From assembly GCA_963769025.1 (NCBI GenBank), contig CAVYKI010000012.1, positions 96,001-160,000 of the forward strand: a stretch of 64,000 bases of DNA, in the 5' to 3' direction. Below, in pieces: positions 1 through 64,000 of the stretch; the first letter of the stretch is position 1, and each line of letters begins with the position of its first letter. Both the position numbers and the translations under genes were made by a program. Source of the DNA: an uncultured Verrucomicrobiae bacterium (GTDB taxonomy: Bacteria > Verrucomicrobiota > Verrucomicrobiia > Chthoniobacterales > Chthoniobacteraceae). The notes beneath the pieces were generated by a model. That model was not told where the DNA came from, ran no database searches, and saw nothing but the letters and a program-made list of their open reading frames with translations.

Positions 1-448
1 GCTCACATTGATCTCCACCCCGAGCAGCTCGCGCAGCGTGTTCCTGTATTCGCGCCGGTTCAGCCGCCGCATCGTGATGACGCCATTCTGATCGCCCAGA
101 CTGCGCCGCACCGCGACCATCACGTTCGCCAAGTCATCGAGAAAATCCGCCTTCGCAGCACCCGTCAGGCTGCTTCTCGTCGTCCGGCGGCATCTCGCCC
201 GAATTCATGTGATTGAGCACCTTCTGCCAGCGCTCCGCCGTCTCGACGTTCGTGATGGCAAAAGGCAAATCATCCACGCGGAACTTCCCCTTCTGCTTCT
301 CGGCCCCGTGGCACCTCGCGCAGTAGTCGCTCAACAATGCCTTGTGCCGATCATCCATCGCAGCCCGCAACGGATCATCCGCAGCGGGCGCGACAGCTTG
401 TGCCAGCAGCAAGGTGGCGAAAAGCGCGGGTAGATGGGTCATTGGCAT
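1..448 (-). CDS. Planctomycete cytochrome c / DUF1587-DUF1592 family protein, N-terminal part (runs off window; 1-bp frameshift near 163)
   Basis: Signal-peptide-like start, CARCH heme motif and WQKVLNHMNSGEMPP. After an extra G near 163 the frame continues AAKADFLDDLANVM...MRRLNRREYRNTLRELLG. Confidence 0.8.
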
Positions 449-642
449 GGTCCTTACGATGAACCCAATCAGCCTCTCCACGTTAGCGCATTCAACCCCG
501 AATCGGTGCCGTGCCTCGTTCATTGTGCCCAGAGCAAATTCACAACGCGGATTGCGCCGTGAATGGCAAAGGAATTTGGGCTCCTCGCGGCGACCTCTTC
601 AAGGACCGGTTGCTCAACCGTGAAATGGCAAACTCGGCGGCA

Positions 643-1419
643 TCACGGGTTGCCCTTCGGTCGGCGGAGGTGAAGCGACCGGTAAAAGCCCTTGTGCAGT
701 TCCAGCAGGCGCGAGAGTTCCTTGGTCGGGTCCGGATGATCCTCCACGCGAAGGTCGATGTAACGGTCGCTGGCGCCGCCGTAGCCACCCTTGTCCCGCA
801 CGACGAGGAGCGCGGCGCTCTGTCTTCCGCGCGAATCGCCGCCCGCATCTTCGCCGGCCTGGAGCGCGGCGACGAGCCAGTCGGCGAGTTCGCTGCCCTC
901 GGTTTTCTGCGCGGCTTCGTATGCCTCGACCATGGCGTCGAGGACCTTCGCGCCGGCGAGGATGTTGCCCTGCACGGCGAAGTGCTTCCCCGTGCGGCCT
1001 CCTGCGAAGGCACGGCAGTCTTTGCCGGTGAAAGTCGCGCTCCGCCCCCGCGCATCCACGATGCCGCATTGTCGCGCTTCCCGCCCCTCGTCGGCATCGG
1101 TGAGCAGCTTGATGACCTGCGCGGCGTCGCTGCCTTCCGCGAGGAACTTCAACCCCTTCGCTCCGTAGGTGACATTCGCCGAAGCCTGGGTCGCGATCGC
1201 GCCGACTCCGCTCTTCGCCCACGGCACGACCGTTCCCACGCCGAAGAATTTGCTTTGCACACAAACCCCGAGATCCCCGGTCGCAGGATCAAAGGCGACG
1301 ATGGAATAGGTCGCCACAATTTCTCCGCCTGATGGCCGGTCAACAGCAGTCGCGGGCGGTTCGCACCCGGTGATGGCCACCAACACGCCAAGGACGATGA
1401 AATGCAGCCAGGTGCGCAT
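643..1419 (-). CDS. DUF1028 family Ntn-hydrolase-like lipoprotein
   Basis: Lipobox-like VAITGC, TYSIVAFDPATGDLGV, GAIATQA, AGGDSRGRQSAALLVV and DLRVEDHPDP. Confidence 0.88.
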   Translation of the reverse strand: MRTWLHFIVLGVLVAITGCEPPATAVDRPSGGEIVATYSIVAFDPATGDLGVCVQSKFFGVGTVVPWAKSGVGAIATQASANVTYGAKGLKFLAEGSDAAQVIKLLTDADEGREARQCGIVDARGRSATFTGKDCRAFAGGRTGKHFAVQGNILAGAKVLDAMVEAYEAAQKTEGSELADWLVAALQAGEDAGGDSRGRQSAALLVVRDKGGYGGASDRYIDLRVEDHPDPTKELSRLLELHKGFYRSLHLRRPKGNP

Positions 1420-1441
1420 GTGGTGTCCTCCCATCAGTGCG

Positions 1442-2482
1442 TCACTTTGCACGCGACGGCAGCGAAAGCGCTAGCGCTGTGGTCGCCCATCCGGCGGCGG
1501 TGATGGAGATGAACTGATCCTTGCCGTGCGGATAGCCGGACTCGTAGTAGGTTTGAATCGGCTTGCTGCGGGTCTTCACGTGCCACGATCCGTCGGCGAG
1601 CTGGCTTGTGAGAAGGTGCCGCATCCCTCTCGCGTACGCCGCATCCGTCGTGGCCAGTCCGCCGGCTTCGTGCAGCGCGGTGAGCGCGGTGCCCGTGGCG
1701 TACGCGTCGCTTTCCATGTCGGCGAGTTGCGCCCATCCGCCGTCCGCGCGCTGCGTCTGAAGCAGGTCTTGCGCGGCCTTGCGGACTTCCGCCTCCGCCG
1801 CACCCGCCACGTGCAGCGCGCGGAGCCGGAAGACGCGATCCTCGGTGTCCTGCGCGGGTGTTTTCAGCAACCAAGCGCGGATTTGTTCGCGTCGGCGATT
1901 GATGCGCTCGCGCTGTTCGGGCGTGCCAAATTTCAGCAGCCCGCGCAGCGCGGCATGCGTGGATGTGAACAGGCTCTGCTCGGTCGGCGGACGGCGCGAC
2001 TGCGGCTTCCAATGCTCGAGATCCTTTTGCCACTGCAGCAGGTACTCGGCGACCGCGGCGGTGGTTGCGGCAGGCTTCCACGCGCCGTGCTCGAGCGCCC
2101 AGAGCGCGTAGCCCGCAGTATCGGCCTGCCCGCCCTGGCCTTTGCCGGCGAGATAGTTCGCACGGTTCTTCTCGAGAAAGTCCGCGGTGAACTGGAGCTG
2201 CTTCCGCAACTCCCCACCGTCGATCTGGAACCCGCGGGTCTGCGCCGTGACCAGTGCCATGATCGGCAGCCCCTGATTGTGGCAGGTGAAGCACCGGTCC
2301 CGCTCCTCCATCGAGCCACGCGCGCCCGCGGTCAGCAGCGGCAGAGACCTTTCCACGGCGGCCCGGATCGCGTCAGCATTCGGCGCCGCCACATCATCGC
2401 CGGCCGCGTCCTGCACGGGCGTGAGTGCCAGCAGGCCGACCAATGCGGCTGCGAAGAGCGGGAACTGTCGGGGGGCGTTCAC
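1442..2482 (-). CDS. Secreted prenyltransferase/squalene-oxidase-repeat (terpene cyclase-like alpha/alpha barrel) protein with CxxCH
   Basis: QW-like repeats QRADGGW and QLADGSW, plus CFTCH, SDAYATG and DQFISITAAGWA; signal peptide. Confidence 0.8.
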   Translation of the reverse strand: MNAPRQFPLFAAALVGLLALTPVQDAAGDDVAAPNADAIRAAVERSLPLLTAGARGSMEERDRCFTCHNQGLPIMALVTAQTRGFQIDGGELRKQLQFTADFLEKNRANYLAGKGQGGQADTAGYALWALEHGAWKPAATTAAVAEYLLQWQKDLEHWKPQSRRPPTEQSLFTSTHAALRGLLKFGTPEQRERINRRREQIRAWLLKTPAQDTEDRVFRLRALHVAGAAEAEVRKAAQDLLQTQRADGGWAQLADMESDAYATGTALTALHEAGGLATTDAAYARGMRHLLTSQLADGSWHVKTRSKPIQTYYESGYPHGKDQFISITAAGWATTALALSLPSRAK

Positions 2483-2623
2483 GGGGATTCAGTTGCCTCA
2501 CTTGCCACGGTTGCCTGCGCCCCGCACGCACATTCCTGATGCCGTGAGCCCGGGCACCCGCCTTCTCTCCGCCTCACGCCTTCGCGCTTCACGCGAGCGG
2601 TTCGCTCTGCCAGTTTCCGCGCC

Positions 2624-4159
2624 ATGCTTTCCAAAGTATTCTCTGCAGCCGTCTGCGGCGTGGACGCGTATGATCTCGAGGTGGAAGTGAGCGACGACGG
2701 CGGGCAGAAGGACGCGATCGTGATCGTGGGGTTGCCGGATGCCGCCGTGCGCGAGGCGCGGGATCGGGTGAAGACGGCGATCTCCAATAGCGGCTTCCGA
2801 TGGCCCGGTGGCCACGTGACCGTGAACCTCGCGCCCGCCGATGTGAAAAAGGAGGGGCCGAGTTTTGATCTGCCCATCGCGCTGGCGATGATCGCCTGCG
2901 CTCAGGACGTGAAGCTGGAGAACGCCGCCGACTTTTGCTTCGTCGGCGAACTCGCGCTCGACGGCGCCGTGCGGCCCGTGCGCGGCGTGCTCTCCGTCGC
3001 CATCGAGGCGCGTCGCGTCGGACGGAAGAAGCTCGTCGTCCCGCTGCAAAACGCCCGCGAAGCCGCGATGGTCGCGGGCATTGATGTCTTCGGCGTGCGC
3101 AATCTCCGCGAGACATTCACCTTCCTCACCGGGGAAAATCCGCTCGCACCCGTGCGCGAGGATCTCGCCGCGTTCTTCGCCAGCCATCAGGATTACGAGG
3201 CGGATTTCGCCGACGTGCGCGGACAGAACCATGTGAAGCGCGCCATCGAGATCGCCGCCGGCGGCGGACACGGACTCCTGCTCATCGGCCCGCCCGGCTC
3301 GGGCAAGAGCATGCTGAGCAAACGCGTCCCGAGCATCCTTCCGCCGCTCACGATGGAGGAGGCGATCGAGACGACGAAAATCCACAGCGTCGCCGGTCTG
3401 CTCCTCGACAAGTCCTTCGTCGCCACGCGCCCCTTCCGCGCGCCGCATCACACGGTCTCGGACGCCGGCCTGCTCGGCGGCGGGATGAATCCCGCCCCCG
3501 GCGAGATCAGCATCGCGCACCACGGCGTGCTCTTCCTCGACGAGCTGCCGGAGTTCAAACGCAGCACGCTCGAAGTCCTCCGCCAGCCGATGGAGGATGG
3601 AAAAGTCACCGTCTCGCGCGCCGCGGGAACGATGACCTTCCCCGCCGAGTTCATGCTCGTCGCCGCGATGAACCCCTGCCCCTGCGGCTTCCACGGTGAT
3701 CCGAAACGCCAGTGCCGCTGCACGCCGCAGCAGGTGGAGAAATATCGCGAGCGCATCTCCGGCCCGCTGCTCGACCGCATCGATCTCCACGTCGAGGCGC
3801 CCGCCGTCGCGTTCGACGAACTCCGCAGCACCGAGCGCGCGGAATCCAGCGCGGCGATGCGCGGGCGCGTGGTGCACGTGCGGGAGATCCAGCGGGCACG
3901 CTTCAACGACAACGGCAGAGTCCGCATCAACGCCCGCATGAGTTCGCAGCAGGTCCGCAAATTCTGCGCGCTCAGCGAGGACGCCGAAAATCTCCTGCGC
4001 ATGGCGATGGACAATCTCAACCTCTCCGCCCGCGCCCACGACCGCATCCTCAAGGTCGCCCGCACCATCGCCGATCTCGCAGGCATGGAAAGCATCGCGC
4101 CCGACCACATCGCCGAGGCGATCCAATACCGCACGCTCGATCGGAAGCTCTGGCGATAG
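2624..4159 (+). CDS. comM: YifB/ComM Mg-chelatase-like AAA+ ATPase
   Basis: [22 protein letters not shown], Walker [29 protein letters not shown] and AMNPCPCG. Confidence 0.95.
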
Positions 4160-4187
4160 CCAGAGCGCACCGCGCAGCGGAATCGGT

Positions 4188-7100
4188 TCAGGCGAAATGC
4201 CGGAGCGCGCGGCGGAGCTGGTTCAGGTCCACCGGCTTGACGAGATGCGTGGAAAATCCGGCTTCGAGCGAGCGACGCAGGTCGTCTTCCATCCCATAGC
4301 CGGAGAGCGCTATTCCGCGGATGCCAGGCTGCAATCGCCGTATTTTTTCCATCACTTCCATCCCGGTGCCATCAGGCAGACCGAGATCGGAGACCACAAA
4401 GTCGAACGGGCCGGTCTCGGCTGCTGCCGCGGCTGCGGCGACGCTGCTGGCGGTGACCACGAAATGGCCGTCGCGACCGAGCACCCGGCGGAGGACAGCC
4501 AGCGTAGGTTCGTGATCCTCGACGAGCAGCAGCCGCAGCGACGGCAGCGGAGCGACGGAATGCTCGCCGCTGCCTGAGTCGTCCGCAGGCTCGCCGGGCG
4601 CATGATCGGTTCCCGCCGGGGCTTCCATGGCGTGCGGCAACTCCACGATGAAGGTCGCGCCCTTGCCGAGCCCGTCGCTTTCCGCACGGATCTGCCCCTC
4701 GTGGAGATGCACGATGCCGCGCGCGATTGCGAGGCCGAGGCCGAGGCCTCCGAATCGGTGATCGTGCGCCCGGCCCGCCTGCTCGAACGGGTGAAAGATG
4801 GACTCGGTCGCATCGGGCGCGAGACCCACGCCGGTATCGCTCACCTCGATCCGGAGGCGGCCATCGGTTTCGTCACGCGTGCGAATGGCGACACGGCCGC
4901 CGACCGGGGTGAATTTGATCGCGTTGCGCAACAGATTCCAAACCACCTGCTGAAGACGGGCAGGATCTCCGCGCAGGCTGGCGCGCCGCGCGGCGAGGTC
5001 CAGTTCGACCGCGACCGGCTTTGCGCGCGCCTCGTCGTGCATGATCGCCACGGCCAGCCCGATGAGCGAGTGAACGTCGCACATCTCCTCGCGAAGCTGG
5101 AGACGCCCCTTGGTGATGCGCGTGAGGTCTAGCAGATCATCGATGAGCCTGGCTTCGAGCGCGATGTTGCGTTCGATCATGGCCAGCTCGGAACGGACCG
5201 CTTCCGGAAGACGCGTATCCTCGCGCAAGGCGGAGGCAGTCATCAGCACGGGCATGAGCGGCGTGCGCAGCTCGTGGGAAAGCGCGGCGAGAAAATCATC
5301 CTTGGCCCGCAAGGCGAGCTCGGCGCGTTCCTTCTCCGCACGCAGATCCGCGTCGGCGTAGCGCCGCTGGACGCTGCCCGCGATGGCGTCGGCCATGGGC
5401 GCGAGATCACCGAGCACGGCCTCGGAGAGCGTGTGCTTTGAGAAAAGCCCGAGCACGCCCAGCAGCCTTCCGTCCACGATCAGCGGATAACCTGCGAAGG
5501 CGACCATCCCCTCCCGTTCCGCCCATTTCGGGTCGGAAATGTTCGGGTCATGCGGCACATCGTTCGTGAGGTGTGCGCGCTGGGTTTGCGCGATGCGTCC
5601 GATCTTATACTTCCCTATCGGCACCCGCGCATGCTCGCCGTCCAGATGCGTATAAAGGCCCGCGCTGGCTCGCAGAATGAGGACAGCGCCGCTTTCGTCG
5701 AGGAGCCAAATCCGCGCGAAGGACGCCTCGAGATGGCGCACGAGCAGTTCGCATGCGCCGTGCAAACTGGGGTCGAGTTCGACCGAGGACGCGAGCAGCG
5801 AGGCGATGTCCGCGCGCAGCATGGAAAGCCGCGCACGCTCGGCCAGTTCGCGCTCGGCGGCCTTGCGCTGGGAGAGATCGCGGATGAAGCCGACGAACGT
5901 CGAACGCTCTGCGCCGGGAAGCGGGCTGATCGCAAGCTCCACGGGGAATTCGCCGCCGTCGCGCCGGAGCGCCGGCAGTTCGAGCCGCCGCCCCAGCACG
6001 GGGCCTTCGCCAGTGGCAAGCAGGTGGGCCAGACCGCGGCGGTGAGCTTCGCGCAATCGCTCAGGGATGATGTGCGCCGCCAGTTCCGCGCCGAGAATCT
6101 CCTCGCGCCGCCAGCCGAAGATCCGCTCCGCCGCCGGATTCCAATCGAGGATACTTCCCGCGGCATCCATCAGCAGGACCGCATCGAGCGCCGTGTTGAT
6201 GATCGCCTTCGAACGCGTCTCGCTCGAGCGGAGCAGCTCCTCCGCAGCGCGCCGTTCCGTGATGTCGATGAGCACGCCGGGCAGCCGCACGACCTTGCCG
6301 TGGGAATCGCGTTCGCTGCGGCCACGGGCGTCCACCCACCGCTCGCTCCCGTCACTGCGTCGCACGCGATACTCAGCCTGGTACGCATCCCCGTTTTCGA
6401 GTGCGCGGGCGATGACCGTCTGGACGCTCGGACGGTCCTCCTCGGCGATGAGCGCGAGAAAGCTCGCAAGCGGTTCTCCTGCGCGACATCGCTCCGGCGG
6501 CAATCCAAACGTCCGCGCGACCAGCGGATCGCCGCACACCAGATCCCGCTCCACATCCCAGACCCAGGCCCCCGCACCGGCCACCTCCAGCGCCGTGCGC
6601 GCGAGCCATTCCGCATCCCGGATGGCGCGATCCCGGACGCGGCGCGCGCTCACGTCGTGAAACACGAGGATCGCCCCGCAAAGCGAGCCGTCCGGACCAA
6701 GGATTGGCGCGGCGGAATCTTCGATGGGAATTTCTTCCCCGCCACCGCGCGGGCGCAGGACGGTGTGATTTGCCATCGCCACCACGATGCGCTCCCGCAA
6801 GACCTTCTCGACCGGGTTCTCAACAACCGCCCCTGTTTCCTCGTTGAAAATCGCGATCACTTCAGGCAACGCACGGCCTCGCGCCTCGGCAGCGGTCCAC
6901 CCGGTGAGCTGCTCCGCCACCGGGTTCAGGAAAGTGACCGCCCCAGCTTCGTCCGTCACCACGACCGCATCGCCGATGCTGAGCAGGGTGACCCGGAGTC
7001 GCTCGCGTTCGGCAGCCAGCTTGAGCGCGTCTCCGGCCGCGCGCCGTTGGGCGCTGCGCATGAGCTCCGCCATCGTCACGATGATTGCGGACGTCACAAA

Positions 7101-7403
7101 AAAGCTCAGAAAGGCCACGACCCCGCCTCCGGTCATGATGGTGAAATGACGCCTCGGATCTACGAAGAACCAATCCACCACGAGATAGTTAACCACCATC
7201 GTCGGAACGGCCGCCTTCCACCCCGCGCAACCCGCCACGAGGGCCACAGCCCCGAAGGAAAATATGAACGGGTAATTGTGCCCCAATTCACCGTCCAACA
7301 CCGCCCGCAGCGCCAGCGCCACAGCTGTGGCGACCACGGAAAAAGTATAGCCTCGCCAGTCGGTCGGAACGAACAGGCAGAGGGGATATCGGGCTGTTTG
7401 CAT
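4188..7403 (-). CDS. Hybrid sensor histidine kinase (DUF4118-like TM region, 3 PAS, GAF, HisKA, HATPase, REC); start approximate
   Basis: LSHELRTPL, NLLRNAIKFT, DTGVG, GGLGLGL, C-terminal LLVEDH...SDLGLPDG...KP. The listed ORF extension to 8129 overlaps an autotransporter remnant. Confidence 0.9.
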   Translation of the reverse strand: MQTARYPLCLFVPTDWRGYTFSVVATAVALALRAVLDGELGHNYPFIFSFGAVALVAGCAGWKAAVPTMVVNYLVVDWFFVDPRRHFTIMTGGGVVAFLSFFVTSAIIVTMAELMRSAQRRAAGDALKLAAERERLRVTLLSIGDAVVVTDEAGAVTFLNPVAEQLTGWTAAEARGRALPEVIAIFNEETGAVVENPVEKVLRERIVVAMANHTVLRPRGGGEEIPIEDSAAPILGPDGSLCGAILVFHDVSARRVRDRAIRDAEWLARTALEVAGAGAWVWDVERDLVCGDPLVARTFGLPPERCRAGEPLASFLALIAEEDRPSVQTVIARALENGDAYQAEYRVRRSDGSERWVDARGRSERDSHGKVVRLPGVLIDITERRAAEELLRSSETRSKAIINTALDAVLLMDAAGSILDWNPAAERIFGWRREEILGAELAAHIIPERLREAHRRGLAHLLATGEGPVLGRRLELPALRRDGGEFPVELAISPLPGAERSTFVGFIRDLSQRKAAERELAERARLSMLRADIASLLASSVELDPSLHGACELLVRHLEASFARIWLLDESGAVLILRASAGLYTHLDGEHARVPIGKYKIGRIAQTQRAHLTNDVPHDPNISDPKWAEREGMVAFAGYPLIVDGRLLGVLGLFSKHTLSEAVLGDLAPMADAIAGSVQRRYADADLRAEKERAELALRAKDDFLAALSHELRTPLMPVLMTASALREDTRLPEAVRSELAMIERNIALEARLIDDLLDLTRITKGRLQLREEMCDVHSLIGLAVAIMHDEARAKPVAVELDLAARRASLRGDPARLQQVVWNLLRNAIKFTPVGGRVAIRTRDETDGRLRIEVSDTGVGLAPDATESIFHPFEQAGRAHDHRFGGLGLGLAIARGIVHLHEGQIRAESDGLGKGATFIVELPHAMEAPAGTDHAPGEPADDSGSGEHSVAPLPSLRLLLVEDHEPTLAVLRRVLGRDGHFVVTASSVAAAAAAAETGPFDFVVSDLGLPDGTGMEVMEKIRRLQPGIRGIALSGYGMEDDLRRSLEAGFSTHLVKPVDLNQLRRALRHFA

Positions 7404-7522
7404 CTGTTTCCGTATTAGATCGGCGTCGGCACGTCCGCCGCGTGTCATTATTTGGGATCCATCGTGATCGATGGATTCGATGTTGCCGCGAAACGCAGAC
7501 GGCCGACCGAGCGCTCCGCGCG

Positions 7523-8330
7523 CTAGAACTTGATGCGTAAGCCGAGCGAAACGCTGTGCGTGGAGTAATTCGCGCGCCCGATTTCGCCGTCGTAGAAGGC
7601 GTAGTTCGAGAAGCGCGCATTCCACAGGATGCTGACTCCTCCGCCCGCCAGCAGGCTGCCGCGCCCGATCGTCGGTCCGGACGCGGTGAAGGGATTGCCG
7701 CCGAGCGTGGCGAAGGTCGAGGTGAGCGAGTACTTGGTGTCGCCGGACTCGTGCTGCCAGGCGGCGCGCAACTCGGGGCGGATGACGGTCCGGCCCACTT
7801 TCACATCGAACGCGGCGCGGATGCCGAGCGCGGCGCGCATGGATTCCGCGTTTTTCCGCCTTGCCGCTGGTGAAGATGTTGCCCGTCTGCTTCACGAAGA
7901 CTAAAGTGCCATTGTCGGCACCGCCCACGCTGCCGGCAAAAAACGAGTTCGCATCCGAATGATGAGGCCGCCGAGATCCTGCAATCCGGAACCCAGCCCA
8001 CCGCCGATGGCACCGCCGCCGATGCTCTGGCCCAGATGCCGTTGGAATTTGTTCCCGCCGTCGAAATCCGGCCGGCGTTCTTGACCTCGACCGCACCGCC
8101 GTGGTTTCCGAATCCGCGGTTGTGACCAATGCTCGCGACGATTTCCACGTCGTTGCCCGGATTGCCCGCCGCGTTGGTGAGGAAAAGCATCGCCGCCGCC
8201 CATCGAACAGCCGGGTGTCGGCGCGGAACTGATCCCGCCGCTGACGCTGAAGCCGCCATCGCCGCCGCTGCCCGCCGATGCGTGCGCGGCGATCGAACAG
8301 CTCGGAATCGAACTCATTCTGGCGTGAGAC
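7523..8330 (-). pseudogene. Internally deleted and frameshifted autotransporter remnant
   Basis: The barrel C-terminus (IRPELRAAWQHE...YDGEIGRANYSTHSVSLGLRIKF) sits next to Gly-rich passenger scraps in different frames (GSGGDGGFSVSGG, GGAVEVKNAGRISTAGTNSNGIW, QSIGGG). Confidence 0.7.
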
Positions 8331-8401
8331 GCGCGCGGCATAGGCGCAGCGGGCGCGCTCTTACGGTGCGGCAAAAGGGAATCCATTCCGACAACGCATC
8401 G

Positions 8402-9685
8402 TCAGCGCAGATCCCGGCGATTCGTCTCCGCGGCGAGCAGGACACTGCCGATCGTCACGACTGCCAGCGCGATCAGATAGAGGGCGATGGGCCACGCCGT
8501 TCCGCCTGACCAAGCGAGCAAGGCCGAGGCGATCAACGGCGCGAGCCCTCCGGCGAAAGGCGCGGCGAGCTGGTAGCCGAGCGACACGCCGGTGTAGCGC
8601 GTGCGTGTGCCGAAGAGTTCGGAAAAGAATGCCGCCTGCGGGCCGTACATCGCGGCGTGGCCGATCATGCCCACCACGATAGCCGTCCACACGAGCGCGG
8701 TGCTTTTCACATCCACGAGCCAGAAAAACGGGAACGCCATCGCGAGCAGAAAGAGCGCGCCTCCGAGATAAACAGGCCTGCGCCCGAAGCGATCCGAGAC
8801 CGCCCCGAAAAACGGAATTGCGAAAAGTTGCGCCGCCGAGCCGAGCAGCACGCCGTTGAGCACCATGCCACGCTCCAGACCGTGCTGCTGCGTGGCGTAG
8901 CTCAGCACCCACACGGTGAAGATGGAAAAGAATGCGTTCTCCGCGAGGCGCGCACCCATGGTCAGCAGGACGTTGCGCCAATGGGTGCGCAGCACTTCGA
9001 GGATCGGCAGCTTCGGAGCGGGCCGTTCGCTTTTCGCCTGCTCGAAGAGCGGGCTCTCCAGCACGTGCATGCGGATGAAAAATCCGATCCCCGTGAGCAG
9101 GATGCCGAGCAGAAACGGCACGCGCCAGCCCCACGAGAAAAACGCCGCCTCCGGCAGCCACGAGAAAATGCTGAAGATTCCCGTGGCAAGGAGCAGCCCG
9201 ACCGGCACGCCCGCCTGCACCCAGCTCGCATACAATCCGCGCCGCCCCTTGCCAGCGTGCTCCACGACCATGAGCACCGCACCGCCCCATTCCCCGCCGA
9301 CGCCGAGCCCCTGCACAAACCTCAGCGCGACCAGCAGCACCGGCGCGAGCATTCCGACCTGCGCGTAGGTGGGCAGCAGGCCGACGCAAAATGTGGCGAC
9401 CCCCATGAGCATGAGGGTGGTGACGAGCATGGACTTGCGCCCCACGCGATCCCCGAAGTGCCCGAACACCACGCCGCCGAGCGGCCGCGCAAAAAAGCCG
9501 ACGGCATACGTGGCGAACGCGGCCATCGTGCCGGTGACCGGGTCGAAGTTTGGAAAGAAGAGCCGGTTGAAGACGAGCGCCGCAGCGGTGCCGTAAAGGA
9601 AGAAATCATACCACTCGATCGCGGTGCCGATGAAGCTCGCGACGACGACACGCCGGATGGATTGCGGGGAGATGGGCTCGGACAT
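8402..9685 (-). CDS. MFS transporter, metabolite:H+ symporter (ShiA-like) family
   Basis: GTAIEWYDFFLYG, FGHFGDRVGRK, GVGGEWGGA and WGWRVPFL. Confidence 0.93.
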   Translation of the reverse strand: MSEPISPQSIRRVVVASFIGTAIEWYDFFLYGTAAALVFNRLFFPNFDPVTGTMAAFATYAVGFFARPLGGVVFGHFGDRVGRKSMLVTTLMLMGVATFCVGLLPTYAQVGMLAPVLLVALRFVQGLGVGGEWGGAVLMVVEHAGKGRRGLYASWVQAGVPVGLLLATGIFSIFSWLPEAAFFSWGWRVPFLLGILLTGIGFFIRMHVLESPLFEQAKSERPAPKLPILEVLRTHWRNVLLTMGARLAENAFFSIFTVWVLSYATQQHGLERGMVLNGVLLGSAAQLFAIPFFGAVSDRFGRRPVYLGGALFLLAMAFPFFWLVDVKSTALVWTAIVVGMIGHAAMYGPQAAFFSELFGTRTRYTGVSLGYQLAAPFAGGLAPLIASALLAWSGGTAWPIALYLIALAVVTIGSVLLAAETNRRDLR

Positions 9686-9808
9686 GTCGGGGGAAAGCGC
9701 GGGATGCTCGGCGGCTTGCCCTCGCGAAGCAAGGCTGCGGCGTGACGCATGGAGCGCGGCCCTGTTGCAAATGCCGGCAGCCCTGTCCACCATCGCGGGA
9801 CGCTCCCC

Positions 9809-10570
9809 ATGAACATCACCATCGCCCTGAATGGAAAAATCGCGCTGATCACCGGAGCCTCGCAAGGTATCGGTGCGCAAGTCGCCCGCACGTTTCACGC
9901 GGCGGGTGCGGGCGTGGTGCTGAATCATCCCGGCATCGGCACGACGGGCGACGATGCACGGCGTCTCGCCGCGGAACTCAACGCCGTGCGCGCCGGCAGC
10001 GCCGATGTGATCGCGGCGGATGTCTCGAAGCCGGAGCAGGTGCAGGCGATGATGCGCGAGATCCAGACGCGGCACGGCGGCCTCGACTTTCTGATCAACA
10101 ACGCCGCCATCCTCAAGGATCGCACCATCGCGAAGATGAGCCTGGATGAGTGGGACGCCGTGATCGGCGTGAATCTCTCCGGCGTCTTCCACTGCTGCAA
10201 ATACGCGCTGGAGATCATGCGCGACCACGGGGCCGTCGTCAGCTTCGGCAGCATCGCCGCGATTCAGGGATTCTTCGGCCAGGCCAATTACGCCTCCGCC
10301 AAGGCCGGCGTGCAGGCGATGATGCGCGTGCTGAGCCGCGAGGCGGCGCGGAGAAACATCCGTGCAAACGCCATCGCTCCGGGCGTGATCGACACGAGCA
10401 TGGCCGCGACGATCCCGGAAAGTGTGCGCGTTGAAATGATGAAGAACATCCCGCTCGGCCGATTCGGCACGGTGGAGGAGGTCGCGAATGTCGTGCTCTT
10501 TCTCTGCTCGCCGCTCGCGTCGTACGTCACCGGCCAGACCATCGAGATCAATGGAGGCTGGCGCGGCTAG
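9809..10570 (+). CDS. SDR family 3-oxoacyl/acetoacetyl-CoA reductase (FabG/PhaB-like)
   Basis: TGASQGIG, NNAAI, catalytic YASAK and IPLGRFG. Confidence 0.9.
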   Translation: MNITIALNGKIALITGASQGIGAQVARTFHAAGAGVVLNHPGIGTTGDDARRLAAELNAVRAGSADVIAADVSKPEQVQAMMREIQTRHGGLDFLINNAAILKDRTIAKMSLDEWDAVIGVNLSGVFHCCKYALEIMRDHGAVVSFGSIAAIQGFFGQANYASAKAGVQAMMRVLSREAARRNIRANAIAPGVIDTSMAATIPESVRVEMMKNIPLGRFGTVEEVANVVLFLCSPLASYVTGQTIEINGGWRG

Positions 10571-10572
10571 GG

Positions 10573-12087
10573 ATGCGCGCAGCAGCCATCCACGCCACTG
10601 CCGATGAAGCCGTCGCCGCGATCCCGGCGGGCGCGACGGTGGCCGTGGGCGGGTTTGTCGGCGCGGGCCATCCCGAGCTGCTCACCGCCGCGCTGGAGCG
10701 TCGTTTTCTCAGAACCGGAACACCACGGGATCTCACGCTCTACTACTGCGCAGGGCAGGGCGACCGTGCGGAGCGCGGGCTGAATCACCTCGCGCACAAG
10801 GGGCTCATCAAGCGGGTCATCGGCGGCCATTGGAACCTTGCGCCGAAGCTCGGAGCGCTCGCGCTGGCGAACGAGATCGAAGCCTACAATTTTCCGCAAG
10901 GCGTGCTCAGCGTGCTGCTGCGCGAGATCGCGGCGAAGCGGCCGGGACTGATCACGAGGATCGGCCTGAACACATTCATCGATCCGGCGCAAAGCGGAGG
11001 ACGCATGAACGCGCGCACCGTGGAGCCGCTGGTGGAACGCATCGAACTCGATGGGCAGGATTGGCTGCGCTACAGGCCGCTGCCGATCCACGTCGGCCTC
11101 ATCCGCGCGACGCATGCGGATGCCCGCGGCAACCTGAGCATGGAACGAGAGGGAATGATCGGCGAGGTGCTGCCGATCGCGCAGGCGGCGAAAAACCACG
11201 GCGGCATCGTGATCGCGCAGGTCGAGGCGATCGTGGATCAGATCCCGGACCCGAAGTCCGTCCGCGTGCCGGGCATCCTCGTGGATTACGTCGTCGCCAG
11301 CGGCGGCGTGCAGCATGACCAGACTTTTGGGACGGTATTCACGGAGGACTTCGTGCGGACGGGCAATGCGCCGTCCCCACTGCCGGCGATGCCATTTTCC
11401 GAGCGGAAGATCATCGGGCAACGCGCGCTGCGGGAAATCCGCGCGGGAGACATCGTGAATCTCGGCATCGGCCTGCCGGAAAGCGTGGCGATGGTCGCCG
11501 CGGAGACCGGGCGGCTCAGCGAGTTTACCCTCACGGTCGAGAGCGGCCCGACCGGCGGCGTGCCGGCTTCGGGACTCAGTTTCGGGTGCAGCCATTTTCC
11601 CGAGGCGATCATCGATCAGCCGGCGCAGTTTGATTTTTACGACGGCGGCGGGCTCGACATCGGGGTGCTCGGCGCGGTGGAGGTGGATGCGGAAGGCAGC
11701 GTGAACGTCGCGAGCTTCGCCGGCCGATTCTCCGGCGTCGGCGGGTTTGTGAACATCGCGCAGTCTGCAAAGCGGCTCGTATTCTGCCTCACGCTGCGCG
11801 CGGGCGAACTTGAGGTGGCGATGAAGGACGGTCGGCTCGCCATCGTGAAGGAAGGCCGCCATGCGAAATTCGTGCGCGCGATTCAGCACGTGTGTTTCCA
11901 CGGCCCCACCGCGGTCGCTGCCGGACAGGAAGTGCTCTACGTGACCGAGCGCGCGGTGTTCAAACTCACGCCTCAGGGTTTGCAACTTACCGAGGTGGCC
12001 GACGGCATCGACCTGCAAAGGCAGGTGCTCGACCAGATGGAATTCACTCCCGTAATCAGCGCCGCGCCGAAGCCAATGCCCCTCTGA
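10573..12087 (+). CDS. Acyl-CoA:acetate/3-ketoacid CoA-transferase (YdiF/Pct-like, fused alpha-beta)
   Basis: GLNHLAH, EAYNFPQG, VNLGIGLP, catalytic VESG, DFYDGGG and YVTERAVF. Confidence 0.92.
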   Translation: MRAAAIHATADEAVAAIPAGATVAVGGFVGAGHPELLTAALERRFLRTGTPRDLTLYYCAGQGDRAERGLNHLAHKGLIKRVIGGHWNLAPKLGALALANEIEAYNFPQGVLSVLLREIAAKRPGLITRIGLNTFIDPAQSGGRMNARTVEPLVERIELDGQDWLRYRPLPIHVGLIRATHADARGNLSMEREGMIGEVLPIAQAAKNHGGIVIAQVEAIVDQIPDPKSVRVPGILVDYVVASGGVQHDQTFGTVFTEDFVRTGNAPSPLPAMPFSERKIIGQRALREIRAGDIVNLGIGLPESVAMVAAETGRLSEFTLTVESGPTGGVPASGLSFGCSHFPEAIIDQPAQFDFYDGGGLDIGVLGAVEVDAEGSVNVASFAGRFSGVGGFVNIAQSAKRLVFCLTLRAGELEVAMKDGRLAIVKEGRHAKFVRAIQHVCFHGPTAVAAGQEVLYVTERAVFKLTPQGLQLTEVADGIDLQRQVLDQMEFTPVISAAPKPMPL

Positions 12088-12094
12088 ACTTCCC

Positions 12095-13249
12095 ATGAAA
12101 CCTGTCCACATCATCGAAGCGAGGCGTTCACCCATCGGCAGGTTTGGCGGGGGCTTGAAATCACTGAGCGCGGCAGACCTCGCGTGTGCCGTGGCGGATG
12201 CAGTCGTCGCGCAGGCGCTGCGCGAGCACATCGGGCAGGTCATCCTCGGACAGGTGATTTCCGCGGGCAGCGGGATGAATGTCGCTCGGCAGGTCGGGCT
12301 GAAGCTCGGGATCCCGCAGCAAGCGCCCGCGTTCACCGTGAACATGGCGTGCGGCTCCTCGCTGAAAGCCGCCGCCCTCGGCGCGAGTGCGATCGCGTGC
12401 GGCGAAAGCGATCTCGTTCTTGCGGGTGGCGTGGAGTCGATGAGCCGCGCCCCGCACTACGTCACGGACCTGCGCTGGGGCAAAAAGCTCGGGGATTCCG
12501 CGATGCAGGACGCGAACTTTGTGGACGGCCTCACGGATCCCACGCTCCAGATCGGCATGGGCGAGACCGCGGAGCGCATCGCGGACAAGCACGGCATCTC
12601 GCGCGCGGAGCAGGATGCCTTTGCAGCGCGCAGCCAGAGCCGCGCGGCCGCGTGCCCTGAAAATTTTGCTCGCGAGATCGTCGCGGTGACGGGCCGCGAC
12701 GGAACGATCACCGCGGATGAACACCCGCGAGCGGATACCACCGTCGAAACGCTCGCGAAGCTGAAGCCCGCCTTTCGCAAGGACGGCACGGTGACGGCAG
12801 GGAATGCCTCCGGCATCAACGACGGCGCGGCGATGGTGCTGCTCGCGGGCGACGCGGCAGTGCAGGCGCACCACCTCAAGCCGCGCGCACGCATCGTGGC
12901 CTCCGCCGCAGTCGGCTGCGACCCGGCGGTGATGGGACTCGGGCCCGTCCGTGCGATTCGGAAACTGTGCGCCATCACGGGCTGGGCGCTGGACGACGTG
13001 GACGCCATCGAGATCAACGAAGCCTTCGCCGTGCAGACGCTGGGCTGCGTGCGCGAACTCGGACTCGACATTGAAAAGCTCAACCAGCGAGGGGGAGCCA
13101 TCGCGCTCGGACACCCGATCGGCGCGAGTGGCGCACGCGTGCTCGTGACGCTGCTGCACCTCATGGAGGACAAGAATTTCAAGCGCGGCATCGCCAGCCT
13201 GTGCATCGGCGGCGGGATGGGGATCGCGATAGCGATCGAGCGGATGTGA
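12095..13249 (+). CDS. Acetyl-CoA C-acetyltransferase (thiolase)
   Basis: NMACGSS, TAGNASGINDGAA, NEAFA, GHPIGASG and SLCIGGGMG. Confidence 0.95.
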   Translation: MKPVHIIEARRSPIGRFGGGLKSLSAADLACAVADAVVAQALREHIGQVILGQVISAGSGMNVARQVGLKLGIPQQAPAFTVNMACGSSLKAAALGASAIACGESDLVLAGGVESMSRAPHYVTDLRWGKKLGDSAMQDANFVDGLTDPTLQIGMGETAERIADKHGISRAEQDAFAARSQSRAAACPENFAREIVAVTGRDGTITADEHPRADTTVETLAKLKPAFRKDGTVTAGNASGINDGAAMVLLAGDAAVQAHHLKPRARIVASAAVGCDPAVMGLGPVRAIRKLCAITGWALDDVDAIEINEAFAVQTLGCVRELGLDIEKLNQRGGAIALGHPIGASGARVLVTLLHLMEDKNFKRGIASLCIGGGMGIAIAIERM

Positions 13250-13349
13250 CGAGAACGCTTCCGTTCCATATCACCTTCTGCACCGCATCTGCAGCGTGCC
13301 TCTTTCGCTGCTTTTTGGAACGCCAGGGCAGCCCGTCTCCTCCACGCGC

Positions 13350-15427
13350 CTACGCGACCTGGCGCAGCGCTTCGATGGGGTTCATCATCGCGGCGCGGCG
13401 CGCCGGGTAGAGGCCGAAGACAATCCCAATCACGACGGAGATCCCGAACGCCACGGGAAGCGACCACGGAACGACGATGGGCGTCATCGTGCGAACGGTG
13501 TCGGGGAGCGCGCTCATCGCCCTCGGAAATGCGTTGAGCAGCAACTTCATCGTCAGCGCGAGGACGGGCGTGCATGCGAGTCCGCCGATGATTCCCGTGA
13601 GACCGCCGGCGACCGACAGCGAGACGGTCTCGACGAGAAATTGCCGCGTGATGTCGCGACGCCGCGCGCCAATTGCGCGCCGGATTCCGATTTCCCGCGT
13701 CCGCTCGGTCACGGTGGCGAGCATGATGTTCATGATGCCGATGCCGCCGACCACGAGGGAAATCGCGGCGACCATGCCCATCATCGCGATGAACATGAGC
13801 CGCGTGTTGCGGGCCTGCTCGAGCAGTTCCAGCGGGACGGTGATCGTGTAGTCATCGCGGCTGTGCGTGCGGGCGAGGCTCCGGCGGACGATCTCCGCCG
13901 TGTCCACGATCTGGCTTTGGTCGGCGAGGGAAAGGGTCACTTGCGAGACGATCGGAATGCCACTTTCCGTCTTGCCGTAAAAATCGTAGATGAGAGTCCA
14001 GACCGCGGTGATTGGGATGTAGACGTCGCGGGAAAAATCCTGCCCGGCGCGCGCGCCGGGGATCGCGACATCAGCCCCGCGTGGCTTCAGCACGCCGACG
14101 ACCTGGTAGTAGTCCGCGGCGATGTGAATCGAGCGACCGATCGGGTCTTCGTAACTGAACAGCTCGTTTGCCGCCTCCGCGGAAAGCACGCAGACCTTTG
14201 CGCCGGGTCTCGACATCGGTGTCGGTGAAAAGATTTCCGCGCGCGAGCTGCATGCGGTTGATCTGGAAGTAGCCGCCGGTCGTTCCGACGAGCCGTCCGA
14301 TGAAGTGATTTCTCCCGTAGCGAAAAATCGCGGCGCGGCAATTCACGCACCGGCACCACCTGGGCGATGCTCGGGATGGTCGCGGCGAGATCCTCGTAAT
14401 CCTGGCGCGTGACGCCGTAGTAGCGGGACTTCCGGCTCGTCTGGCTCGCAGCGGGGCTTGCGGTGCTGATGAGGATGTTTTTCGCGCCCAACAGCGCGAT
14501 CTGCTGCTGGGCCTTGGCGCTGATTCCTTCGCCGATGGCGAGCAGCCAGATGACGCTGGCGACGCCGATGAAGATGCCGAGGATGGTGAGCAGCGAGCGC
14601 AGCGGATAGACGAGCAGGCTGTGCACGCCGAGCTGCACGGTCCGCCAATGCAACCGGAGGGACGCCGCGAGTCGCGCACGCCAGGTCGCGGGCTCGATGC
14701 CGGCGGCGGGCGGCGCGACATCGGGCTGTGCCTCGACTTCGCGCGCGCGGGTGTCGGATTGGATCACGCCGTCCCTGAGCCGCACGACGCGGCGGGCGTG
14801 GAGGGCCACTTCATCCTCGTGGGTGACGAGGACGATCGTCTTTCCGTCGGCGTTCAGCCGGTCGAGCAGCGCGAGAATTTCCTGCGTCGTCACCGAATCG
14901 AGATTCCCGGTCGGCTCGTCGGCGAGGATGTAGCGCGGGTTGTTGACGAGGCTGCGCGCGATGCCCGCCCGCTGCTGCTGGCCGCCGGAAAGCTCAAACG
15001 GCCGGTGCTCCAGCCGATCGCCGAGCCCGACGAGTTTCGCGAGCTCGCGGCACCGCTGCCGCCCCTCCGGCGTGATGTGGCCCTGATAGTACAGCGGCGC
15101 CTCGATGTTCTCGATGACGGTGAGCTGCGGGATCGAGGTTGTAGCTTTGAAAAACGAAGCCGATGCTGCGACGCGCGCATGGCGGCGAGACTGTCGTCGT
15201 CCAGTTCCGCGACGTTATGGGCTCGCCAGTTGGAAACGTCCGCCGGTCGGCTTGTCGAGGCACCCGAGGAGGTTGAGCAGCGTGCTTTTTCCAGAGCCCG
15301 ACGGGCCCATGATCGCGACGTAGTCGCCCTCGGGAATATCGAGATCGATCCCCTTCAGCACGGGCACCGCTTCCTCGCCGAGGAAGTAGTCCTTGCGAAG
15401 GTCTTCGAGCCGGATGGCCGGCTTCAA
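13350..15427 (-). CDS. macB: MacB-like fused ABC ATPase/permease, broken by several indels (~15100-15230, ~14340, ~14210)
   Basis: GPSGSGKS, IGFVFQSYNL, LSGGQQQR, ADEPTGNLD, RSLLTILGIFIGVASV and GGIGIMNIMLATVTERTREIGIRRAIGA, spread over consecutive frames. Confidence 0.85.
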
Positions 15428-15450
15428 CGTGAGGCAGTCCGTGGCTTGGC

Positions 15451-17040
15451 TTATGGCTTGGCGAGCGCCGGAAGCGCGGTGTGGATCATCGCCGATTGCG
15501 TCTTCGTCTGAGGCTTGACGGAGATGCGCTTCCTGTCCGGTGCAGCCTTGGTCTTCGGCTTGATGATGGCAGCCGGCAGCTCCACGAAGTCTTCGTAGTT
15601 CTGCGGGGCGAGGACGACCGACTGGCCCACATCCACACCGGATTCGATGACGACGGTCTTGTCGTTGGCGAGACCGAGGATGACTTCGCGGGCTTCCAGA
15701 CGGTTGCCGTCAATCGTCACCAGAGTGAAGAAACGTCGATCGCGCTCCATCACGGCCGGCAGCGGGACCTGGACGGCGGTGTCCAGATTCTGCACCTCGA
15801 TGGCCACCTGTGCCGTCATTCCCGCGCGCAGTCCCGGGTTCGGGTTGTGAATCTCGATCTGCGTCGCGTACTCCTTGAAGGTGCTGTAGGCGATCTGGCT
15901 CGGCAGCGGGTATTCGCTCACGTCGCGCACGGTGCCCTGCATTTCCGTGGCGGGGAATGCATCCACCTTGATCCGCACGTTCATGCCGACTTTCACCCGA
16001 TCGACGCGCGACTCGTTGATGCGCGCGGTCACCTGCATGCGTCGCGGATCCGGGAGGCGGATGATCACCTGCCGCTCGCGGACCAGCTTGCCCTCGGCGA
16101 TCAAAGGCTCGCCGGTGGAATTGCGCGGATCGTTGGCGTAGACGACCTGGCCCGAGGTGGGGGCGAGGATGTTGCATTTCTGAATCTGCGTCTGGACCTG
16201 CACGAGCTTGTCGTTGTCCAGCGCATGGGTGTTTTCACGCGACCGCAGCCGGGCCTCGGCGATTTCGAAATCCGCCTTCAGCTTGTTCAGCGTCTTCTGC
16301 TTGGTGAGCCGGTGCAGGATGTCGAGCTTGGTGCGGGAGCTTGCCAGCTCCTTGCGGCACTTTTCCACGGAGAAACGATCCGCCTCCAACTGGACCTCGG
16401 TGACGTAGCCGCGGGAGGCGAGCCGCTCGCTGTAGCGCAGGTATTCCTCGGCGCGCCGCAGGTTTTCCTTTGCCACGAATTCCTCGCTCTCGATCGTCTG
16501 CTGCTCCTGGAGGAACGTGCCGGTCTCGTATTCCTTGAGCGCGAGCTTGGTGGACTCGACCTCCGCCTGCGCCTCCACCACCGAGGCGCGGCTGGTGTTG
16601 CAGGTGATCTGTTGCTGCACGAAATCGGCCTGAAGCGCCGAGTCGTCCAGCTTCACGAGAAAGTCGTCCTTGTTCACGTACGTGCCTTCCGGGACGATCT
16701 GGATGATCGCCGTCCCCAATGAACCACGCCCCTGCACTTCGCAGCGTGCCTCGATGTTGCTGGAGCTTTCGATCTCCCCGCGCTCGACCACTTCCTGCTG
16801 GAAGGGAGCATTCGTCACAAGCGCCGTCACCGGTGGCGGCTGATCGCGGCCCCAGGTCTGGATTTTGTTGCGGCTTTTCAGGAAAAACGGGCTGGCGATC
16901 CCGGCGATGAGCACCAGTGCGATGCCCGCCTTCGCCGCTTTCCCGCGGAACCACGCCCGCCCGCCCTTTCCCTGAGGCGCCACCTCGCGCTGCGGATCGG
17001 GAAGGGTCGTCGTGGAAGCGTTCTCGGAATCTGCTGGCAT
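15451..17040 (-). CDS. Efflux periplasmic adaptor (HlyD/MFP family)
   Basis: N-terminal TM helix, IVPEGTYV...LVKLD, long coiled coil, ILAPTSGQVVY and LRAGMTA. Confidence 0.88.
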   Translation of the reverse strand: MPADSENASTTTLPDPQREVAPQGKGGRAWFRGKAAKAGIALVLIAGIASPFFLKSRNKIQTWGRDQPPPVTALVTNAPFQQEVVERGEIESSSNIEARCEVQGRGSLGTAIIQIVPEGTYVNKDDFLVKLDDSALQADFVQQQITCNTSRASVVEAQAEVESTKLALKEYETGTFLQEQQTIESEEFVAKENLRRAEEYLRYSERLASRGYVTEVQLEADRFSVEKCRKELASSRTKLDILHRLTKQKTLNKLKADFEIAEARLRSRENTHALDNDKLVQVQTQIQKCNILAPTSGQVVYANDPRNSTGEPLIAEGKLVRERQVIIRLPDPRRMQVTARINESRVDRVKVGMNVRIKVDAFPATEMQGTVRDVSEYPLPSQIAYSTFKEYATQIEIHNPNPGLRAGMTAQVAIEVQNLDTAVQVPLPAVMERDRRFFTLVTIDGNRLEAREVILGLANDKTVVIESGVDVGQSVVLAPQNYEDFVELPAAIIKPKTKAAPDRKRISVKPQTKTQSAMIHTALPALAKP

Positions 17041-17059
17041 CGGTCGATGGATAATAGTG

Positions 17060-19564
17060 TCAGCGGGTCAACCGCCGGGCCGTGTCTTGCTTGGGTGTCG
17101 CGGTCGAAATCATTGTCCACTTGGCGAGCCGTTTCCGGATGGCATCTTCGGAGATGTCGCCGGGGTCCGCCCACCGTCCATCGGGCCCGAACCGCATCGT
17201 GCCGATTTCAAAATCGAGCAGCATGCGGATGACCTGGTAGCTCACCCACACGCTCAGGAAATCGTTCTGGGCCTGGAGCAGGTCGCTGAGCGCGGAGACC
17301 AAATCCCGGGCGGTCGTGGCCCCGAACTGCGCGACTGCTCCGGGACGCGGCGGTTCATCGAGCCGCAGGCGCGCAAGGTCCACCTGCGAAATCGCGATCT
17401 GCACGGCATCGCGGCGCAGCTCAAAGTTGAGCTGGCTCAGGTCCACGATTCGGATGGTGTTACGGAGGCTCAACTGCACCCGATCCTCGAACTCGTTCAG
17501 GCTCCGGCGGGACCGCTGATAATTGATGAGCGCCTCGCGGTAGTCGTTGCGTTCCGCAAGGCGCGTGAGCGGGCTGTCGAACTGGAGGCCGAACTTGAGG
17601 TTGCCGTTTCGCGCATCGAGGCGCGTCCAGTCGTTCTGGATCGAGCCCATGCTCCCGCTGGCGGTGAGATTGACGGTGCTCAAAAGCGCATTCGCGTTGA
17701 AATCAATCTGCCGCCAGCTGTCCACGAGCCGCGCGCGCGCGTTCATCCAGTCGAGCCGGTTTTCCCGCGCGATGGCGAGGGCGCTGTCCGCCGTGAGGTC
17801 CACCTGCGGCAGGATCAGCGTCTCGAGCCGCGAAGCGGTCTGGTCGAGGGAAAGCGCGAGCAACAGTCCGGACAGCGACGACGCGAGTTCGCTGAGTTTC
17901 GCCCGCGCGGGCTCCAGTTCCATGCTTTCCATGTCCGCCCCGTAGGTGCGCAGCGCGGCGAATGCCGTGTCCACATCCTTCGACATCGCCGGGAGGCGTT
18001 GCTCGAGCAGTGCGATTTTCGCCGCCAGCCTCGATGTCTCAAAGCGGCCGGGCTCGATGCTGAGCGTGGCGAGATCCTTGCGCCGCTGCAGGCGGACGAG
18101 CTGGCGCTGGCGCTCCGGCAGGTTCCTGCGCGCTCTCGCGAGGTCGGCCTCCATCCTTACGAGCTGGCTGTGGAACGAGGTTTCCAGCCCCAGGACCGTG
18201 CCCAGATGCGTGCGCAACTGATCCTTGCCCTTGATGACGTCCCGGTTGCGGATGACTTCCAGTTCGTCGCTGAGCGTGCGGCTGATGGCGGTCGTCGCCT
18301 TGTCCGTGAGCGCGAGGCTGTCGAGCATCGGGTCTTTGACCAGCACGGGGAGGCCCGGCGGCAGGCCGAGCTCCAACTTGTAATTGTCCAGCCGCGTCTG
18401 GTACGCCGCCAGCGTGGACAGCATGGAACTTTGCCCGCTGTAGAGCGCCTGCCGCGCCTGGTCCACCTGCAACCGGCTCGGGATGCGCCCCGCGTCGAAC
18501 GCCGCCTCCAACTGATCCAGACTCTCGCGCAGCCGCGCGACGTTGCCCTCCAAATTCGTGATCCGCTGCTGCTCCTCGAGCAGCCCCATGAGCCCGTCGG
18601 CTCGCGGCGCGCCGATGGTTCCCGATGGCGTGCCGGCGATGAGACCCAGCCCCGTTGCGCCGACTGAGCCGCTCCGCGAGGGGCCTTCGCCGGCGTTCCG
18701 CCCGGCGGTGATGCGAATGTAATAGCCGTGCTGGAACTGCTCCATCTGCCGCACATTCGCGAGCAGGCTGCGCTCGGACTGCGTCAGGGATTCGAGCACG
18801 CGGGCGCGACCGCCGAGCCGGAGCAGCGGCTGGATGAGGCTGAAATTCAGCAGCGAGCTCGAAGAGTGCACCGCCGAGCCGTTGAACTCCCACACGAGCG
18901 TGTTTGCGAGTCCCGCCAGCAGTTCGCCGCCACCCGCGGAAAGCCAGCGCACGCTGCCATCCGTGACCACGGAGGCCTGCCGTGGCGCAGTCTTGCCCGC
19001 CTGGATGGAGCCCTTCGTCGTGTACGTCCCCGTGCTGCCGAGGGAAAATTGCGCGTCGAAACGGAACCGCTCGAACGTCACATCGAGCGCGGAAAGGTAG
19101 ATGTCCTCGCGCTCCGTCTGGAAATCCCGCGAGTTCTTGAGCGCAATCTGCACGGCGCTGCGGAGATTCAGCATCACGTTGCCCGCCTTGTCGCGCGGCA
19201 AGGCAGCCAGCCACGCATCCGAAACGACCGGCCCGCCATCCGTGGAGCTGCGCCACGACGAAGGCCCGCGCTTTCCGTCCACGCGCTCCATCAGCTCATG
19301 CGAGGCCGGATCGTCCGGCGGCATCGGCGGATGATCGGGATCGCCGGGGTCGAAAAGCCGAGAGTCCTCCGGGGCCTGGACCGAGGGGAGCGTGAGCGCC
19401 CAGCGGGGATCGTCCGCCTTGTCCGAGATCAGGCGGTTCACTTCCCGATCCGCGCTCTTGCGGTAATACGCCCGCGTGCAACCGGCGATGGAGGCAGCGA
19501 GCAACGCGAGGGCGAGGGACCATGTTGCCCCGGGGTAGCGGGACAAAAAGCGCGGCCTGATCAT
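17060..19564 (-). CDS. Large TolC-family outer-membrane efflux lipoprotein (PVC type)
   Basis: Lipobox IAGC, ALKNSRDFQ, ARENRLDWMNARARLVD and PLTRLAERNDYR; lies upstream of the MFP and MacB genes. Confidence 0.8.
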   Translation of the reverse strand: MIRPRFLSRYPGATWSLALALLAASIAGCTRAYYRKSADREVNRLISDKADDPRWALTLPSVQAPEDSRLFDPGDPDHPPMPPDDPASHELMERVDGKRGPSSWRSSTDGGPVVSDAWLAALPRDKAGNVMLNLRSAVQIALKNSRDFQTEREDIYLSALDVTFERFRFDAQFSLGSTGTYTTKGSIQAGKTAPRQASVVTDGSVRWLSAGGGELLAGLANTLVWEFNGSAVHSSSSLLNFSLIQPLLRLGGRARVLESLTQSERSLLANVRQMEQFQHGYYIRITAGRNAGEGPSRSGSVGATGLGLIAGTPSGTIGAPRADGLMGLLEEQQRITNLEGNVARLRESLDQLEAAFDAGRIPSRLQVDQARQALYSGQSSMLSTLAAYQTRLDNYKLELGLPPGLPVLVKDPMLDSLALTDKATTAISRTLSDELEVIRNRDVIKGKDQLRTHLGTVLGLETSFHSQLVRMEADLARARRNLPERQRQLVRLQRRKDLATLSIEPGRFETSRLAAKIALLEQRLPAMSKDVDTAFAALRTYGADMESMELEPARAKLSELASSLSGLLLALSLDQTASRLETLILPQVDLTADSALAIARENRLDWMNARARLVDSWRQIDFNANALLSTVNLTASGSMGSIQNDWTRLDARNGNLKFGLQFDSPLTRLAERNDYREALINYQRSRRSLNEFEDRVQLSLRNTIRIVDLSQLNFELRRDAVQIAISQVDLARLRLDEPPRPGAVAQFGATTARDLVSALSDLLQAQNDFLSVWVSYQVIRMLLDFEIGTMRFGPDGRWADPGDISEDAIRKRLAKWTMISTATPKQDTARRLTR

Positions 19565-20006
19565 TCCGCGGAAGCCAGTCCGGCAAAAGTCCGCCCGTCT
19601 GCACCGGCAGAAAATCGGGAATGGCGGGCTGGGATTGTCGGGCGTGGGAAAAACATGAAGGTCGTGTGAAGCCGTTATAATCGCATCCGGCCAGATTCAT
19701 TTGATCCGCAGACCGTTGCTGGGCAAAGGCGACACGGTCGAAGGCATCCGCCAAAATTCAAGCGCAGTCCGCTCAAATTCATCCGGAGCCAATCGAAGAC
19801 GGCAGAAGGCGCGGAGATTCGCTCGCGCGTCATTTTCGCCAGCCAGAATCCGGGGATGGAGGATCACGGCGAGTTCACGCGCGTGGCGGAAGTTTCTTCC
19901 AAAGGAAGCGCGGGCGGCGCAGGTTGTCCGCTCGCCGCGCAGCGGGGCCTCGATGGCACCGGGCGCGCGCACTTTTCCAACACTCCAAACCCCATCCCAT
20001 CGCACC

Positions 20007-21002
20007 ATGAAAAAAGCCACACTCCTCGCATTCGCCTGTCTCGCCGGAATCTCCTACGCCGCGGAGGTGAAGCGCGTGATCGTCTGCACCGTGACCACCG
20101 GGTTCCGGCATAGCTCGATTCCGTTCGCGGAGGCGACGCTGGAGAAGCTCGCGAAGGAGAGCGGGGCATTCGAGATCGTGGATTTCGCGCGGCAGCCGGA
20201 CGTAAAAATCCCACAGCGCCCGCGCAAGCCGAAGGACCTTGCGCCGACGGCGAATGACAAGGACAAGGCGCGCCATGCGGAGGACATGAAGAAATTCGAG
20301 GCCGAGCAGGCGAAGTGGACGCCGGAACTGGTGGCGCAGGAGAAGGCTGCGAAGGAGAGCTTCGAGACGGGAGTGAAGGCGAGCCTCGCGAAGCTGTCGC
20401 CTGAGAATCTGCGCGCGAAGAAAATCGACGGTGTCATTTTTGCGAACACGACGGGCGACCTGCCGCTGCCGGACAAGGAGGGCTTCATCAAGTGGATCGA
20501 GGACGGGCATGCGTTCATGGGGATGCACTCGGCGAGCGACACGTTCCATCAGTTCAAAGGCTACGGCGAGATGCTCCAGGGGGAGTTCAGGACGCACGGC
20601 AAGCAGGTGCCGGCGGACCTCGTGGCGGCGGACACGGCGCATCCGGCGAATGCGGGAATCGGCAGCAAGTGGGACATCAAGCTGGAGGAGATGTACGAGA
20701 TGAAGGAGGGCAGCCACGACCGCTCGAAGCTGCGCGCGCTGTGGTTCCTGAAACACCCGCCGCAGGATCCGACGAAGGAGGAATACGCGCCGGTGAGCTG
20801 GTGCCGGATGGCAGGGACGGGCCGCGTCTTTTACACGAGCCTCGGCCATCGCGAGGATCTGTGGAGCGATGATCCGGCGATGCCGGGCCGCGTCAATCCG
20901 CCGGAGACTGCGAAACAATATCAGGCGCACATCCTCGGGGGCATCAAGTGGGCGCTCGGGCTCGCCAAGGGCGACGCGACGCCGAACCCGGAAGTGAAGT
21001 AA
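20007..21002 (+). CDS. ThuA-like domain secreted protein
   Basis: Signal peptide, GFRHSSIP, FANTTGDL, GMHSASDT and GRVFYTSLGHRED. Confidence 0.88.
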   Translation: MKKATLLAFACLAGISYAAEVKRVIVCTVTTGFRHSSIPFAEATLEKLAKESGAFEIVDFARQPDVKIPQRPRKPKDLAPTANDKDKARHAEDMKKFEAEQAKWTPELVAQEKAAKESFETGVKASLAKLSPENLRAKKIDGVIFANTTGDLPLPDKEGFIKWIEDGHAFMGMHSASDTFHQFKGYGEMLQGEFRTHGKQVPADLVAADTAHPANAGIGSKWDIKLEEMYEMKEGSHDRSKLRALWFLKHPPQDPTKEEYAPVSWCRMAGTGRVFYTSLGHREDLWSDDPAMPGRVNPPETAKQYQAHILGGIKWALGLAKGDATPNPEVK

Positions 21003-21021
21003 CCGCCTATCCGCACGAACC

Positions 21022-21633
21022 ATGAAGGCACTCGCATTTTCCGCCGCATTCCTCCTCACAACCGTCGCCTTCGCAGCGGACGACGAGACGGGATTCACGC
21101 CGCTCTTCAACGGCAAGGACATGACCGGCTGGCACGTCCGCAAACCCGCCGCACACAACGCGTGGAAGGTGGAGGGCGGCGTGCTCAAGAACGAGCTGAA
21201 GCCCGGCGAGCACGGGGTGGATCTGGTGACGGATGCGAAGTTCAGGGACTTCACCGTGCGCTACGAGTATCAGGTGCCGGACGGATCGAACTCGGGCTTC
21301 TACCTGCGCGGGCGGCATGAGATCCAGATCCTCGGCGACTACAAGTCGGGCAAGGTGGCGAAAGGCGGAAACGGGGCGATCTACAACTTCAAGGAGCCGT
21401 CGGAATTTGCGAGCAAGCCGGCGGGCGAATGGCAGTCGGTCGAGGCGACGATCGTGGGACAGAAAATCACGGTCGTGCTGAACGGAAAAAAGATCCACGA
21501 CGCCGTGGAGTGCGCCAAGCCGACGGGCAGCCAGCTCGACAACGATGTCAACGAGCCGGGATCGCTCTTCCTGCAAGGCGACCACGGGACCGTCGCGTTC
21601 CGGCACATCCGCATCAAGGCGCTGGGGAAGTGA
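21022..21633 (+). CDS. DUF1080 (3-keto-disaccharide hydrolase-like) protein
   Basis: LFNGKDMTGW, NSGFYLRG, EIQILGD and LQGDHG. Confidence 0.92.
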   Translation: MKALAFSAAFLLTTVAFAADDETGFTPLFNGKDMTGWHVRKPAAHNAWKVEGGVLKNELKPGEHGVDLVTDAKFRDFTVRYEYQVPDGSNSGFYLRGRHEIQILGDYKSGKVAKGGNGAIYNFKEPSEFASKPAGEWQSVEATIVGQKITVVLNGKKIHDAVECAKPTGSQLDNDVNEPGSLFLQGDHGTVAFRHIRIKALGK

Positions 21634-21809
21634 TCCAACAAGGCGGCACCGTTGGCCGCATTGCAACACGAGGCAAGCTGAAGGCCGCCCAGCGGCCAGA
21701 CACGGGGTTCGCGTTTGCGCTCGCGCTGTGCTTCGCAATTCCGTGGCTGCTCAATGCTTCGGACACCGGTCGCGTGGCCACGCCCGTGCACGATCGGGCT
21801 TGAACTGAC

Positions 21810-21842
21810 ATCCCCGCTGTGTCGCGCTCCGGCAGCGGGGAT
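21810..21842. other. Perfect 10-bp inverted repeat (ATCCCCGCTG-13 nt-CAGCGGGGAT)
   Basis: Read directly from the sequence in the gap after the DUF1080 gene. It has no clear U-tract. Confidence 0.5.
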
Positions 21843-21942
21843 TCGGAAGGTTGATGGGCTTTGACGCCCCGCCTCAATCAGCCGCGGGCAGGCCGTGATT
21901 TGAAGAGTTCTCTTGGGCGTTACGTCAGAGAATGCAGAGAAC

Positions 21943-22410
21943 ATGAGAACGAAACGAACACTTAAAGGATGCACGAGGCCCAGAAGCCGCAATGAGTGGC
22001 TCCGGGTGGTGAAGTCATTGGATCACTTGCTGGCGAAGCGCTCTTCGCCGGAAATCCCGAAGGAAAGCAGAGCAATGATCGATCTGAGCACCGTGGAAGC
22101 CATGAACACCGCGTATGCGGCGACCTTGCGCTACTACACGGCTCTCCTCGGCGGCAGAGACCGCGATCCGAAGCTGCAGCAGCAGATCTCCCGTTTGTGG
22201 CAAAAGGCAGGCGACAAGTTGGGGCGACAGGAACCCGCACTCGCGTGCCTGCTGAACGCGAGCAATCCGTTCTGGGCGAGCGATGCCACATGGAGGAAGG
22301 GAACGATCCAAAAAGTATGGGCGCACCTGAACTCCATTCGCGCCAGCATCAACATGCTGACGCCGGTCGTAAACTCCACCCATCGCTGGAGCACGTTTTC
22401 GCCCTCCTGA
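21943..22410 (+). CDS. Hypothetical helical protein (alternative start 22075)
   Basis: Open frame filling an intergenic gap with protein-like composition (ISRLWQKA...LA...FW...W). Confidence 0.55.
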   Translation: MRTKRTLKGCTRPRSRNEWLRVVKSLDHLLAKRSSPEIPKESRAMIDLSTVEAMNTAYAATLRYYTALLGGRDRDPKLQQQISRLWQKAGDKLGRQEPALACLLNASNPFWASDATWRKGTIQKVWAHLNSIRASINMLTPVVNSTHRWSTFSPS

Positions 22411-22611
22411 GGACTGCAACTTCCGACGACATTCGCACGACACAGCGGCAGCCCTGAGGTGCGGCGAGGAAGCTGAAGGAACAATCAGGCGATGGGCGCC
22501 CGATGAGTCGGAGATGGCGCGGTTGGATTTTTCGCGCGAGCCGGAACAGATTTCCGCCAGTTGCCCGGTACGATATCGCGGCTAAATTCTAAGAACAGCG
22601 CCCCTCCACAA

Positions 22612-22878
22612 ATGAAAATCGTGATTGCTGCCTTCCTGCTCCTTTCCGCCTTACAGTCAATGAGCGACCCAGCGATTCGCTGTACGGATGCGTTGTGCCT
22701 GAACTTCCAAGCCGTGGTGTCCTTCAATCACCGGCACGTGCATCGTTGCACCGACGCAGCCTGCCTGAACTTTCAGCAATTCGTCCCGAACAATCACCGG
22801 CACGTCCGTCGCAATACCGATGCGACCAGCCCAAATTTCCAAAAATTCGCGCCACCCGGGCGTCCGCGTCCGCGGTAG
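22612..22878 (+). CDS. Small secreted protein (88 aa) with three 22-aa Cys/His repeats
   Basis: Signal MKIVIAAFLLLSA followed by RCTDALCLNFQAVVSFNHRHVH / RCTDAACLNFQQFVPNNHRHVR / RNTDATSPNFQKFAPPGRPRPR. Confidence 0.7.
   Translation: MKIVIAAFLLLSALQSMSDPAIRCTDALCLNFQAVVSFNHRHVHRCTDAACLNFQQFVPNNHRHVRRNTDATSPNFQKFAPPGRPRPR
22678..22875 (+). repeat. Three tandem 66-bp diverged coding repeats
   Basis: Units start at 22678, 22744 and 22810. Units 1 and 2 share tgcctgaactt and caatcaccggcacgt. Confidence 0.8.
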
Positions 22879-22974
22879 CAGCCATCGTCAGGCTTCCGCC
22901 TAATATCGCCGCCGTGCCGCCGCAAAGGTCGGCACTTTCTCCCAGTCCCTCCGCTTAAAGGCAAGCGAGGCGGG

Positions 22975-25026
22975 CTACTGAGCGGCGTAATACTTGGGAT
23001 ACTGGTAGTAGTAGTAGCCCGGGATCTCGGTATCCACGCAGTTCAGGATGAGGCCGAGGACATTGACCTGACGCTGGTAAAGCGCATTGAGCGCGTTGCG
23101 CGTGAGCCGCGCGCTCGTGAACGACGCGCGGATGACCATGAGCGTGCCGTCGAAATTCGGCGCGAGGGTCGGCGTGTCGTCGGTGGCGAGGATCGGCGCG
23201 GTATTGAAGATGACGAGGTCGTAGGCGGCCTTCCATTCGTCGAGGAGTTTCGGGACGATGGGGAGCAGGAGCAGTTCGCCGCTCTGGTTGGTCGTCGGGC
23301 CGCGCGGGATGATGTGAAGGTTCTCCTTGCGCCCTTTCTGGATGCAGGTCTTCCAGTTCACCTCGCCCCGCAGGACGTTCGAGAGACCCTGGCGGCCGTC
23401 GATGTCGAACAGCGCCGCGATGTCGCCGCGACGGAGGTCGGCGTCCACGAGCAGCACACGGGCGCCTGCGGCGGACATGGTGATGGCAAGATTGCTGGTG
23501 ATGGTGGACTTGCCTTCGTTCGGAATCGCCGAGGTGACGATGAGCGTCTTGAGCTCCGTCTGGTTCGGCATGAAAATGAGCGAACTGCGAAGGCTGCGGA
23601 ACGCCTCGGCGAACATGAATCGCTCATCCTCCTCCTGCAGCAGCGGGAGACCGACGTTCGTGCGGCTCGATGCTACGTCGGGGATCTGGCCGACGATGGC
23701 TTCATTGAATTGCTCAATCATCTCGCTCGAAGAGGCAAGACGGTCGTCGGAGCGGTCGAGCAGGAAAAGGATCGCGATGCCGAGCAGGAAGCCGCCGATG
23801 AGTCCCGTGAGGATGTGACGAATCACGCCCTTGTCCTCGACGACTGGGAGCGAGGCCTGCTGACGAATCGCGAGGATTTCCTGGGTCGCGGGGCCGAGGC
23901 GCAGCTTATCGAGTCCCTCGCGCGTCTGGTTGTAGGTCGCTTCACGCCGGTCGACCTCCTGCTTGAGCGTCGAGTATTTCGCGGTGATCTTGCTGAAGTC
24001 GCGCGCCTTGGTCTCGGATTCGATGATCGCCGTGTCCTTGCTCTGGATTTCCGCGTTCAACCGCCGGAGGACGCCCTCGAGGTTTTTCCCAGCCTCGTCC
24101 TTCAGGACAGCAATGCCGAGGCGAAGGTCGGCCACCTCGCGCTCGAGTTGCTGGAAGCGCGGGTGCGTCGGTTTCCAAACGGTGCCCCGTTCTTGGAGCT
24201 CCGATTCCTTGATCGCGAGCTGCTCCTGCTTTTCGATCCACCGGTTGCCGAGCGAGTCGCCGGAACGTCCCGTGTTCTTCTTATCGTTCTTCGGTGAGTT
24301 CGCATCGAGCAGTCCGGTTTCGTTCAGGTTCTTGTAGATGTTCACCTGCTGGAGCAGTTCACTGCGCGTCTTGCGGAGTTCCGCAAGCTCGGTGGAAATC
24401 TGCTCCGCCTGCTGCTCGATGAACGGCACGCTGTTGTCCTCCTTGAAACTGTCCAGGATGGCGCGGCTCGCATCCACCTCCTGCTTTTCGATCTCCACAC
24501 GCCTTTGGTAATCACCGACTAGCCCGCTGCGCGCAGCGAGACTTTCCTCGCGCCGCAATTGCATGAAGGCATCCATCGTAGCATTCACAAAGGCCCGGGT
24601 GGCGTCCGCGTCCTTACCGGCGCCGCTGACGGTGAAAATGAACGTGTTCGGTTCGTTGATCGCCGAGATCTCGATGCTCTCAACGTGCGACGCCAGCTGA
24701 GGCTTATCGACGGCGATCTGCCGGGCCGCGCGCTCACGGACCACGGGGCTCTTGAGCGTCAGGACAATCGTCTCCCACCAACCGTTGACCATGGCCAGCC
24801 CCCGCGAACTGTCATCCGTGACGACCTCGCTCACATTCAGCTTGCCGACGGAGACGAAGCGCGTGGGCTTTGTGACGACGACAAACACCTGATAGAGCAG
24901 CCCCACGCTGACACAGAGCAGCAGCACCCACCAATACCGTTTCATCACGGCGCGGTACCGGTAAATGCGCAGTCCGACCGGAGAACCGGTTTCGCCGGCG
25001 GCTGTCTTGGAAATTGAGGGATCCAT
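22975..25026 (-). CDS. wzc: Polysaccharide co-polymerase / BY tyrosine autokinase (Wzc family)
   Basis: Two TM helices flank a coiled coil. SAIPNEGKST, LLVDADLRRG and a C-terminal Tyr cluster PGYYYYQYPKYY are present. Confidence 0.9.
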   Translation of the reverse strand: MDPSISKTAAGETGSPVGLRIYRYRAVMKRYWWVLLLCVSVGLLYQVFVVVTKPTRFVSVGKLNVSEVVTDDSSRGLAMVNGWWETIVLTLKSPVVRERAARQIAVDKPQLASHVESIEISAINEPNTFIFTVSGAGKDADATRAFVNATMDAFMQLRREESLAARSGLVGDYQRRVEIEKQEVDASRAILDSFKEDNSVPFIEQQAEQISTELAELRKTRSELLQQVNIYKNLNETGLLDANSPKNDKKNTGRSGDSLGNRWIEKQEQLAIKESELQERGTVWKPTHPRFQQLEREVADLRLGIAVLKDEAGKNLEGVLRRLNAEIQSKDTAIIESETKARDFSKITAKYSTLKQEVDRREATYNQTREGLDKLRLGPATQEILAIRQQASLPVVEDKGVIRHILTGLIGGFLLGIAILFLLDRSDDRLASSSEMIEQFNEAIVGQIPDVASSRTNVGLPLLQEEDERFMFAEAFRSLRSSLIFMPNQTELKTLIVTSAIPNEGKSTITSNLAITMSAAGARVLLVDADLRRGDIAALFDIDGRQGLSNVLRGEVNWKTCIQKGRKENLHIIPRGPTTNQSGELLLLPIVPKLLDEWKAAYDLVIFNTAPILATDDTPTLAPNFDGTLMVIRASFTSARLTRNALNALYQRQVNVLGLILNCVDTEIPGYYYYQYPKYYAAQ

Positions 25027-25051
25027 CTTGGGCTGAGGGCTGCGAAAAGCG

Positions 25052-25756
25052 CTAGTTGCTGAATATCACGACCGACTTCGGCGGGATGTAGATTACGTCG
25101 CCATCCTGAAGCGGAACGTCGAGATCGGTCCGGCCTTCCTTCATGATCAGTTCGACATTGTGCTCATCGCTCCGCCCGGCGCGGGTGAGGCGGACTTTGC
25201 GGAGTTCCGAGTAGAGCGTCGAGCCGGCGACGATGACCGCCTCGGTCAGCTTCAGCGGATTTGTCGCCGTGAAATACTGCGGCCCAGGACGCCCGACCTT
25301 GCCTTGGATGACTGCCTTGAACGGTCGGACGGCACCAATCGCCTTGCGAACCACCCCCACTTCGACCGTCGCCCGATGGTAATACTTTTGAAGGTAACTC
25401 GTGATGGCAGCTTCCGCCTCCACGCTCGTCTTGCCAGCGATGTAAACCCTGCCCAAGCCGTTCAATTCCACCTCGCCCGTATCCGTCACCATGGTGCGGA
25501 GTGGCGGGTCGCGATCCTCTTTGACGACGACCGTGATTTCATCGCCGGCCGTCAGCTTCGTGTCCCGCGACACTGTGATGCCACCCGCATGCGGCATGGC
25601 CGAGGGAATTGCGGAACCCTCCGGCGCTCCAGCAGCGGGGCGGCTGACGCCTCGCACCGGGCGCGAAGTCCCGAGGACGTCGGACTGGGCCGAGCTGACT
25701 GTGGGAATTGCGATGAGGAGGCCTGCAAACAGGCCGGCAAACAGGCAGCTACGCAT
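25052..25756 (-). CDS. wza: Polysaccharide export protein (Poly_export/SLBB, Wza-like)
   Basis: LTAGDEITV, GRVYIAGKT, GKVGRPG and LQDGDVIYIP. Confidence 0.85.
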   Translation of the reverse strand: MRSCLFAGLFAGLLIAIPTVSSAQSDVLGTSRPVRGVSRPAAGAPEGSAIPSAMPHAGGITVSRDTKLTAGDEITVVVKEDRDPPLRTMVTDTGEVELNGLGRVYIAGKTSVEAEAAITSYLQKYYHRATVEVGVVRKAIGAVRPFKAVIQGKVGRPGPQYFTATNPLKLTEAVIVAGSTLYSELRKVRLTRAGRSDEHNVELIMKEGRTDLDVPLQDGDVIYIPPKSVVIFSN

Positions 25757-25773
25757 GGGTCATGGCAGGATTA

Positions 25774-27132
25774 TCAAAACTTGTAGTAAAGGCTCACCAT
25801 CCCGAGGTTCTGATAGTAATCAGCCCCGTTCCGGTTTGAGTCTTTCACAAGATAGCGATAATCGAGCCCGACCGTGAAATTATCCGTAAAAATGTGATAA
25901 ATTCCGAGCGCGGCGCCAAACCGGTGCGCATCCTCCGACACCGGTCCCGAGGTCGTGTAGTATTCGTAGAAGAACGTCGGGCGGAGGCTCGTCTTCTCGC
26001 TGATCGCCCAGTCGATGCTGTATTCCACGTGATACAGATCGTAGAAATTCGACTGGTAGCCCAGTTCAGCCGTCTTCGAAAAACTGAGCTTCTGCCGCAG
26101 ATATTCAGTCGGCCGGTTCACGAGTTCCAGCTTCGCGTACCAGCCGCTGGCATCCTCGCTGTCGACGCCGGTGCCCGTCGTGAGGCCCGTGAGGCTGTCC
26201 ACGATCGTGTAGACGGTGCCGCCGTCGAAGTTCATCTGCTGGAAGCCGACCTCCGCGTAAATATCCGTCAGGTCGTTCACCTTCCAACGCACGTACGGTC
26301 CGACGAGCAGCGCGTGGCCATCTGCGTGGGAACTCTGGCGGTATTCAAATATGCTCACCGACGCATTCAAACCGTACGTGAAATGCGGACCCGACTGCCA
26401 CGATGGCCGCAGGAAGATGGTGTTGATGCCGTGGTCGATGGATTTGTACTGATCTTCCTGAGCCCAGATGTCGTAGCGGTCGTAGCCGACGCTGACTTTT
26501 GTGTACTGGCTGGCGTCCCAATCGACCTGAATGCCGGCCTGGTTTTCCCAGCGGCGGTAGTTGGCGACATTCAGCGTGGGCTGGTCAAACGGGTCTTCCT
26601 GATACGCAAGTCGCTCACGGATGGTGAACTTGAACGCGCCCGCCTCCGCAGTCCAAGAGATCGCCGAGGTCGGCGAAATGAGGAGTGAGTCGGAATCATA
26701 CTGGCTGTGATCGAAATACTTCGCCCAGCTCAGTCCCAAGCCCAGACGCAACCGGCTCGTCTCCGAAAACCGGATCGCTCCCTCGATGTCGAATTGGGGG
26801 CGAAAGATGACGTCAGACTCGCGGTTGAATTCCGACAGCGCGATGTTGTCGTTGAACTCGAAACCGACACCGGCAGCGAGCGACAGGTCCAACGAGCCAA
26901 TCCGGATGTTGTATTCCTTCTTGTCCTGGACGAGATCGGCTTCCGTGAGCGGCTCGATTCCGTTCGGGCTGTTCCCGAGGAAGACTTCCGAGCCCGGTCC
27001 GAGCCGGCCGATGCCGCCCGAGGAGCGCGAGCTTCCGAAATCGCGGAAATATTCCTGAGCCGTCGCGGAGCCCACTGCGAGCAGGGAGACTGACCCAAGG
27101 ATTGGAATGATTCGAGTTGACAGGATTTTCAT
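25774..27132 (-). CDS. Outer-membrane beta-barrel protein associated with EPS export
   Basis: Signal peptide, GFEFNDNI, amphipathic Tyr/Phe-rich strands and C-terminal LYYKF; adjacent to wza/wzc. Confidence 0.8.
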   Translation of the reverse strand: MKILSTRIIPILGSVSLLAVGSATAQEYFRDFGSSRSSGGIGRLGPGSEVFLGNSPNGIEPLTEADLVQDKKEYNIRIGSLDLSLAAGVGFEFNDNIALSEFNRESDVIFRPQFDIEGAIRFSETSRLRLGLGLSWAKYFDHSQYDSDSLLISPTSAISWTAEAGAFKFTIRERLAYQEDPFDQPTLNVANYRRWENQAGIQVDWDASQYTKVSVGYDRYDIWAQEDQYKSIDHGINTIFLRPSWQSGPHFTYGLNASVSIFEYRQSSHADGHALLVGPYVRWKVNDLTDIYAEVGFQQMNFDGGTVYTIVDSLTGLTTGTGVDSEDASGWYAKLELVNRPTEYLRQKLSFSKTAELGYQSNFYDLYHVEYSIDWAISEKTSLRPTFFYEYYTTSGPVSEDAHRFGAALGIYHIFTDNFTVGLDYRYLVKDSNRNGADYYQNLGMVSLYYKF

Positions 27133-27224
27133 AACTTGAATTGACGGTTGCGGGCTGACCGGCCGGGGTTGTAGCACCCCACGCCGAGCGTTGGCAATTG
27201 AAAATCAGCGCCTTCTTCCGGCGA

Positions 27225-30200
27225 TTACCTGCGGGCGCGCGCCTTGCCCAGCTCGACGCCTTTCACGATGCGGAAACCATACGTGTCGTGAAGCGTATCC
27301 GGTGACGAACTGATGCGGCAGGACGACAGCAGGCTGAGCGGAATGGCGCCGTTGTACCACGAGCCGCCGCGAAGCGTCTTCGCGCGATTTTCGGAGTTCC
27401 AATAATCGGACACCCACTGCCACACGTTCCCGCCCATATCGTGGAGACCAAACGCATTCGCACGGAATTTCCCGACCGGCGATGTGTTCGCAAAACCGTC
27501 GTTGTAATTCGGGATCGGAATCTCCGTCTGCGTCTCCTCGCCTGCGTAATTGCCCGCACCCGCCGGCGGTGGCCACTGGTTGCCCCACGGATACACGTCC
27601 TGCACGCCCATGTCGCGCTCCTCAGGAGTCGCGCCGACTTCCACCGGAAGGCCGACAGCCTTGCTCCATTCCGCATCCGTCGGGAGGCGATACGCCTCGC
27701 CGCCTTTGAGCAGCCCGGCCTTGCGCTCCTTTTCCGTCAGCCATTTGCAAAATGCCTCCGCCTCGCGCCACGTCACGTTCACCACTGGATGATCCGGCGT
27801 CTGCTTGAATCCGGGATTTTTCCACGCTTCGGATTTCAAACCTGTCGCCGTCGCGAATGCCTCGAAGTCTTTCCGCGTCGTCAGATAGACGCTGAACTGC
27901 ACGTCACCCGCCGGGACAAACTTCATCCCCAGCGAGTTGGTTGACCCTTTGCTGTCAGTCGCTGCCTCGGGCGTCTTGTCCGGCGTGGCGGTGTCAGGAA
28001 TGAGCACTGGAGGTTTGGCGTTCCCCACCTCCTTGACCGGCAGCCCTTCCGAATCCCCGGAGAGCCGCTTCAGCTCAGTTTGGAGATCATTCAACTCGCG
28101 ATTGGCCACGTCCAGTTTGTCCTCGATTTTCTTCATCGCCTCTTTCCCCGCTTCGCCCAATTCCTTCAACGGACCGAGGGCGGCGTTCAGCTTTCCGACC
28201 TGCGCCTTCGCATCCAGAATTTGTTTCTCGACCGCGGCGATCTTGTCCTTGTTGGCCTTGCGCATCGTCTCGGTCTCGGCACGGCGGGCTTGCTCACCGG
28301 CAGTGGCGATTTTTTGCAAATCCAACTCCGCCTGCTGCTGCGAGAGTCTCACCTGCTCGCGCAGCGTTTCCGCCTTGGCGATGAGCTGCGAAAGACCGTC
28401 CGCATCCTTCCCGAAGTTCGCGACTTCGGCAGTCGCCGCGTTCAACTCGCGTTCCGCATCCTGGCGGGCCTTCAGCTTTTCGCCGCCCTTCGCGAGCACG
28501 TCATCGAGTTTGCGCTTTGCAGCGTCGGCCTGCTTGGCAGCCTCGGCAGCCGCGGCTTGCGCCTTGGCGAGGTCATCCTCGGATTTTTTGCGATCGGCCT
28601 CCAAAGTCTCGGCCTGCTGGATCACCGGAGCGACGCTCTTGCGCATCGCATCGAGATCTTTCTGCCGTTTTTCCTTTTCCAACTTCACCACCGCGAGTCG
28701 CCTCGTGGCTTCCTGCAACGCTTCGTTCGCCGCTGCGGCCGTCTTGCCGAGACTCGCGAGGGCGGCCTCGCGCTCCTTCTTGGCTCCGTCCAATTCCGCA
28801 AGCGTCGCCTTCGCAGGGAGCACCAGTTTCCCGAGTGGCTGCGGAGGCTCGGGAAGCACCGGTGCCGCCTCGTGCATGCCACGGGGCGCGGGCGTGGATT
28901 GCACCACGACTTTTCCGGGCGTCGGCTTGCCGACCGATTGGGCGGATGCGCCGATGAGCGTGTCGGGCACCACCGGCGTGGGGTTGCTGCCAATCAAAGT
29001 GTTGGGCTTGGGAGGCGGCGGCGTGGCCGTAAGCACGGGCGTGGTCGCCGCGATGGTTTTTGGCGGAGTAATCGGAACAGGCTCGGGCAACACTTCCGGC
29101 GACTTCACGTCGGGGCCGATGTCGATTTTGGGCGGCGTTTCAATTTCCGGCTGATTGATGCCGGGCTCGTCGATGCGCGCGACCGAACCATCTGTGTCGC
29201 CCTCGTTCGAGTCGGGCATGTTGCGCATGTAGATGCCGACGCCGATGATTCCCGCTGCGAGGACCAGCCAGACAAGGGGCGCCTTCGAACGCGGCCGATC
29301 GAGGTCCGGGAAATTTGCAGACAACGCGCCCTTTGGCTGCGCCTTCCGACCGCCGGCACTCTGCGTGATGGGAGGAATCTCCGGGTGGAGCGGCTTCTTC
29401 GACGCTGCGAATTTTTCCACTGCGGGCTCCGGCTCCGCGGGAGGAGTCTTTTCGGGACTCTTTTCGGAAATGACGCCATTGCCCGCACTCTCCGGGTGTT
29501 CGTGCTTTTTTGCAGGCCCGTCTTCGGCGACTGGACGTTCCGCCGCTTTCTCAGCGGGACGCTCCGCGACCTTTTCCGGGGCGATTTTTTCCGGAGCGAT
29601 TTTTTCCACCGCGGCAGCTGGCGCTGCCTCGGCCCGCGGACGGGCGGCGCCGGAATCCTGCCCGAGCAGCGCCAGGACATCGGCGAGATTTCGCGGCCGC
29701 GTCTCCATGGTTTTCTGCAAGCAAGAAGCAATCAGCTTTGCCCACGACGCCGGCACGGGAGCCGTGGCCCCCGCCGCGGCACGGGCGTCGGCGATCGGCG
29801 TGGGAGCGGCCTTGCGGATCTGTGGCACGATGTCATCGCCTGCAAAGGGCGGCTCGCCCGCGAGCAATTCGTGCAGCAACACACCGAAGCCGTAGATGTC
29901 ATCGCTCGCGCCAGGACGCTCGCCGTCGAGCTGCTGCGGACTCAGGTAGGAGAGTCGGGCAGCCGAGCCTTTCGCGAGGCCGGCTCGCTCGAGCGCATTC
30001 AGGATGACGCGGCTCACGCCGAAATTCGCGACGAGCAGTCCGCCATTCGGGCGGAGGTAAAGATTTGCCGGGGACAAATCCCGGTGGAAAAGCTGGATGC
30101 GATGCGCGTCCGCCAGCGTTTCGGCCAGCTGCGCGACCCACGGCTTCAGATCGTCCGGGTCGAGGCGGCCTTTCTTTTTCAGCAGATCCTGCAGCGACTC

Positions 30201-30536
30201 GCCGGCGAACGCATCCATCGAAATCGCGACATGGTTTCCATCCTCCACGAAGTCGTAAACGCGCAGGATGTTGGGATGGATGAGCTGGCGGTTGCGCTTC
30301 ACCTCCTGGCGCAGTTCGGTCATCGCGCGGGCATCGGCAGCCACGGCCGCCGGCACAAAATGCAGCGTAACGTCCTTGCCGAGCACTTCATCGCTCGCCA
30401 GCCACACGGGGTTCTCGCCCGCCTTGCCCAAGTCTTTTCGGAGCACGTAGCAGCCACCGATCTTCGTTCCCTCGCTGAGTGCCGATCCGGCGTTGGGTGA
30501 ATCAGGAGCCTGTTCGTTTGTTGGTAGCGTTTGCAC
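27225..30536 (-). CDS. Ser/Thr kinase-like domain + TM + coiled coil + FGE-sulfatase (SUMF1) domain protein; probable pseudokinase
   Basis: LIHPNILRVYDF, HRDLSPAN, YLSPQQ and DIYGFG. C-terminal HPVVNVTW, YRLPTDAEW, GLHDMGGNVWQW and GFRIV. Confidence 0.88.
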   Translation of the reverse strand: MQTLPTNEQAPDSPNAGSALSEGTKIGGCYVLRKDLGKAGENPVWLASDEVLGKDVTLHFVPAAVAADARAMTELRQEVKRNRQLIHPNILRVYDFVEDGNHVAISMDAFAGESLQDLLKKKGRLDPDDLKPWVAQLAETLADAHRIQLFHRDLSPANLYLRPNGGLLVANFGVSRVILNALERAGLAKGSAARLSYLSPQQLDGERPGASDDIYGFGVLLHELLAGEPPFAGDDIVPQIRKAAPTPIADARAAAGATAPVPASWAKLIASCLQKTMETRPRNLADVLALLGQDSGAARPRAEAAPAAAVEKIAPEKIAPEKVAERPAEKAAERPVAEDGPAKKHEHPESAGNGVISEKSPEKTPPAEPEPAVEKFAASKKPLHPEIPPITQSAGGRKAQPKGALSANFPDLDRPRSKAPLVWLVLAAGIIGVGIYMRNMPDSNEGDTDGSVARIDEPGINQPEIETPPKIDIGPDVKSPEVLPEPVPITPPKTIAATTPVLTATPPPPKPNTLIGSNPTPVVPDTLIGASAQSVGKPTPGKVVVQSTPAPRGMHEAAPVLPEPPQPLGKLVLPAKATLAELDGAKKEREAALASLGKTAAAANEALQEATRRLAVVKLEKEKRQKDLDAMRKSVAPVIQQAETLEADRKKSEDDLAKAQAAAAEAAKQADAAKRKLDDVLAKGGEKLKARQDAERELNAATAEVANFGKDADGLSQLIAKAETLREQVRLSQQQAELDLQKIATAGEQARRAETETMRKANKDKIAAVEKQILDAKAQVGKLNAALGPLKELGEAGKEAMKKIEDKLDVANRELNDLQTELKRLSGDSEGLPVKEVGNAKPPVLIPDTATPDKTPEAATDSKGSTNSLGMKFVPAGDVQFSVYLTTRKDFEAFATATGLKSEAWKNPGFKQTPDHPVVNVTWREAEAFCKWLTEKERKAGLLKGGEAYRLPTDAEWSKAVGLPVEVGATPEERDMGVQDVYPWGNQWPPPAGAGNYAGEETQTEIPIPNYNDGFANTSPVGKFRANAFGLHDMGGNVWQWVSDYWNSENRAKTLRGGSWYNGAIPLSLLSSCRISSSPDTLHDTYGFRIVKGVELGKARARR

Positions 30537-30837
30537 GGTGAAAATGTGGGCTGGTCGTGAGTAGCAAGAATTCCTCCAGGCAAATTTTGCCTGATCAAAG
30601 GGACCCGAGATTTAGCGGATCACCGATCGGATTTCAAGCTGGGTTCAGAGACAGCGAACACGGCTCTTCGGATCGTTGCGAGAAAAATCACGAAAACGCT
30701 TGCGCAATATCAAGACTTGTAGATACTTTCTGTAATCACCATAGAAAGCTGTCTGGGATTCCGCTCTTTTCCTCACTCTTATTTCGCTTTTCACAGCCAA
30801 CAGTTGCCGCTAAAAACACATCACACCACATCCGAAA

Positions 30838-32160
30838 ATGAACACACCCGCACTCGTCACCGTCATCGCGACCGCCTGCTCGACGCTGGCATTCGCGGCT
30901 CCGCCGGAAAAATCCGCCGCGAGCCCGTCGCACGGCTACCTCAAAAACATCGCCCGCCAGCACTACACCTCGACGTTGTCGGTCTTCGACGCCACCGCGC
31001 AGCGCTACCTCTCCAACGAGGCCGCCGCCGCGTGGCTGGATGATGACGTCGCCACGGGCTGGCCCGCGCTCGCTGGCAAGCAGCACTACCTGCTCCAGTT
31101 CGCCGAGCCGCAGCTCATCACGAATTTCGAACTCTCGACCAAGGCTCCCAGCGGGACCGTGTCGCTCTTCACGGGAGACCGCGATGCCGCGCCCGGCGAC
31201 AAAGCTTGGACGCTCATTGCAAAGGACGTGCCCGTCGAAAGCATCAACAACCAGAAGCTCGCACGCCCCATCAACAAGTATGCGAAGTACCTGCTGATCG
31301 AAACGAACATCGGCGAACCGTCGCCGATCTACAGCTTGAACGTCTTCGGCGAGCGTTCGGCCTCCTCCACCGCCATCGTGCCCCGTCCCCAAGCGGTGGA
31401 CGTCAAGCCGCTTCTAGGTGACTTCGTGAACAACCAGACCGCGTTCAACATGGCCAGCATCTACGCGAAGGCCGAGGTGACCTACGCGAATTCCCGCGGC
31501 AGCGAAAACAGCTGGCAGCGTGCGATCGACGATGATCCGGAGACGTTGCTCGGCGTGAAAGCTTCGACCGGCGAGTCCGGCGCGGTTGTCCGTTTCGACG
31601 GTGCGCAGCCCTTCACCCGTCTCTCGATGCTCACGAACCCAAAGACGCGCGGCAAGGTGGACATCTTCCTCCTCAGCGAAGCGCCCCAGAACGGCGTCCC
31701 GGTGAGCATCGAAGGCATCACGCCCTCGGTCACGCTCACTTTCGACGGCGGCTCGCAGCGCGCCAGCGCGGACTTCGCCGAGACACGGGCCTCGGCCCTC
31801 GCGCTCCGTTGGACGCCTGAGAGCGGCGAGACCTTGTTCGCCCTCCGCGAACTGAACGTCTTCGCCGACCTCGCCCTGAGCGACCACGAAGTCGCCGGCG
31901 CACCCACCGCACTCGCCCAAGGACCTTCCGACGGCGAGCCGAGCGAGAAGAGCTTCGCAGACGGGAAAAGCCTGGCGGACGGCAAGAGCCTCTCGGACGG
32001 CAAGTCGCCCATCGCCATGGGACCCGGCAAAGACCACAAAGCCCTGAGCGACCCGCCAATCGTCGCCCAAGGTCCCCGTGGTTACGACCCCGGCGTCCTC
32101 GGCTTCCCGCCGAACCTCCCCGGCCCGCGCCCGAACATCCCGACGCCGCTCAGCCAGTAA
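30838..32160 (+). CDS. Secreted hypothetical protein with two discoidin/F5-8C-like modules and a DGKS-repeat tail
   Basis: Signal peptide. Internal similarity AWLDDDVATGW versus RAIDDDPETLL. Tail DGKSLADGKSLSDGKS. Confidence 0.65.
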   Translation: MNTPALVTVIATACSTLAFAAPPEKSAASPSHGYLKNIARQHYTSTLSVFDATAQRYLSNEAAAAWLDDDVATGWPALAGKQHYLLQFAEPQLITNFELSTKAPSGTVSLFTGDRDAAPGDKAWTLIAKDVPVESINNQKLARPINKYAKYLLIETNIGEPSPIYSLNVFGERSASSTAIVPRPQAVDVKPLLGDFVNNQTAFNMASIYAKAEVTYANSRGSENSWQRAIDDDPETLLGVKASTGESGAVVRFDGAQPFTRLSMLTNPKTRGKVDIFLLSEAPQNGVPVSIEGITPSVTLTFDGGSQRASADFAETRASALALRWTPESGETLFALRELNVFADLALSDHEVAGAPTALAQGPSDGEPSEKSFADGKSLADGKSLSDGKSPIAMGPGKDHKALSDPPIVAQGPRGYDPGVLGFPPNLPGPRPNIPTPLSQ

Positions 32161-32193
32161 TCGGCAACGGCCACTGATTCCCTGCTAACGCAG

Positions 32194-32221
32194 CGCGCGA
32201 GAGTCCGCTCTCGCGCGTTTT
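32194..32221 (+). terminator. Probable intrinsic terminator
   Basis: CGCGCGAGAG-TCCG-CTCTCGCGCG followed by TTTT, between convergent genes. Confidence 0.65.
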
Positions 32222-32258
32222 GCTGTACAGCGACCACGTTTTGCGCCCTCGCCCCGCG

Positions 32259-34106
32259 TCAGAGCTCCACCTCGACACGCGCGCCGCCCTTGCCGAGCTT
32301 TGCACGCACGGTCTTCGTCTTCGATCCGCTGCGGACCTCGACCGTATATTCGCCGAGGAAGCCGCGCACCTTGGCCACGCCATTTCGGGACGTCGACGTG
32401 TTCACGCTCGTCCACCATTTTTTGAAAACGAGATCGTACCACACCTTCCCGTGCCCGCGCAGGCCCCATGCACCCGTCCACTGCGACGCATTCGGGATCC
32501 AGTGCCGCTTTTCCCAAAATCCCCAGGTAATGAATCCTGTTGTCGCCGTGTGGGCGAACACCGCCGTCATGAAATCCCGCGTGTAATCCGCCATCACCTC
32601 CTCGTCCCACGCGTTGATGTCGTGCTCGGTGATTTGAATCGGCAGCCCCAGCGCGCCGAAGCGGTTCAGGATTTCCCACACCTTCACCGGGGGCGTGAGC
32701 TGCTCGTTGAAGTGCCCCTGCATCCCGATCCCCTGCACGGGAGCCTTCGCATCGAGCAGCTCGCGGATCGTGCGAAAATAAGCGTCCTGATGCTCCGTGT
32801 CGGTCCCGCCGTGCGAGAGAATGCCGTAGTCATTGATGAACAGCCGCGCCTGCGGGTCCGCCTCGCGCGCGGCCTTGAACACCTCCGCGAGGATCCCGTT
32901 TCCGAGCACGCGCTGCACATCCGTGTTCGTCACCGGCTCGTTCACCACATCCCACTCCGCGATCTGCCCCTTGAACGCCGACACCTCTTCGCGCACGTGA
33001 TCCAGGATTCGCTTCCGCAATGCCTCGGGCTTGTCCGCCAGCGCCGGCACGTCCTTGGGCAGCCGCGTCCAGCCCGGCCACAGCAGCGTGTGCCCGCGCA
33101 CCGCGATGCCCGCATCGCGCAGCCACTTCACCGTGTCCAGAGCGCGCTGCCGGTCCGCCTCAAACTCAGGCCACTTCAGATCATTCTCGATCGTCACGCG
33201 GTTGAAGGACCGCACCGCGACGTCGCGATACATGTCGGCATCCGCGCCCTCATCCAGTAAAGGCGACGCAGCCACCGCGCTTCCAAATCCGTACGCATGC
33301 CGCTGCTGCCGTACGCGAACCTCCGCCCAAGGCAGCGGCTTGCCGCTCACTTTCGTGACCACGATGAGCAACTGCGCCTTCCGCTCCTTTTCGATGCTCG
33401 CCGCGGCCTCCGCGCGCCATGCCGCATCCGCCGCGCGGCCCTTGTAAGTCAGCGGCGTGTACGGCAGCTGGCCGAGCACCATGTCCTTCCCAAAACCCGT
33501 CACGCGCAGCCCGCCAATCTCGATCGTCTGCCGCGCGGCACCGGCTTGGAAATGCAGCGCGATGTCATCCGCCCCGTAGTCGATCGCCGCGACGAACGGC
33601 ACGTAATACTTCGACCATGTCTTGCCGCACTCGAAACGGAAGTTTGCCGACTTCGTGTACGGCGCGCGCGCGAACTCGAAGACGAAATTGGCCTCCGCCT
33701 CGTCGCTCAGACCCGCGGCGCGCGCCCAGAATACCGCCAGCAGCACCTCCCCCTTTTTCACCGGCACCGAGCACTTCGCGTGCGACTGAAATCCCCACGG
33801 GTTCTCCGGCACGATCTTCGTCGTCATCCGCAGCGCCTTGTCGAAGCCGGGCGCATCCTTCACTTCGACATACGTCGCGGTGCCGTGCGGGTTCGTCTTG
33901 CCGAGCGCCAGCGCCATTCCCTCCAGCGCCCGCGGAGGGCTGATTTCACGTCCCGCAGGCAGCTTCTTGAAACGCGCATCCTGCGCTGCCATGTCCGCAA
34001 AGGCAGGCGCGACGGCGGAAAACGCGAGAAAAAGGGAAATGCACCGCAACACGTCCGCGCTTCTACGACATTGCGAAGCTGACGCAAGCAGGACTCTGCA
34101 ACGCAT
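32259..34106 (-). CDS. GH10 endo-1,4-beta-xylanase-like enzyme with N-terminal CBM-like domain (start uncertain)
   Basis: ENDLKW, RGHTLLW, acid/base WDVVNEP, IGMQGH, nucleophile ITEHD and RGFLGEY. Confidence 0.9.
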   Translation of the reverse strand: MRCRVLLASASQCRRSADVLRCISLFLAFSAVAPAFADMAAQDARFKKLPAGREISPPRALEGMALALGKTNPHGTATYVEVKDAPGFDKALRMTTKIVPENPWGFQSHAKCSVPVKKGEVLLAVFWARAAGLSDEAEANFVFEFARAPYTKSANFRFECGKTWSKYYVPFVAAIDYGADDIALHFQAGAARQTIEIGGLRVTGFGKDMVLGQLPYTPLTYKGRAADAAWRAEAAASIEKERKAQLLIVVTKVSGKPLPWAEVRVRQQRHAYGFGSAVAASPLLDEGADADMYRDVAVRSFNRVTIENDLKWPEFEADRQRALDTVKWLRDAGIAVRGHTLLWPGWTRLPKDVPALADKPEALRKRILDHVREEVSAFKGQIAEWDVVNEPVTNTDVQRVLGNGILAEVFKAAREADPQARLFINDYGILSHGGTDTEHQDAYFRTIRELLDAKAPVQGIGMQGHFNEQLTPPVKVWEILNRFGALGLPIQITEHDINAWDEEVMADYTRDFMTAVFAHTATTGFITWGFWEKRHWIPNASQWTGAWGLRGHGKVWYDLVFKKWWTSVNTSTSRNGVAKVRGFLGEYTVEVRSGSKTKTVRAKLGKGGARVEVEL

Positions 34107-34165
34107 CACCGGCGAACGGCGGAAGCGCTGGAATTTTTCCGCCGCATGCTGCATCGTCTGCACAC

Positions 34166-35662
34166 ATGAGACGCGTCTTCGGCCTTGAAACCGAGTATGG
34201 AATCACCGTGGACGGGATGGCCGACGTGGATGTCGTGCGCGAGAGCATCGCCATCGTCCGCAGCTACACCGAGCACGGCGCGCTCCTGAAATGGGACTAC
34301 GCCGGCGAGGATCCGCACCAGGACGCACGCGGCTTCCGCGCACCCGAGCTGCGCCAGGACACCGACGAGGCCGCCTACTACGAACTCGACAAGCACCGCA
34401 ACCTCACCTTTGAGGAAATCAAAAGCGATCTCGTGCTCTCGAACGGCGCGCGGTTTTACAACGACCACGCGCACCCCGAATACTCCACGCCCGAGTGCGC
34501 CACGCTCCGCGACATCGTCGCGCAGGACAAGGCCGGCGAACGCGTGCTCGAGGAATGCATGCGCCGCCGCAACGCGCACCTCCCCGAGGGACAGCGTTGC
34601 CGGCTCTACAAAAACAACACCGACTTCCAGGGCCACAGCTACGGCTGCCACGACAATTTCCTCATGCGCCGCGAAGTCCCGTGGGAGCGCATCGTGCGCG
34701 ACAGCGTCTCGTTCCTCGCCACGCGGCAGCTCTTCGCCGGCGCCGGCAAGCTCGGCATCGAGGGCGAGGATGAGAAGACGCAGCCCGGCACGTATCAGCT
34801 CGCGCAGCGCAGCGACTTCTTCGAGGTGCTCACGAGCATCGACACGATGAACCGCCGCCCCATCGTGAACACGCGCGACGAGCCCCACGCTGCGAGCGAA
34901 CTTTACCGCCGCTTCCACGTCATCGTCGGCGACGCGAACATGTCCGAGTGGGCCACCGCGATGAAGATGGGCACCACCGCCCTCGCGCTCGAACTCATCG
35001 AGAAGGATCACGCCCCGCGCATCGCCCTCGCCGATCCGATCCTCGCCACGCGCCTCATCAGCCGCGATCCGCATTGGAAATGGCACGTCACCCGCGAAGG
35101 CGGAAGCACCGCCAGCGCACTCGATATCCAGCATGAATGGCTCGACGCGGCCCGCATGCATTGCGATCGCGACGACGAGACCGCGTGGCTTTTCACCGAA
35201 TGGGAACACGTCCTCGCCGACCTCGCGCGCGACCCGATGAGCACGCGCGACCGCTGCGACTGGGCTGCAAAGCGCTTCCTGCTCGAGACCTTCCGCGAAG
35301 CCGAGGGCATCCCATGGGAGCACCCGTGGCTCCAGGCCCTCGACCTCGAATACCACGACGTCTCCCTCGACAACGGCCTCTACTACGAACTCGCCCGCAC
35401 CGGCCAGATCCGTCGCGTCGTCACCGAGGAAGCCATCCGACAGGCCATCTTCTTCCCGCCGGAGCGCACCCGCGCATTTTTCCGCGGCCGCGCCGTCGCG
35501 AAATTCAACGCGCAGATATCCTCGCTGCAATGGGACGCGCTCACCTTCGGCGCGAATGCGGATGCGATTACGTTCACCTTCCCCCACCCCGCCTTCGACC
35601 CGGAACTCGACCGCCTCAATTCGCTGATCCGCAAGGCCCGGGCAGTGGACGAACTCCGCTAG
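34166..35662 (+). CDS. dop: Depupylase/deamidase Dop (PafA2 family; Pup/UBact-proteasome system)
   Basis: GLETEYGI, Dop-loop WDYAGEDPHQDARGF, NGARFYNDHAHPEYSTPEC, YKNNTD...SYGCH and NTRDEPHA...RRFHVIVGDAN. Confidence 0.9.
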   Translation: MRRVFGLETEYGITVDGMADVDVVRESIAIVRSYTEHGALLKWDYAGEDPHQDARGFRAPELRQDTDEAAYYELDKHRNLTFEEIKSDLVLSNGARFYNDHAHPEYSTPECATLRDIVAQDKAGERVLEECMRRRNAHLPEGQRCRLYKNNTDFQGHSYGCHDNFLMRREVPWERIVRDSVSFLATRQLFAGAGKLGIEGEDEKTQPGTYQLAQRSDFFEVLTSIDTMNRRPIVNTRDEPHAASELYRRFHVIVGDANMSEWATAMKMGTTALALELIEKDHAPRIALADPILATRLISRDPHWKWHVTREGGSTASALDIQHEWLDAARMHCDRDDETAWLFTEWEHVLADLARDPMSTRDRCDWAAKRFLLETFREAEGIPWEHPWLQALDLEYHDVSLDNGLYYELARTGQIRRVVTEEAIRQAIFFPPERTRAFFRGRAVAKFNAQISSLQWDALTFGANADAITFTFPHPAFDPELDRLNSLIRKARAVDELR

Positions 35663-35700
35663 CGCGCCCGATCTGCCAAGCGAGACGAGGCTCCCTCGCG

Positions 35701-37398
35701 CTACCGCTTGGTCCCGGCGAGCTTCGCGACGAGCGCTCGGCTTTCCGCCGAAAGTGACGCGACGGGATACGGCACGCGCCGGCCATCGGGCAGGATGAAC
35801 GTGACGCTTGCGCCACTGAGTCCGCCAAACTTCGCGTCGAACGCCTGGCCCGCGGCGTTCGTCCAGCGCTGCACGGTGGCGCTGCTCGCGCCGCCCGATG
35901 CGAGGCGCCTTTCGACCTGCGCGAGGTGCAGGTTCGGGGGCTCGAGTGTCGCCGAACTGATCGTTTCGTAGTGCCATCCTTCGCTTCGGTCGGGTTTGCG
36001 GGCCGCGCCCTTGATCCCGATGAACACGAGCCCCGGCGGGCCCCAGCCAGCGGGCGGGAGGCCGATGTCCTTTTTGCCGCGAATATTCCAAAACGTGGCG
36101 CCCGCCGCCGAGTGCCGCCCCACTCCGGGCGGGCCGCCGGAATTCCACGCCTCCGCGCCGCTCGCGCCGGTGTCGAGGTTCGTGAAAAGGTTCTCGTATG
36201 GCCCGGCCTTATGGTGATCGAGCGTGAGGTAGTCGCCGCCTCCATCGGAGAACACATTGCCGAGTGAATGCGCGACGGTGAGCTCGTGAAAATAACGCGT
36301 CTTGAACTGGAAGCGCGTGACGAGGTTGTCCACGCCCTCGGCCTGAATGCCGTGATGGCCCGTGTGTCCCTTCGCCTCGGGTTTGCGATTCGCGGTGAAG
36401 TTCACATCGCTCACCGTGCAGAAAAAGCCCTTCGCGTAGATGCCGCTGTCCGCATTGTGAATGACCAGCCGCCGTGCCCAGCAGTGCGCGAGATTGTCGA
36501 ACTGAACCGCATTGAAGCCATCCTCCTCCCAATGCCCGCGGTACGGCTGCCGGGGAAAATCAAACGTGAGGTCCTCGATCCCCGAATGCTGGAGCTTCGG
36601 CGAGAAGCCGCGCAGCGATGCAGTCCACTCGGGCCGCAAATCAAACCGCAGCGGACGGTCGAGCACGACGTCCTTGCCCCGGATCTCCCGGATGCGGGCG
36701 GCATACCGATACGCCAGCTTGCCGGTGAGCTTCGCCGAGTCCTCCGGGTTGTCGCGGAAAATGTGCTTCACCAGCGAGCCCGCGGAGTCGTCCTTCACTT
36801 CGATGGCGACTTCCTGCCCGACGGCAAGCTTCGCCACGTCTTCCACCGGGACACTCGTCGCGCCGCGCTTCGCACCCGGCGCGGCGACGGTTGCGAGTAC
36901 GGCACCCACGGGATTCGCGCCCTTGAACCACACGAGTCCGCCGCTCCACGACCAAGCCGTGGTCGGTTTGCCGCCGCCAGTCTCCGCGGCTTTCGGGCGC
37001 AACGTCTCGAGCCCCTTGGTGAAGACGAGCGTCGTCTTCCCCGTGCCCACGCCCTTCAGCACCGTGTCCGACGTTCCGACTTCGATCACATCGGAGAGGA
37101 TGTAGCGTCCCGCGGGGATGCCGATGCATTTGCCCGCGGCTTCCTTCACCGCGCGTTGGAATGCCGCGGTGTCATCGGACTTCCCGTCGCCGAGCGCACC
37201 GAAGTCCTTCACCGATACCTCCGCCGCACGTTCCGGGATCGGCTTCTCCCCGCGCTCGTAGCCGGCGAATGAAAAATCCGGCAGCAGTCCGGCCGGGTCG
37301 TGACTTTCCCCGCGCTCGCCCCAAAGCACCGAAGGCCGCGCCGCTGCGCAATCCCCAAGTGCCAGCAAAACGGCAACGATCGGAAAGGGGAAACGCAT
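35701..37398 (-). CDS. Secreted pectate-lyase-superfamily beta-helix protein with C-terminal SHD1-like domain
   Basis: LPDFSFAGY, VKDFGALGDGKSDDTAAFQRA and NLFTNLDTG. Tail RWTNAAGQAFDAKF...DGRRVPYPVASLSAESR. Confidence 0.82.
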   Translation of the reverse strand: MRFPFPIVAVLLALGDCAAARPSVLWGERGESHDPAGLLPDFSFAGYERGEKPIPERAAEVSVKDFGALGDGKSDDTAAFQRAVKEAAGKCIGIPAGRYILSDVIEVGTSDTVLKGVGTGKTTLVFTKGLETLRPKAAETGGGKPTTAWSWSGGLVWFKGANPVGAVLATVAAPGAKRGATSVPVEDVAKLAVGQEVAIEVKDDSAGSLVKHIFRDNPEDSAKLTGKLAYRYAARIREIRGKDVVLDRPLRFDLRPEWTASLRGFSPKLQHSGIEDLTFDFPRQPYRGHWEEDGFNAVQFDNLAHCWARRLVIHNADSGIYAKGFFCTVSDVNFTANRKPEAKGHTGHHGIQAEGVDNLVTRFQFKTRYFHELTVAHSLGNVFSDGGGDYLTLDHHKAGPYENLFTNLDTGASGAEAWNSGGPPGVGRHSAAGATFWNIRGKKDIGLPPAGWGPPGLVFIGIKGAARKPDRSEGWHYETISSATLEPPNLHLAQVERRLASGGASSATVQRWTNAAGQAFDAKFGGLSGASVTFILPDGRRVPYPVASLSAESRALVAKLAGTKR

Positions 37399-37442
37399 CC
37401 ATCGCGAATACCGGGGCGGCACCTTGAACTCAATCCCCATGT

Positions 37443-37542
37443 GCGCGCAGCTTCCAGCTTGCCGACTGCGGGCACGGCTCACATTTTCCGCGCCCTGATG
37501 ATCGATCGCTACGCGCTGCCCGAGATGGCGGCGCTGCTTTGA
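37443..37542 (+). repeat. Diverged copy of the purB upstream region and first ~12 codons (MIDRYALPEMAALL*); direct repeat of 47759-47851
   Basis: cggctcacattttccgcgccctgATGatcgatcgctacgcgctgcccgagatggcggc versus cggctcacacattccgcgccctcATGattgatcgatacacgctgcccgagatggcggc. Confidence 0.85.
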
Positions 37543-37647
37543 AAAATCTGCGCATTGCGGCGTGACGGGAGCGATTCCCCGCTTGACCGCCGACGCCCCA
37601 CCCGGGCTAACCTTGCTCCACGCGGGCAAAGACCCCGCGCAGTTTCC

Positions 37648-39315
37648 ATGAAGCCCCGCCACAGCATCCGGCCCGCGCGCTTCGCGACGGTGCTCGCATC
37701 GCTCGCCACGCTCCTGCTCGGCGCACGGCAGCAGTGCCCCGCGGCGGTGGGCGGCGGCGGCGGTGGCACCATCACCACCACCACCTCGACGACGCAGAGC
37801 GAGACCCACACTCCGTTCACCGTGGACAACCGCACGAGCAGCGGTGTGATCCAGAACATCCTCAATGGCGGGGACAGGATTCAACTCGGCTTTTCGCCCG
37901 GCACTTCGCTCGCCAATCCCAGGGTGCAGGCCGCGCTGCAGGCCGCGCTGCGGGCGCTCCCGCCCTTCCCGCAGGGCGCGTCGCTGCAACTGCTCAGCCG
38001 CACTCCCGGCTCCGGCGGCACCAGCGCCCTCTCCATCCAGCTCGACCATACCGAGACTTCCGTCACCACAACGACGGCTATCGGCCCCGGCACCATCATG
38101 ATCGGCCCCGACCAGTCGCAGACTTTCTTCGTCGCCCCCGGCACGACGAACATCAACACGAACACGCACACGCAGTCCTTCTTCAACGACATCACCACGC
38201 TGAGCGGCGGCGCGCCCACGGTGGAGAACTACCTCCAGCAGCGCATCATCACGATCGATCTCGGCTCCGTGTTCTCCGCGCTGGACAGCGGCCTGCCCGT
38301 CGCCCTCGCGCTGCGCGACTCGCTGCTGGCCGCGCACGCCGGCGGCATCGGCGATGTCAACGACCGCATCCTCCGCGCGTGGCTCGGCCCGAACGAGACC
38401 GGCGCGCCGCAGGGCGACAAGTCCGACGTGCCCGGCGCGGGCGACGGCAACATGCGCCTCTTCGCCAACATCGGCGCCGGCTGGCTCAGCCTGGGCGGGC
38501 GCGACGGTGCGACCGGCCTGCTCGACACGCGCGAGTCCGCCAGCGCCGGCGCGGAGTGGAAGCTGCGCGGGAAATTCCGCGTCGGCGTCTCCGCGACCTA
38601 CGTCCACAGCGACACGGATTTTTCCGGCGGCCTCGGCAGCCAGCACATTGATGGCGGCGCGCTCAGCGCCTACGTGACATGGCGCTCCGACCCGTGCTCG
38701 CCGTGCTACGCCGACCTGCTCTACAGCGCCGGCCTTTTCCGCGACACACTGCGGCGCAACACGCTCACCGGCGCCACCGCCCGCAGCACCGCGGACGACT
38801 GGAGCCACCTCGTGAGCCTCAACGCGGGCTACGTCTTCAAGGTCGGCGACACCTTCGCCACCGGCCCCTACGCGAGCCTCACCTACGTCCACGGCCGGCT
38901 CGACGGCAGCACCGAGAGCGGCGGCGGCGCGGCCTCGCTCACCTACGGCGCGCAGGAATACGACTCGCTCGTGAGCACGCTCGGCTGGCAGGCCAACTGG
39001 AAGCTGCACCGCCCGTGGGGCGCGCTCACTCCGCTCGTCCACATCGGCTGGGAGCGCGAAAACCTGAGCGACGGCGGCGCCGTCAGCGCCACGCTCCTGC
39101 AGTCGCCCTTCTCCGCCGCGGGCGCCGGGCTCATCGGCGGCTTCCGCGCCAGCTCCAGCCGCGCCGACGCGCGCTACGACGCGCTGGTGATCGGCGCCGC
39201 CGTGAGCGCCGACATCGGCGAAAACTGGACCTTCACGCTCAGCGCCGCCGAGCGCACCGACTTCGGCCCGCGCAACGACGTCTCCCTCTCCCTCCGCGCG
39301 CAGCGGAGGTTCTGA
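37648..39315 (+). CDS. Autotransporter-domain protein, copy 1 (short Thr-rich passenger)
   Basis: Signal peptide, Thr/Ser-rich N-terminus, barrel motifs (NAGYVF, GPYASLTY, LGWQANW) and terminal F. Confidence 0.85.
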   Translation: MKPRHSIRPARFATVLASLATLLLGARQQCPAAVGGGGGGTITTTTSTTQSETHTPFTVDNRTSSGVIQNILNGGDRIQLGFSPGTSLANPRVQAALQAALRALPPFPQGASLQLLSRTPGSGGTSALSIQLDHTETSVTTTTAIGPGTIMIGPDQSQTFFVAPGTTNINTNTHTQSFFNDITTLSGGAPTVENYLQQRIITIDLGSVFSALDSGLPVALALRDSLLAAHAGGIGDVNDRILRAWLGPNETGAPQGDKSDVPGAGDGNMRLFANIGAGWLSLGGRDGATGLLDTRESASAGAEWKLRGKFRVGVSATYVHSDTDFSGGLGSQHIDGGALSAYVTWRSDPCSPCYADLLYSAGLFRDTLRRNTLTGATARSTADDWSHLVSLNAGYVFKVGDTFATGPYASLTYVHGRLDGSTESGGGAASLTYGAQEYDSLVSTLGWQANWKLHRPWGALTPLVHIGWERENLSDGGAVSATLLQSPFSAAGAGLIGGFRASSSRADARYDALVIGAAVSADIGENWTFTLSAAERTDFGPRNDVSLSLRAQRRF

Positions 39316-39400
39316 TCCCGTAGCCGCCGTCGGCAGGAGGCGGGCGCAGAATGATTGAGCACTACCGCGCGGGATGTCATCATCACCGGGCATGGAGCGC

Positions 39401-40072
39401 ATGAACCAACCCGCCATCCACGCCAACCGGCCCATCGTGCCCGACCCGCAGGATGAGCTGGAACGCGCCGAAACTTTCCGCCGCTCAAAAACGCCGGAGC
39501 AATTGATGGCGATGCTCGACCTCTGTGCGCACGGCTCGACGGAGGCGGATGCCACCGCGCGCCGCGTGCTCTGGCGCGCGCTCGTGGGGCGGATGGGCGA
39601 CGGCGTGCAGATTGGCCGCGGCGTGCTCCTGAAACACGCGGAGACCTTCGAGATCGGCGACGGCGTCTTCATCGGCGATCAGGCGATCCTCCAGGGCCGC
39701 TGCGGCGGCTCGTGCGTCATCGGCAGCCGCGCGTGGATCGGGCCGCAGTGTTTTCTCGATGCGCGCGCGCTGCACATCGGCGAATGCAGCGGCCTCGGCC
39801 CCGGCGTGCGCATCCTGTGCTCCGAGCACAGCGGCGAGCCGGTGGATGCACCCGTGATCTCTACGCCGCAAAACGTCGCGCCGGTGCGCATCGGCCGCGG
39901 CGTGGACGTGGGGATGGGCGCGCACATCCTGCCCGGCGTCACGCTCGGCGAGGGCTGCATTATCGGCGCGGGTGCGGTGGTGGTGAATGACGTGCCGCCG
40001 TTTGCCGTCGCCGCCGGCGTGCCCGCGCGCGTGGTGCGCAACCGGAGGGCCTCCGCCCCGCTCGAAAAATGA
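39401..40072 (+). CDS. Hexapeptide-repeat (left-handed beta-helix) acyltransferase (alternative start 39374)
   Basis: IGDGVFIG, ILPGVTLGEGCIIGAGAVV and AGVPARVV. Confidence 0.88.
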   Translation: MNQPAIHANRPIVPDPQDELERAETFRRSKTPEQLMAMLDLCAHGSTEADATARRVLWRALVGRMGDGVQIGRGVLLKHAETFEIGDGVFIGDQAILQGRCGGSCVIGSRAWIGPQCFLDARALHIGECSGLGPGVRILCSEHSGEPVDAPVISTPQNVAPVRIGRGVDVGMGAHILPGVTLGEGCIIGAGAVVVNDVPPFAVAAGVPARVVRNRRASAPLEK

Positions 40073-41100
40073 ACCTCGCGGGCGCAAAAGTCGTGGTCAC
40101 CGGCGGCGCGGGCTTCATCGGAAGCGAGCTTACGCGCCAGCTCTGCCGCGCCGGCGCGGAAGTCCGCGTGCTCGACAATCTCGCCACCGGCTCGGAGGCA
40201 AACCTCGCGCCCCTCATCGTGGCGGGAAAGGCAACGCTCGTGCGCGGCGACGTGCGCGACGCGGATCTGCTGCGCTCGCTGCTGCGCGGCTGCGACGCTG
40301 TCTTCCACCTTGCCTGCCTCGGCGTGCGGCACTCGCTCGGGCATCCCTTGGAGAATCACGACGTGAACGCAACCGGCGCGCTGCGCGTCCTCGAAGCCGC
40401 ACTCGCCGCCCGCGTTCCCCGCGCCGTGCATGTCTCCACCTCGGAAATCTACGGCGACGCGCGGACCGTCCCGATGACCGAGGAGCATCCCGCGTCGCCG
40501 AAGACCATCTACGGCGCGTCAAAGCTCGCCGGGGAAAATTATGCCCGCGCATTTTTCCACACGCACGGCCTGCCGGTCGCCGTGGTGCGCCCGTTCAACA
40601 GCTTCGGCCCTCGCAGCCACGCTGAGGGCGAGGCGGGCGAGGTGATCCCACGCTTCCTCCGCCGGCTGCGCCGCGGCGAAACGCTGCCCGTCTTCGGCGA
40701 CGGCGCGCAGACGCGCGACTTCACTTTCGTGTCCGACACGGCCCGCGGGATATTGCTCGCGGCAATCTCCCCCGCTGCGATCGGACGCACGATGAACCTC
40801 GGCTCGGGCCGCGAGATTTCCGTGCTCGCGCTCGGCCGCGCGCTCGCGCGGGTGCTCGGGCTCGCCGCGCCGAAATTCGAGCACCACGACGCGCGCCCCG
40901 GAGACGTGCGGAAGCTCGTCGCGGATGCGTCGCTCGCGCGCGCGCTGCTCGGCTGGGAGCCGCAGGTCACATTCGGCGAGGGGCTTCGGGCGACGGTGGA
41001 TTGGTTTGAAAAAAATCCCGGCGCGGAAAAACCCGGCGCCGACGAGCCGGAGCAAAACTGGCGCGAGCATTCCGCGCCCACCGAAGCCGCACGCCCATGA
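40069..41100 (+). CDS. NAD-dependent nucleotide-sugar epimerase/dehydratase
   Basis: VTGGAGFIGS, STSEIYG, YGASK, RPFNSFGP and GDGAQTRDF. Confidence 0.92.
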   Translation: MNLAGAKVVVTGGAGFIGSELTRQLCRAGAEVRVLDNLATGSEANLAPLIVAGKATLVRGDVRDADLLRSLLRGCDAVFHLACLGVRHSLGHPLENHDVNATGALRVLEAALAARVPRAVHVSTSEIYGDARTVPMTEEHPASPKTIYGASKLAGENYARAFFHTHGLPVAVVRPFNSFGPRSHAEGEAGEVIPRFLRRLRRGETLPVFGDGAQTRDFTFVSDTARGILLAAISPAAIGRTMNLGSGREISVLALGRALARVLGLAAPKFEHHDARPGDVRKLVADASLARALLGWEPQVTFGEGLRATVDWFEKNPGAEKPGADEPEQNWREHSAPTEAARP

Positions 41101-42260
41101 TCCCGGCGCAGGAACGCATCCCGCTCACACGCCCCTTCACCGGCGAGGAGGAAATCGCCGGCGTGCGCCGCGTGCTGGAATCCGGCTGGCTCACAATGGG
41201 ACCGGAAGTCGCTGCCTTTGAGGAGGAGTTCGCCGCCGCCGTGGGCGCGCCGCACACGTGCGCGGTGTCGAGCGGCACCGCGGCGCTGCACCTCGCGCTG
41301 CGCGCCGCCGGCATCGGCGCGGGCGACGAGGTCGTCACCGTCAGCCACACGTTCATCGCCACAGCGGATGCCATCCGCCTCTGCGGCGCGCTGCCGGTCT
41401 TCGTGGACATCGAGCCGGGCACTTTCAACATGGCGCCGGATCAGATAACGCGCGCGTTGGGCGGGCGCTCGAAGGCGATCCTGTGCGTCCACCAAATCGG
41501 CGTTCCTGCCGACCTGACGAAGATTCTCGCGATCGCGCGCGAACACGGCCTGCCGGTGATCGAGGACGCCGCCTGCGCGCTCGGCAGCGAAATCTGCCTC
41601 GGCGAAAACTGGGAGCGCATCGGCCGCCCGCACGGCGACGCCGCGTGCTTTTCACTGCACCCGCGCAAGGCGATCACCACCGGCGACGGCGGCATGATCA
41701 CCACGCGCCACGCGGAATGGGACCGCCGCTTCCGCCTGCTGCGCCAGCACGGCATGAGCGCCCAGCCGCACGACCGTCATCGCGCGGACAGCGTCATCTT
41801 CGAGCGATACATTGAGCCGGGGTTCAATTTCCGCCTCACCGACTTGCAGGCCGCCGTGGGCCGCGCGCAGCTCGCGCGGCTCGATGAAATCGTCGCGCGC
41901 CGCCGCAGGCTCGCCGCTCGCTACGGCGAACTCCTGCGCGGCGTGCCTGCCGTCGAGCTGGCAAAGGAGCCGCCGTGGGCGCGCGGCAACTGGCAGAGCT
42001 GCGCCGTTCGGCTCGGCGCGGGGATCGATCAGCGTGCCGTGATGGAGCGGATGCTCGCCGCGGGAGTCTCCACGCAGCGCGGCATCATGTGCATCCACCG
42101 CGAGCCAGCGTATCCGCCCGGCACCTGGCGGAGCGCTGGCGGGCTTGGCGAAAGCGAACGCGCGCAGGATTCCACCATACTTCTGCCGCTTTTCCCTGCG
42201 ATGACGGACGCCGTGCAGGATCGCGTCGTCGAGGCGCTGAGGGAAGCGTGCTGCGCATGA
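41097..42260 (+). CDS. DegT/DnrJ/EryC1/StrS PLP-dependent sugar aminotransferase
   Basis: SSGTAALHL, IEDAAC, FSLHPRKAITTGDGG and GFNFRLTDLQAAVG. Confidence 0.93.
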   Translation: MIPAQERIPLTRPFTGEEEIAGVRRVLESGWLTMGPEVAAFEEEFAAAVGAPHTCAVSSGTAALHLALRAAGIGAGDEVVTVSHTFIATADAIRLCGALPVFVDIEPGTFNMAPDQITRALGGRSKAILCVHQIGVPADLTKILAIAREHGLPVIEDAACALGSEICLGENWERIGRPHGDAACFSLHPRKAITTGDGGMITTRHAEWDRRFRLLRQHGMSAQPHDRHRADSVIFERYIEPGFNFRLTDLQAAVGRAQLARLDEIVARRRRLAARYGELLRGVPAVELAKEPPWARGNWQSCAVRLGAGIDQRAVMERMLAAGVSTQRGIMCIHREPAYPPGTWRSAGGLGESERAQDSTILLPLFPAMTDAVQDRVVEALREACCA

Positions 42261-43582
42261 GCGGGCCGTTCGTCTCCGTTGTCACCCCGGTTTTCAACGA
42301 AGCCGGAAATCTCGCGGAATTTCACGCACAGCTGAGGGGCTGCCTCGATTCGCTGCGGCTGCGCTGGGAATGGATCGCGGTGGATGACTGCTCGACGGAC
42401 GATTCCGCCGCCGTGCTCCGCAGGATCGGGGATGGGGAGGAAAACCTGCGCGTCTTCACGCACGGGCGGAACCTCGGCTCGCACGCCGCAATCCTGCGCG
42501 GGCTCCACGAAGCGCGCGGCGGCGCGGCGGTGGCGCTCGCGGCGGATCTCCAGGACCCGCCGGAGATCATCGCGAAGCTCCTCGAAGCGTGGCGCGGCGG
42601 CGCGGCGCTCGTGTGGGCGGCGCGCACGCGGGCGAGCGGCGGGAATGCGCGGGATCGTTTTTGCTCCTCGGCGTTTCACCTCGCGGTGCGGCTGTGGACC
42701 GGCCTGCCCGCGCCGCGCTATGGTGCGGACTGCTTCCTCGCCGACCGGCGCGTGCTCGACGAGGCCGCGCGATGGCGCGACCCCGGGCCAAATCTGTTTT
42801 TCCGCCTGCTCGCGCTGCCAGTCCCGCAGCGCCACGTCCCGCACGACCGGCAGCCGCGCGCGCACGGTCGCTCGGGCTGGACGATGACGCGGAAGCTGAG
42901 GCTCGCGATCACTTCGCTGCTCGCGTTCACAAGTCCGAAGTCGTGGCTGCTGCGGGCGCGCGGCATCCTGTGGCGCGCAGGCCAGGCGCTAGCCGCGCCC
43001 GGCGGTGCGCTCGCGATCACGGGGCTCGTGCGCGAATGGCTCGCGACGCACGCCGTCACCGGCGGGCACCTCGATGTCGGCTGCGGCGCGCGCTCGCGGC
43101 TCGCCGCGGCGGGCGTGCAGCCCGTGGGCGTTGACAGCGATGCGGCGCGCGTCGCTGCCATCATACGCGACGGCGGAACCGCGCTGGTCGCGCCATCCAC
43201 ACGGCTGCCGTTCGCGGACGGCGCGTTCGGCGCGGTGTGGAGCTTCGGCCTGCTGCATCACCTCGATGACGCTGAGCTGGAGCAATCGCTCGGCGAAATG
43301 GAACGTGTCGCAAAACCAGGCGGATGGATCGTCGTCTTCGACGCCGTGCCGCCGCGCTCGGGCTGGCGGCGTCCGCTAGCCGCGCTCGTGCGCGCGCTCG
43401 ACAAGGGCCGGCACATGCGCACGGAAGAAAAACTCCGCGCGGCGCTCGCGACGCATGGCGAATGGGAATGCCGGCGCGTGACGTATGCGTTGAATGGACT
43501 CGAAGCGCTGTTCTGCTGCCGCCATAAGCCGTCGGAACAAACCCAACCCGCACCATGCCCATCGCCGCCGACGTCGAACTAG
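42257..43582 (+). CDS. GT2 polyprenol-phosphate glycosyltransferase (ArnC/GtrB-like) fused to class I SAM methyltransferase
   Basis: VVTPVFNE, DDCSTD, RNLG and AADLQDPPE, then LDVGCG, LPFADGAF, LLHH and RVAKPGG in one frame. Confidence 0.85.
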   Translation: MSGPFVSVVTPVFNEAGNLAEFHAQLRGCLDSLRLRWEWIAVDDCSTDDSAAVLRRIGDGEENLRVFTHGRNLGSHAAILRGLHEARGGAAVALAADLQDPPEIIAKLLEAWRGGAALVWAARTRASGGNARDRFCSSAFHLAVRLWTGLPAPRYGADCFLADRRVLDEAARWRDPGPNLFFRLLALPVPQRHVPHDRQPRAHGRSGWTMTRKLRLAITSLLAFTSPKSWLLRARGILWRAGQALAAPGGALAITGLVREWLATHAVTGGHLDVGCGARSRLAAAGVQPVGVDSDAARVAAIIRDGGTALVAPSTRLPFADGAFGAVWSFGLLHHLDDAELEQSLGEMERVAKPGGWIVVFDAVPPRSGWRRPLAALVRALDKGRHMRTEEKLRAALATHGEWECRRVTYALNGLEALFCCRHKPSEQTQPAPCPSPPTSN

Positions 43583-44025
43583 CCGCGGGAGTCCGCATCC
43601 CGCACCCGGAACTGGTGAACCTCTACGGCTGCGCGATCGGCGCGGACAGCTCGGTGGGCCCGTTCGTGGAAATCCAGCGCGGCGCGCGCGTCGGTCGGCT
43701 GTGCAAAATCTCATCGCACAGTTTTCTCTGCGAGGGCGTGACGCTGGAGGACGAAGTTTTCGTCGGCCACGGCGTGATGTTCACCAACGACCGCCATCCG
43801 CGCGCCGCGCAGGACGGGCACCTGCTGCGCGACGATGAGTGGCGGGCGATCCCGACGCTCGTGAAGCGCGGCGCGTCCATCGGCAGCGGCGCGGTGATCC
43901 TGTGCGGAGTCACCATCGGCGAAGGCGCGCACATCGGCGCGGGCGCGGTGGTGACGCGCGACGTGCCGCCGGGTGCGACGGTCGCGGGCGTGCCCGCGCG
44001 GCTGCTGCACGGCTCCGGCGGATGA
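43555..44025 (+). CDS. Sugar N-acetyltransferase, hexapeptide repeat (WbpD-like)
   Basis: VNLYGC, CKISSHSFLCEGV, GVMFTND and GASIGSGAVILCGV. Confidence 0.88.
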   Translation: MPIAADVELAAGVRIPHPELVNLYGCAIGADSSVGPFVEIQRGARVGRLCKISSHSFLCEGVTLEDEVFVGHGVMFTNDRHPRAAQDGHLLRDDEWRAIPTLVKRGASIGSGAVILCGVTIGEGAHIGAGAVVTRDVPPGATVAGVPARLLHGSGG

Positions 44026-45981
44026 AAGGCGCGCAAGCACAACGCACGCGATCCTCCGCCGTGGCACGGCTTTTCACCAGCGACGTCGCGCTCGCGTGTG
44101 TGCTGCTCGCGGTGATCGCCGTGCGCTTCGCGGAGCCGGTGCTGGACGGCGATCTCTTCTGGCACATGGCCTATGCGAAGCAGATGCTCGCACACCACAC
44201 GCTCGTGCCGGACCACTCGATCTACTCGTGGACGCCCGCGGGCAACGACATGATCTACTGCACGTGGCTCGCGGATTTTGCATTCCTGCGGCTTTACGAA
44301 ATAGGCGGGCTCGCGGCGGTGTTCGCGCTGCGCTACGTGGCCGTGCTCGCCGTGGCCGCGATGCAGTTTGATCTCGCGCGCCGGTGCCGCGTCGGCGGGC
44401 CGCTGCGCTGGCTCGTGCTGCTCATCGCCGTCGTGTCGTCCTACGTCGGCACGATCACGAAGCCGGAGATTTTCTCCCTCGTGTTTTTCAACGCGCTCGC
44501 TTGGCTCCTCTTCCGTGCGAAGCTCGCCGCGTCGCTCGGAAAAAATCCCGCCCCGTGGCTGTGCGCGCTGCCGCCGCTCTTCCTCGTGTGGGTGAACACG
44601 CACGGCGCGTTCATCCTCGCCGCGCCGCTCATGCTGGCGTTCCTCGCCGGCGAGCTCATCCACGCGCGGCGCGGCGCGGCGGGCCGGCTCCCGCTGCGCG
44701 CCTTGCTCGCGTGCCTCGCGCTCTGCGCGCTCGCGACGCTCGCCACGCCCTACGGCTGGCGATACCCGGCGCAGCTTTTCGCGGACTACGTCCTGCAAAG
44801 CACGCCGCGGCCGGATGCCGCATGGAATTCCGCCTACCAGTCCATCTTCTCACCGGCCTCGTGGGTCATCCCCTTCCCCCTGCTGCTGCTTGCGATGCTC
44901 GCCGTCTTCGGCGCCGCGTGGCGGCGCTGGTCGCGCATCGGAAAGCAGCATACCGACTGGAGCGTCGTGCTCGCGTTCGCGGCGTATGTGCCGCTGTTCA
45001 TGCTCTGGCTGCGCGCGACGTTCTGCCTGCCCGCGGTCTTCGCAGCGGGCACATTTTTCCTTTTGAAAGGCGGGCGCGATGCGGCGGCGCCGGCGGCGGC
45101 CAGCGGTGGAAAGCTCCGCATCGCCGCGCTTGCCGCGTTCCTCGTGCTCGCGGCGCACACGCTGCACCAGAGTTTCTTCCGGCCTGCCTTCAACTCCTGG
45201 TGCGGCTTTGGCATCGGCGGCGCGAATCCGGTGGACGAGACGGAGTTCCTCGCGCGGCAGAAGCCCGCGGGCGCCGCGCCTCGTGAATCTCTTCAACACC
45301 GGCGGCTATCTCCTATGGCGGCTCTGGCCGCAATACGAGGTCATGGTGGACTCGCGCTCGTTCCCGTATCTTGGCTGGTTCGACGAGCAACACCGCTTCG
45401 GCACGGGGAAGGACTTCGACGGCTTCCTGGAAAAATATCCGGCGCCCGTCGCGGTGATCGATCTCGACCGCATCGAGGTCTGGCAAAATTTCCTGCGCTC
45501 GCCGGGCTGGCGTCCCGTGTTCTACGGCCCCGCGGCCATCGTGTTCCGGCGCGCGGACGCGGCGGGCGATGCGCCAGTGCAGACGCTCCCGCCCGAGCGG
45601 CTCCGCGCACTGCGCAACGCGGACTCCGCGCGTGCCATGTTCACCTTCGCACGCTTCATCGCCGACTGGCGCACCGCGTGGATCATCGGGGAGCGATTGC
45701 GCGCGCCGATGCTGCGCTGGCAGATGAGCGCCGCGGAGCGGGAAGGCGTGCGCGCCTATCGCGGGGCGCACGATGCGCTGGGTGCCGGGCGCTTCGACGA
45801 GGCGGAGCGCCTCTTCCATGCGGCGCTGAAAGACGAGCCCGCCTCGGATCGCGAAAAGCTCATCCTCTCTCTCCTTCTCGCGCGCCGCGCCGCGCGGGAC
45901 GCATCCTCGTCCTCCGATCGCGCCACCATCGAGGACGGCCTGCGCGAACTGGCTGCCCCGCCGTGGCGCGATTCGCCTTGA
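44022..45981 (+). CDS. Multi-TM GT-C-fold glycosyltransferase-like protein (1 frameshift near 45275)
   Basis: DGDLFWHM loop after TM1, KPEIFS and LVWVNTHGAF. After the frameshift it reads NTGGYLLW...VMVDSR. Confidence 0.72.
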
Positions 45982-46036
45982 ACCACATGAACGCCCTGCC
46001 ACACGATGCCGCCGGCAAAAGCACCCCGTTACTTCC

Positions 46037-47758
46037 ATGACGCATCACGCTTTCTCCTGTGCCCGGCTTCGCCAGGCGATGGTTTCGTTTTTCCTCGCCG
46101 TGCTCCTGCTCGGCGCACGGCAGCAGTGCCCCGCGGCGGTGGGCGGCGGCGTCGTCAACACCACCTTCACCACCTCGACGTCGCATCACGAGACCCATGT
46201 GCCGCTCACCGTGGACCAGCGCACGAGCAGCGGGGTGATCCAGAACGTCCTCAATGGCGGGGACAGGATTCAGCTCGGTTTTTCGCCCGGCACTTCGCTC
46301 GCCAGTCCCAGGGTGCAGGCGGCCCTGCAGGCCGCGCTGCGGGCGCTCCCGCCCTTCCCGCAGGGCGCGTCGCTGCAACTGCTCAGCCGAACTCCCGGTT
46401 CCGGCGGCTCCAGCAGCAAAACCACACAGTTTGTTGGCACGAATACCAGCGTCACCACAACGACGACCTTCGGCCCCGCCACCATCTTGATCGGTCCCGA
46501 CCAGTCGCAGACTTTCTTCGTCGCCGCCGGCACGTTGAACATCAACACGAACACGCACACGCAGTCCTTCTTCAACGACATCACCACGCTGAGCGGCGGC
46601 GCGCCCACGGTGGAGAACTACCTCCAGCAGCGCATCATCACGATCGATCTCGGCTCCGTGTTCTCCGCACTGGACAGCGGCCTGCCCGTCGCCCTCGCGC
46701 TGCGCGACTCGCTGCTGGCCGCGCACGCCGGCGGCATCGGCGATGTCAACGACCGCATCCTCCGCGCCTGGCTCGGGCCGAACGAGACCGGCGCGCCGCA
46801 GGGCGACAAGTCCGACGTGCCCGGCGCGGGCGACGGCAACATACGCCTTTTCGCAAACATCAGCGCCGGCTGGCTCAGCCAGGGCGGGCGCAACGGAACG
46901 GCCGGCCTGCTCGACACGCGCGAGTCCGCCAGCGCCGGCGCGGAGTGGAAGCTGCGCGGAAAATTCCGCCTCGGCGTCTCCGCGAGCCAGGTGCACAGCG
47001 AAACCGATTTCTCCGGCGGCCTCGGCAGCCAGCACATTGATGGCGGCGCGCTCAGCGCCTACGTGACATGGCGCTCCGACGCCAGCGCTCTGCCGCCATC
47101 CACGGGCAAGGACGGCAAGACGCCGGCCGGCAATCCCTCCGGCTACTGCTACGCCGACCTGCTCTACAGCGCCGGCCTTTTCAGCGACACACTGCGGCGC
47201 AACACCCTCACCGGCGCCACCGCCCGCAGCACCGCGGACGACTGGAGCCACCTCGTGAGCCTCAACGCGGGCTACGTCTTCAAGGTCGGCGACACCTTCG
47301 CCACCGGCCCCTACGCCAGCCTCACCTACGTCCACGGCCGACTCGACGGCAGCACCGAGAGCGGCGGCGGCGCGGCCTCGCTCACCTACGGCGCGCAGGA
47401 ATACGACTCGCTCGTGAGCACGCTCGGCTGGCAGGCCAACTGGAAGCTGCACCGCCCGTGGGGCGCGCTCACTCCGCTCGTCCACATCGGCTGGGAGCGC
47501 GAAAACCTGAGCGACGGCGGCGCGGTCAGCGCCACGCTCCTGCAGTCGCCCTTCTCCGCCGCGGGCGCCGGGCTCATCGGCGGCTTCCGCGCCAGCTCCA
47601 GCCGCGCCGACGCGCGCTACGACGCGCTGGTCATCGGTGCAGCCGTGAGCGCCGACATCGGCGAAAACTGGACCTTCACGCTCAGCGCCGCCGAGCGCAC
47701 CGACTTCGGCCCGCGCAACGACGTCTCCCTCTCCCTCCGCGCGCAGCGGAGGTTCTGA
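46037..47758 (+). CDS. Autotransporter-domain protein, copy 2 (near-identical paralog of 37648-39315)
   Basis: Matches copy 1 from 46103 (versus 37711) to the stop codon, with variable passenger patches and a net 18-aa loop insertion. Confidence 0.85.
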   Translation: MTHHAFSCARLRQAMVSFFLAVLLLGARQQCPAAVGGGVVNTTFTTSTSHHETHVPLTVDQRTSSGVIQNVLNGGDRIQLGFSPGTSLASPRVQAALQAALRALPPFPQGASLQLLSRTPGSGGSSSKTTQFVGTNTSVTTTTTFGPATILIGPDQSQTFFVAAGTLNINTNTHTQSFFNDITTLSGGAPTVENYLQQRIITIDLGSVFSALDSGLPVALALRDSLLAAHAGGIGDVNDRILRAWLGPNETGAPQGDKSDVPGAGDGNIRLFANISAGWLSQGGRNGTAGLLDTRESASAGAEWKLRGKFRLGVSASQVHSETDFSGGLGSQHIDGGALSAYVTWRSDASALPPSTGKDGKTPAGNPSGYCYADLLYSAGLFSDTLRRNTLTGATARSTADDWSHLVSLNAGYVFKVGDTFATGPYASLTYVHGRLDGSTESGGGAASLTYGAQEYDSLVSTLGWQANWKLHRPWGALTPLVHIGWERENLSDGGAVSATLLQSPFSAAGAGLIGGFRASSSRADARYDALVIGAAVSADIGENWTFTLSAAERTDFGPRNDVSLSLRAQRRF

Positions 47759-47815
47759 GCGCGCGAGCATCCGGGCTTGCCCGCCGCGCGCGCGGCTCAC
47801 ACATTCCGCGCCCTC

Positions 47816-49113
47816 ATGATTGATCGATACACGCTGCCCGAGATGGCGGCCATCTGGACAGAGCAACGCAAATACGAAATCTGGCTCGAAATCGAGACGC
47901 TCGCCTGCGAGGCGCAGGCGGAACTCGGCCACATCCCGAAGGAGGACGCGCAGACCATCCGCGCGAAGGCGAAATTCGAACTCGCCGAGATCATGGAGAT
48001 CGAAAAGCGCACGAACCATGACGTGATCGCATTCCTCGAAAACGTCGCGAGCTACGTCGGCCCCGCGTGCCGCTGGATGCACCAGGGCATGACGAGCAGC
48101 GACGTGCTCGACACCACGCTCGCCGTGCAGACCGCGCAGGCGTCGGACATTTTGCTGAAGGATCTCCGGGAACTGCGCGAGGTGATCGCGAAGCGCGCGA
48201 AGGAATTCAAGATGACGCCGATGATCGGCCGCAGCCACGGCATCCACGCGGAGCCGATCACGTTCGGGCTGAAGCTCGCGCTGATGTACGATGAATTCGG
48301 CCGCGCGCTGGAGCGGCTGGAGCAGGTGCAGCCGCGCATCCGCGTGGGGAAAATCAGCGGCGCAGTCGGCACGCACGCGCATCTCGATCCGCACGTGGAA
48401 TCGCAAGGTCTGCAAGACGCTCGGCCTCACCCCCGCGACGCTCGCGCACGCAGGTCGTGCAGCGCGACCGGCACGCGGAATTCCACACCGTGCTCGCGCT
48501 CATCGCGTCTTCGATCGATCGCTGGGCCACGGAGTTCCGGCACCTGCAACGCACCGAGGTGCTCGAAGTGGAGGAATACTTTTCCGCAGGGCAGAAGGGC
48601 AGCTCGGCGATGCCGCACAAGCGCAATCCGATCACCGGCGAAAAGCTCAGCGGCCTCGCGCGCCTCGTCCGCAGCAACGCGGTCGCTGCGCTGGAGAATG
48701 TGGCGCTGTGGCACGAGCGCGACATCAGCCATTCGTCTGTCGAGCGCGTCATTTTCCCCGACTCGTGCATTCTCGTGAACTACATGCTCACGCTGCTGCG
48801 CAAGCTCGTGGACCGGCTCATCGTGTATCCCGAGAACATGAAGCGGAACCTCGAGATCACGCGCGGCCTCTACCATTCGCAGACGATCCTGCTGAAGCTC
48901 ACCGAGCGCGGTCTCGAACGGAAGACCGCCTATGAAGCCGTCCAGCGCGCCGCGATGAAGACGTGGCAGGGCGACAAGCCGCTGCTCGAAAACCTCTTCG
49001 CCGAGGAGGAAATCACCGCGAAGATTCCGCCGGATGAAATCGCGAAGCTGTGCTCGCTGGACCACCACTTCCGATGGGTGGAAGACACCTTCCGCCGCCT
49101 CGGATTGGCGTAG
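47816..49113 (+). CDS. purB: Adenylosuccinate lyase (two 1-bp insertions near 48401 and 48447, probably sequencing errors)
   Basis: MIDRY, HDVIAF, GMTSSDV, GRSHGIHAEP, GKISGAVG, signature GSSAMPHKRNP and WHERDISHSSVER. Confidence 0.95.
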
Positions 49114-49209
49114 CCAGCACGGGAGGGACACGCTCCGTCGGGTCCTTCATCGGAACGAAACGCTGACCGCCTGCGCTCCCGTTTGGCTCCCGCCGCGGGC
49201 GCTCCTGCG

Positions 49210-50064
49210 CTACTTCTTCGGCTTGTAGTTACGGACGAACTCGACGCACTTCTTCGCGTCCTCGTGGTTCGCGTCCCAGTTGTATTCGTATTCGACCGAG
49301 ATCGGACCGACGAAACCCTGCGCGGCGAACTCGTCGAGAATGGCCGGCACGTCGCTCACGCCCGTGCCGTACGGCACGTCGTGTCCGCTCGGCAGCGGCG
49401 CATGCAGATCTTTCAAATGGCTGCTCACGATGCGGCCCTTGAGGATACGGAGGCAGTCCACGGGCTTCAGCCCTGAGCGCACCCAGTGGCCGGTGTCCGC
49501 GCAGGAGCCGATGCGCGCATCGCGATCCTTGCAGACTTCGAGGATGTAGTTCGGATCCCACATGCGGTACTCGGGGTGGTCGGGACGCTTCGGGTGATCG
49601 TGGAAGCCGACCTTGATGTCGTATTCCTTCACGAGCTTCTCGAACGTATCAATCGCGTCCACCGACTCCGTGTTGATGACACCGATGCCGAAGGCCTTCG
49701 CAAACTCGAACACCTTGCGCGAAGCAGCCTCGTCCTTCGACAGTCCGACGACTCCGTACGCCACCGGCGTGATGCCGTGCTCCTTCAGCTTGGCCTTCAC
49801 CTTGTCCCACACCTCGGGCGTCGCCTCATGGCCGAACTTCACGTCCTTCTGATCCGGCGACAGCTTCTGGCCGGGGAAAAACTCGATCGTCTTTGCGCCC
49901 GTGCCCGCCGTTTTCTCGATGGCTTCGAAGACGGTGAAGCGGTTGAACGTCCAAGCCTGGCAGCCGATGACGAACTGGCCTTGCTTGAGGCTGTCGGGCA
50001 ACGGCTGGGCGGCAAACAATGGCAGCGACGCTGCAAAAAGCGCGAGGGAGAGGAGGAGTTTCAT
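49210..50064 (-). CDS. Secreted sugar-phosphate isomerase/epimerase (AP endonuclease 2 TIM barrel)
   Basis: Signal peptide, IEFFPGQ, GFHDHP, DTGHW, HLKD and SVEYE. Confidence 0.88.
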   Translation of the reverse strand: MKLLLSLALFAASLPLFAAQPLPDSLKQGQFVIGCQAWTFNRFTVFEAIEKTAGTGAKTIEFFPGQKLSPDQKDVKFGHEATPEVWDKVKAKLKEHGITPVAYGVVGLSKDEAASRKVFEFAKAFGIGVINTESVDAIDTFEKLVKEYDIKVGFHDHPKRPDHPEYRMWDPNYILEVCKDRDARIGSCADTGHWVRSGLKPVDCLRILKGRIVSSHLKDLHAPLPSGHDVPYGTGVSDVPAILDEFAAQGFVGPISVEYEYNWDANHEDAKKCVEFVRNYKPKK

Positions 50065-50233
50065 GGGATGGCCATTGGCAGGGACGCCGCATGCGAAGTC
50101 AAGCCATCGCCCGGAGCGGTGGCGTCTTGTGTTGAGGAATATCGAAGGTTTTAACCACCGAGGACACGGAGAGCACGGAGCGCACCCATGTAATCATTTC
50201 CCATTCGTCGCAAACTGCGGTATCGCCACGCCC

Positions 50234-51310
50234 GTGCTTCGCCGACTGCTCCCCCTATTCTCCCTCGCCGCGTCCGCGCTCGCCGCGGAGCCGCGAGACA
50301 TTTCCGCCGCGCTCGAGCCCATCCGCGCGAAATACAAAATCCCCGCCTGCGCCTCCGCGGTGATCGAAGACGGGCGCATCACCGCCATCGGCGCGACCGG
50401 CGTGCGGCGCATTGACAGCGATGTGCGCGTGACCGTGGCCGACATCTGGCACATCGGCTCCTGCACAAAGAGCATGACCGCCATTCTCGTCGGCGTGCTC
50501 GTGGATGCCGGCAAACTGCGCTGGGACATGCCTCTGCCCGACGCGCTGCCCGGCGTCCCGTGTGACCCCGGCTGGCGCGCCGTCACCCTCGACCATCTTG
50601 TCACGCAGCGCAGCGGCATCGCCCCGATGAGCCGCGCTGAATGGCGCAGCCTCGATGTCGGCGGCGGCACCCCCCGCGAACAGCGCGCAGCCTTAGCCCG
50701 CAAACTCCTCTCGGTCCCACCCGCAAAGCCGCCCGGGAAATTCGACTACAGCAACTCCGGCTACGGCCTGCTCGGTGCCATCATCGAACGCGCCGGGGAC
50801 GCCAGCTACGAAGACCTGCTCCGCAAGCACATCTTCGAACCGCTGCACCTCAAGACCGCCGGCTTCGGCGCACCCGCCACGCCCGGCAAAACCGATCAGC
50901 CCTGGGGCCACTACCGCAAAGGCGAGCAACTCATCCCCGCCGCGCCGTCCCCGGAAAACCAATTCCCGCCCGCCCTCGCACCCGCCGCTTCCGTCCACAT
51001 GTCGCTCCAGGATTTCGCCCGCTACGCCTGGTGGCTCTCCACAGGCGAGCCACGGCTGGTAAAGGCGGAGACCTTCGCGCATCTCCAAACACCGCCCGAG
51101 GGCAGCGGCTACGCCGGCGGCCTTTGGAAGACGGAACTCCCCGGAATCGGCGGCGCCGCCGTCTGCCACACCGGCCACATGGGAGGCCTCTTCGGAGTCT
51201 TCCACGCCGGCCGCAGGATCGCCTGCGTCACCGTCTTCAACACCGAAGGCAGCGGCTGGGAATGGCTGGGCGAAGAACTCGCCGCCGCCGCGCTGAAGGC
51301 GGGGCGGTAG
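50234..51310 (+). CDS. Serine hydrolase, beta-lactamase/AmpC-like family
   Basis: SxxK (GSCTKS), YSN and HTG motifs; signal peptide after the GTG start. Confidence 0.88.
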   Translation: MLRRLLPLFSLAASALAAEPRDISAALEPIRAKYKIPACASAVIEDGRITAIGATGVRRIDSDVRVTVADIWHIGSCTKSMTAILVGVLVDAGKLRWDMPLPDALPGVPCDPGWRAVTLDHLVTQRSGIAPMSRAEWRSLDVGGGTPREQRAALARKLLSVPPAKPPGKFDYSNSGYGLLGAIIERAGDASYEDLLRKHIFEPLHLKTAGFGAPATPGKTDQPWGHYRKGEQLIPAAPSPENQFPPALAPAASVHMSLQDFARYAWWLSTGEPRLVKAETFAHLQTPPEGSGYAGGLWKTELPGIGGAAVCHTGHMGGLFGVFHAGRRIACVTVFNTEGSGWEWLGEELAAAALKAGR

Positions 51311-51353
51311 AGGCACCGGTTGGTCCCATTTCGACGAGGCCCCACGGCGGCGC

Positions 51354-52487
51354 TCAGAGGCTGAACTCCGCCCAAACCGCCGCGTGATCGCTCGCGGCGT
51401 CCTTGTCGCCTGTCACCGTCGGAAACCGCGTGTTCGCCGGCGTGTTCCTGCGGAACACGCCGCGGCGCTCGATCTCCACCTTGCTGCACGCGGTGAATAG
51501 CGGTTTCGAGACGAGCAAATAATCGATCGGCTGGTTCGCGGCGGCATCGTCGCGGTGCGTCCAGCGATCCGCACCAGTGGGCAGTTTCTCGAAAACACTC
51601 CGCAGATTCGGCATGCCGGCGAGCAGCGGGGCGAGCGAGGCCGAAGCCGGCAGCTCATTGAAATCCCCGCACACCGCCACGAGATCCTTCGTCAGGTCGA
51701 ACCGTCCCAGGATTTTCTTCACCTGCGCCGACTCGCGCTCCCGCTTCCGGTCATTGCCCGCCTTGCTCCCAAAGCCGCGGCTCTTGAAATGATTGCACAG
51801 CACCCACAGCACCTTTCCACCCGGCAATTGCACGGCAAACTCCGCGCAGTCGCGCGAAAACCGCGCCTTCGATGCCACGTTCGGCTGCGCCGCAGACTTC
51901 GGCAGCGCGTCATCGACATGGCTGCGCATGTCGCCGATGGCAAAATGGCTGAACAGCCCCACATCGATCCCTCGCGGGTCATTCCCATCGATCAGCATCT
52001 TGTGCCGGTAGCGCTTTGCCGGCTTGAGGAACCGCTCGTTGAATTCCATCAACGCCGGACGGCTCTCCACCTCCACGGCGCAGAGCACATCCGCATTCAC
52101 CGCCTCGATCACCCGCGCCGTGTTCTCGATCGCAGCCGTCGAGACCAGTTCCCGCTCCAGTTCGATCCATCCGGCCCAATCTGCGCGCCCGCCCGCCTTG
52201 ATCTGCGAGATATTCGTCGTCCCGAGCGGCGTGCCCTGCCGCTGCGAATACAGCTTTCCGCGCACCTGCTGGATGAAGAACGGCCGCTTCGCCTCATTCT
52301 CCACATCATGCTTCGTGAGCAGAGCCATGATGTCCGCCTTATCCTGCGCGGCATAAACCGGCTTCGCAAAAAGCTCATTCAGCCGCTGCACGTCCTCCAG
52401 AATCGCCTTCGCAGCCGCAGTGGTCGCGAGGTTCAGGACCTTCGCCCGACGGAAAAGATTTTGGACGTTGTAGGTGGCGAGGCGCAT
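51354..52487 (-). CDS. Endonuclease/exonuclease/phosphatase (EEP) family protein
   Basis: ATYNVQNLF, VEVE, GNDPRGIDV, NHFKS, GDFNE, IDY and SDH. The ATG overlaps the upstream TGA (TGATG). Confidence 0.9.
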   Translation of the reverse strand: MRLATYNVQNLFRRAKVLNLATTAAAKAILEDVQRLNELFAKPVYAAQDKADIMALLTKHDVENEAKRPFFIQQVRGKLYSQRQGTPLGTTNISQIKAGGRADWAGWIELERELVSTAAIENTARVIEAVNADVLCAVEVESRPALMEFNERFLKPAKRYRHKMLIDGNDPRGIDVGLFSHFAIGDMRSHVDDALPKSAAQPNVASKARFSRDCAEFAVQLPGGKVLWVLCNHFKSRGFGSKAGNDRKRERESAQVKKILGRFDLTKDLVAVCGDFNELPASASLAPLLAGMPNLRSVFEKLPTGADRWTHRDDAAANQPIDYLLVSKPLFTACSKVEIERRGVFRRNTPANTRFPTVTGDKDAASDHAAVWAEFSL

Positions 52488-55400
52488 CAGGACGGGCGCG
52501 GTTTCAGCACGAAATTCGGAGACCCGTAGTGGAGATAGTCGGCCCAGTCGGCGCTGCCGGATTCCTGCACAACGCGTCGCGCGCCAGTCACGCAAGGCCC
52601 GAGCGGCTGGCCGGCGAGCAGACCTTGGTAAAAGGATTCGGCGAATTTGCATGCCGGGCCGTCGCCGACGGGCCAGTAGGTCCCGAGGAAATTTGCGACG
52701 CCGCCACGCATGAACGCCTCGGCCACGCTGACGAGACCGAGCAGCCGATCGGGATGGGACTTCGCGGTTCCACCCCGCGCCACACCGCGGACACGCGCGG
52801 ATTCGCAGGCATTGAAAAATACAAGCAAGGGGAGCTGGCCCAGCCCTGCAACGTCGGCTCCGCTGAGGACTGACGGATTGTCCGGGCTCGGCGGCGCGCA
52901 GATGAGGCCGCTTTGCGCGGGCGCATCCGGGTCGAAAAACGCGTGTCCGGCGTAGTGGACCACGTCGAACTCGCCGGAACGGAAGTGATCGAGCAGCCGC
53001 GGGCGCGTCGCTTCGGCCTCCCGCAGCTCGGTCAGGACAATGTCGCGCCGTTCCGTGAACAGCGCGCGGATGCGTTCCCCTTCCTCGACGGCGCCTTCGA
53101 GGTCGCCGGTGGGATTGACGACGAGGAGCACGCGGAGCTTTTCATCGCGGCGCCGGGCCTCGACCCATTTTGCCACGGAAAGATTCGCCGCGGCGTACTG
53201 CCGCGAGAGGCCCGGTCCGCGCGCTGGCGCATACTCGCCCGCAGGTCCGAGACGGAGGGTTTCCCACGGGATGCGCGAGGCTTCCTCGTCGTGAACAAGG
53301 ATGATCGGCGTCTCGCGGTCATTGAGAAGCAGGTCGCGATGGGTCGGATGGAGCAGCAGCTCGGCGATGCGTTCGCCGCTTTGTCCGACCTCGTCGGCGC
53401 TGACATCGTCGCCCCAACTCGTCGGCTTCACCGGGTCGAGGATGGACTGCAGTTCGGCCTTGGACACCGTCTGGACTTCACGAGGCGTGGCGGATCGGCC
53501 GCCCGGGGAAATGAGCGTGGTTTCAAATTTCAAGGCGGCGGTCTCGTGCGTGACACGCACAAACAGGTAGGCCGGATCGCGCCCCATCTTGCCCGCATTG
53601 GCAGCGGAGACCGTGCGGTGCTCCAGGATGGCGGGCGGCGGCAGCGTGCGTTCGTCGAGCCGCACCTGCACGGAGTCGAAGAGCGGCGTGGGCAGCAGAT
53701 CGAGCAGGGCTTGGCGCAGCGTCGCGAAACGGACCGGGTCCGCCTCGCAGAGAGTGACGCGGCGGAAACGCCGGCGGTGGGGCGAGTCGGCGAGGCCGCG
53801 CAGGAAACCCCGCATGAAGTGCGTGAGCCCCTGGCGCATGAGCGCCGGGCCCGCCTCGGCGAGATTGCCAAAGAGCAGCGTCGCAAACTCCGAAACACCC
53901 GCGCCGAGCAGAGTGCGCAGGGTGTTCTCCGCGACCAGTTCGAGCGTGTCCCACGCGAGTTCGCCGGAGGCTTTCAGGAAGCTGTCCATCGGGCCGAGGC
54001 CGGCGACAGCCACGATGTCGCTGCGCAGAGGATGGCGCCCGGTCGGCAGGACGAACATCCCACCCACGTTCGAGCTAAACATGCGGCGCTGGATCATATC
54101 GGCGAGCACGCCGTCCATCTTCGCATCCACGGCCTGGCCGGCGCGGCCGAGATCCATGTTTTGGAATCTGGCGAGGACGATGGCCTCGGAATCGACCTCC
54201 GCGATGTCGCCTTGGGCAAGCTCGATCTCGAGGTATAGCTGGGTCTCCCGCGAGACGACGAAACCATGCAGCGGAGCCGCTTCGGCCGGTGCGGGCGCCG
54301 CTCCGGCGGCGGGCAGCGCGACGCCGAGGCCGAGGGGCGCATCGAGCACCCCGCGCAGGCGGGCCGCGGCTTCGCTCACGCTCGAGGGGCCCGGGATGGA
54401 ACGTACGCGCGCTGCGCTGCGCGAGCGGCTGCCCATCTGTTCGTCAGTCACCCAATCCACCGGCGCGGGCCGCACGATGGGGAGCGCGTTGGGGAGCGCG
54501 GTGACGGCCTCGCCTTTGAAAAGCTGGACGACCGCCTGCTTCACGGAGTCATTCATCGTCAGCGTTCCGTGGCCGTGCTTCACGTAGAAGACCTGTGCAT
54601 CCTTCAACTCCGGAAGCCGCGCGGAGGCGAGCGGCACGGTGCCATCGCCCACAAAACTGCGCTGGTAGCGCATGCCGCCCCCGGGGATGCGCTCGCCGCG
54701 GACAATCGTCTCCTGGTCGATCCCGGCGATGAGCCGCCAGTCGGCCGGAGCCGGCGCGAGCAGCGAGCCGACCGACGCGGCTTCCGCGAGCACGTCGGCA
54801 ACGACCCGCGGCGATGCGGGCCAGAGGGAAGGATCGTGCCAGTTGAGGCCATTGGCGATCGGCCCGAGCGGAAGCATTTGCGCGAGCCCCGGAAAGGTGG
54901 CGAACACCTTCTCGGTAAGCTCGACATTGCTGTCCGCCAGGTCGAGCCCGCTGATTTTTGAGGCGAGATCATGCACGCCACGCAGGGCTAGCACGGGCGA
55001 GTAGGAGCCGAAATTCGGCGTGCCCATCATCACCACCGTGCCGATGTTCGCCGCGCCTTGCTTGAGCGCAGCCCTGGCGACGAGCCCGCCCATGCTGTGG
55101 GCGGCGAGATGCACCTTGCCCGGGCCGAGCGACGCGAGCCTGGCCTTCAGTGCGGCGCCGAGTTCACGCAGGTTCAGCCGCCAGTCGAACGGAAAATAGT
55201 CCGCATCGAAGCCCGCAGCCTGAAGCGTCAGCTTCAAGCCCAGATAGACCAGCGGGAACGGATCGAGCGCGATGATCTTTTTCTTCGAGGGGATGGCCAG
55301 CAGTTTGAGCCGGCCGATGAGCACATCGAGCGGATCGATCCACAGGGTGTCGTGGAAGAACGAGAGGATCGGCCGCCTGTATCCGAGCGTGGAGCCCATG

Positions 55401-55666
55401 ATGCCCGGCAGCACGAGCGCCTTGGGCCGCACGGCGCGCGTCCCGCGCGTGGTGGACTGCGCCGCACGCGCCAGGCGCAGCATCTCCGGGAGCTGCGGGC
55501 CAAAGTAGAGTTCCATCTCCGCATCGACCTCGCCGGCAGCCAGTCGCCGCTCGATCTCGTCGATCGTCATGGTGAATATGCTCGGGGGCGGCGGCGGTGC
55601 GGACCGCGGCTTTCGCCCGCGGACACGCTTGGGAGCACGACCGGTGGGTTTGCGTCGGGTCTTCAT
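52487..55666 (-). CDS. Alpha/beta-hydrolase (LCAT/PGAP1-like lipase) + macro/M17-N-like domain + CHAT protease fusion
   Basis: PGIMGS, FDWRL, AHSMGG, GTPNFGS and GDGTVP; then QGDIAEVDSEAIV...VAGLG; then IPWETL, VVHYAGH, FFNACES and GTYWPVGD. Confidence 0.88.
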   Translation of the reverse strand: MKTRRKPTGRAPKRVRGRKPRSAPPPPPSIFTMTIDEIERRLAAGEVDAEMELYFGPQLPEMLRLARAAQSTTRGTRAVRPKALVLPGIMGSTLGYRRPILSFFHDTLWIDPLDVLIGRLKLLAIPSKKKIIALDPFPLVYLGLKLTLQAAGFDADYFPFDWRLNLRELGAALKARLASLGPGKVHLAAHSMGGLVARAALKQGAANIGTVVMMGTPNFGSYSPVLALRGVHDLASKISGLDLADSNVELTEKVFATFPGLAQMLPLGPIANGLNWHDPSLWPASPRVVADVLAEAASVGSLLAPAPADWRLIAGIDQETIVRGERIPGGGMRYQRSFVGDGTVPLASARLPELKDAQVFYVKHGHGTLTMNDSVKQAVVQLFKGEAVTALPNALPIVRPAPVDWVTDEQMGSRSRSAARVRSIPGPSSVSEAAARLRGVLDAPLGLGVALPAAGAAPAPAEAAPLHGFVVSRETQLYLEIELAQGDIAEVDSEAIVLARFQNMDLGRAGQAVDAKMDGVLADMIQRRMFSSNVGGMFVLPTGRHPLRSDIVAVAGLGPMDSFLKASGELAWDTLELVAENTLRTLLGAGVSEFATLLFGNLAEAGPALMRQGLTHFMRGFLRGLADSPHRRRFRRVTLCEADPVRFATLRQALLDLLPTPLFDSVQVRLDERTLPPPAILEHRTVSAANAGKMGRDPAYLFVRVTHETAALKFETTLISPGGRSATPREVQTVSKAELQSILDPVKPTSWGDDVSADEVGQSGERIAELLLHPTHRDLLLNDRETPIILVHDEEASRIPWETLRLGPAGEYAPARGPGLSRQYAAANLSVAKWVEARRRDEKLRVLLVVNPTGDLEGAVEEGERIRALFTERRDIVLTELREAEATRPRLLDHFRSGEFDVVHYAGHAFFDPDAPAQSGLICAPPSPDNPSVLSGADVAGLGQLPLLVFFNACESARVRGVARGGTAKSHPDRLLGLVSVAEAFMRGGVANFLGTYWPVGDGPACKFAESFYQGLLAGQPLGPCVTGARRVVQESGSADWADYLHYGSPNFVLKPRPS

Positions 55667-55679
55667 GACAGGGGCGGAG

Positions 55680-57035
55680 CTAGGTGTTTTCGAGCAGCAC
55701 GTAGGGGATCACCACCCGCTTCCACTTGTCGCCGTGATACCGGCGGGCGAGATCGGTCGCGAGTGCGATGAAGCTGCCCCATTGGTCCGGATGCAGCGTC
55801 TGGCAACCGAGGCTCGACGTGCCGTGGTAGCTGCCGCAATGGATGTTGATTCCGAAATTTCCGGTGTCCTTGTAGTTCTCCCTCTTGCCGTCGCGCGTGA
55901 CGGTCACCTTCCCCGCACGCTGGCAGAGCGCGAGGTACTTGCCGTTGTGGATGTCGAACCGATGGACGAACCACGCACCGGGATCGAGCGAGGCGATGCC
56001 CTTGGTGTCCTCCGCGAAGCCCTGCCCCGGCCGGATTCTCGATGGGTCCGTGTTTCCATTGAAGTTCGCAAAGCTGTCCGGCGAATCGATGAAGATCGCG
56101 TCGTCGTACATCCCGCGATCGTTCACCCCCGGCGCGCCCATGGTGTCACGGTAGTAGCCGCGGATGCCGACGACGATGAGCGGATGCGTTGCGCGATCGA
56201 TGGCGAATGGCGCGAGCTTCGCCGAGAGTTCCTGCTGGCTCATGTTCGGCTTCGCGCCCGGCAGCTCGCCGCCGCGCGTGCGCACAGGCGCCGTTCCTCG
56301 GGAACGGGTTGCGAGCAGCACCGCATCGGGTTCTGGACGTTTCGATTTCTTGCGGGCTTTCGGGCGCCTGGCTTTGCCGCGACTCCGCGGCGCGCCCATC
56401 GCGTCGATCTCCACCTGGGCTGCGGGCGTGAATTGCTTCACGTTGTCGCGGTAGTTCCGCGCAGCCTGTCCGCCGCCATTGTACGCGCGCACCGCCTCCC
56501 ATAGGTTTCCCCCGTTGCTCCGGTAATTGCCTTTGAGTTCGCCGATGACGCGGCGCAGGCACACCTCGAAGTCGTACCACTGCCGGAACCGGAAGTACGC
56601 CTCGTCCTCGATCACGAATTGCAGGTCGTATTGGAAGATGCCGTAGCCTTTGTAGATCCAGTGCTTCGGACCCATCCCGCGCATTGCGCGCGTGGCATTG
56701 GCCTCCTCGACGAGCATTTCGCCAAAGGCGCGATCGTAACGGTCGTAGAACGCCTCGGTGTTCCGTGGAAACGCACTGCGGCTCGTGCCGGCAACCTCGC
56801 CGGACGCATCGAGGACGCAACGCGCGACGACTTCGTCCGGCGAAATTTTGCTGCCCGGCTTGGTGACCAGCGGCAACCAAAAATAGGCTGTCTCCTGGCA
56901 GACGATCCCGCAGAGCAGCGCGGGGCTGAATGGCGTCCCATCCGTCGCGGCGCGGATGCTTCCGCCGAAGTGGGTCATGAGCCAGTTGGTGGCTTTGCGG
57001 GCACTGTTGAGGGAGATAGGCAGGTCTTCGGGCAT
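55680..57035 (-). CDS. Two-domain putative cell-wall enzyme: lysozyme/SLT-like N-domain + YkuD/L,D-transpeptidase-like C-domain
   Basis: CQET, GYGIFQYD and AVRAYNGG; basic linker; GINIH...SSLGCQ. No signal peptide. Confidence 0.65.
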   Translation of the reverse strand: MPEDLPISLNSARKATNWLMTHFGGSIRAATDGTPFSPALLCGIVCQETAYFWLPLVTKPGSKISPDEVVARCVLDASGEVAGTSRSAFPRNTEAFYDRYDRAFGEMLVEEANATRAMRGMGPKHWIYKGYGIFQYDLQFVIEDEAYFRFRQWYDFEVCLRRVIGELKGNYRSNGGNLWEAVRAYNGGGQAARNYRDNVKQFTPAAQVEIDAMGAPRSRGKARRPKARKKSKRPEPDAVLLATRSRGTAPVRTRGGELPGAKPNMSQQELSAKLAPFAIDRATHPLIVVGIRGYYRDTMGAPGVNDRGMYDDAIFIDSPDSFANFNGNTDPSRIRPGQGFAEDTKGIASLDPGAWFVHRFDIHNGKYLALCQRAGKVTVTRDGKRENYKDTGNFGINIHCGSYHGTSSLGCQTLHPDQWGSFIALATDLARRYHGDKWKRVVIPYVLLENT

Positions 57036-57139
57036 GGTTTGGATGGGTTGGGTTGGTCAGCGGAAAAGGCGCAGTCAGGCATTGGCCGCCGCGAATCCAC
57101 GGACCGGGTCGGTTCCGCGACGCGGCGAACCGAATTGCT

Positions 57140-58018
57140 TCATCGGGATGCGGTGGTGGCCGGACGCTCCTTCGAGCCGGCCTTCGGTCTGGCGTTCCTG
57201 ATCTCGAGGGTGAAAGGCGGTTCGTTCTCGAACGCCTTGTTCGGCGCGCCGATCACGAAGTAGTTGGGAGTCTGATCCCTCGACATGCGCGCGGCGATAT
57301 GGTCGCGGAAGTTCCTGTAGTTCCCACGAAACCGGCCGTCGGCCCAGACCTGCTTCAAGGCGCCGGTGAAAGCCCCGTTGAAGTCGCCATCCCGCGAGAG
57401 CTGCCGGTCCTGACAGCCGGAAATCAGAAGGACGGTGGCTTTGACATCCTGCTGTTCCGCTCCGGTCACACGTCGCTGGATTGCATCGTATCGGGTCTTG
57501 TTTTTTTCATAGACCTCCTTTGCCTTGGCCGGCGGGAGGAGGCGCGCCCGCCCTTTGGGCATTCGCTCGAACGCGCGCGTCACAGAGCCGCTGTGGCAGC
57601 TGTCCGACAGGACGAGAATGCGCACCCCCGCCCTGAACCGCGCATACAGCGCGGCGAGTTCGTCATCGATCAGTTCCCGATCAAAAAGACACCATGTCTC
57701 GTCCATGCCGTCCGCCGTATCGCCGAAGCGCCCTTCATCGCCATTCGTATCGGGCACCTGCCCGCCGTGGCCGGAGTAGGTGAGGAAGAAAGTGTCGCCG
57801 CTTTTCAACGACTTCGCCGCACTCAGTATCGCCTGCTGCACCGCCTTGGCAGTGACTTGCTTTCGCAACAGCGTCCGCGGCTTGAAACCGCAGGATTTCG
57901 CGAGCGCCGTCATGTCTTTCGCGTCAGCTTCGCAGGCGAATAGTTCACCGTCCCAGCCCGCGTAGTGCTTGGGATCGACATAGTTGAGCCCGAGGTGGAG
58001 TGAGATTCCTATTTTCAT
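57140..58018 (-). CDS. Caspase family (peptidase C14, metacaspase-like) protein
   Basis: TYSGHGGQ (catalytic His), SDSCHSG (catalytic Cys), DETWCLFD, ISGCQDRQ and GAFT. Confidence 0.92.
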   Translation of the reverse strand: MKIGISLHLGLNYVDPKHYAGWDGELFACEADAKDMTALAKSCGFKPRTLLRKQVTAKAVQQAILSAAKSLKSGDTFFLTYSGHGGQVPDTNGDEGRFGDTADGMDETWCLFDRELIDDELAALYARFRAGVRILVLSDSCHSGSVTRAFERMPKGRARLLPPAKAKEVYEKNKTRYDAIQRRVTGAEQQDVKATVLLISGCQDRQLSRDGDFNGAFTGALKQVWADGRFRGNYRNFRDHIAARMSRDQTPNYFVIGAPNKAFENEPPFTLEIRNARPKAGSKERPATTASR

Positions 58019-58240
58019 GGGATGGACGTGCGTTGATTTGTTGTTCGAAAATCGATGACCGGCGTCAGGTCGCGGACTCCATCAGCCTCGGCCCTGCATT
58101 CCTCCGGCAATTGCGCCCGGCGGTGGGGATGATGCAATCCTCGCTCACAGCAAAAGGGATGCGGAACGCCAACCGCATCGTGCTTCGAAAGTTCATCCTC
58201 AGCTTCAAAGGGCTCATCGCTGGCTTGGAGGGTGGCATGG

Positions 58241-59341
58241 CTAATTGAAATCGATCGAGAAACCGGCGCCGATGATGTTTCCCTGTTTGTAAGTCGGAGC
58301 CAGCTCGCCCACGGTGTATTTGATGGCAAAACTGGTTTTCGCACCGGGTTTGTCCAAGAGCAGGTGAAGGTATTTCGCCTCAAAGAAAGGGTGGAAGCCC
58401 CGGTCGGAACCATCAATGTCGTAGTGGCCGTTGAATACAAATGCGATGCGATCGTTCTTAAAGATGCCGGTCTCCCATTCCGCTCGGATTGCGATCCGGT
58501 TCTTGTCATTACCACTTGCCGCGCCCGAGACCTTGCGGGCGGTGACATAGCCATAGCCCGCGGATACATCAAGGTGGCGCGCGTTATTGGTATTCTGTTG
58601 GCCAAAGCGGAGCACCTTGAAGGGAGCATCAAGGATCGGATTCAGGAAGCTGGTGGTGGCCGCTAGGGACGCTCCGACCGCGAGATCCTGATCCTTGCCA
58701 TCCTGCGTGGTCTCCCACTTTGCGCTGGCTTTCGCATAGATCCACAATGGGGACTGAACTTGTGCCGCCAGGTTTCGGCCTAGTGGAATGTCAGGATTGA
58801 GTTTCCGATCGCTGCCGGTGCCCGTGCTCCAGATATTGCCGGTTGCCTGGGCGGGTGCCGGCCTCTCGAGTATCCATAGTGGGTCGAATTTCAACGCCGC
58901 CTCGGTCGTAATGCTGTCGAGTTGGTTTTTGCTCGGATCGGTGACCAAGAAACCCTCTCCCTTTAGCGATGCCTTCCATGTTCGCTCAAGGGCCGCGCTT
59001 GTCCGCGCCGCATCCGATGTCAGATTCTGTTCGAAATGGAACTTGTACTCGATTCCAAACTCACCCTTTGATGCCTCAATTGCCCGGAAATCAATCTGAA
59101 CATTCTCCGTGTCCAGAAGGCCGAATATCTTTTCCCCACGCCCATCCTCTTTGCCTTTCTCTTTCGTGCCTGCCGAGTCCTTTCCAACTCCCGTTTTCGC
59201 GGAAGCTGCGCCTTCCTCACTCGGCTCGCCTGTCTTTGGCAGCTTTCCGTCTGGAGTCCCGCCTTTCTTCGTCGGCGGATTGGCTGCGGCATCGAGAACC
59301 GCCAACGCAAGCGCTGCGATTATCGAAATGGTCGCTTTCAT
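58241..59341 (-). CDS. Secreted hypothetical protein, probable outer-membrane beta-barrel
   Basis: Signal MKATISIIAALALAVLDAAA, alternating beta-strand pattern and C-terminal GAGFSIDFN. Visibly lower GC. Confidence 0.6.
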   Translation of the reverse strand: MKATISIIAALALAVLDAAANPPTKKGGTPDGKLPKTGEPSEEGAASAKTGVGKDSAGTKEKGKEDGRGEKIFGLLDTENVQIDFRAIEASKGEFGIEYKFHFEQNLTSDAARTSAALERTWKASLKGEGFLVTDPSKNQLDSITTEAALKFDPLWILERPAPAQATGNIWSTGTGSDRKLNPDIPLGRNLAAQVQSPLWIYAKASAKWETTQDGKDQDLAVGASLAATTSFLNPILDAPFKVLRFGQQNTNNARHLDVSAGYGYVTARKVSGAASGNDKNRIAIRAEWETGIFKNDRIAFVFNGHYDIDGSDRGFHPFFEAKYLHLLLDKPGAKTSFAIKYTVGELAPTYKQGNIIGAGFSIDFN

Positions 59342-59368
59342 TGAGGGCGGATAGGTTTGCATCCGGGT

Positions 59369-59716
59369 TCAGGGGAGAAAGGGTGGGAACACCGCCTTCT
59401 TGGCCCAGTTGGCAGCCACCTTGGAGTTTTTGACGTCGTCATCTGCTAGTTCAGAGAGGACGTTGCTCATGCTCAAAGTTACCCCCAAGGAAGCGAGCAC
59501 ACGGCTGAAATTGTAGGCAAATCTCTGCTTGCTGCGGTTACGCACCTCGGAATTCTCCCCCCAGCGAAGGTTGCCGACATTGCTCTCCAGAAAATTTTCA
59601 AACCCGCTGTCTGTCTCGGGATAAGGATTCACATCATCGAGAGGGTTATCGCTCACTCCGAAGTAGAGGGACTCCATCTTTCGGGTTTTTTGATCCAAGT
59701 TAGGCTGTGTTGGCAT
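59369..59716 (-). CDS. Small acidic hypothetical protein (115 aa)
   Basis: ATG-initiated open frame in AT-richer DNA, co-oriented and 27 bp upstream of the next gene. Confidence 0.6.
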   Translation of the reverse strand: MPTQPNLDQKTRKMESLYFGVSDNPLDDVNPYPETDSGFENFLESNVGNLRWGENSEVRNRSKQRFAYNFSRVLASLGVTLSMSNVLSELADDDVKNSKVAANWAKKAVFPPFLP

Positions 59717-59969
59717 TGGTACGGGTGTTATGTTTTTTTTGTGATCGCCCGCATTTCCGGGCCTCCGTTCTCAGGAAATGCCCGCGTTGCTGGAAGCAAT
59801 GGGGCGGTCGTGGCCACGGAGGATTTGACGCATCAGATCAATGGCCCCCTGCGTCCAAAAGTAGGCACTCTGGATATCGCTTTCCTTTCCGTGGCGCTTG
59901 CGGTTCGTAATCATCCGGAACTTCGGCATGTCGCAGAGGAGAGCAGGAACCGTTTAGGGTTCGCAATCG

Positions 59970-60086
59970 GGTGAACTCCTGAATTTTACGGGGTGTTCCC
60001 CCTATTCTCCAGAAGGCTGAATTCAGTGGCACAAAATGGCCGTTTTCACTCGGTGAACGCCCCGGTGTTTTACGGGTAGCTTGACA
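59970..60086. promoter_or_regulatory. Imperfect direct repeats GGTGAAC-N7/9-TTTTACGGG (59970-59992, 60052-60076) next to a TTGACA -35 box (60081-60086)
   Basis: Read from the divergent intergenic region. The -10 match is poor. Confidence 0.4.
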
Positions 60087-60111
60087 AATCCGGCATGGGC
60101 AATACACCCGC

Positions 60112-60837
60112 ATGAGCATTCATTCCGCAGCGGGCGCGGCCTGCGGGAATGAGGAAATCTTCACCAATCCCAGACTCGTTATGAAGGCGGCCTCTGTTTC
60201 GGAATCGCTCTGTTCACGGACCCGTGTCGTGGTGGTGGATGACCACGCTTCGCTGCGGGAGATGCTGGTGATGATCCTGAAGCTCGAAGGCTGCTACGAG
60301 GTGGTGGGTGAGGCGTCGGGCGGCATGGAGGCGATGAAGGTGTGCCGGGCCACGCAGCCGGAATTGGTGATTCTCGATCTCGCGCTGCCGGAATTGAGCG
60401 GTTCGCATTTGATCCGCCTGCTCCTGCACGAATCCTGGCCGGTCCGGGTGGTGGTGTACAGCGGCGCGATGGACGAATCACTGCTGCGCGAGGCGTTGGC
60501 GGAAGGGCCGCACGGGTTCGTGCGCAAGGAGGATTCGCTGCCGGAACTGCGCACCGCGTTGAAGGCGGTGGTTTCCGGTTCGCGGCACGTTTCGAGGTGC
60601 TCGGAGCACCTGGTGCCGAGACGCGGCGGGGATGAAATCCAACTGCTCACGACCCAGGAATGCGCGGTGCTGCAGATGATCGCGGAGGGCAGGCACACGA
60701 AGGAAATCGCAAAGGCCCTCGGGACGTCGGACAAGACCGTGGAGCACCACCGGCAGAATGTGATGAAAAAGCTGAGGCTGCATGATGTCGCCGGGATTAC
60801 GCGATATGCGATCCGGCACCGGATGGTGCAGGCGTAA
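60112..60837 (+). CDS. NarL/FixJ-family response regulator (REC + LuxR HTH; alternative start 60181)
   Basis: VVVDDH, LVILDLALP, GFVRK and LTTQECAVLQMIAEG...KTVEHHRQNVMKKL. Confidence 0.92.
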   Translation: MSIHSAAGAACGNEEIFTNPRLVMKAASVSESLCSRTRVVVVDDHASLREMLVMILKLEGCYEVVGEASGGMEAMKVCRATQPELVILDLALPELSGSHLIRLLLHESWPVRVVVYSGAMDESLLREALAEGPHGFVRKEDSLPELRTALKAVVSGSRHVSRCSEHLVPRRGGDEIQLLTTQECAVLQMIAEGRHTKEIAKALGTSDKTVEHHRQNVMKKLRLHDVAGITRYAIRHRMVQA

Positions 60838-60893
60838 GGGCTCGAAGCGGAGTGGACGGGTGCGGCCGGGTGGGCGAGGCTGCGCGGGTGCAA

Positions 60894-61586
60894 ATGACGG
60901 ATACCGAGAAGGCCCTGCGGGCGCATTTGCGTTCGCACAATCACAGCGTGTTCGCGGCGTCGGGCATTGCGCTGGTCTTTTCCGCCATCGGCTGGGCGGT
61001 GCTCTACGGGGCCTCGTTTTGGCTGACGATATTCTGGCTGACGATCATGAACCAGGGCGAGGTCGTGATGCCTGCGGCGTTCAATGTGGTGTTCTTCGGC
61101 ACCGCAGCGGTGCTCATGCTGGCGGCGCGGGTGGACCAATACTTTTTCCCGAGCGAGCGCGCGGTCGATGAACGTCCGCCCGTGGAGCATCTCGCGGATC
61201 TGTTGTTCTTCGTGCCGAGGTTCACGATGTCGTGCTGGCAGAATCTCGGCGCGCTCGCATGGCTCTCGCGCGACGAGCTGCCGCACGCGGCGCGGCTGAT
61301 GGATGCGCTGAGATTCGACGGGCGCGTGTCGATCCAGGAATTGCCCGCGATGTTTCCGGATGTGCGGAGAACGGAGCGGACGCTCGATGCGTTACTCGTC
61401 GCGGGGCTGATCGATCAACGCAGGGAGAAAAACCTCACCTGGCTCCATCTCGGCGCGCTCGCACCGGATGTCTTCCGCGGCGGGCCGGCGAATCTGGCCG
61501 CGCCGGACGATCCGCTCGCAGGAGTCCCGCATGCAAAAATCCGACCCCGCGCGCAATTGCCACCGTCGGCGATGGACGGCGAGTAA
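60894..61586 (+). CDS. Hypothetical membrane protein
   Basis: Two to three hydrophobic helices; co-oriented with the regulator. Confidence 0.6.
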   Translation: MTDTEKALRAHLRSHNHSVFAASGIALVFSAIGWAVLYGASFWLTIFWLTIMNQGEVVMPAAFNVVFFGTAAVLMLAARVDQYFFPSERAVDERPPVEHLADLLFFVPRFTMSCWQNLGALAWLSRDELPHAARLMDALRFDGRVSIQELPAMFPDVRRTERTLDALLVAGLIDQRREKNLTWLHLGALAPDVFRGGPANLAAPDDPLAGVPHAKIRPRAQLPPSAMDGE

Positions 61587-61601
61587 GACCGGCGCGCTCC
61601 G

Positions 61602-62021
61602 CTAGTTTCCGATCACGGAAACGCTGAGTTCCCGCCGGTGCGCCGCGGCGCGGTGCTCGAAAACGAAGATGCCCTGCCACGTGCCGAGCGTCATGCGTCC
61701 ATCGGCGATGGGGATGGTTTCGCTCGTGCGCGTGAGCACCATGCGGATGTGCGAAGGCATGTCGTCCGGCCCCTCGGCGGTGTGGATGAAGTAGTCGCTG
61801 TCCTCCGGCACGAGGCGCTCGAAGAACTCGTGCAGGTCGGTGCGCGCGGAGGGATCCGCATTTTCGTAAATGATGAGCGACGCGCTCGTGTGCTGGATGA
61901 AGACCGTGGCGGTGCCGGTGGTGACGCCGCTGGCGCGGACAATGCGGGCCACTTCACCCGTGACTTCATAGGTTCCCTTCCCCTTTGTCGAAACGGAGAA
62001 GGTGGCGGTGTGGGCTTTCAT
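61602..62021 (-). CDS. yjbQ: YjbQ/UPF0047 secondary thiamine-phosphate synthase family
   Basis: QHTSASL, ENADP, EGPDDMPSHI and LGTWQGIFVFEHR. Confidence 0.92.
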   Translation of the reverse strand: MKAHTATFSVSTKGKGTYEVTGEVARIVRASGVTTGTATVFIQHTSASLIIYENADPSARTDLHEFFERLVPEDSDYFIHTAEGPDDMPSHIRMVLTRTSETIPIADGRMTLGTWQGIFVFEHRAAAHRRELSVSVIGN

Positions 62022-62063
62022 CGGAGACTGTGGACAAAACTCGGGGCGGCTCCCCCAGTCAAC

Positions 62064-62375
62064 GCAGGGTACCAGGCGAGGGGCCATGAGGTTCAAGTCC
62101 TTCAAACGAAACTCCAGTCACCCGCTCACCCGCAAGCCAGCCCTGTAAAGCAAGTGCGTCACCAGACAGTTTGGGTAGCCGCCTTGGTCCACGGCGGCGG
62201 ACAAAATCCGCGTCTGCGTCACGCTCCGGCTACCAACATGTTCCTTGTGTCGCGCCCGCGCTGCGGCAAGATCACCCAATGGTTACCCCAGCACCGATTG
62301 GCCGAAAAATCCGGGTGCATTCAGCGCCTGATTCTTGGTGCTGGCCGGAACGCGCCGCCGGGGTTCATGGGACAA
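62064..62375 (-). pseudogene. intI: Decayed integron-integrase-like tyrosine recombinase fragment
   Basis: Hand translation: LSHEPRRRVPASTKNQALNAPGFFGQSVLG*PLGDLAAARAR...GGYPNCLVTHLLYRAGLRVSG*LEFRLKDLNL. Stops at 62283-62285 and 62118-62120. Confidence 0.75.
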
Positions 62376-62544
62376 TCATTCTTAAACGAGACGCGGAACT
62401 TCAGAAGGCTCGCGAGGTGGTGAAGGAGATCATCGGGTGAAACCGAAAATGAAATTCACCACCCATACTGCCGCCCGCGTCATCCCCGAAAACTCGTGGG
62501 TCGCGCCAAAGGGCTGCGCCGGCTATGTATTGTTCTCAGACCTC

Positions 62545-64000
62545 ATGACCCGTTTCGTTTTCCGCCTCTCAGCCATCCTCGTCGCCAGCCTCGGCCTGGC
62601 CGGTGCCGTCCGCGCAGCCGAGCCGTTTGAGGCCTTCCTGGAGAAGCACTGCATCCGCTGTCATGGCCCCAAGAAGGAGAAGGGCGACTTGCGGATCGAC
62701 CGGCTCTCGCGCGATTTCAAGTTGGGCGCGGATACGCATCACTGGGCGGAGGTGATCGAGCAGGTCAACTCCGGCGAGATGCCTCCGAAGAAGGAGAAGC
62801 AGCCGACGCAGGAGGAGATCGCGGCGTTCGTCACGAGTCTCGACTCGCGGCTCAAGGAGGGCCGGGCGGCGCGGATGGCGGCGCGGCCGGCGGTGTCGCA
62901 TTATCGGCTGAGCCGGAAGGAGTATCAGAACACGGTCTATGACCTGCTCGGCGTGCGCTACGATCCGGCCAAGCCGGGGGAGCTGAACGAAGACACGCTG
63001 TGGCACGGTTTCGAGCGCATCGGGTCGGAGCTGTCGCTCTCGCCGTCGCATGTCGATCGCTATTACCGCGCGGCGGAGACTCGTGCTCGACCGCGCCTTT
63101 CCCGCCGCGTCCGGCGAGGCTCGCAAAGTCCGCAAGACCGCGGCCGAGCTGCGTTACGGCGGCGGGAAGACCAGCAGGAGGCGCTGGACCGCTTCGGCAT
63201 CAAGCGGCCGCTGCGTTATCTCCTCTTTCCCGGCACCGTCCAGAACGCGCTCTCACCCAACTGGTTCGGAAAGACGGGGCCGGAGCACAGCGGGCTCTAC
63301 AAAGTCCGCATCCAGGCCAGCGGAATCCGCCCGCCCGGCGGCCAGCCCGCGCACTTGAGCATCGGCAAGCGGACCGGCGAGGAGACGGTGGATGGCCTCA
63401 TCGAGTTCGACCTCACGGCACCGGAGGACAAGTCCGCAGGTTTATGAGTTCGAGGTGTTTCTCGAGATGCCCGCGACGCTGGACTTCTGCGTGGTGGCCA
63501 CCGATGTGGTGGACCGAAGGAGCGGCGCGGCCTTCCGCAATGCGCTCGGCAGCCGGGGCGGATATATTTTCACGCACAGCAGCGAGACCCTGCTCCTGAA
63601 CCCGAACGCCCCGCAGATGTTCGATGACAAGGGGAACGGCCTCTTCTCGACGGTGCTCCTCGATTGGATCGAATGGGAAGGACCGCTGGAGACGGACGCG
63701 GAAAAGTCCCGGCGCACGGGTCTGGTGCCGCCCGATGACGCGACGCCCGAGGTGGTCGCGGAGCATCTGCAACGCTTCGCCGAACGCGCCTGGCGGCGGC
63801 CGGTCAAGCAGGAGGAGTTGGCGGACTATCTGAAATCCTACCGCGCCGAACGCGAGGCGGGCGAAAAGACGGCCGACGCCTATCGCGTGGCGATGCAGGG
63901 CGTGCTGACCTCCCGGCACTTCCTCTACCTCGTCGAGGGCGACCCGGTGGCCCGCGAACGTCTCACCGACTGGGAACTCGCCTCGCGGCTCTCGTATTTT
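62545..64000 (+). CDS. Planctomycete cytochrome c / DUF1587-DUF1595-DUF1592 family protein (runs off window; indels near 63080, 63170, 63440)
   Basis: [46 protein letters not shown] and ELASRLSYF. Confidence 0.85.

Follow-up and report, generated by a model that had tools for sequence, protein, structure and literature searches.

It is already published that a caspase can activate a bacterial hydrolase by cutting between Arg and Gly. LcCaspase cuts LcHydrolase at two Arg-Gly sites and thereby activates it (Evans et al., 10.1101/2025.11.14.688446), and a module of a caspase and an alpha/beta-hydrolase was predicted earlier (PMC7159879). LcHydrolase (about 33 kDa) is encoded as a stand-alone protein and always lies beside the caspase; both of its cuts fall inside the fold, both outer pieces are needed, and the protease of the system is often fused to a sensor. 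A cascade in which SAVED-CHAT acts on PCaspase (catalytic Cys146) was described for type III-B CRISPR (10.1101/2023.06.23.546230). Cleavage by the type IV Thoeris caspase occurs after Arg and slightly favours small residues around the cut (10.1101/2024.10.24.620036). DdvA has been proposed to cleave itself in trans, and characterised CHAT proteases also cut after Met or Leu (PMC11506125).

A 64,000-nucleotide stretch of an uncultured Verrucomicrobiae genome (the window) carries a minus-strand operon in which a C14 caspase (P0003) is followed by a muramidase-like/YkuD-like enzyme (P0002), a lipase–macro-like–CHAT fusion (P0001) and an EEP enzyme (Table 1). The ATG of the EEP gene overlaps the stop codon of P0001 (TGATG), so this gene probably belongs to the P0001 operon. 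The locus resembles LcCaspase/LcHydrolase by description, with a candidate zymogen of the alpha/beta-hydrolase type, a clan-CD protease alongside and conserved Arg-Gly at the cut sites, which are candidate sites here. It differs in that its LCAT-type lipase shares one chain with a macro-like domain and a CHAT, in that the candidate sites lie on the flanks of the fold, and in having the muramidase-like/YkuD-like enzyme as a second candidate substrate. As in the SAVED-CHAT/PCaspase system, a CHAT protein shares one locus with a stand-alone C14 caspase that has a basic Cys+7 residue, but P0001 carries a macro-like domain and a lipase in place of SAVED, and CHAT and caspase are no constant pair across genomes. 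PCaspase is reportedly cut at Arg153, which would be its Cys+7 position. No SAVED domain was found in P0001 by Pfam, and the PADLOC SAVED_CHAT match covered only aa 885–1048 (E 2e-4). P0003 is a close member of the GSU0716 (PDB 3bij) family with metacaspase S1 residues; unlike in type IV Thoeris, there is no TIR partner, and the proposal is for dedicated neighbour substrates, not for bulk proteolysis. P0001 shares the CHAT fold and His-Cys dyad with separase, Csx29 and DdvA but has no TPR region and lacks the separase Asp for P1-Arg. Its lipase has the fold and Ser-Asp-His triad of LCAT and lysosomal phospholipase A2 (LPLA2), whereas the protein is bacterial, without a signal peptide, and carries a helical pro-segment and a protease fusion. 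In LPLA2, the mature chain begins only a few residues upstream of the strand that corresponds to the first strand of the P0001 lipase.

Table 1. Genes, domains and arginine motifs of the operon; nucleotide positions are those of the window.
Feature	Position	Strand	Residues and remarks
P0003, C14 caspase-like (metacaspase-like, GSU0716/3bij family)	57140..58018	minus	292 aa; PF00656 E 1.9e-22
SVTRA	57572–57586	minus	P0003 aa 145–149; Arg148 (57575–57577) = Cys141+7
P0002, two-domain cell-wall enzyme	55680..57035	minus	451 aa; invariant E48, H399, C411; SLT below cut-off
P0002 lysozyme/SLT-like N-domain			about aa 5–212
P0002 basic inter-domain linker with PRSRG, TRSRG, RTRGG	56268..56390	minus
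PRSRG (R219)	56376–56390	minus	P0002 linker, aa 216–256 region
TRSRG (R244/R246)	56295–56309	minus	P0002 linker, aa 216–256 region
RTRGG (R254, 56274–56276)	56268–56282	minus	P0002 linker, aa 216–256 region
P0002 YkuD/Tlde1-like C-domain			about aa 262–451; His399, Cys411
P0001, lipase–macro-like–CHAT fusion	52487..55666	minus	1059 aa; Pfam, AF2, Foldseek
P0001 basic tail and helical pro-segment			aa 35–75 (pro-segment)
STTRGTR (site 1)	55436–55456	minus	P0001 aa 71–77; Arg74 55445–55447, Arg77 55436–55438
P0001 LCAT/LPLA2-type lipase			about aa 81–390; Ser191/Asp341/His366
Arg399, additional conserved linker Arg	54470..54472	minus	P0001; family P-x-R-R-G/A; absent from the preliminary description
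SRSRSAARVRS (site 2)	54398–54430	minus	P0001 aa 413–423; Arg416 54419–54421
P0001 M17-N macro-like domain			about aa 467–674
Macro–CHAT linker	53579..53644	minus	P0001 aa 675–696
P0001 CHAT protease			about aa 699–1059; His908/Cys954
RVRGVARGG	52769–52795	minus	P0001 aa 958–966, 4 residues past Cys954
EEP-fold phosphoesterase/nuclease	51354..52487	minus	PF03372 E 1.3e-11

Domain Architecture and Protease Pockets

The domain labels of the preliminary description were borne out by Pfam and by AF2/Foldseek. The AF2 model of P0001 had a mean pLDDT of 88, and its domains matched separase/Csx29, LPLA2/LCAT (4x90/4x96) and PepA. The lipase exceeded the PF02450 cut-off and its triad was invariant (119/119 aligned rows), while the CHAT domain reached 105 bits against a PF12770 cut-off of 24, with His908 in 119 and Cys954 in 118 of 119 rows. 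The one-gene lipase–macro–CHAT protein received 785 matches in the homolog search. What had been labelled a macro domain is of the macro-like type that forms the N-terminal domain in M17 aminopeptidases. For P0002, Pfam and PDB searches gave nothing above cut-off; an SLT match below cut-off (E 0.013) was seen in 9 of 48 members. Atlas matches were to unnamed phage clusters (0.95), with Tlde1/YkuD under 0.8 as a lead only.

P0003 matched 3bij at E 2e-107 and PF00656 at 80.5 bits (cut-off 21.4), with His84 and Cys141 invariant in 49 rows and no sensor domain; no close ortholog was found at E 1e-60 in 400 genomes of the phylum. Its residues Cys30/Asp33/Asp139 align with the metacaspase S1 positions (equivalents of TbMCA2 Cys92/Asp95/Asp211) given in PMC4357240. 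The alignment suggests that P0003 retains the acidic S1 pocket of Arg/Lys-cutting metacaspases and may cleave after Arg or Lys. In the CHAT domain, the equivalent of the separase P1-Arg Asp (human Asp2070, or Asp2151) was absent, position 1006 being K/E/L/C in the family, according to an HMM alignment with separase that is weak (E about 0.07). The invariant Asp1002 had been considered for this role and was rejected once the alignment was numbered, where it falls on human Asp2066. Glu862, aligned with caspase Asp33, could be a substitute.

Conservation of the Arginine Motifs

Site 1 is the best-supported candidate cut of all motifs. It forms the end of the pro-segment helix, 4–8 residues upstream of the first lipase strand, in a linker of variable length, and its family consensus is R-x-V-R-G-G-P-R-V. 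RG was present in 59 of 63 homologs versus 25.6 in shuffled sequences, GR in 3 and KG in 1; the motif is directional, and Lys does not substitute for Arg. P0001 itself has diverged from the family R-G-G to TRG-TRA. The signal may in part reflect structure, because the site is ordered in the AF2 model (pLDDT about 88, helix end) and even distant relatives retain a Gly turn ahead of the first strand. A separase-like ExxR motif was absent from the alignment at this site.

The site 1 motif was found in 41/63 fused lipases versus 7/26 CHAT-less lipase orthologs, the latter being at the shuffle level (5.3); 111 of the 151 representatives were parsable for this comparison. After correction for relatedness, co-loss of the motif with CHAT had the right direction and was not significant (7 independent pairs). 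On a tree that omitted six short representatives (probable fragments) as well as contig-truncated and near-duplicate loci, 4.3 pairs went the same way and 0.2 the opposite way (median p 0.125), and the values for plain RG were 3.1 versus 1.0 (p 0.625). In 29 genomes, the query used revealed no split CHAT that could partner the CHAT-less lipases (best match E 1.6e-19, 26% identity).

At site 2, Arg416 aligns with a family R-G and was kept in 17/21 close and 61/96 distant homologs, with G as the next residue in 78/96; RG occurred in 30/63 and GR in 32/63 sequences of the lipase–macro window. The modelled helix extends to residue 419, followed by low pLDDT at 421–425, and the support for a cut at this cluster is moderate to weak. 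Arg399 was present in 67/96 distant homologs, with RG there in 17/63 versus 7.0 shuffled and GR in 1/63. The macro–CHAT linker contains x-R-G in many homologs (RG 23/63 versus 7.4); P0001 has H-R-T, whose Arg684 is shared by 19/21 close homologs. Past the CHAT Cys, Arg958 and Arg960 belong to the invariant catalytic motif (R960 119/119, G961 48/119), and the ARGG copy, in a loop disordered in the model (963–967), proved not to be conserved, with Arg964 in only 14/96 distant homologs.

In the P0002 linker, [TSV]R[GS] was found in 20/37 dereplicated homologs versus 6.2 shuffled, with GR in 10/37; as at site 1, the motif is directional and Lys is not accepted. RTRGG (R254) was the best conserved copy, the family form being T-R-G/S-G-x-x-P. 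Many homologs of the cell-wall enzyme are C14-fused or C14-adjacent, with about 14 caspase fusions. Among the readable fusions, [TSVA]R[GSAD] preceded the domain start in 10/11 versus 3.8, a looser pattern picked after inspection; the strict pattern gives 4/11 versus 1.0. Distant muramidase homologs with Pro/Ala linkers carried [TSV]R[GS] in a short N-terminal peptide (10–11/14; T-R-G in 10, V-R-G in 1), with T-R-G directly before the domain start, and an Arg-Gly/Ser motif is kept both before and after the muramidase-like domain. T-R-G also lay 5 residues before the lipase in a caspase fusion with an unrelated SGNH lipase, and a T-R-S linker was located beside two C14 genes; the motif is seen again at fusion joints that arose independently.

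The seven motifs named in the preliminary description were all confirmed in position on the minus strand, although SVTRA does not match the (T/S/V)R(G/S) pattern proposed there. Its expectation of persistence in variable linkers held for the pre-lipase site and the cell-wall linker, held weakly for the lipase–macro cluster and failed for the second RG past the CHAT Cys.

Compositional Test

[TSV]R[GS], a pattern picked post hoc after the motifs were seen, occurred 7 times in P0001 versus 2.3 expected (shuffle P 0.008; the count includes R323, inside the lipase core, and R16, within the N-terminal tail), 5 times in P0002 versus 0.95 (P 0.002) and 0 times in P0003. The shuffle tests, those on homologs included, preserved composition and ignored shared ancestry. 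Among 3122 crudely called ORFs of the genome, RG stood at 0.89x and [TSV]R[GS] at 0.90x of expectation, and P0002 ranked 2nd and P0001 10th for the latter; hence, the motifs are not a GC artefact. Neighbouring genes in the fetched loci had the motif at 0.89x, and a control Pro/Ala linker gave no signal (4/63 versus 5.7 shuffled). Noise in basic, high-GC linkers would agree with plain RG being unenriched over the whole of P0001 (P 0.15) or P0002 (P 0.21), with the variability of the ARGG, PRSRG and TRSRG copies among homologs, and with RG equalling GR in the lipase–macro window. As a general account it is very improbable against the genome-wide depletion with top-10 ranks for both proteins and against directional conservation beyond composition-preserving shuffles. 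For site 1 and the cell-wall linker this explanation is already largely refuted, and it stands for the weaker copies.

Proposed Mechanism and Alternative Explanations

The Thr/Ser/Val-Arg-Gly motifs immediately before the lipase and around the cell-wall enzyme are kept far more often than chance would give and probably mark cut sites of caspase-family proteases that would free the lipase and the cell-wall enzyme. The balance tips slightly towards P1-Arg processing sites for clan-CD proteases, with CHAT serving the lipase and the caspase serving the cell-wall enzyme. Cleavage would follow a small residue-Arg pair and precede Gly/Ser. A cut at Arg74/Arg77 would take the helical pro-segment off the LCAT-type lipase, which would be released by cuts at Arg399/Arg416 and in the macro–CHAT linker. 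The protease for these sites would most likely be the protein's own CHAT, in cis or across a dimer, with the macro-like domain as its gate. The C14 caspase would split the cell-wall enzyme, its travelling partner, at Arg254. Membrane lipid and peptidoglycan would probably both come under attack, with lysis or programmed death as the outcome. Arg148 is a candidate site for an activating cut in the caspase; this Cys+7 position was R in 73 and K in 4 of 77 dereplicated homologs, with a variable next residue, and it is Lys in GSU0716 and Asp in Yca1 and AtMC4.

The preliminary description had assigned every listed site in both partners to the C14 caspase. This assignment is plausible for the cell-wall enzyme, whose homologs are C14-fused or C14-adjacent, and several observations favour its wider form: the only C14 match (P0003) and the only CHAT match (P0001) of the genome share one operon, the caspase S1 pocket is of the Arg/Lys type, the published Arg-Gly cutter is a caspase, and C14 neighbours occur in 12 loci of more distant (25–31%) lipase–CHAT relatives and beside the fusion in genome G394. 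However, no C14 match was found near close and mid-range P0001 relatives in loci L001–L079, and C14 was found in 11/26 fused-gene genomes. RG at site 1 was kept in 12/14 readable fused-gene genomes without a C14 match, two 99%-complete genomes among them; most C14-negative genomes are MAGs of unestablished completeness, and 2/4 of those with known high completeness were without RG. Because the motif persists where no C14 was found and fades in CHAT-less orthologs, the caspase attribution is not supported for the lipase, processing of all sites by the caspase is quite unlikely, and the fused CHAT is the likelier lipase cutter. A two-step route, compatible with part of the preferred explanation, would have CHAT cut the caspase at Arg148 and the active caspase then cut the Arg-Gly/Ser sites, as in SAVED-CHAT/PCaspase. 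The published cascade of that kind (10.1101/2023.06.23.546230) and the Arg/Lys preference at the Arg148 position speak for it, but Cys+7 is Arg/Lys family-wide (138/138 stored sequences with the motif), including caspases without a known CHAT partner, and caspase and lipase–CHAT fusion seldom co-occur; we consider this route unlikely.

The Arg-rich segments may alternatively be uncut docking or pseudosubstrate elements, or helix-cap or turn residues, that bind CHAT, the macro-like domain or an anionic membrane. The order at site 1, the R958/R960 pair in the catalytic motif and the absent separase-type S1 Asp are consistent with this, and motif loss in CHAT-less orthologs fits a lost docking partner equally well as a lost protease. 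On the other hand, the small-Arg-Gly/Ser word precedes three unrelated folds (LCAT lipase, muramidase and SGNH lipase) with unrelated upstream sequences, the site 1 linker varies in length, and Lys does not replace Arg, which makes binding without cleavage a rather unlikely explanation. Processing by clan-CD proteases also admits a bolder form, which is conceivable yet doubtful: a portable small-Arg-Gly/Ser release tag common to a network of caspase/CHAT conflict islands would be re-acquired by joining effectors, and P0001 would be a single-chain sensor-protease-effector whose macro-gated, self-cleaving, Arg-specific CHAT frees the lipase and may switch on the caspase at Arg148. The effectors concerned are the LCAT lipase, SGNH lipase, DUF7379 lipase, muramidase and YkuD enzyme. 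If this is true, membrane and cell-wall destruction would be coupled, and the tag would predict protease substrates genome-wide.

Conclusion

No paper describing this architecture or tag was found in the openly readable literature. With a little more belief than doubt in the whole processing-site reading, the operon may be regarded as a conflict or cell-death locus with a sporadic distribution. For the majority of bacterial caspase and CHAT proteases no substrate is known, and a sequence tag that tracks the protease and is readable before unrelated effector folds would provide exact cut-site candidates and a computational search for substrates. Moreover, a widespread, self-activating one-gene lipase–macro–CHAT protein would carry the protease-effector logic of defence over to cell-wall enzymes and to a design complete within itself.

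Gene Organization and Distribution

The genome (83% complete) contained one C14 match and one CHAT match, both located in the gene run of the lipase fusion P0001, the cell-wall enzyme P0002 and the caspase P0003. Of 400 genomes of the class, 10 had a relative of P0001 and 9 a relative of P0002; neither occurred in the 8 genomes searched from the same bacterial family. Such a patchy spread would be typical of conflict genes. Close homologues with names were from Verrucomicrobia. Lys/Arg/Ala-rich tails similar to those of the table opened many homologues of the three proteins, and stand-alone YkuD-like domains occurred among phage-like genes in loci L145-L147.

Features of the window and of homologue loci (L)
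Feature	Location	Strand	Remark
P0003, C14 caspase	57140-58018	minus	
P0002, two-domain cell-wall enzyme	55680-57035	minus	
P0002 YkuD-like C-domain	55680-56250		nearest Atlas clusters 70-89% phage proteins
P0001, lipase / M17-N macro-like / CHAT fusion	52487-55666	minus	1059 aa
EEP-fold enzyme		minus	ATG overlaps P0001 stop
Low-complexity Lys/Arg/Ala-rich tail, P0001 N-terminus	55567-55666		
Low-complexity Lys/Arg/Ala-rich tail, caspase C-terminus	57143-57200		
Stretch upstream of operon	58241-59716		GC 55% versus about 65%; 373-aa signal-peptide-like protein without Pfam match, 115-aa ORF
Adenylosuccinate-lyase-like and Planctomycete-type cytochrome genes	47777-49113; 62437-64000		each seemingly split between two reading frames (frameshift or misassembly possible); names read from translations alone
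TIR-SLOG-macro-like-CHAT fusion	L134:5942-9529		
C25 (gingipain-like, clan CD) peptidase	L003:1102-2745; L004:11148-12791		directly downstream of lipase-macro-CHAT gene
Larger island (G277:C50)	L127:8282-18001; L144:1171-8654		linkers with T-R-G, T-R-S, G-R-R-G words
Astacin/M10 metallopeptidase (G394)	L128:4090-4872		directly upstream of cell-wall enzyme

Excess and Conservation of the Arginine Motifs

The preliminary description proposed that Arg-Gly and Arg-Ser words in the linkers were processing sites for the C14 caspase, and cautioned that high GC inflates Arg/Gly/Ser content. The motif positions were all confirmed in the window. P0001 contained 7 copies of the pattern [TSV]R[GS], chosen post hoc, against 2.3 expected (P 0.008), and P0002 contained 5 against 0.95 (P 0.002); P0003 had none, and plain RG showed no enrichment in the whole-protein test. 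Genome-wide, the pattern ran at 0.90x expectation, and P0002 ranked 2nd and P0001 10th among 3122 crudely called ORFs. Therefore, high GC was not the explanation.

Conservation was evaluated in a P0001 family alignment of 119 rows (63 after dereplication at 70% identity and removal of one row with a frameshift), in which each linker was shuffled on its own composition and kinship among rows was ignored. Site 1 ahead of the lipase carried RG in 59/63 rows versus 25.6 in shuffles (GR 3/63, KG 1/63), with the family consensus R-x-V-R-G-G-P-R-V. RG was found in 17/63 rows of the Arg399 linker (7.0 shuffled) and in 23/63 rows of the macro-CHAT linker (7.4 shuffled), which had not been listed before, and the control Pro/Ala linker gave 4/63 (5.7 shuffled). 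In the P0002 inter-domain linker, [TSV]R[GS] was present in 20/37 homologues versus 6.2 shuffled, best at Arg254. The proposed conservation thus held for site 1 and this cell-wall linker, but it was weak or absent at two other places. The SRSRS window of the lipase-macro linker, where Arg416 aligned with a family R-G, was without direction because GR (32/63) matched RG (30/63 versus 15.7 shuffled). After the CHAT cysteine, Arg960 was invariant (119/119) and belonged to the catalytic motif, Gly961 was kept in 48/119, and ARGG had no conservation among P0001-family homologues.

Similar words were observed at independent joints. About 14 homologues were cell-wall enzyme-caspase fusions, in both domain orders. 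The scan of fusion joints, in which 31/119 rows were not parsable, placed [TSVA]R[GSAD] within 25 residues ahead of the muramidase start in 10/11 readable fusions (3.8 shuffled) and the strict pattern in 4/11 (1.0 shuffled). T-R-G stood directly ahead of the muramidase domain in 10/14 distant homologues with Arg-free Pro/Ala linkers; P0002 starts at this domain itself, without a pro-peptide. A caspase-SGNH lipase fusion of genome G277 had T-R-G five residues ahead of the first strand of its lipase domain; in the same genome, several T-R-S and R-R-G words lay in the N-terminal linkers of a DUF7379 lipase-CHAT. These two genes shared their island with a cell-wall enzyme, a lipase-less macro-CHAT, a CHAT-STAND-TPR gene and a caspase. 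In G1000, two C14 genes adjoined the gene of a YkuD-like/muramidase protein whose linker carried T-R-S. The muramidase homologue of G936 had no such Arg, with no caspase seen among the scanned ORFs of its 20 kb (n = 1).

Candidate Proteases

P0003, a member of the GSU0716 family (E 2e-107), kept Cys30/Asp33/Asp139, which correspond to the metacaspase S1 residues (PMC4357240). On these two grounds, P0003 can soundly be expected to cut after Arg/Lys (PMC5756287). Caspase Arg148 was Arg in 73/77 and Lys in 4/77 homologues, and the next residue was variable; GSU0716 has Lys at the Arg148 position, and Yca1 and AtMC4 have Asp. PCaspase is reportedly cut at Arg153. The invariant CHAT Glu862 aligned with caspase Asp33. 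In a weak alignment, the column of the separase P1-binding Asp2070 was K/E/L in P0001-family CHATs, and invariant CHAT Asp1002 was rejected as this residue because it mapped to human separase Asp2066. CHATs elsewhere cut after Met or Leu too (PMC11506125, PMC9729208).

None of the loci L001-L079 matched the caspase profile (their flanks reached 8-9 kb at most and were often shorter); the only matches were in 12 loci, all of distant (25-35%) P0001 relatives. PF00656 matched in 11/26 genomes with a fused lipase-CHAT gene. V-R-G-G was kept in two 99%-complete C14-negative genomes, and RG was absent from site 1 in two others (100%, 93%). In the first set, the motif was found in 4/24 lipase orthologues without macro and CHAT versus 142/150 fused ones; among 50%-identity representatives, the values were 7/26 (5.3 shuffled) and 41/63 (23.8 shuffled), respectively. 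A single-query search found no orthologous CHAT elsewhere in the genomes of CHAT-less lipases. Macro and CHAT were lost at least 7 times on the tree, and in tree-based independent pairs motif loss accompanied CHAT loss in 4.3 versus 0.2 opposite, which was not significant (median p 0.125; 0.625 on plain RG).

Several domain variants were observed. Stand-alone lipases of about 420 aa, without macro or CHAT and with a decayed pre-domain motif, arose several times (L044, L047, L050, L052-L055, L059, L061-L069 and others), chiefly in MAGs of Steroidobacteraceae and related proteobacteria. The converse form without lipase occurred in L006, L022, L029, L033, L132 and L133, following a STAND-WD40 gene in L022. 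In L134, the nucleotide-signalling domains TIR-SLOG took the lipase's place, a hint that the macro-like domain may sense an NAD+-derived ligand. DUF7379-lipase/LCAT-lipase/CHAT/TPR-S proteins of about 1900 aa were encoded in L083, L084, L090, L092, L094, L078 and L080, several with a C14 gene immediately upstream.

Discussion

Published protease-effector modules provide a comparison, as far as their available text extends. A caspase activates an alpha/beta-hydrolase at two Arg-Gly sites (Evans et al., 10.1101/2025.11.14.688446), in whose available main text CHAT and LCAT are absent; CHAT activates PCaspase (Cys146) (Steens et al., 10.1101/2023.06.23.546230); cleavage by the type IV Thoeris caspase follows Arg, with small residues on either side (10.1101/2024.10.24.620036); and caspase-hydrolase pairs were predicted by Kaur et al. 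(PMC7159879, PMC8195603). The P0001-P0003 system would work like these modules but lacks their defining architecture. No literature on a lipase-macro-CHAT fusion or a shared tag was found, and figures, bioRxiv supplements or subscription journals could hold one.

That the C14 caspase cuts all sites is improbable, because the lipase fusion kept site 1 RG in 12/14 readable C14-negative genomes (10/11 C14-positive); the caspase assignment of the preliminary description is plausible for the cell-wall enzyme only. There, the caspase is the natural candidate because of the fusions in both orders and six genomes apparently (indirectly) common to the two homologue tables. The Arg words might instead be uncut docking or structural elements, which appears rather unlikely; site 1 was ordered in the predicted structure, at the end of helix 49-75. 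Composition, given the genome-wide rate, is a very improbable source and would concern mainly weak copies. A cascade in which CHAT activates the caspase through Arg148 has a low probability and is compatible with cut sites.

On balance, the presence, excess, conservation, placement and co-occurrence of the motifs suggest that the conserved Arg-Gly/Ser words are probably cut sites. Once triggered, the CHAT of the same fusion would remove the pro-segment and free the lipase, and the C14 caspase would split the cell-wall enzyme. The released products may then damage the membrane and peptidoglycan.
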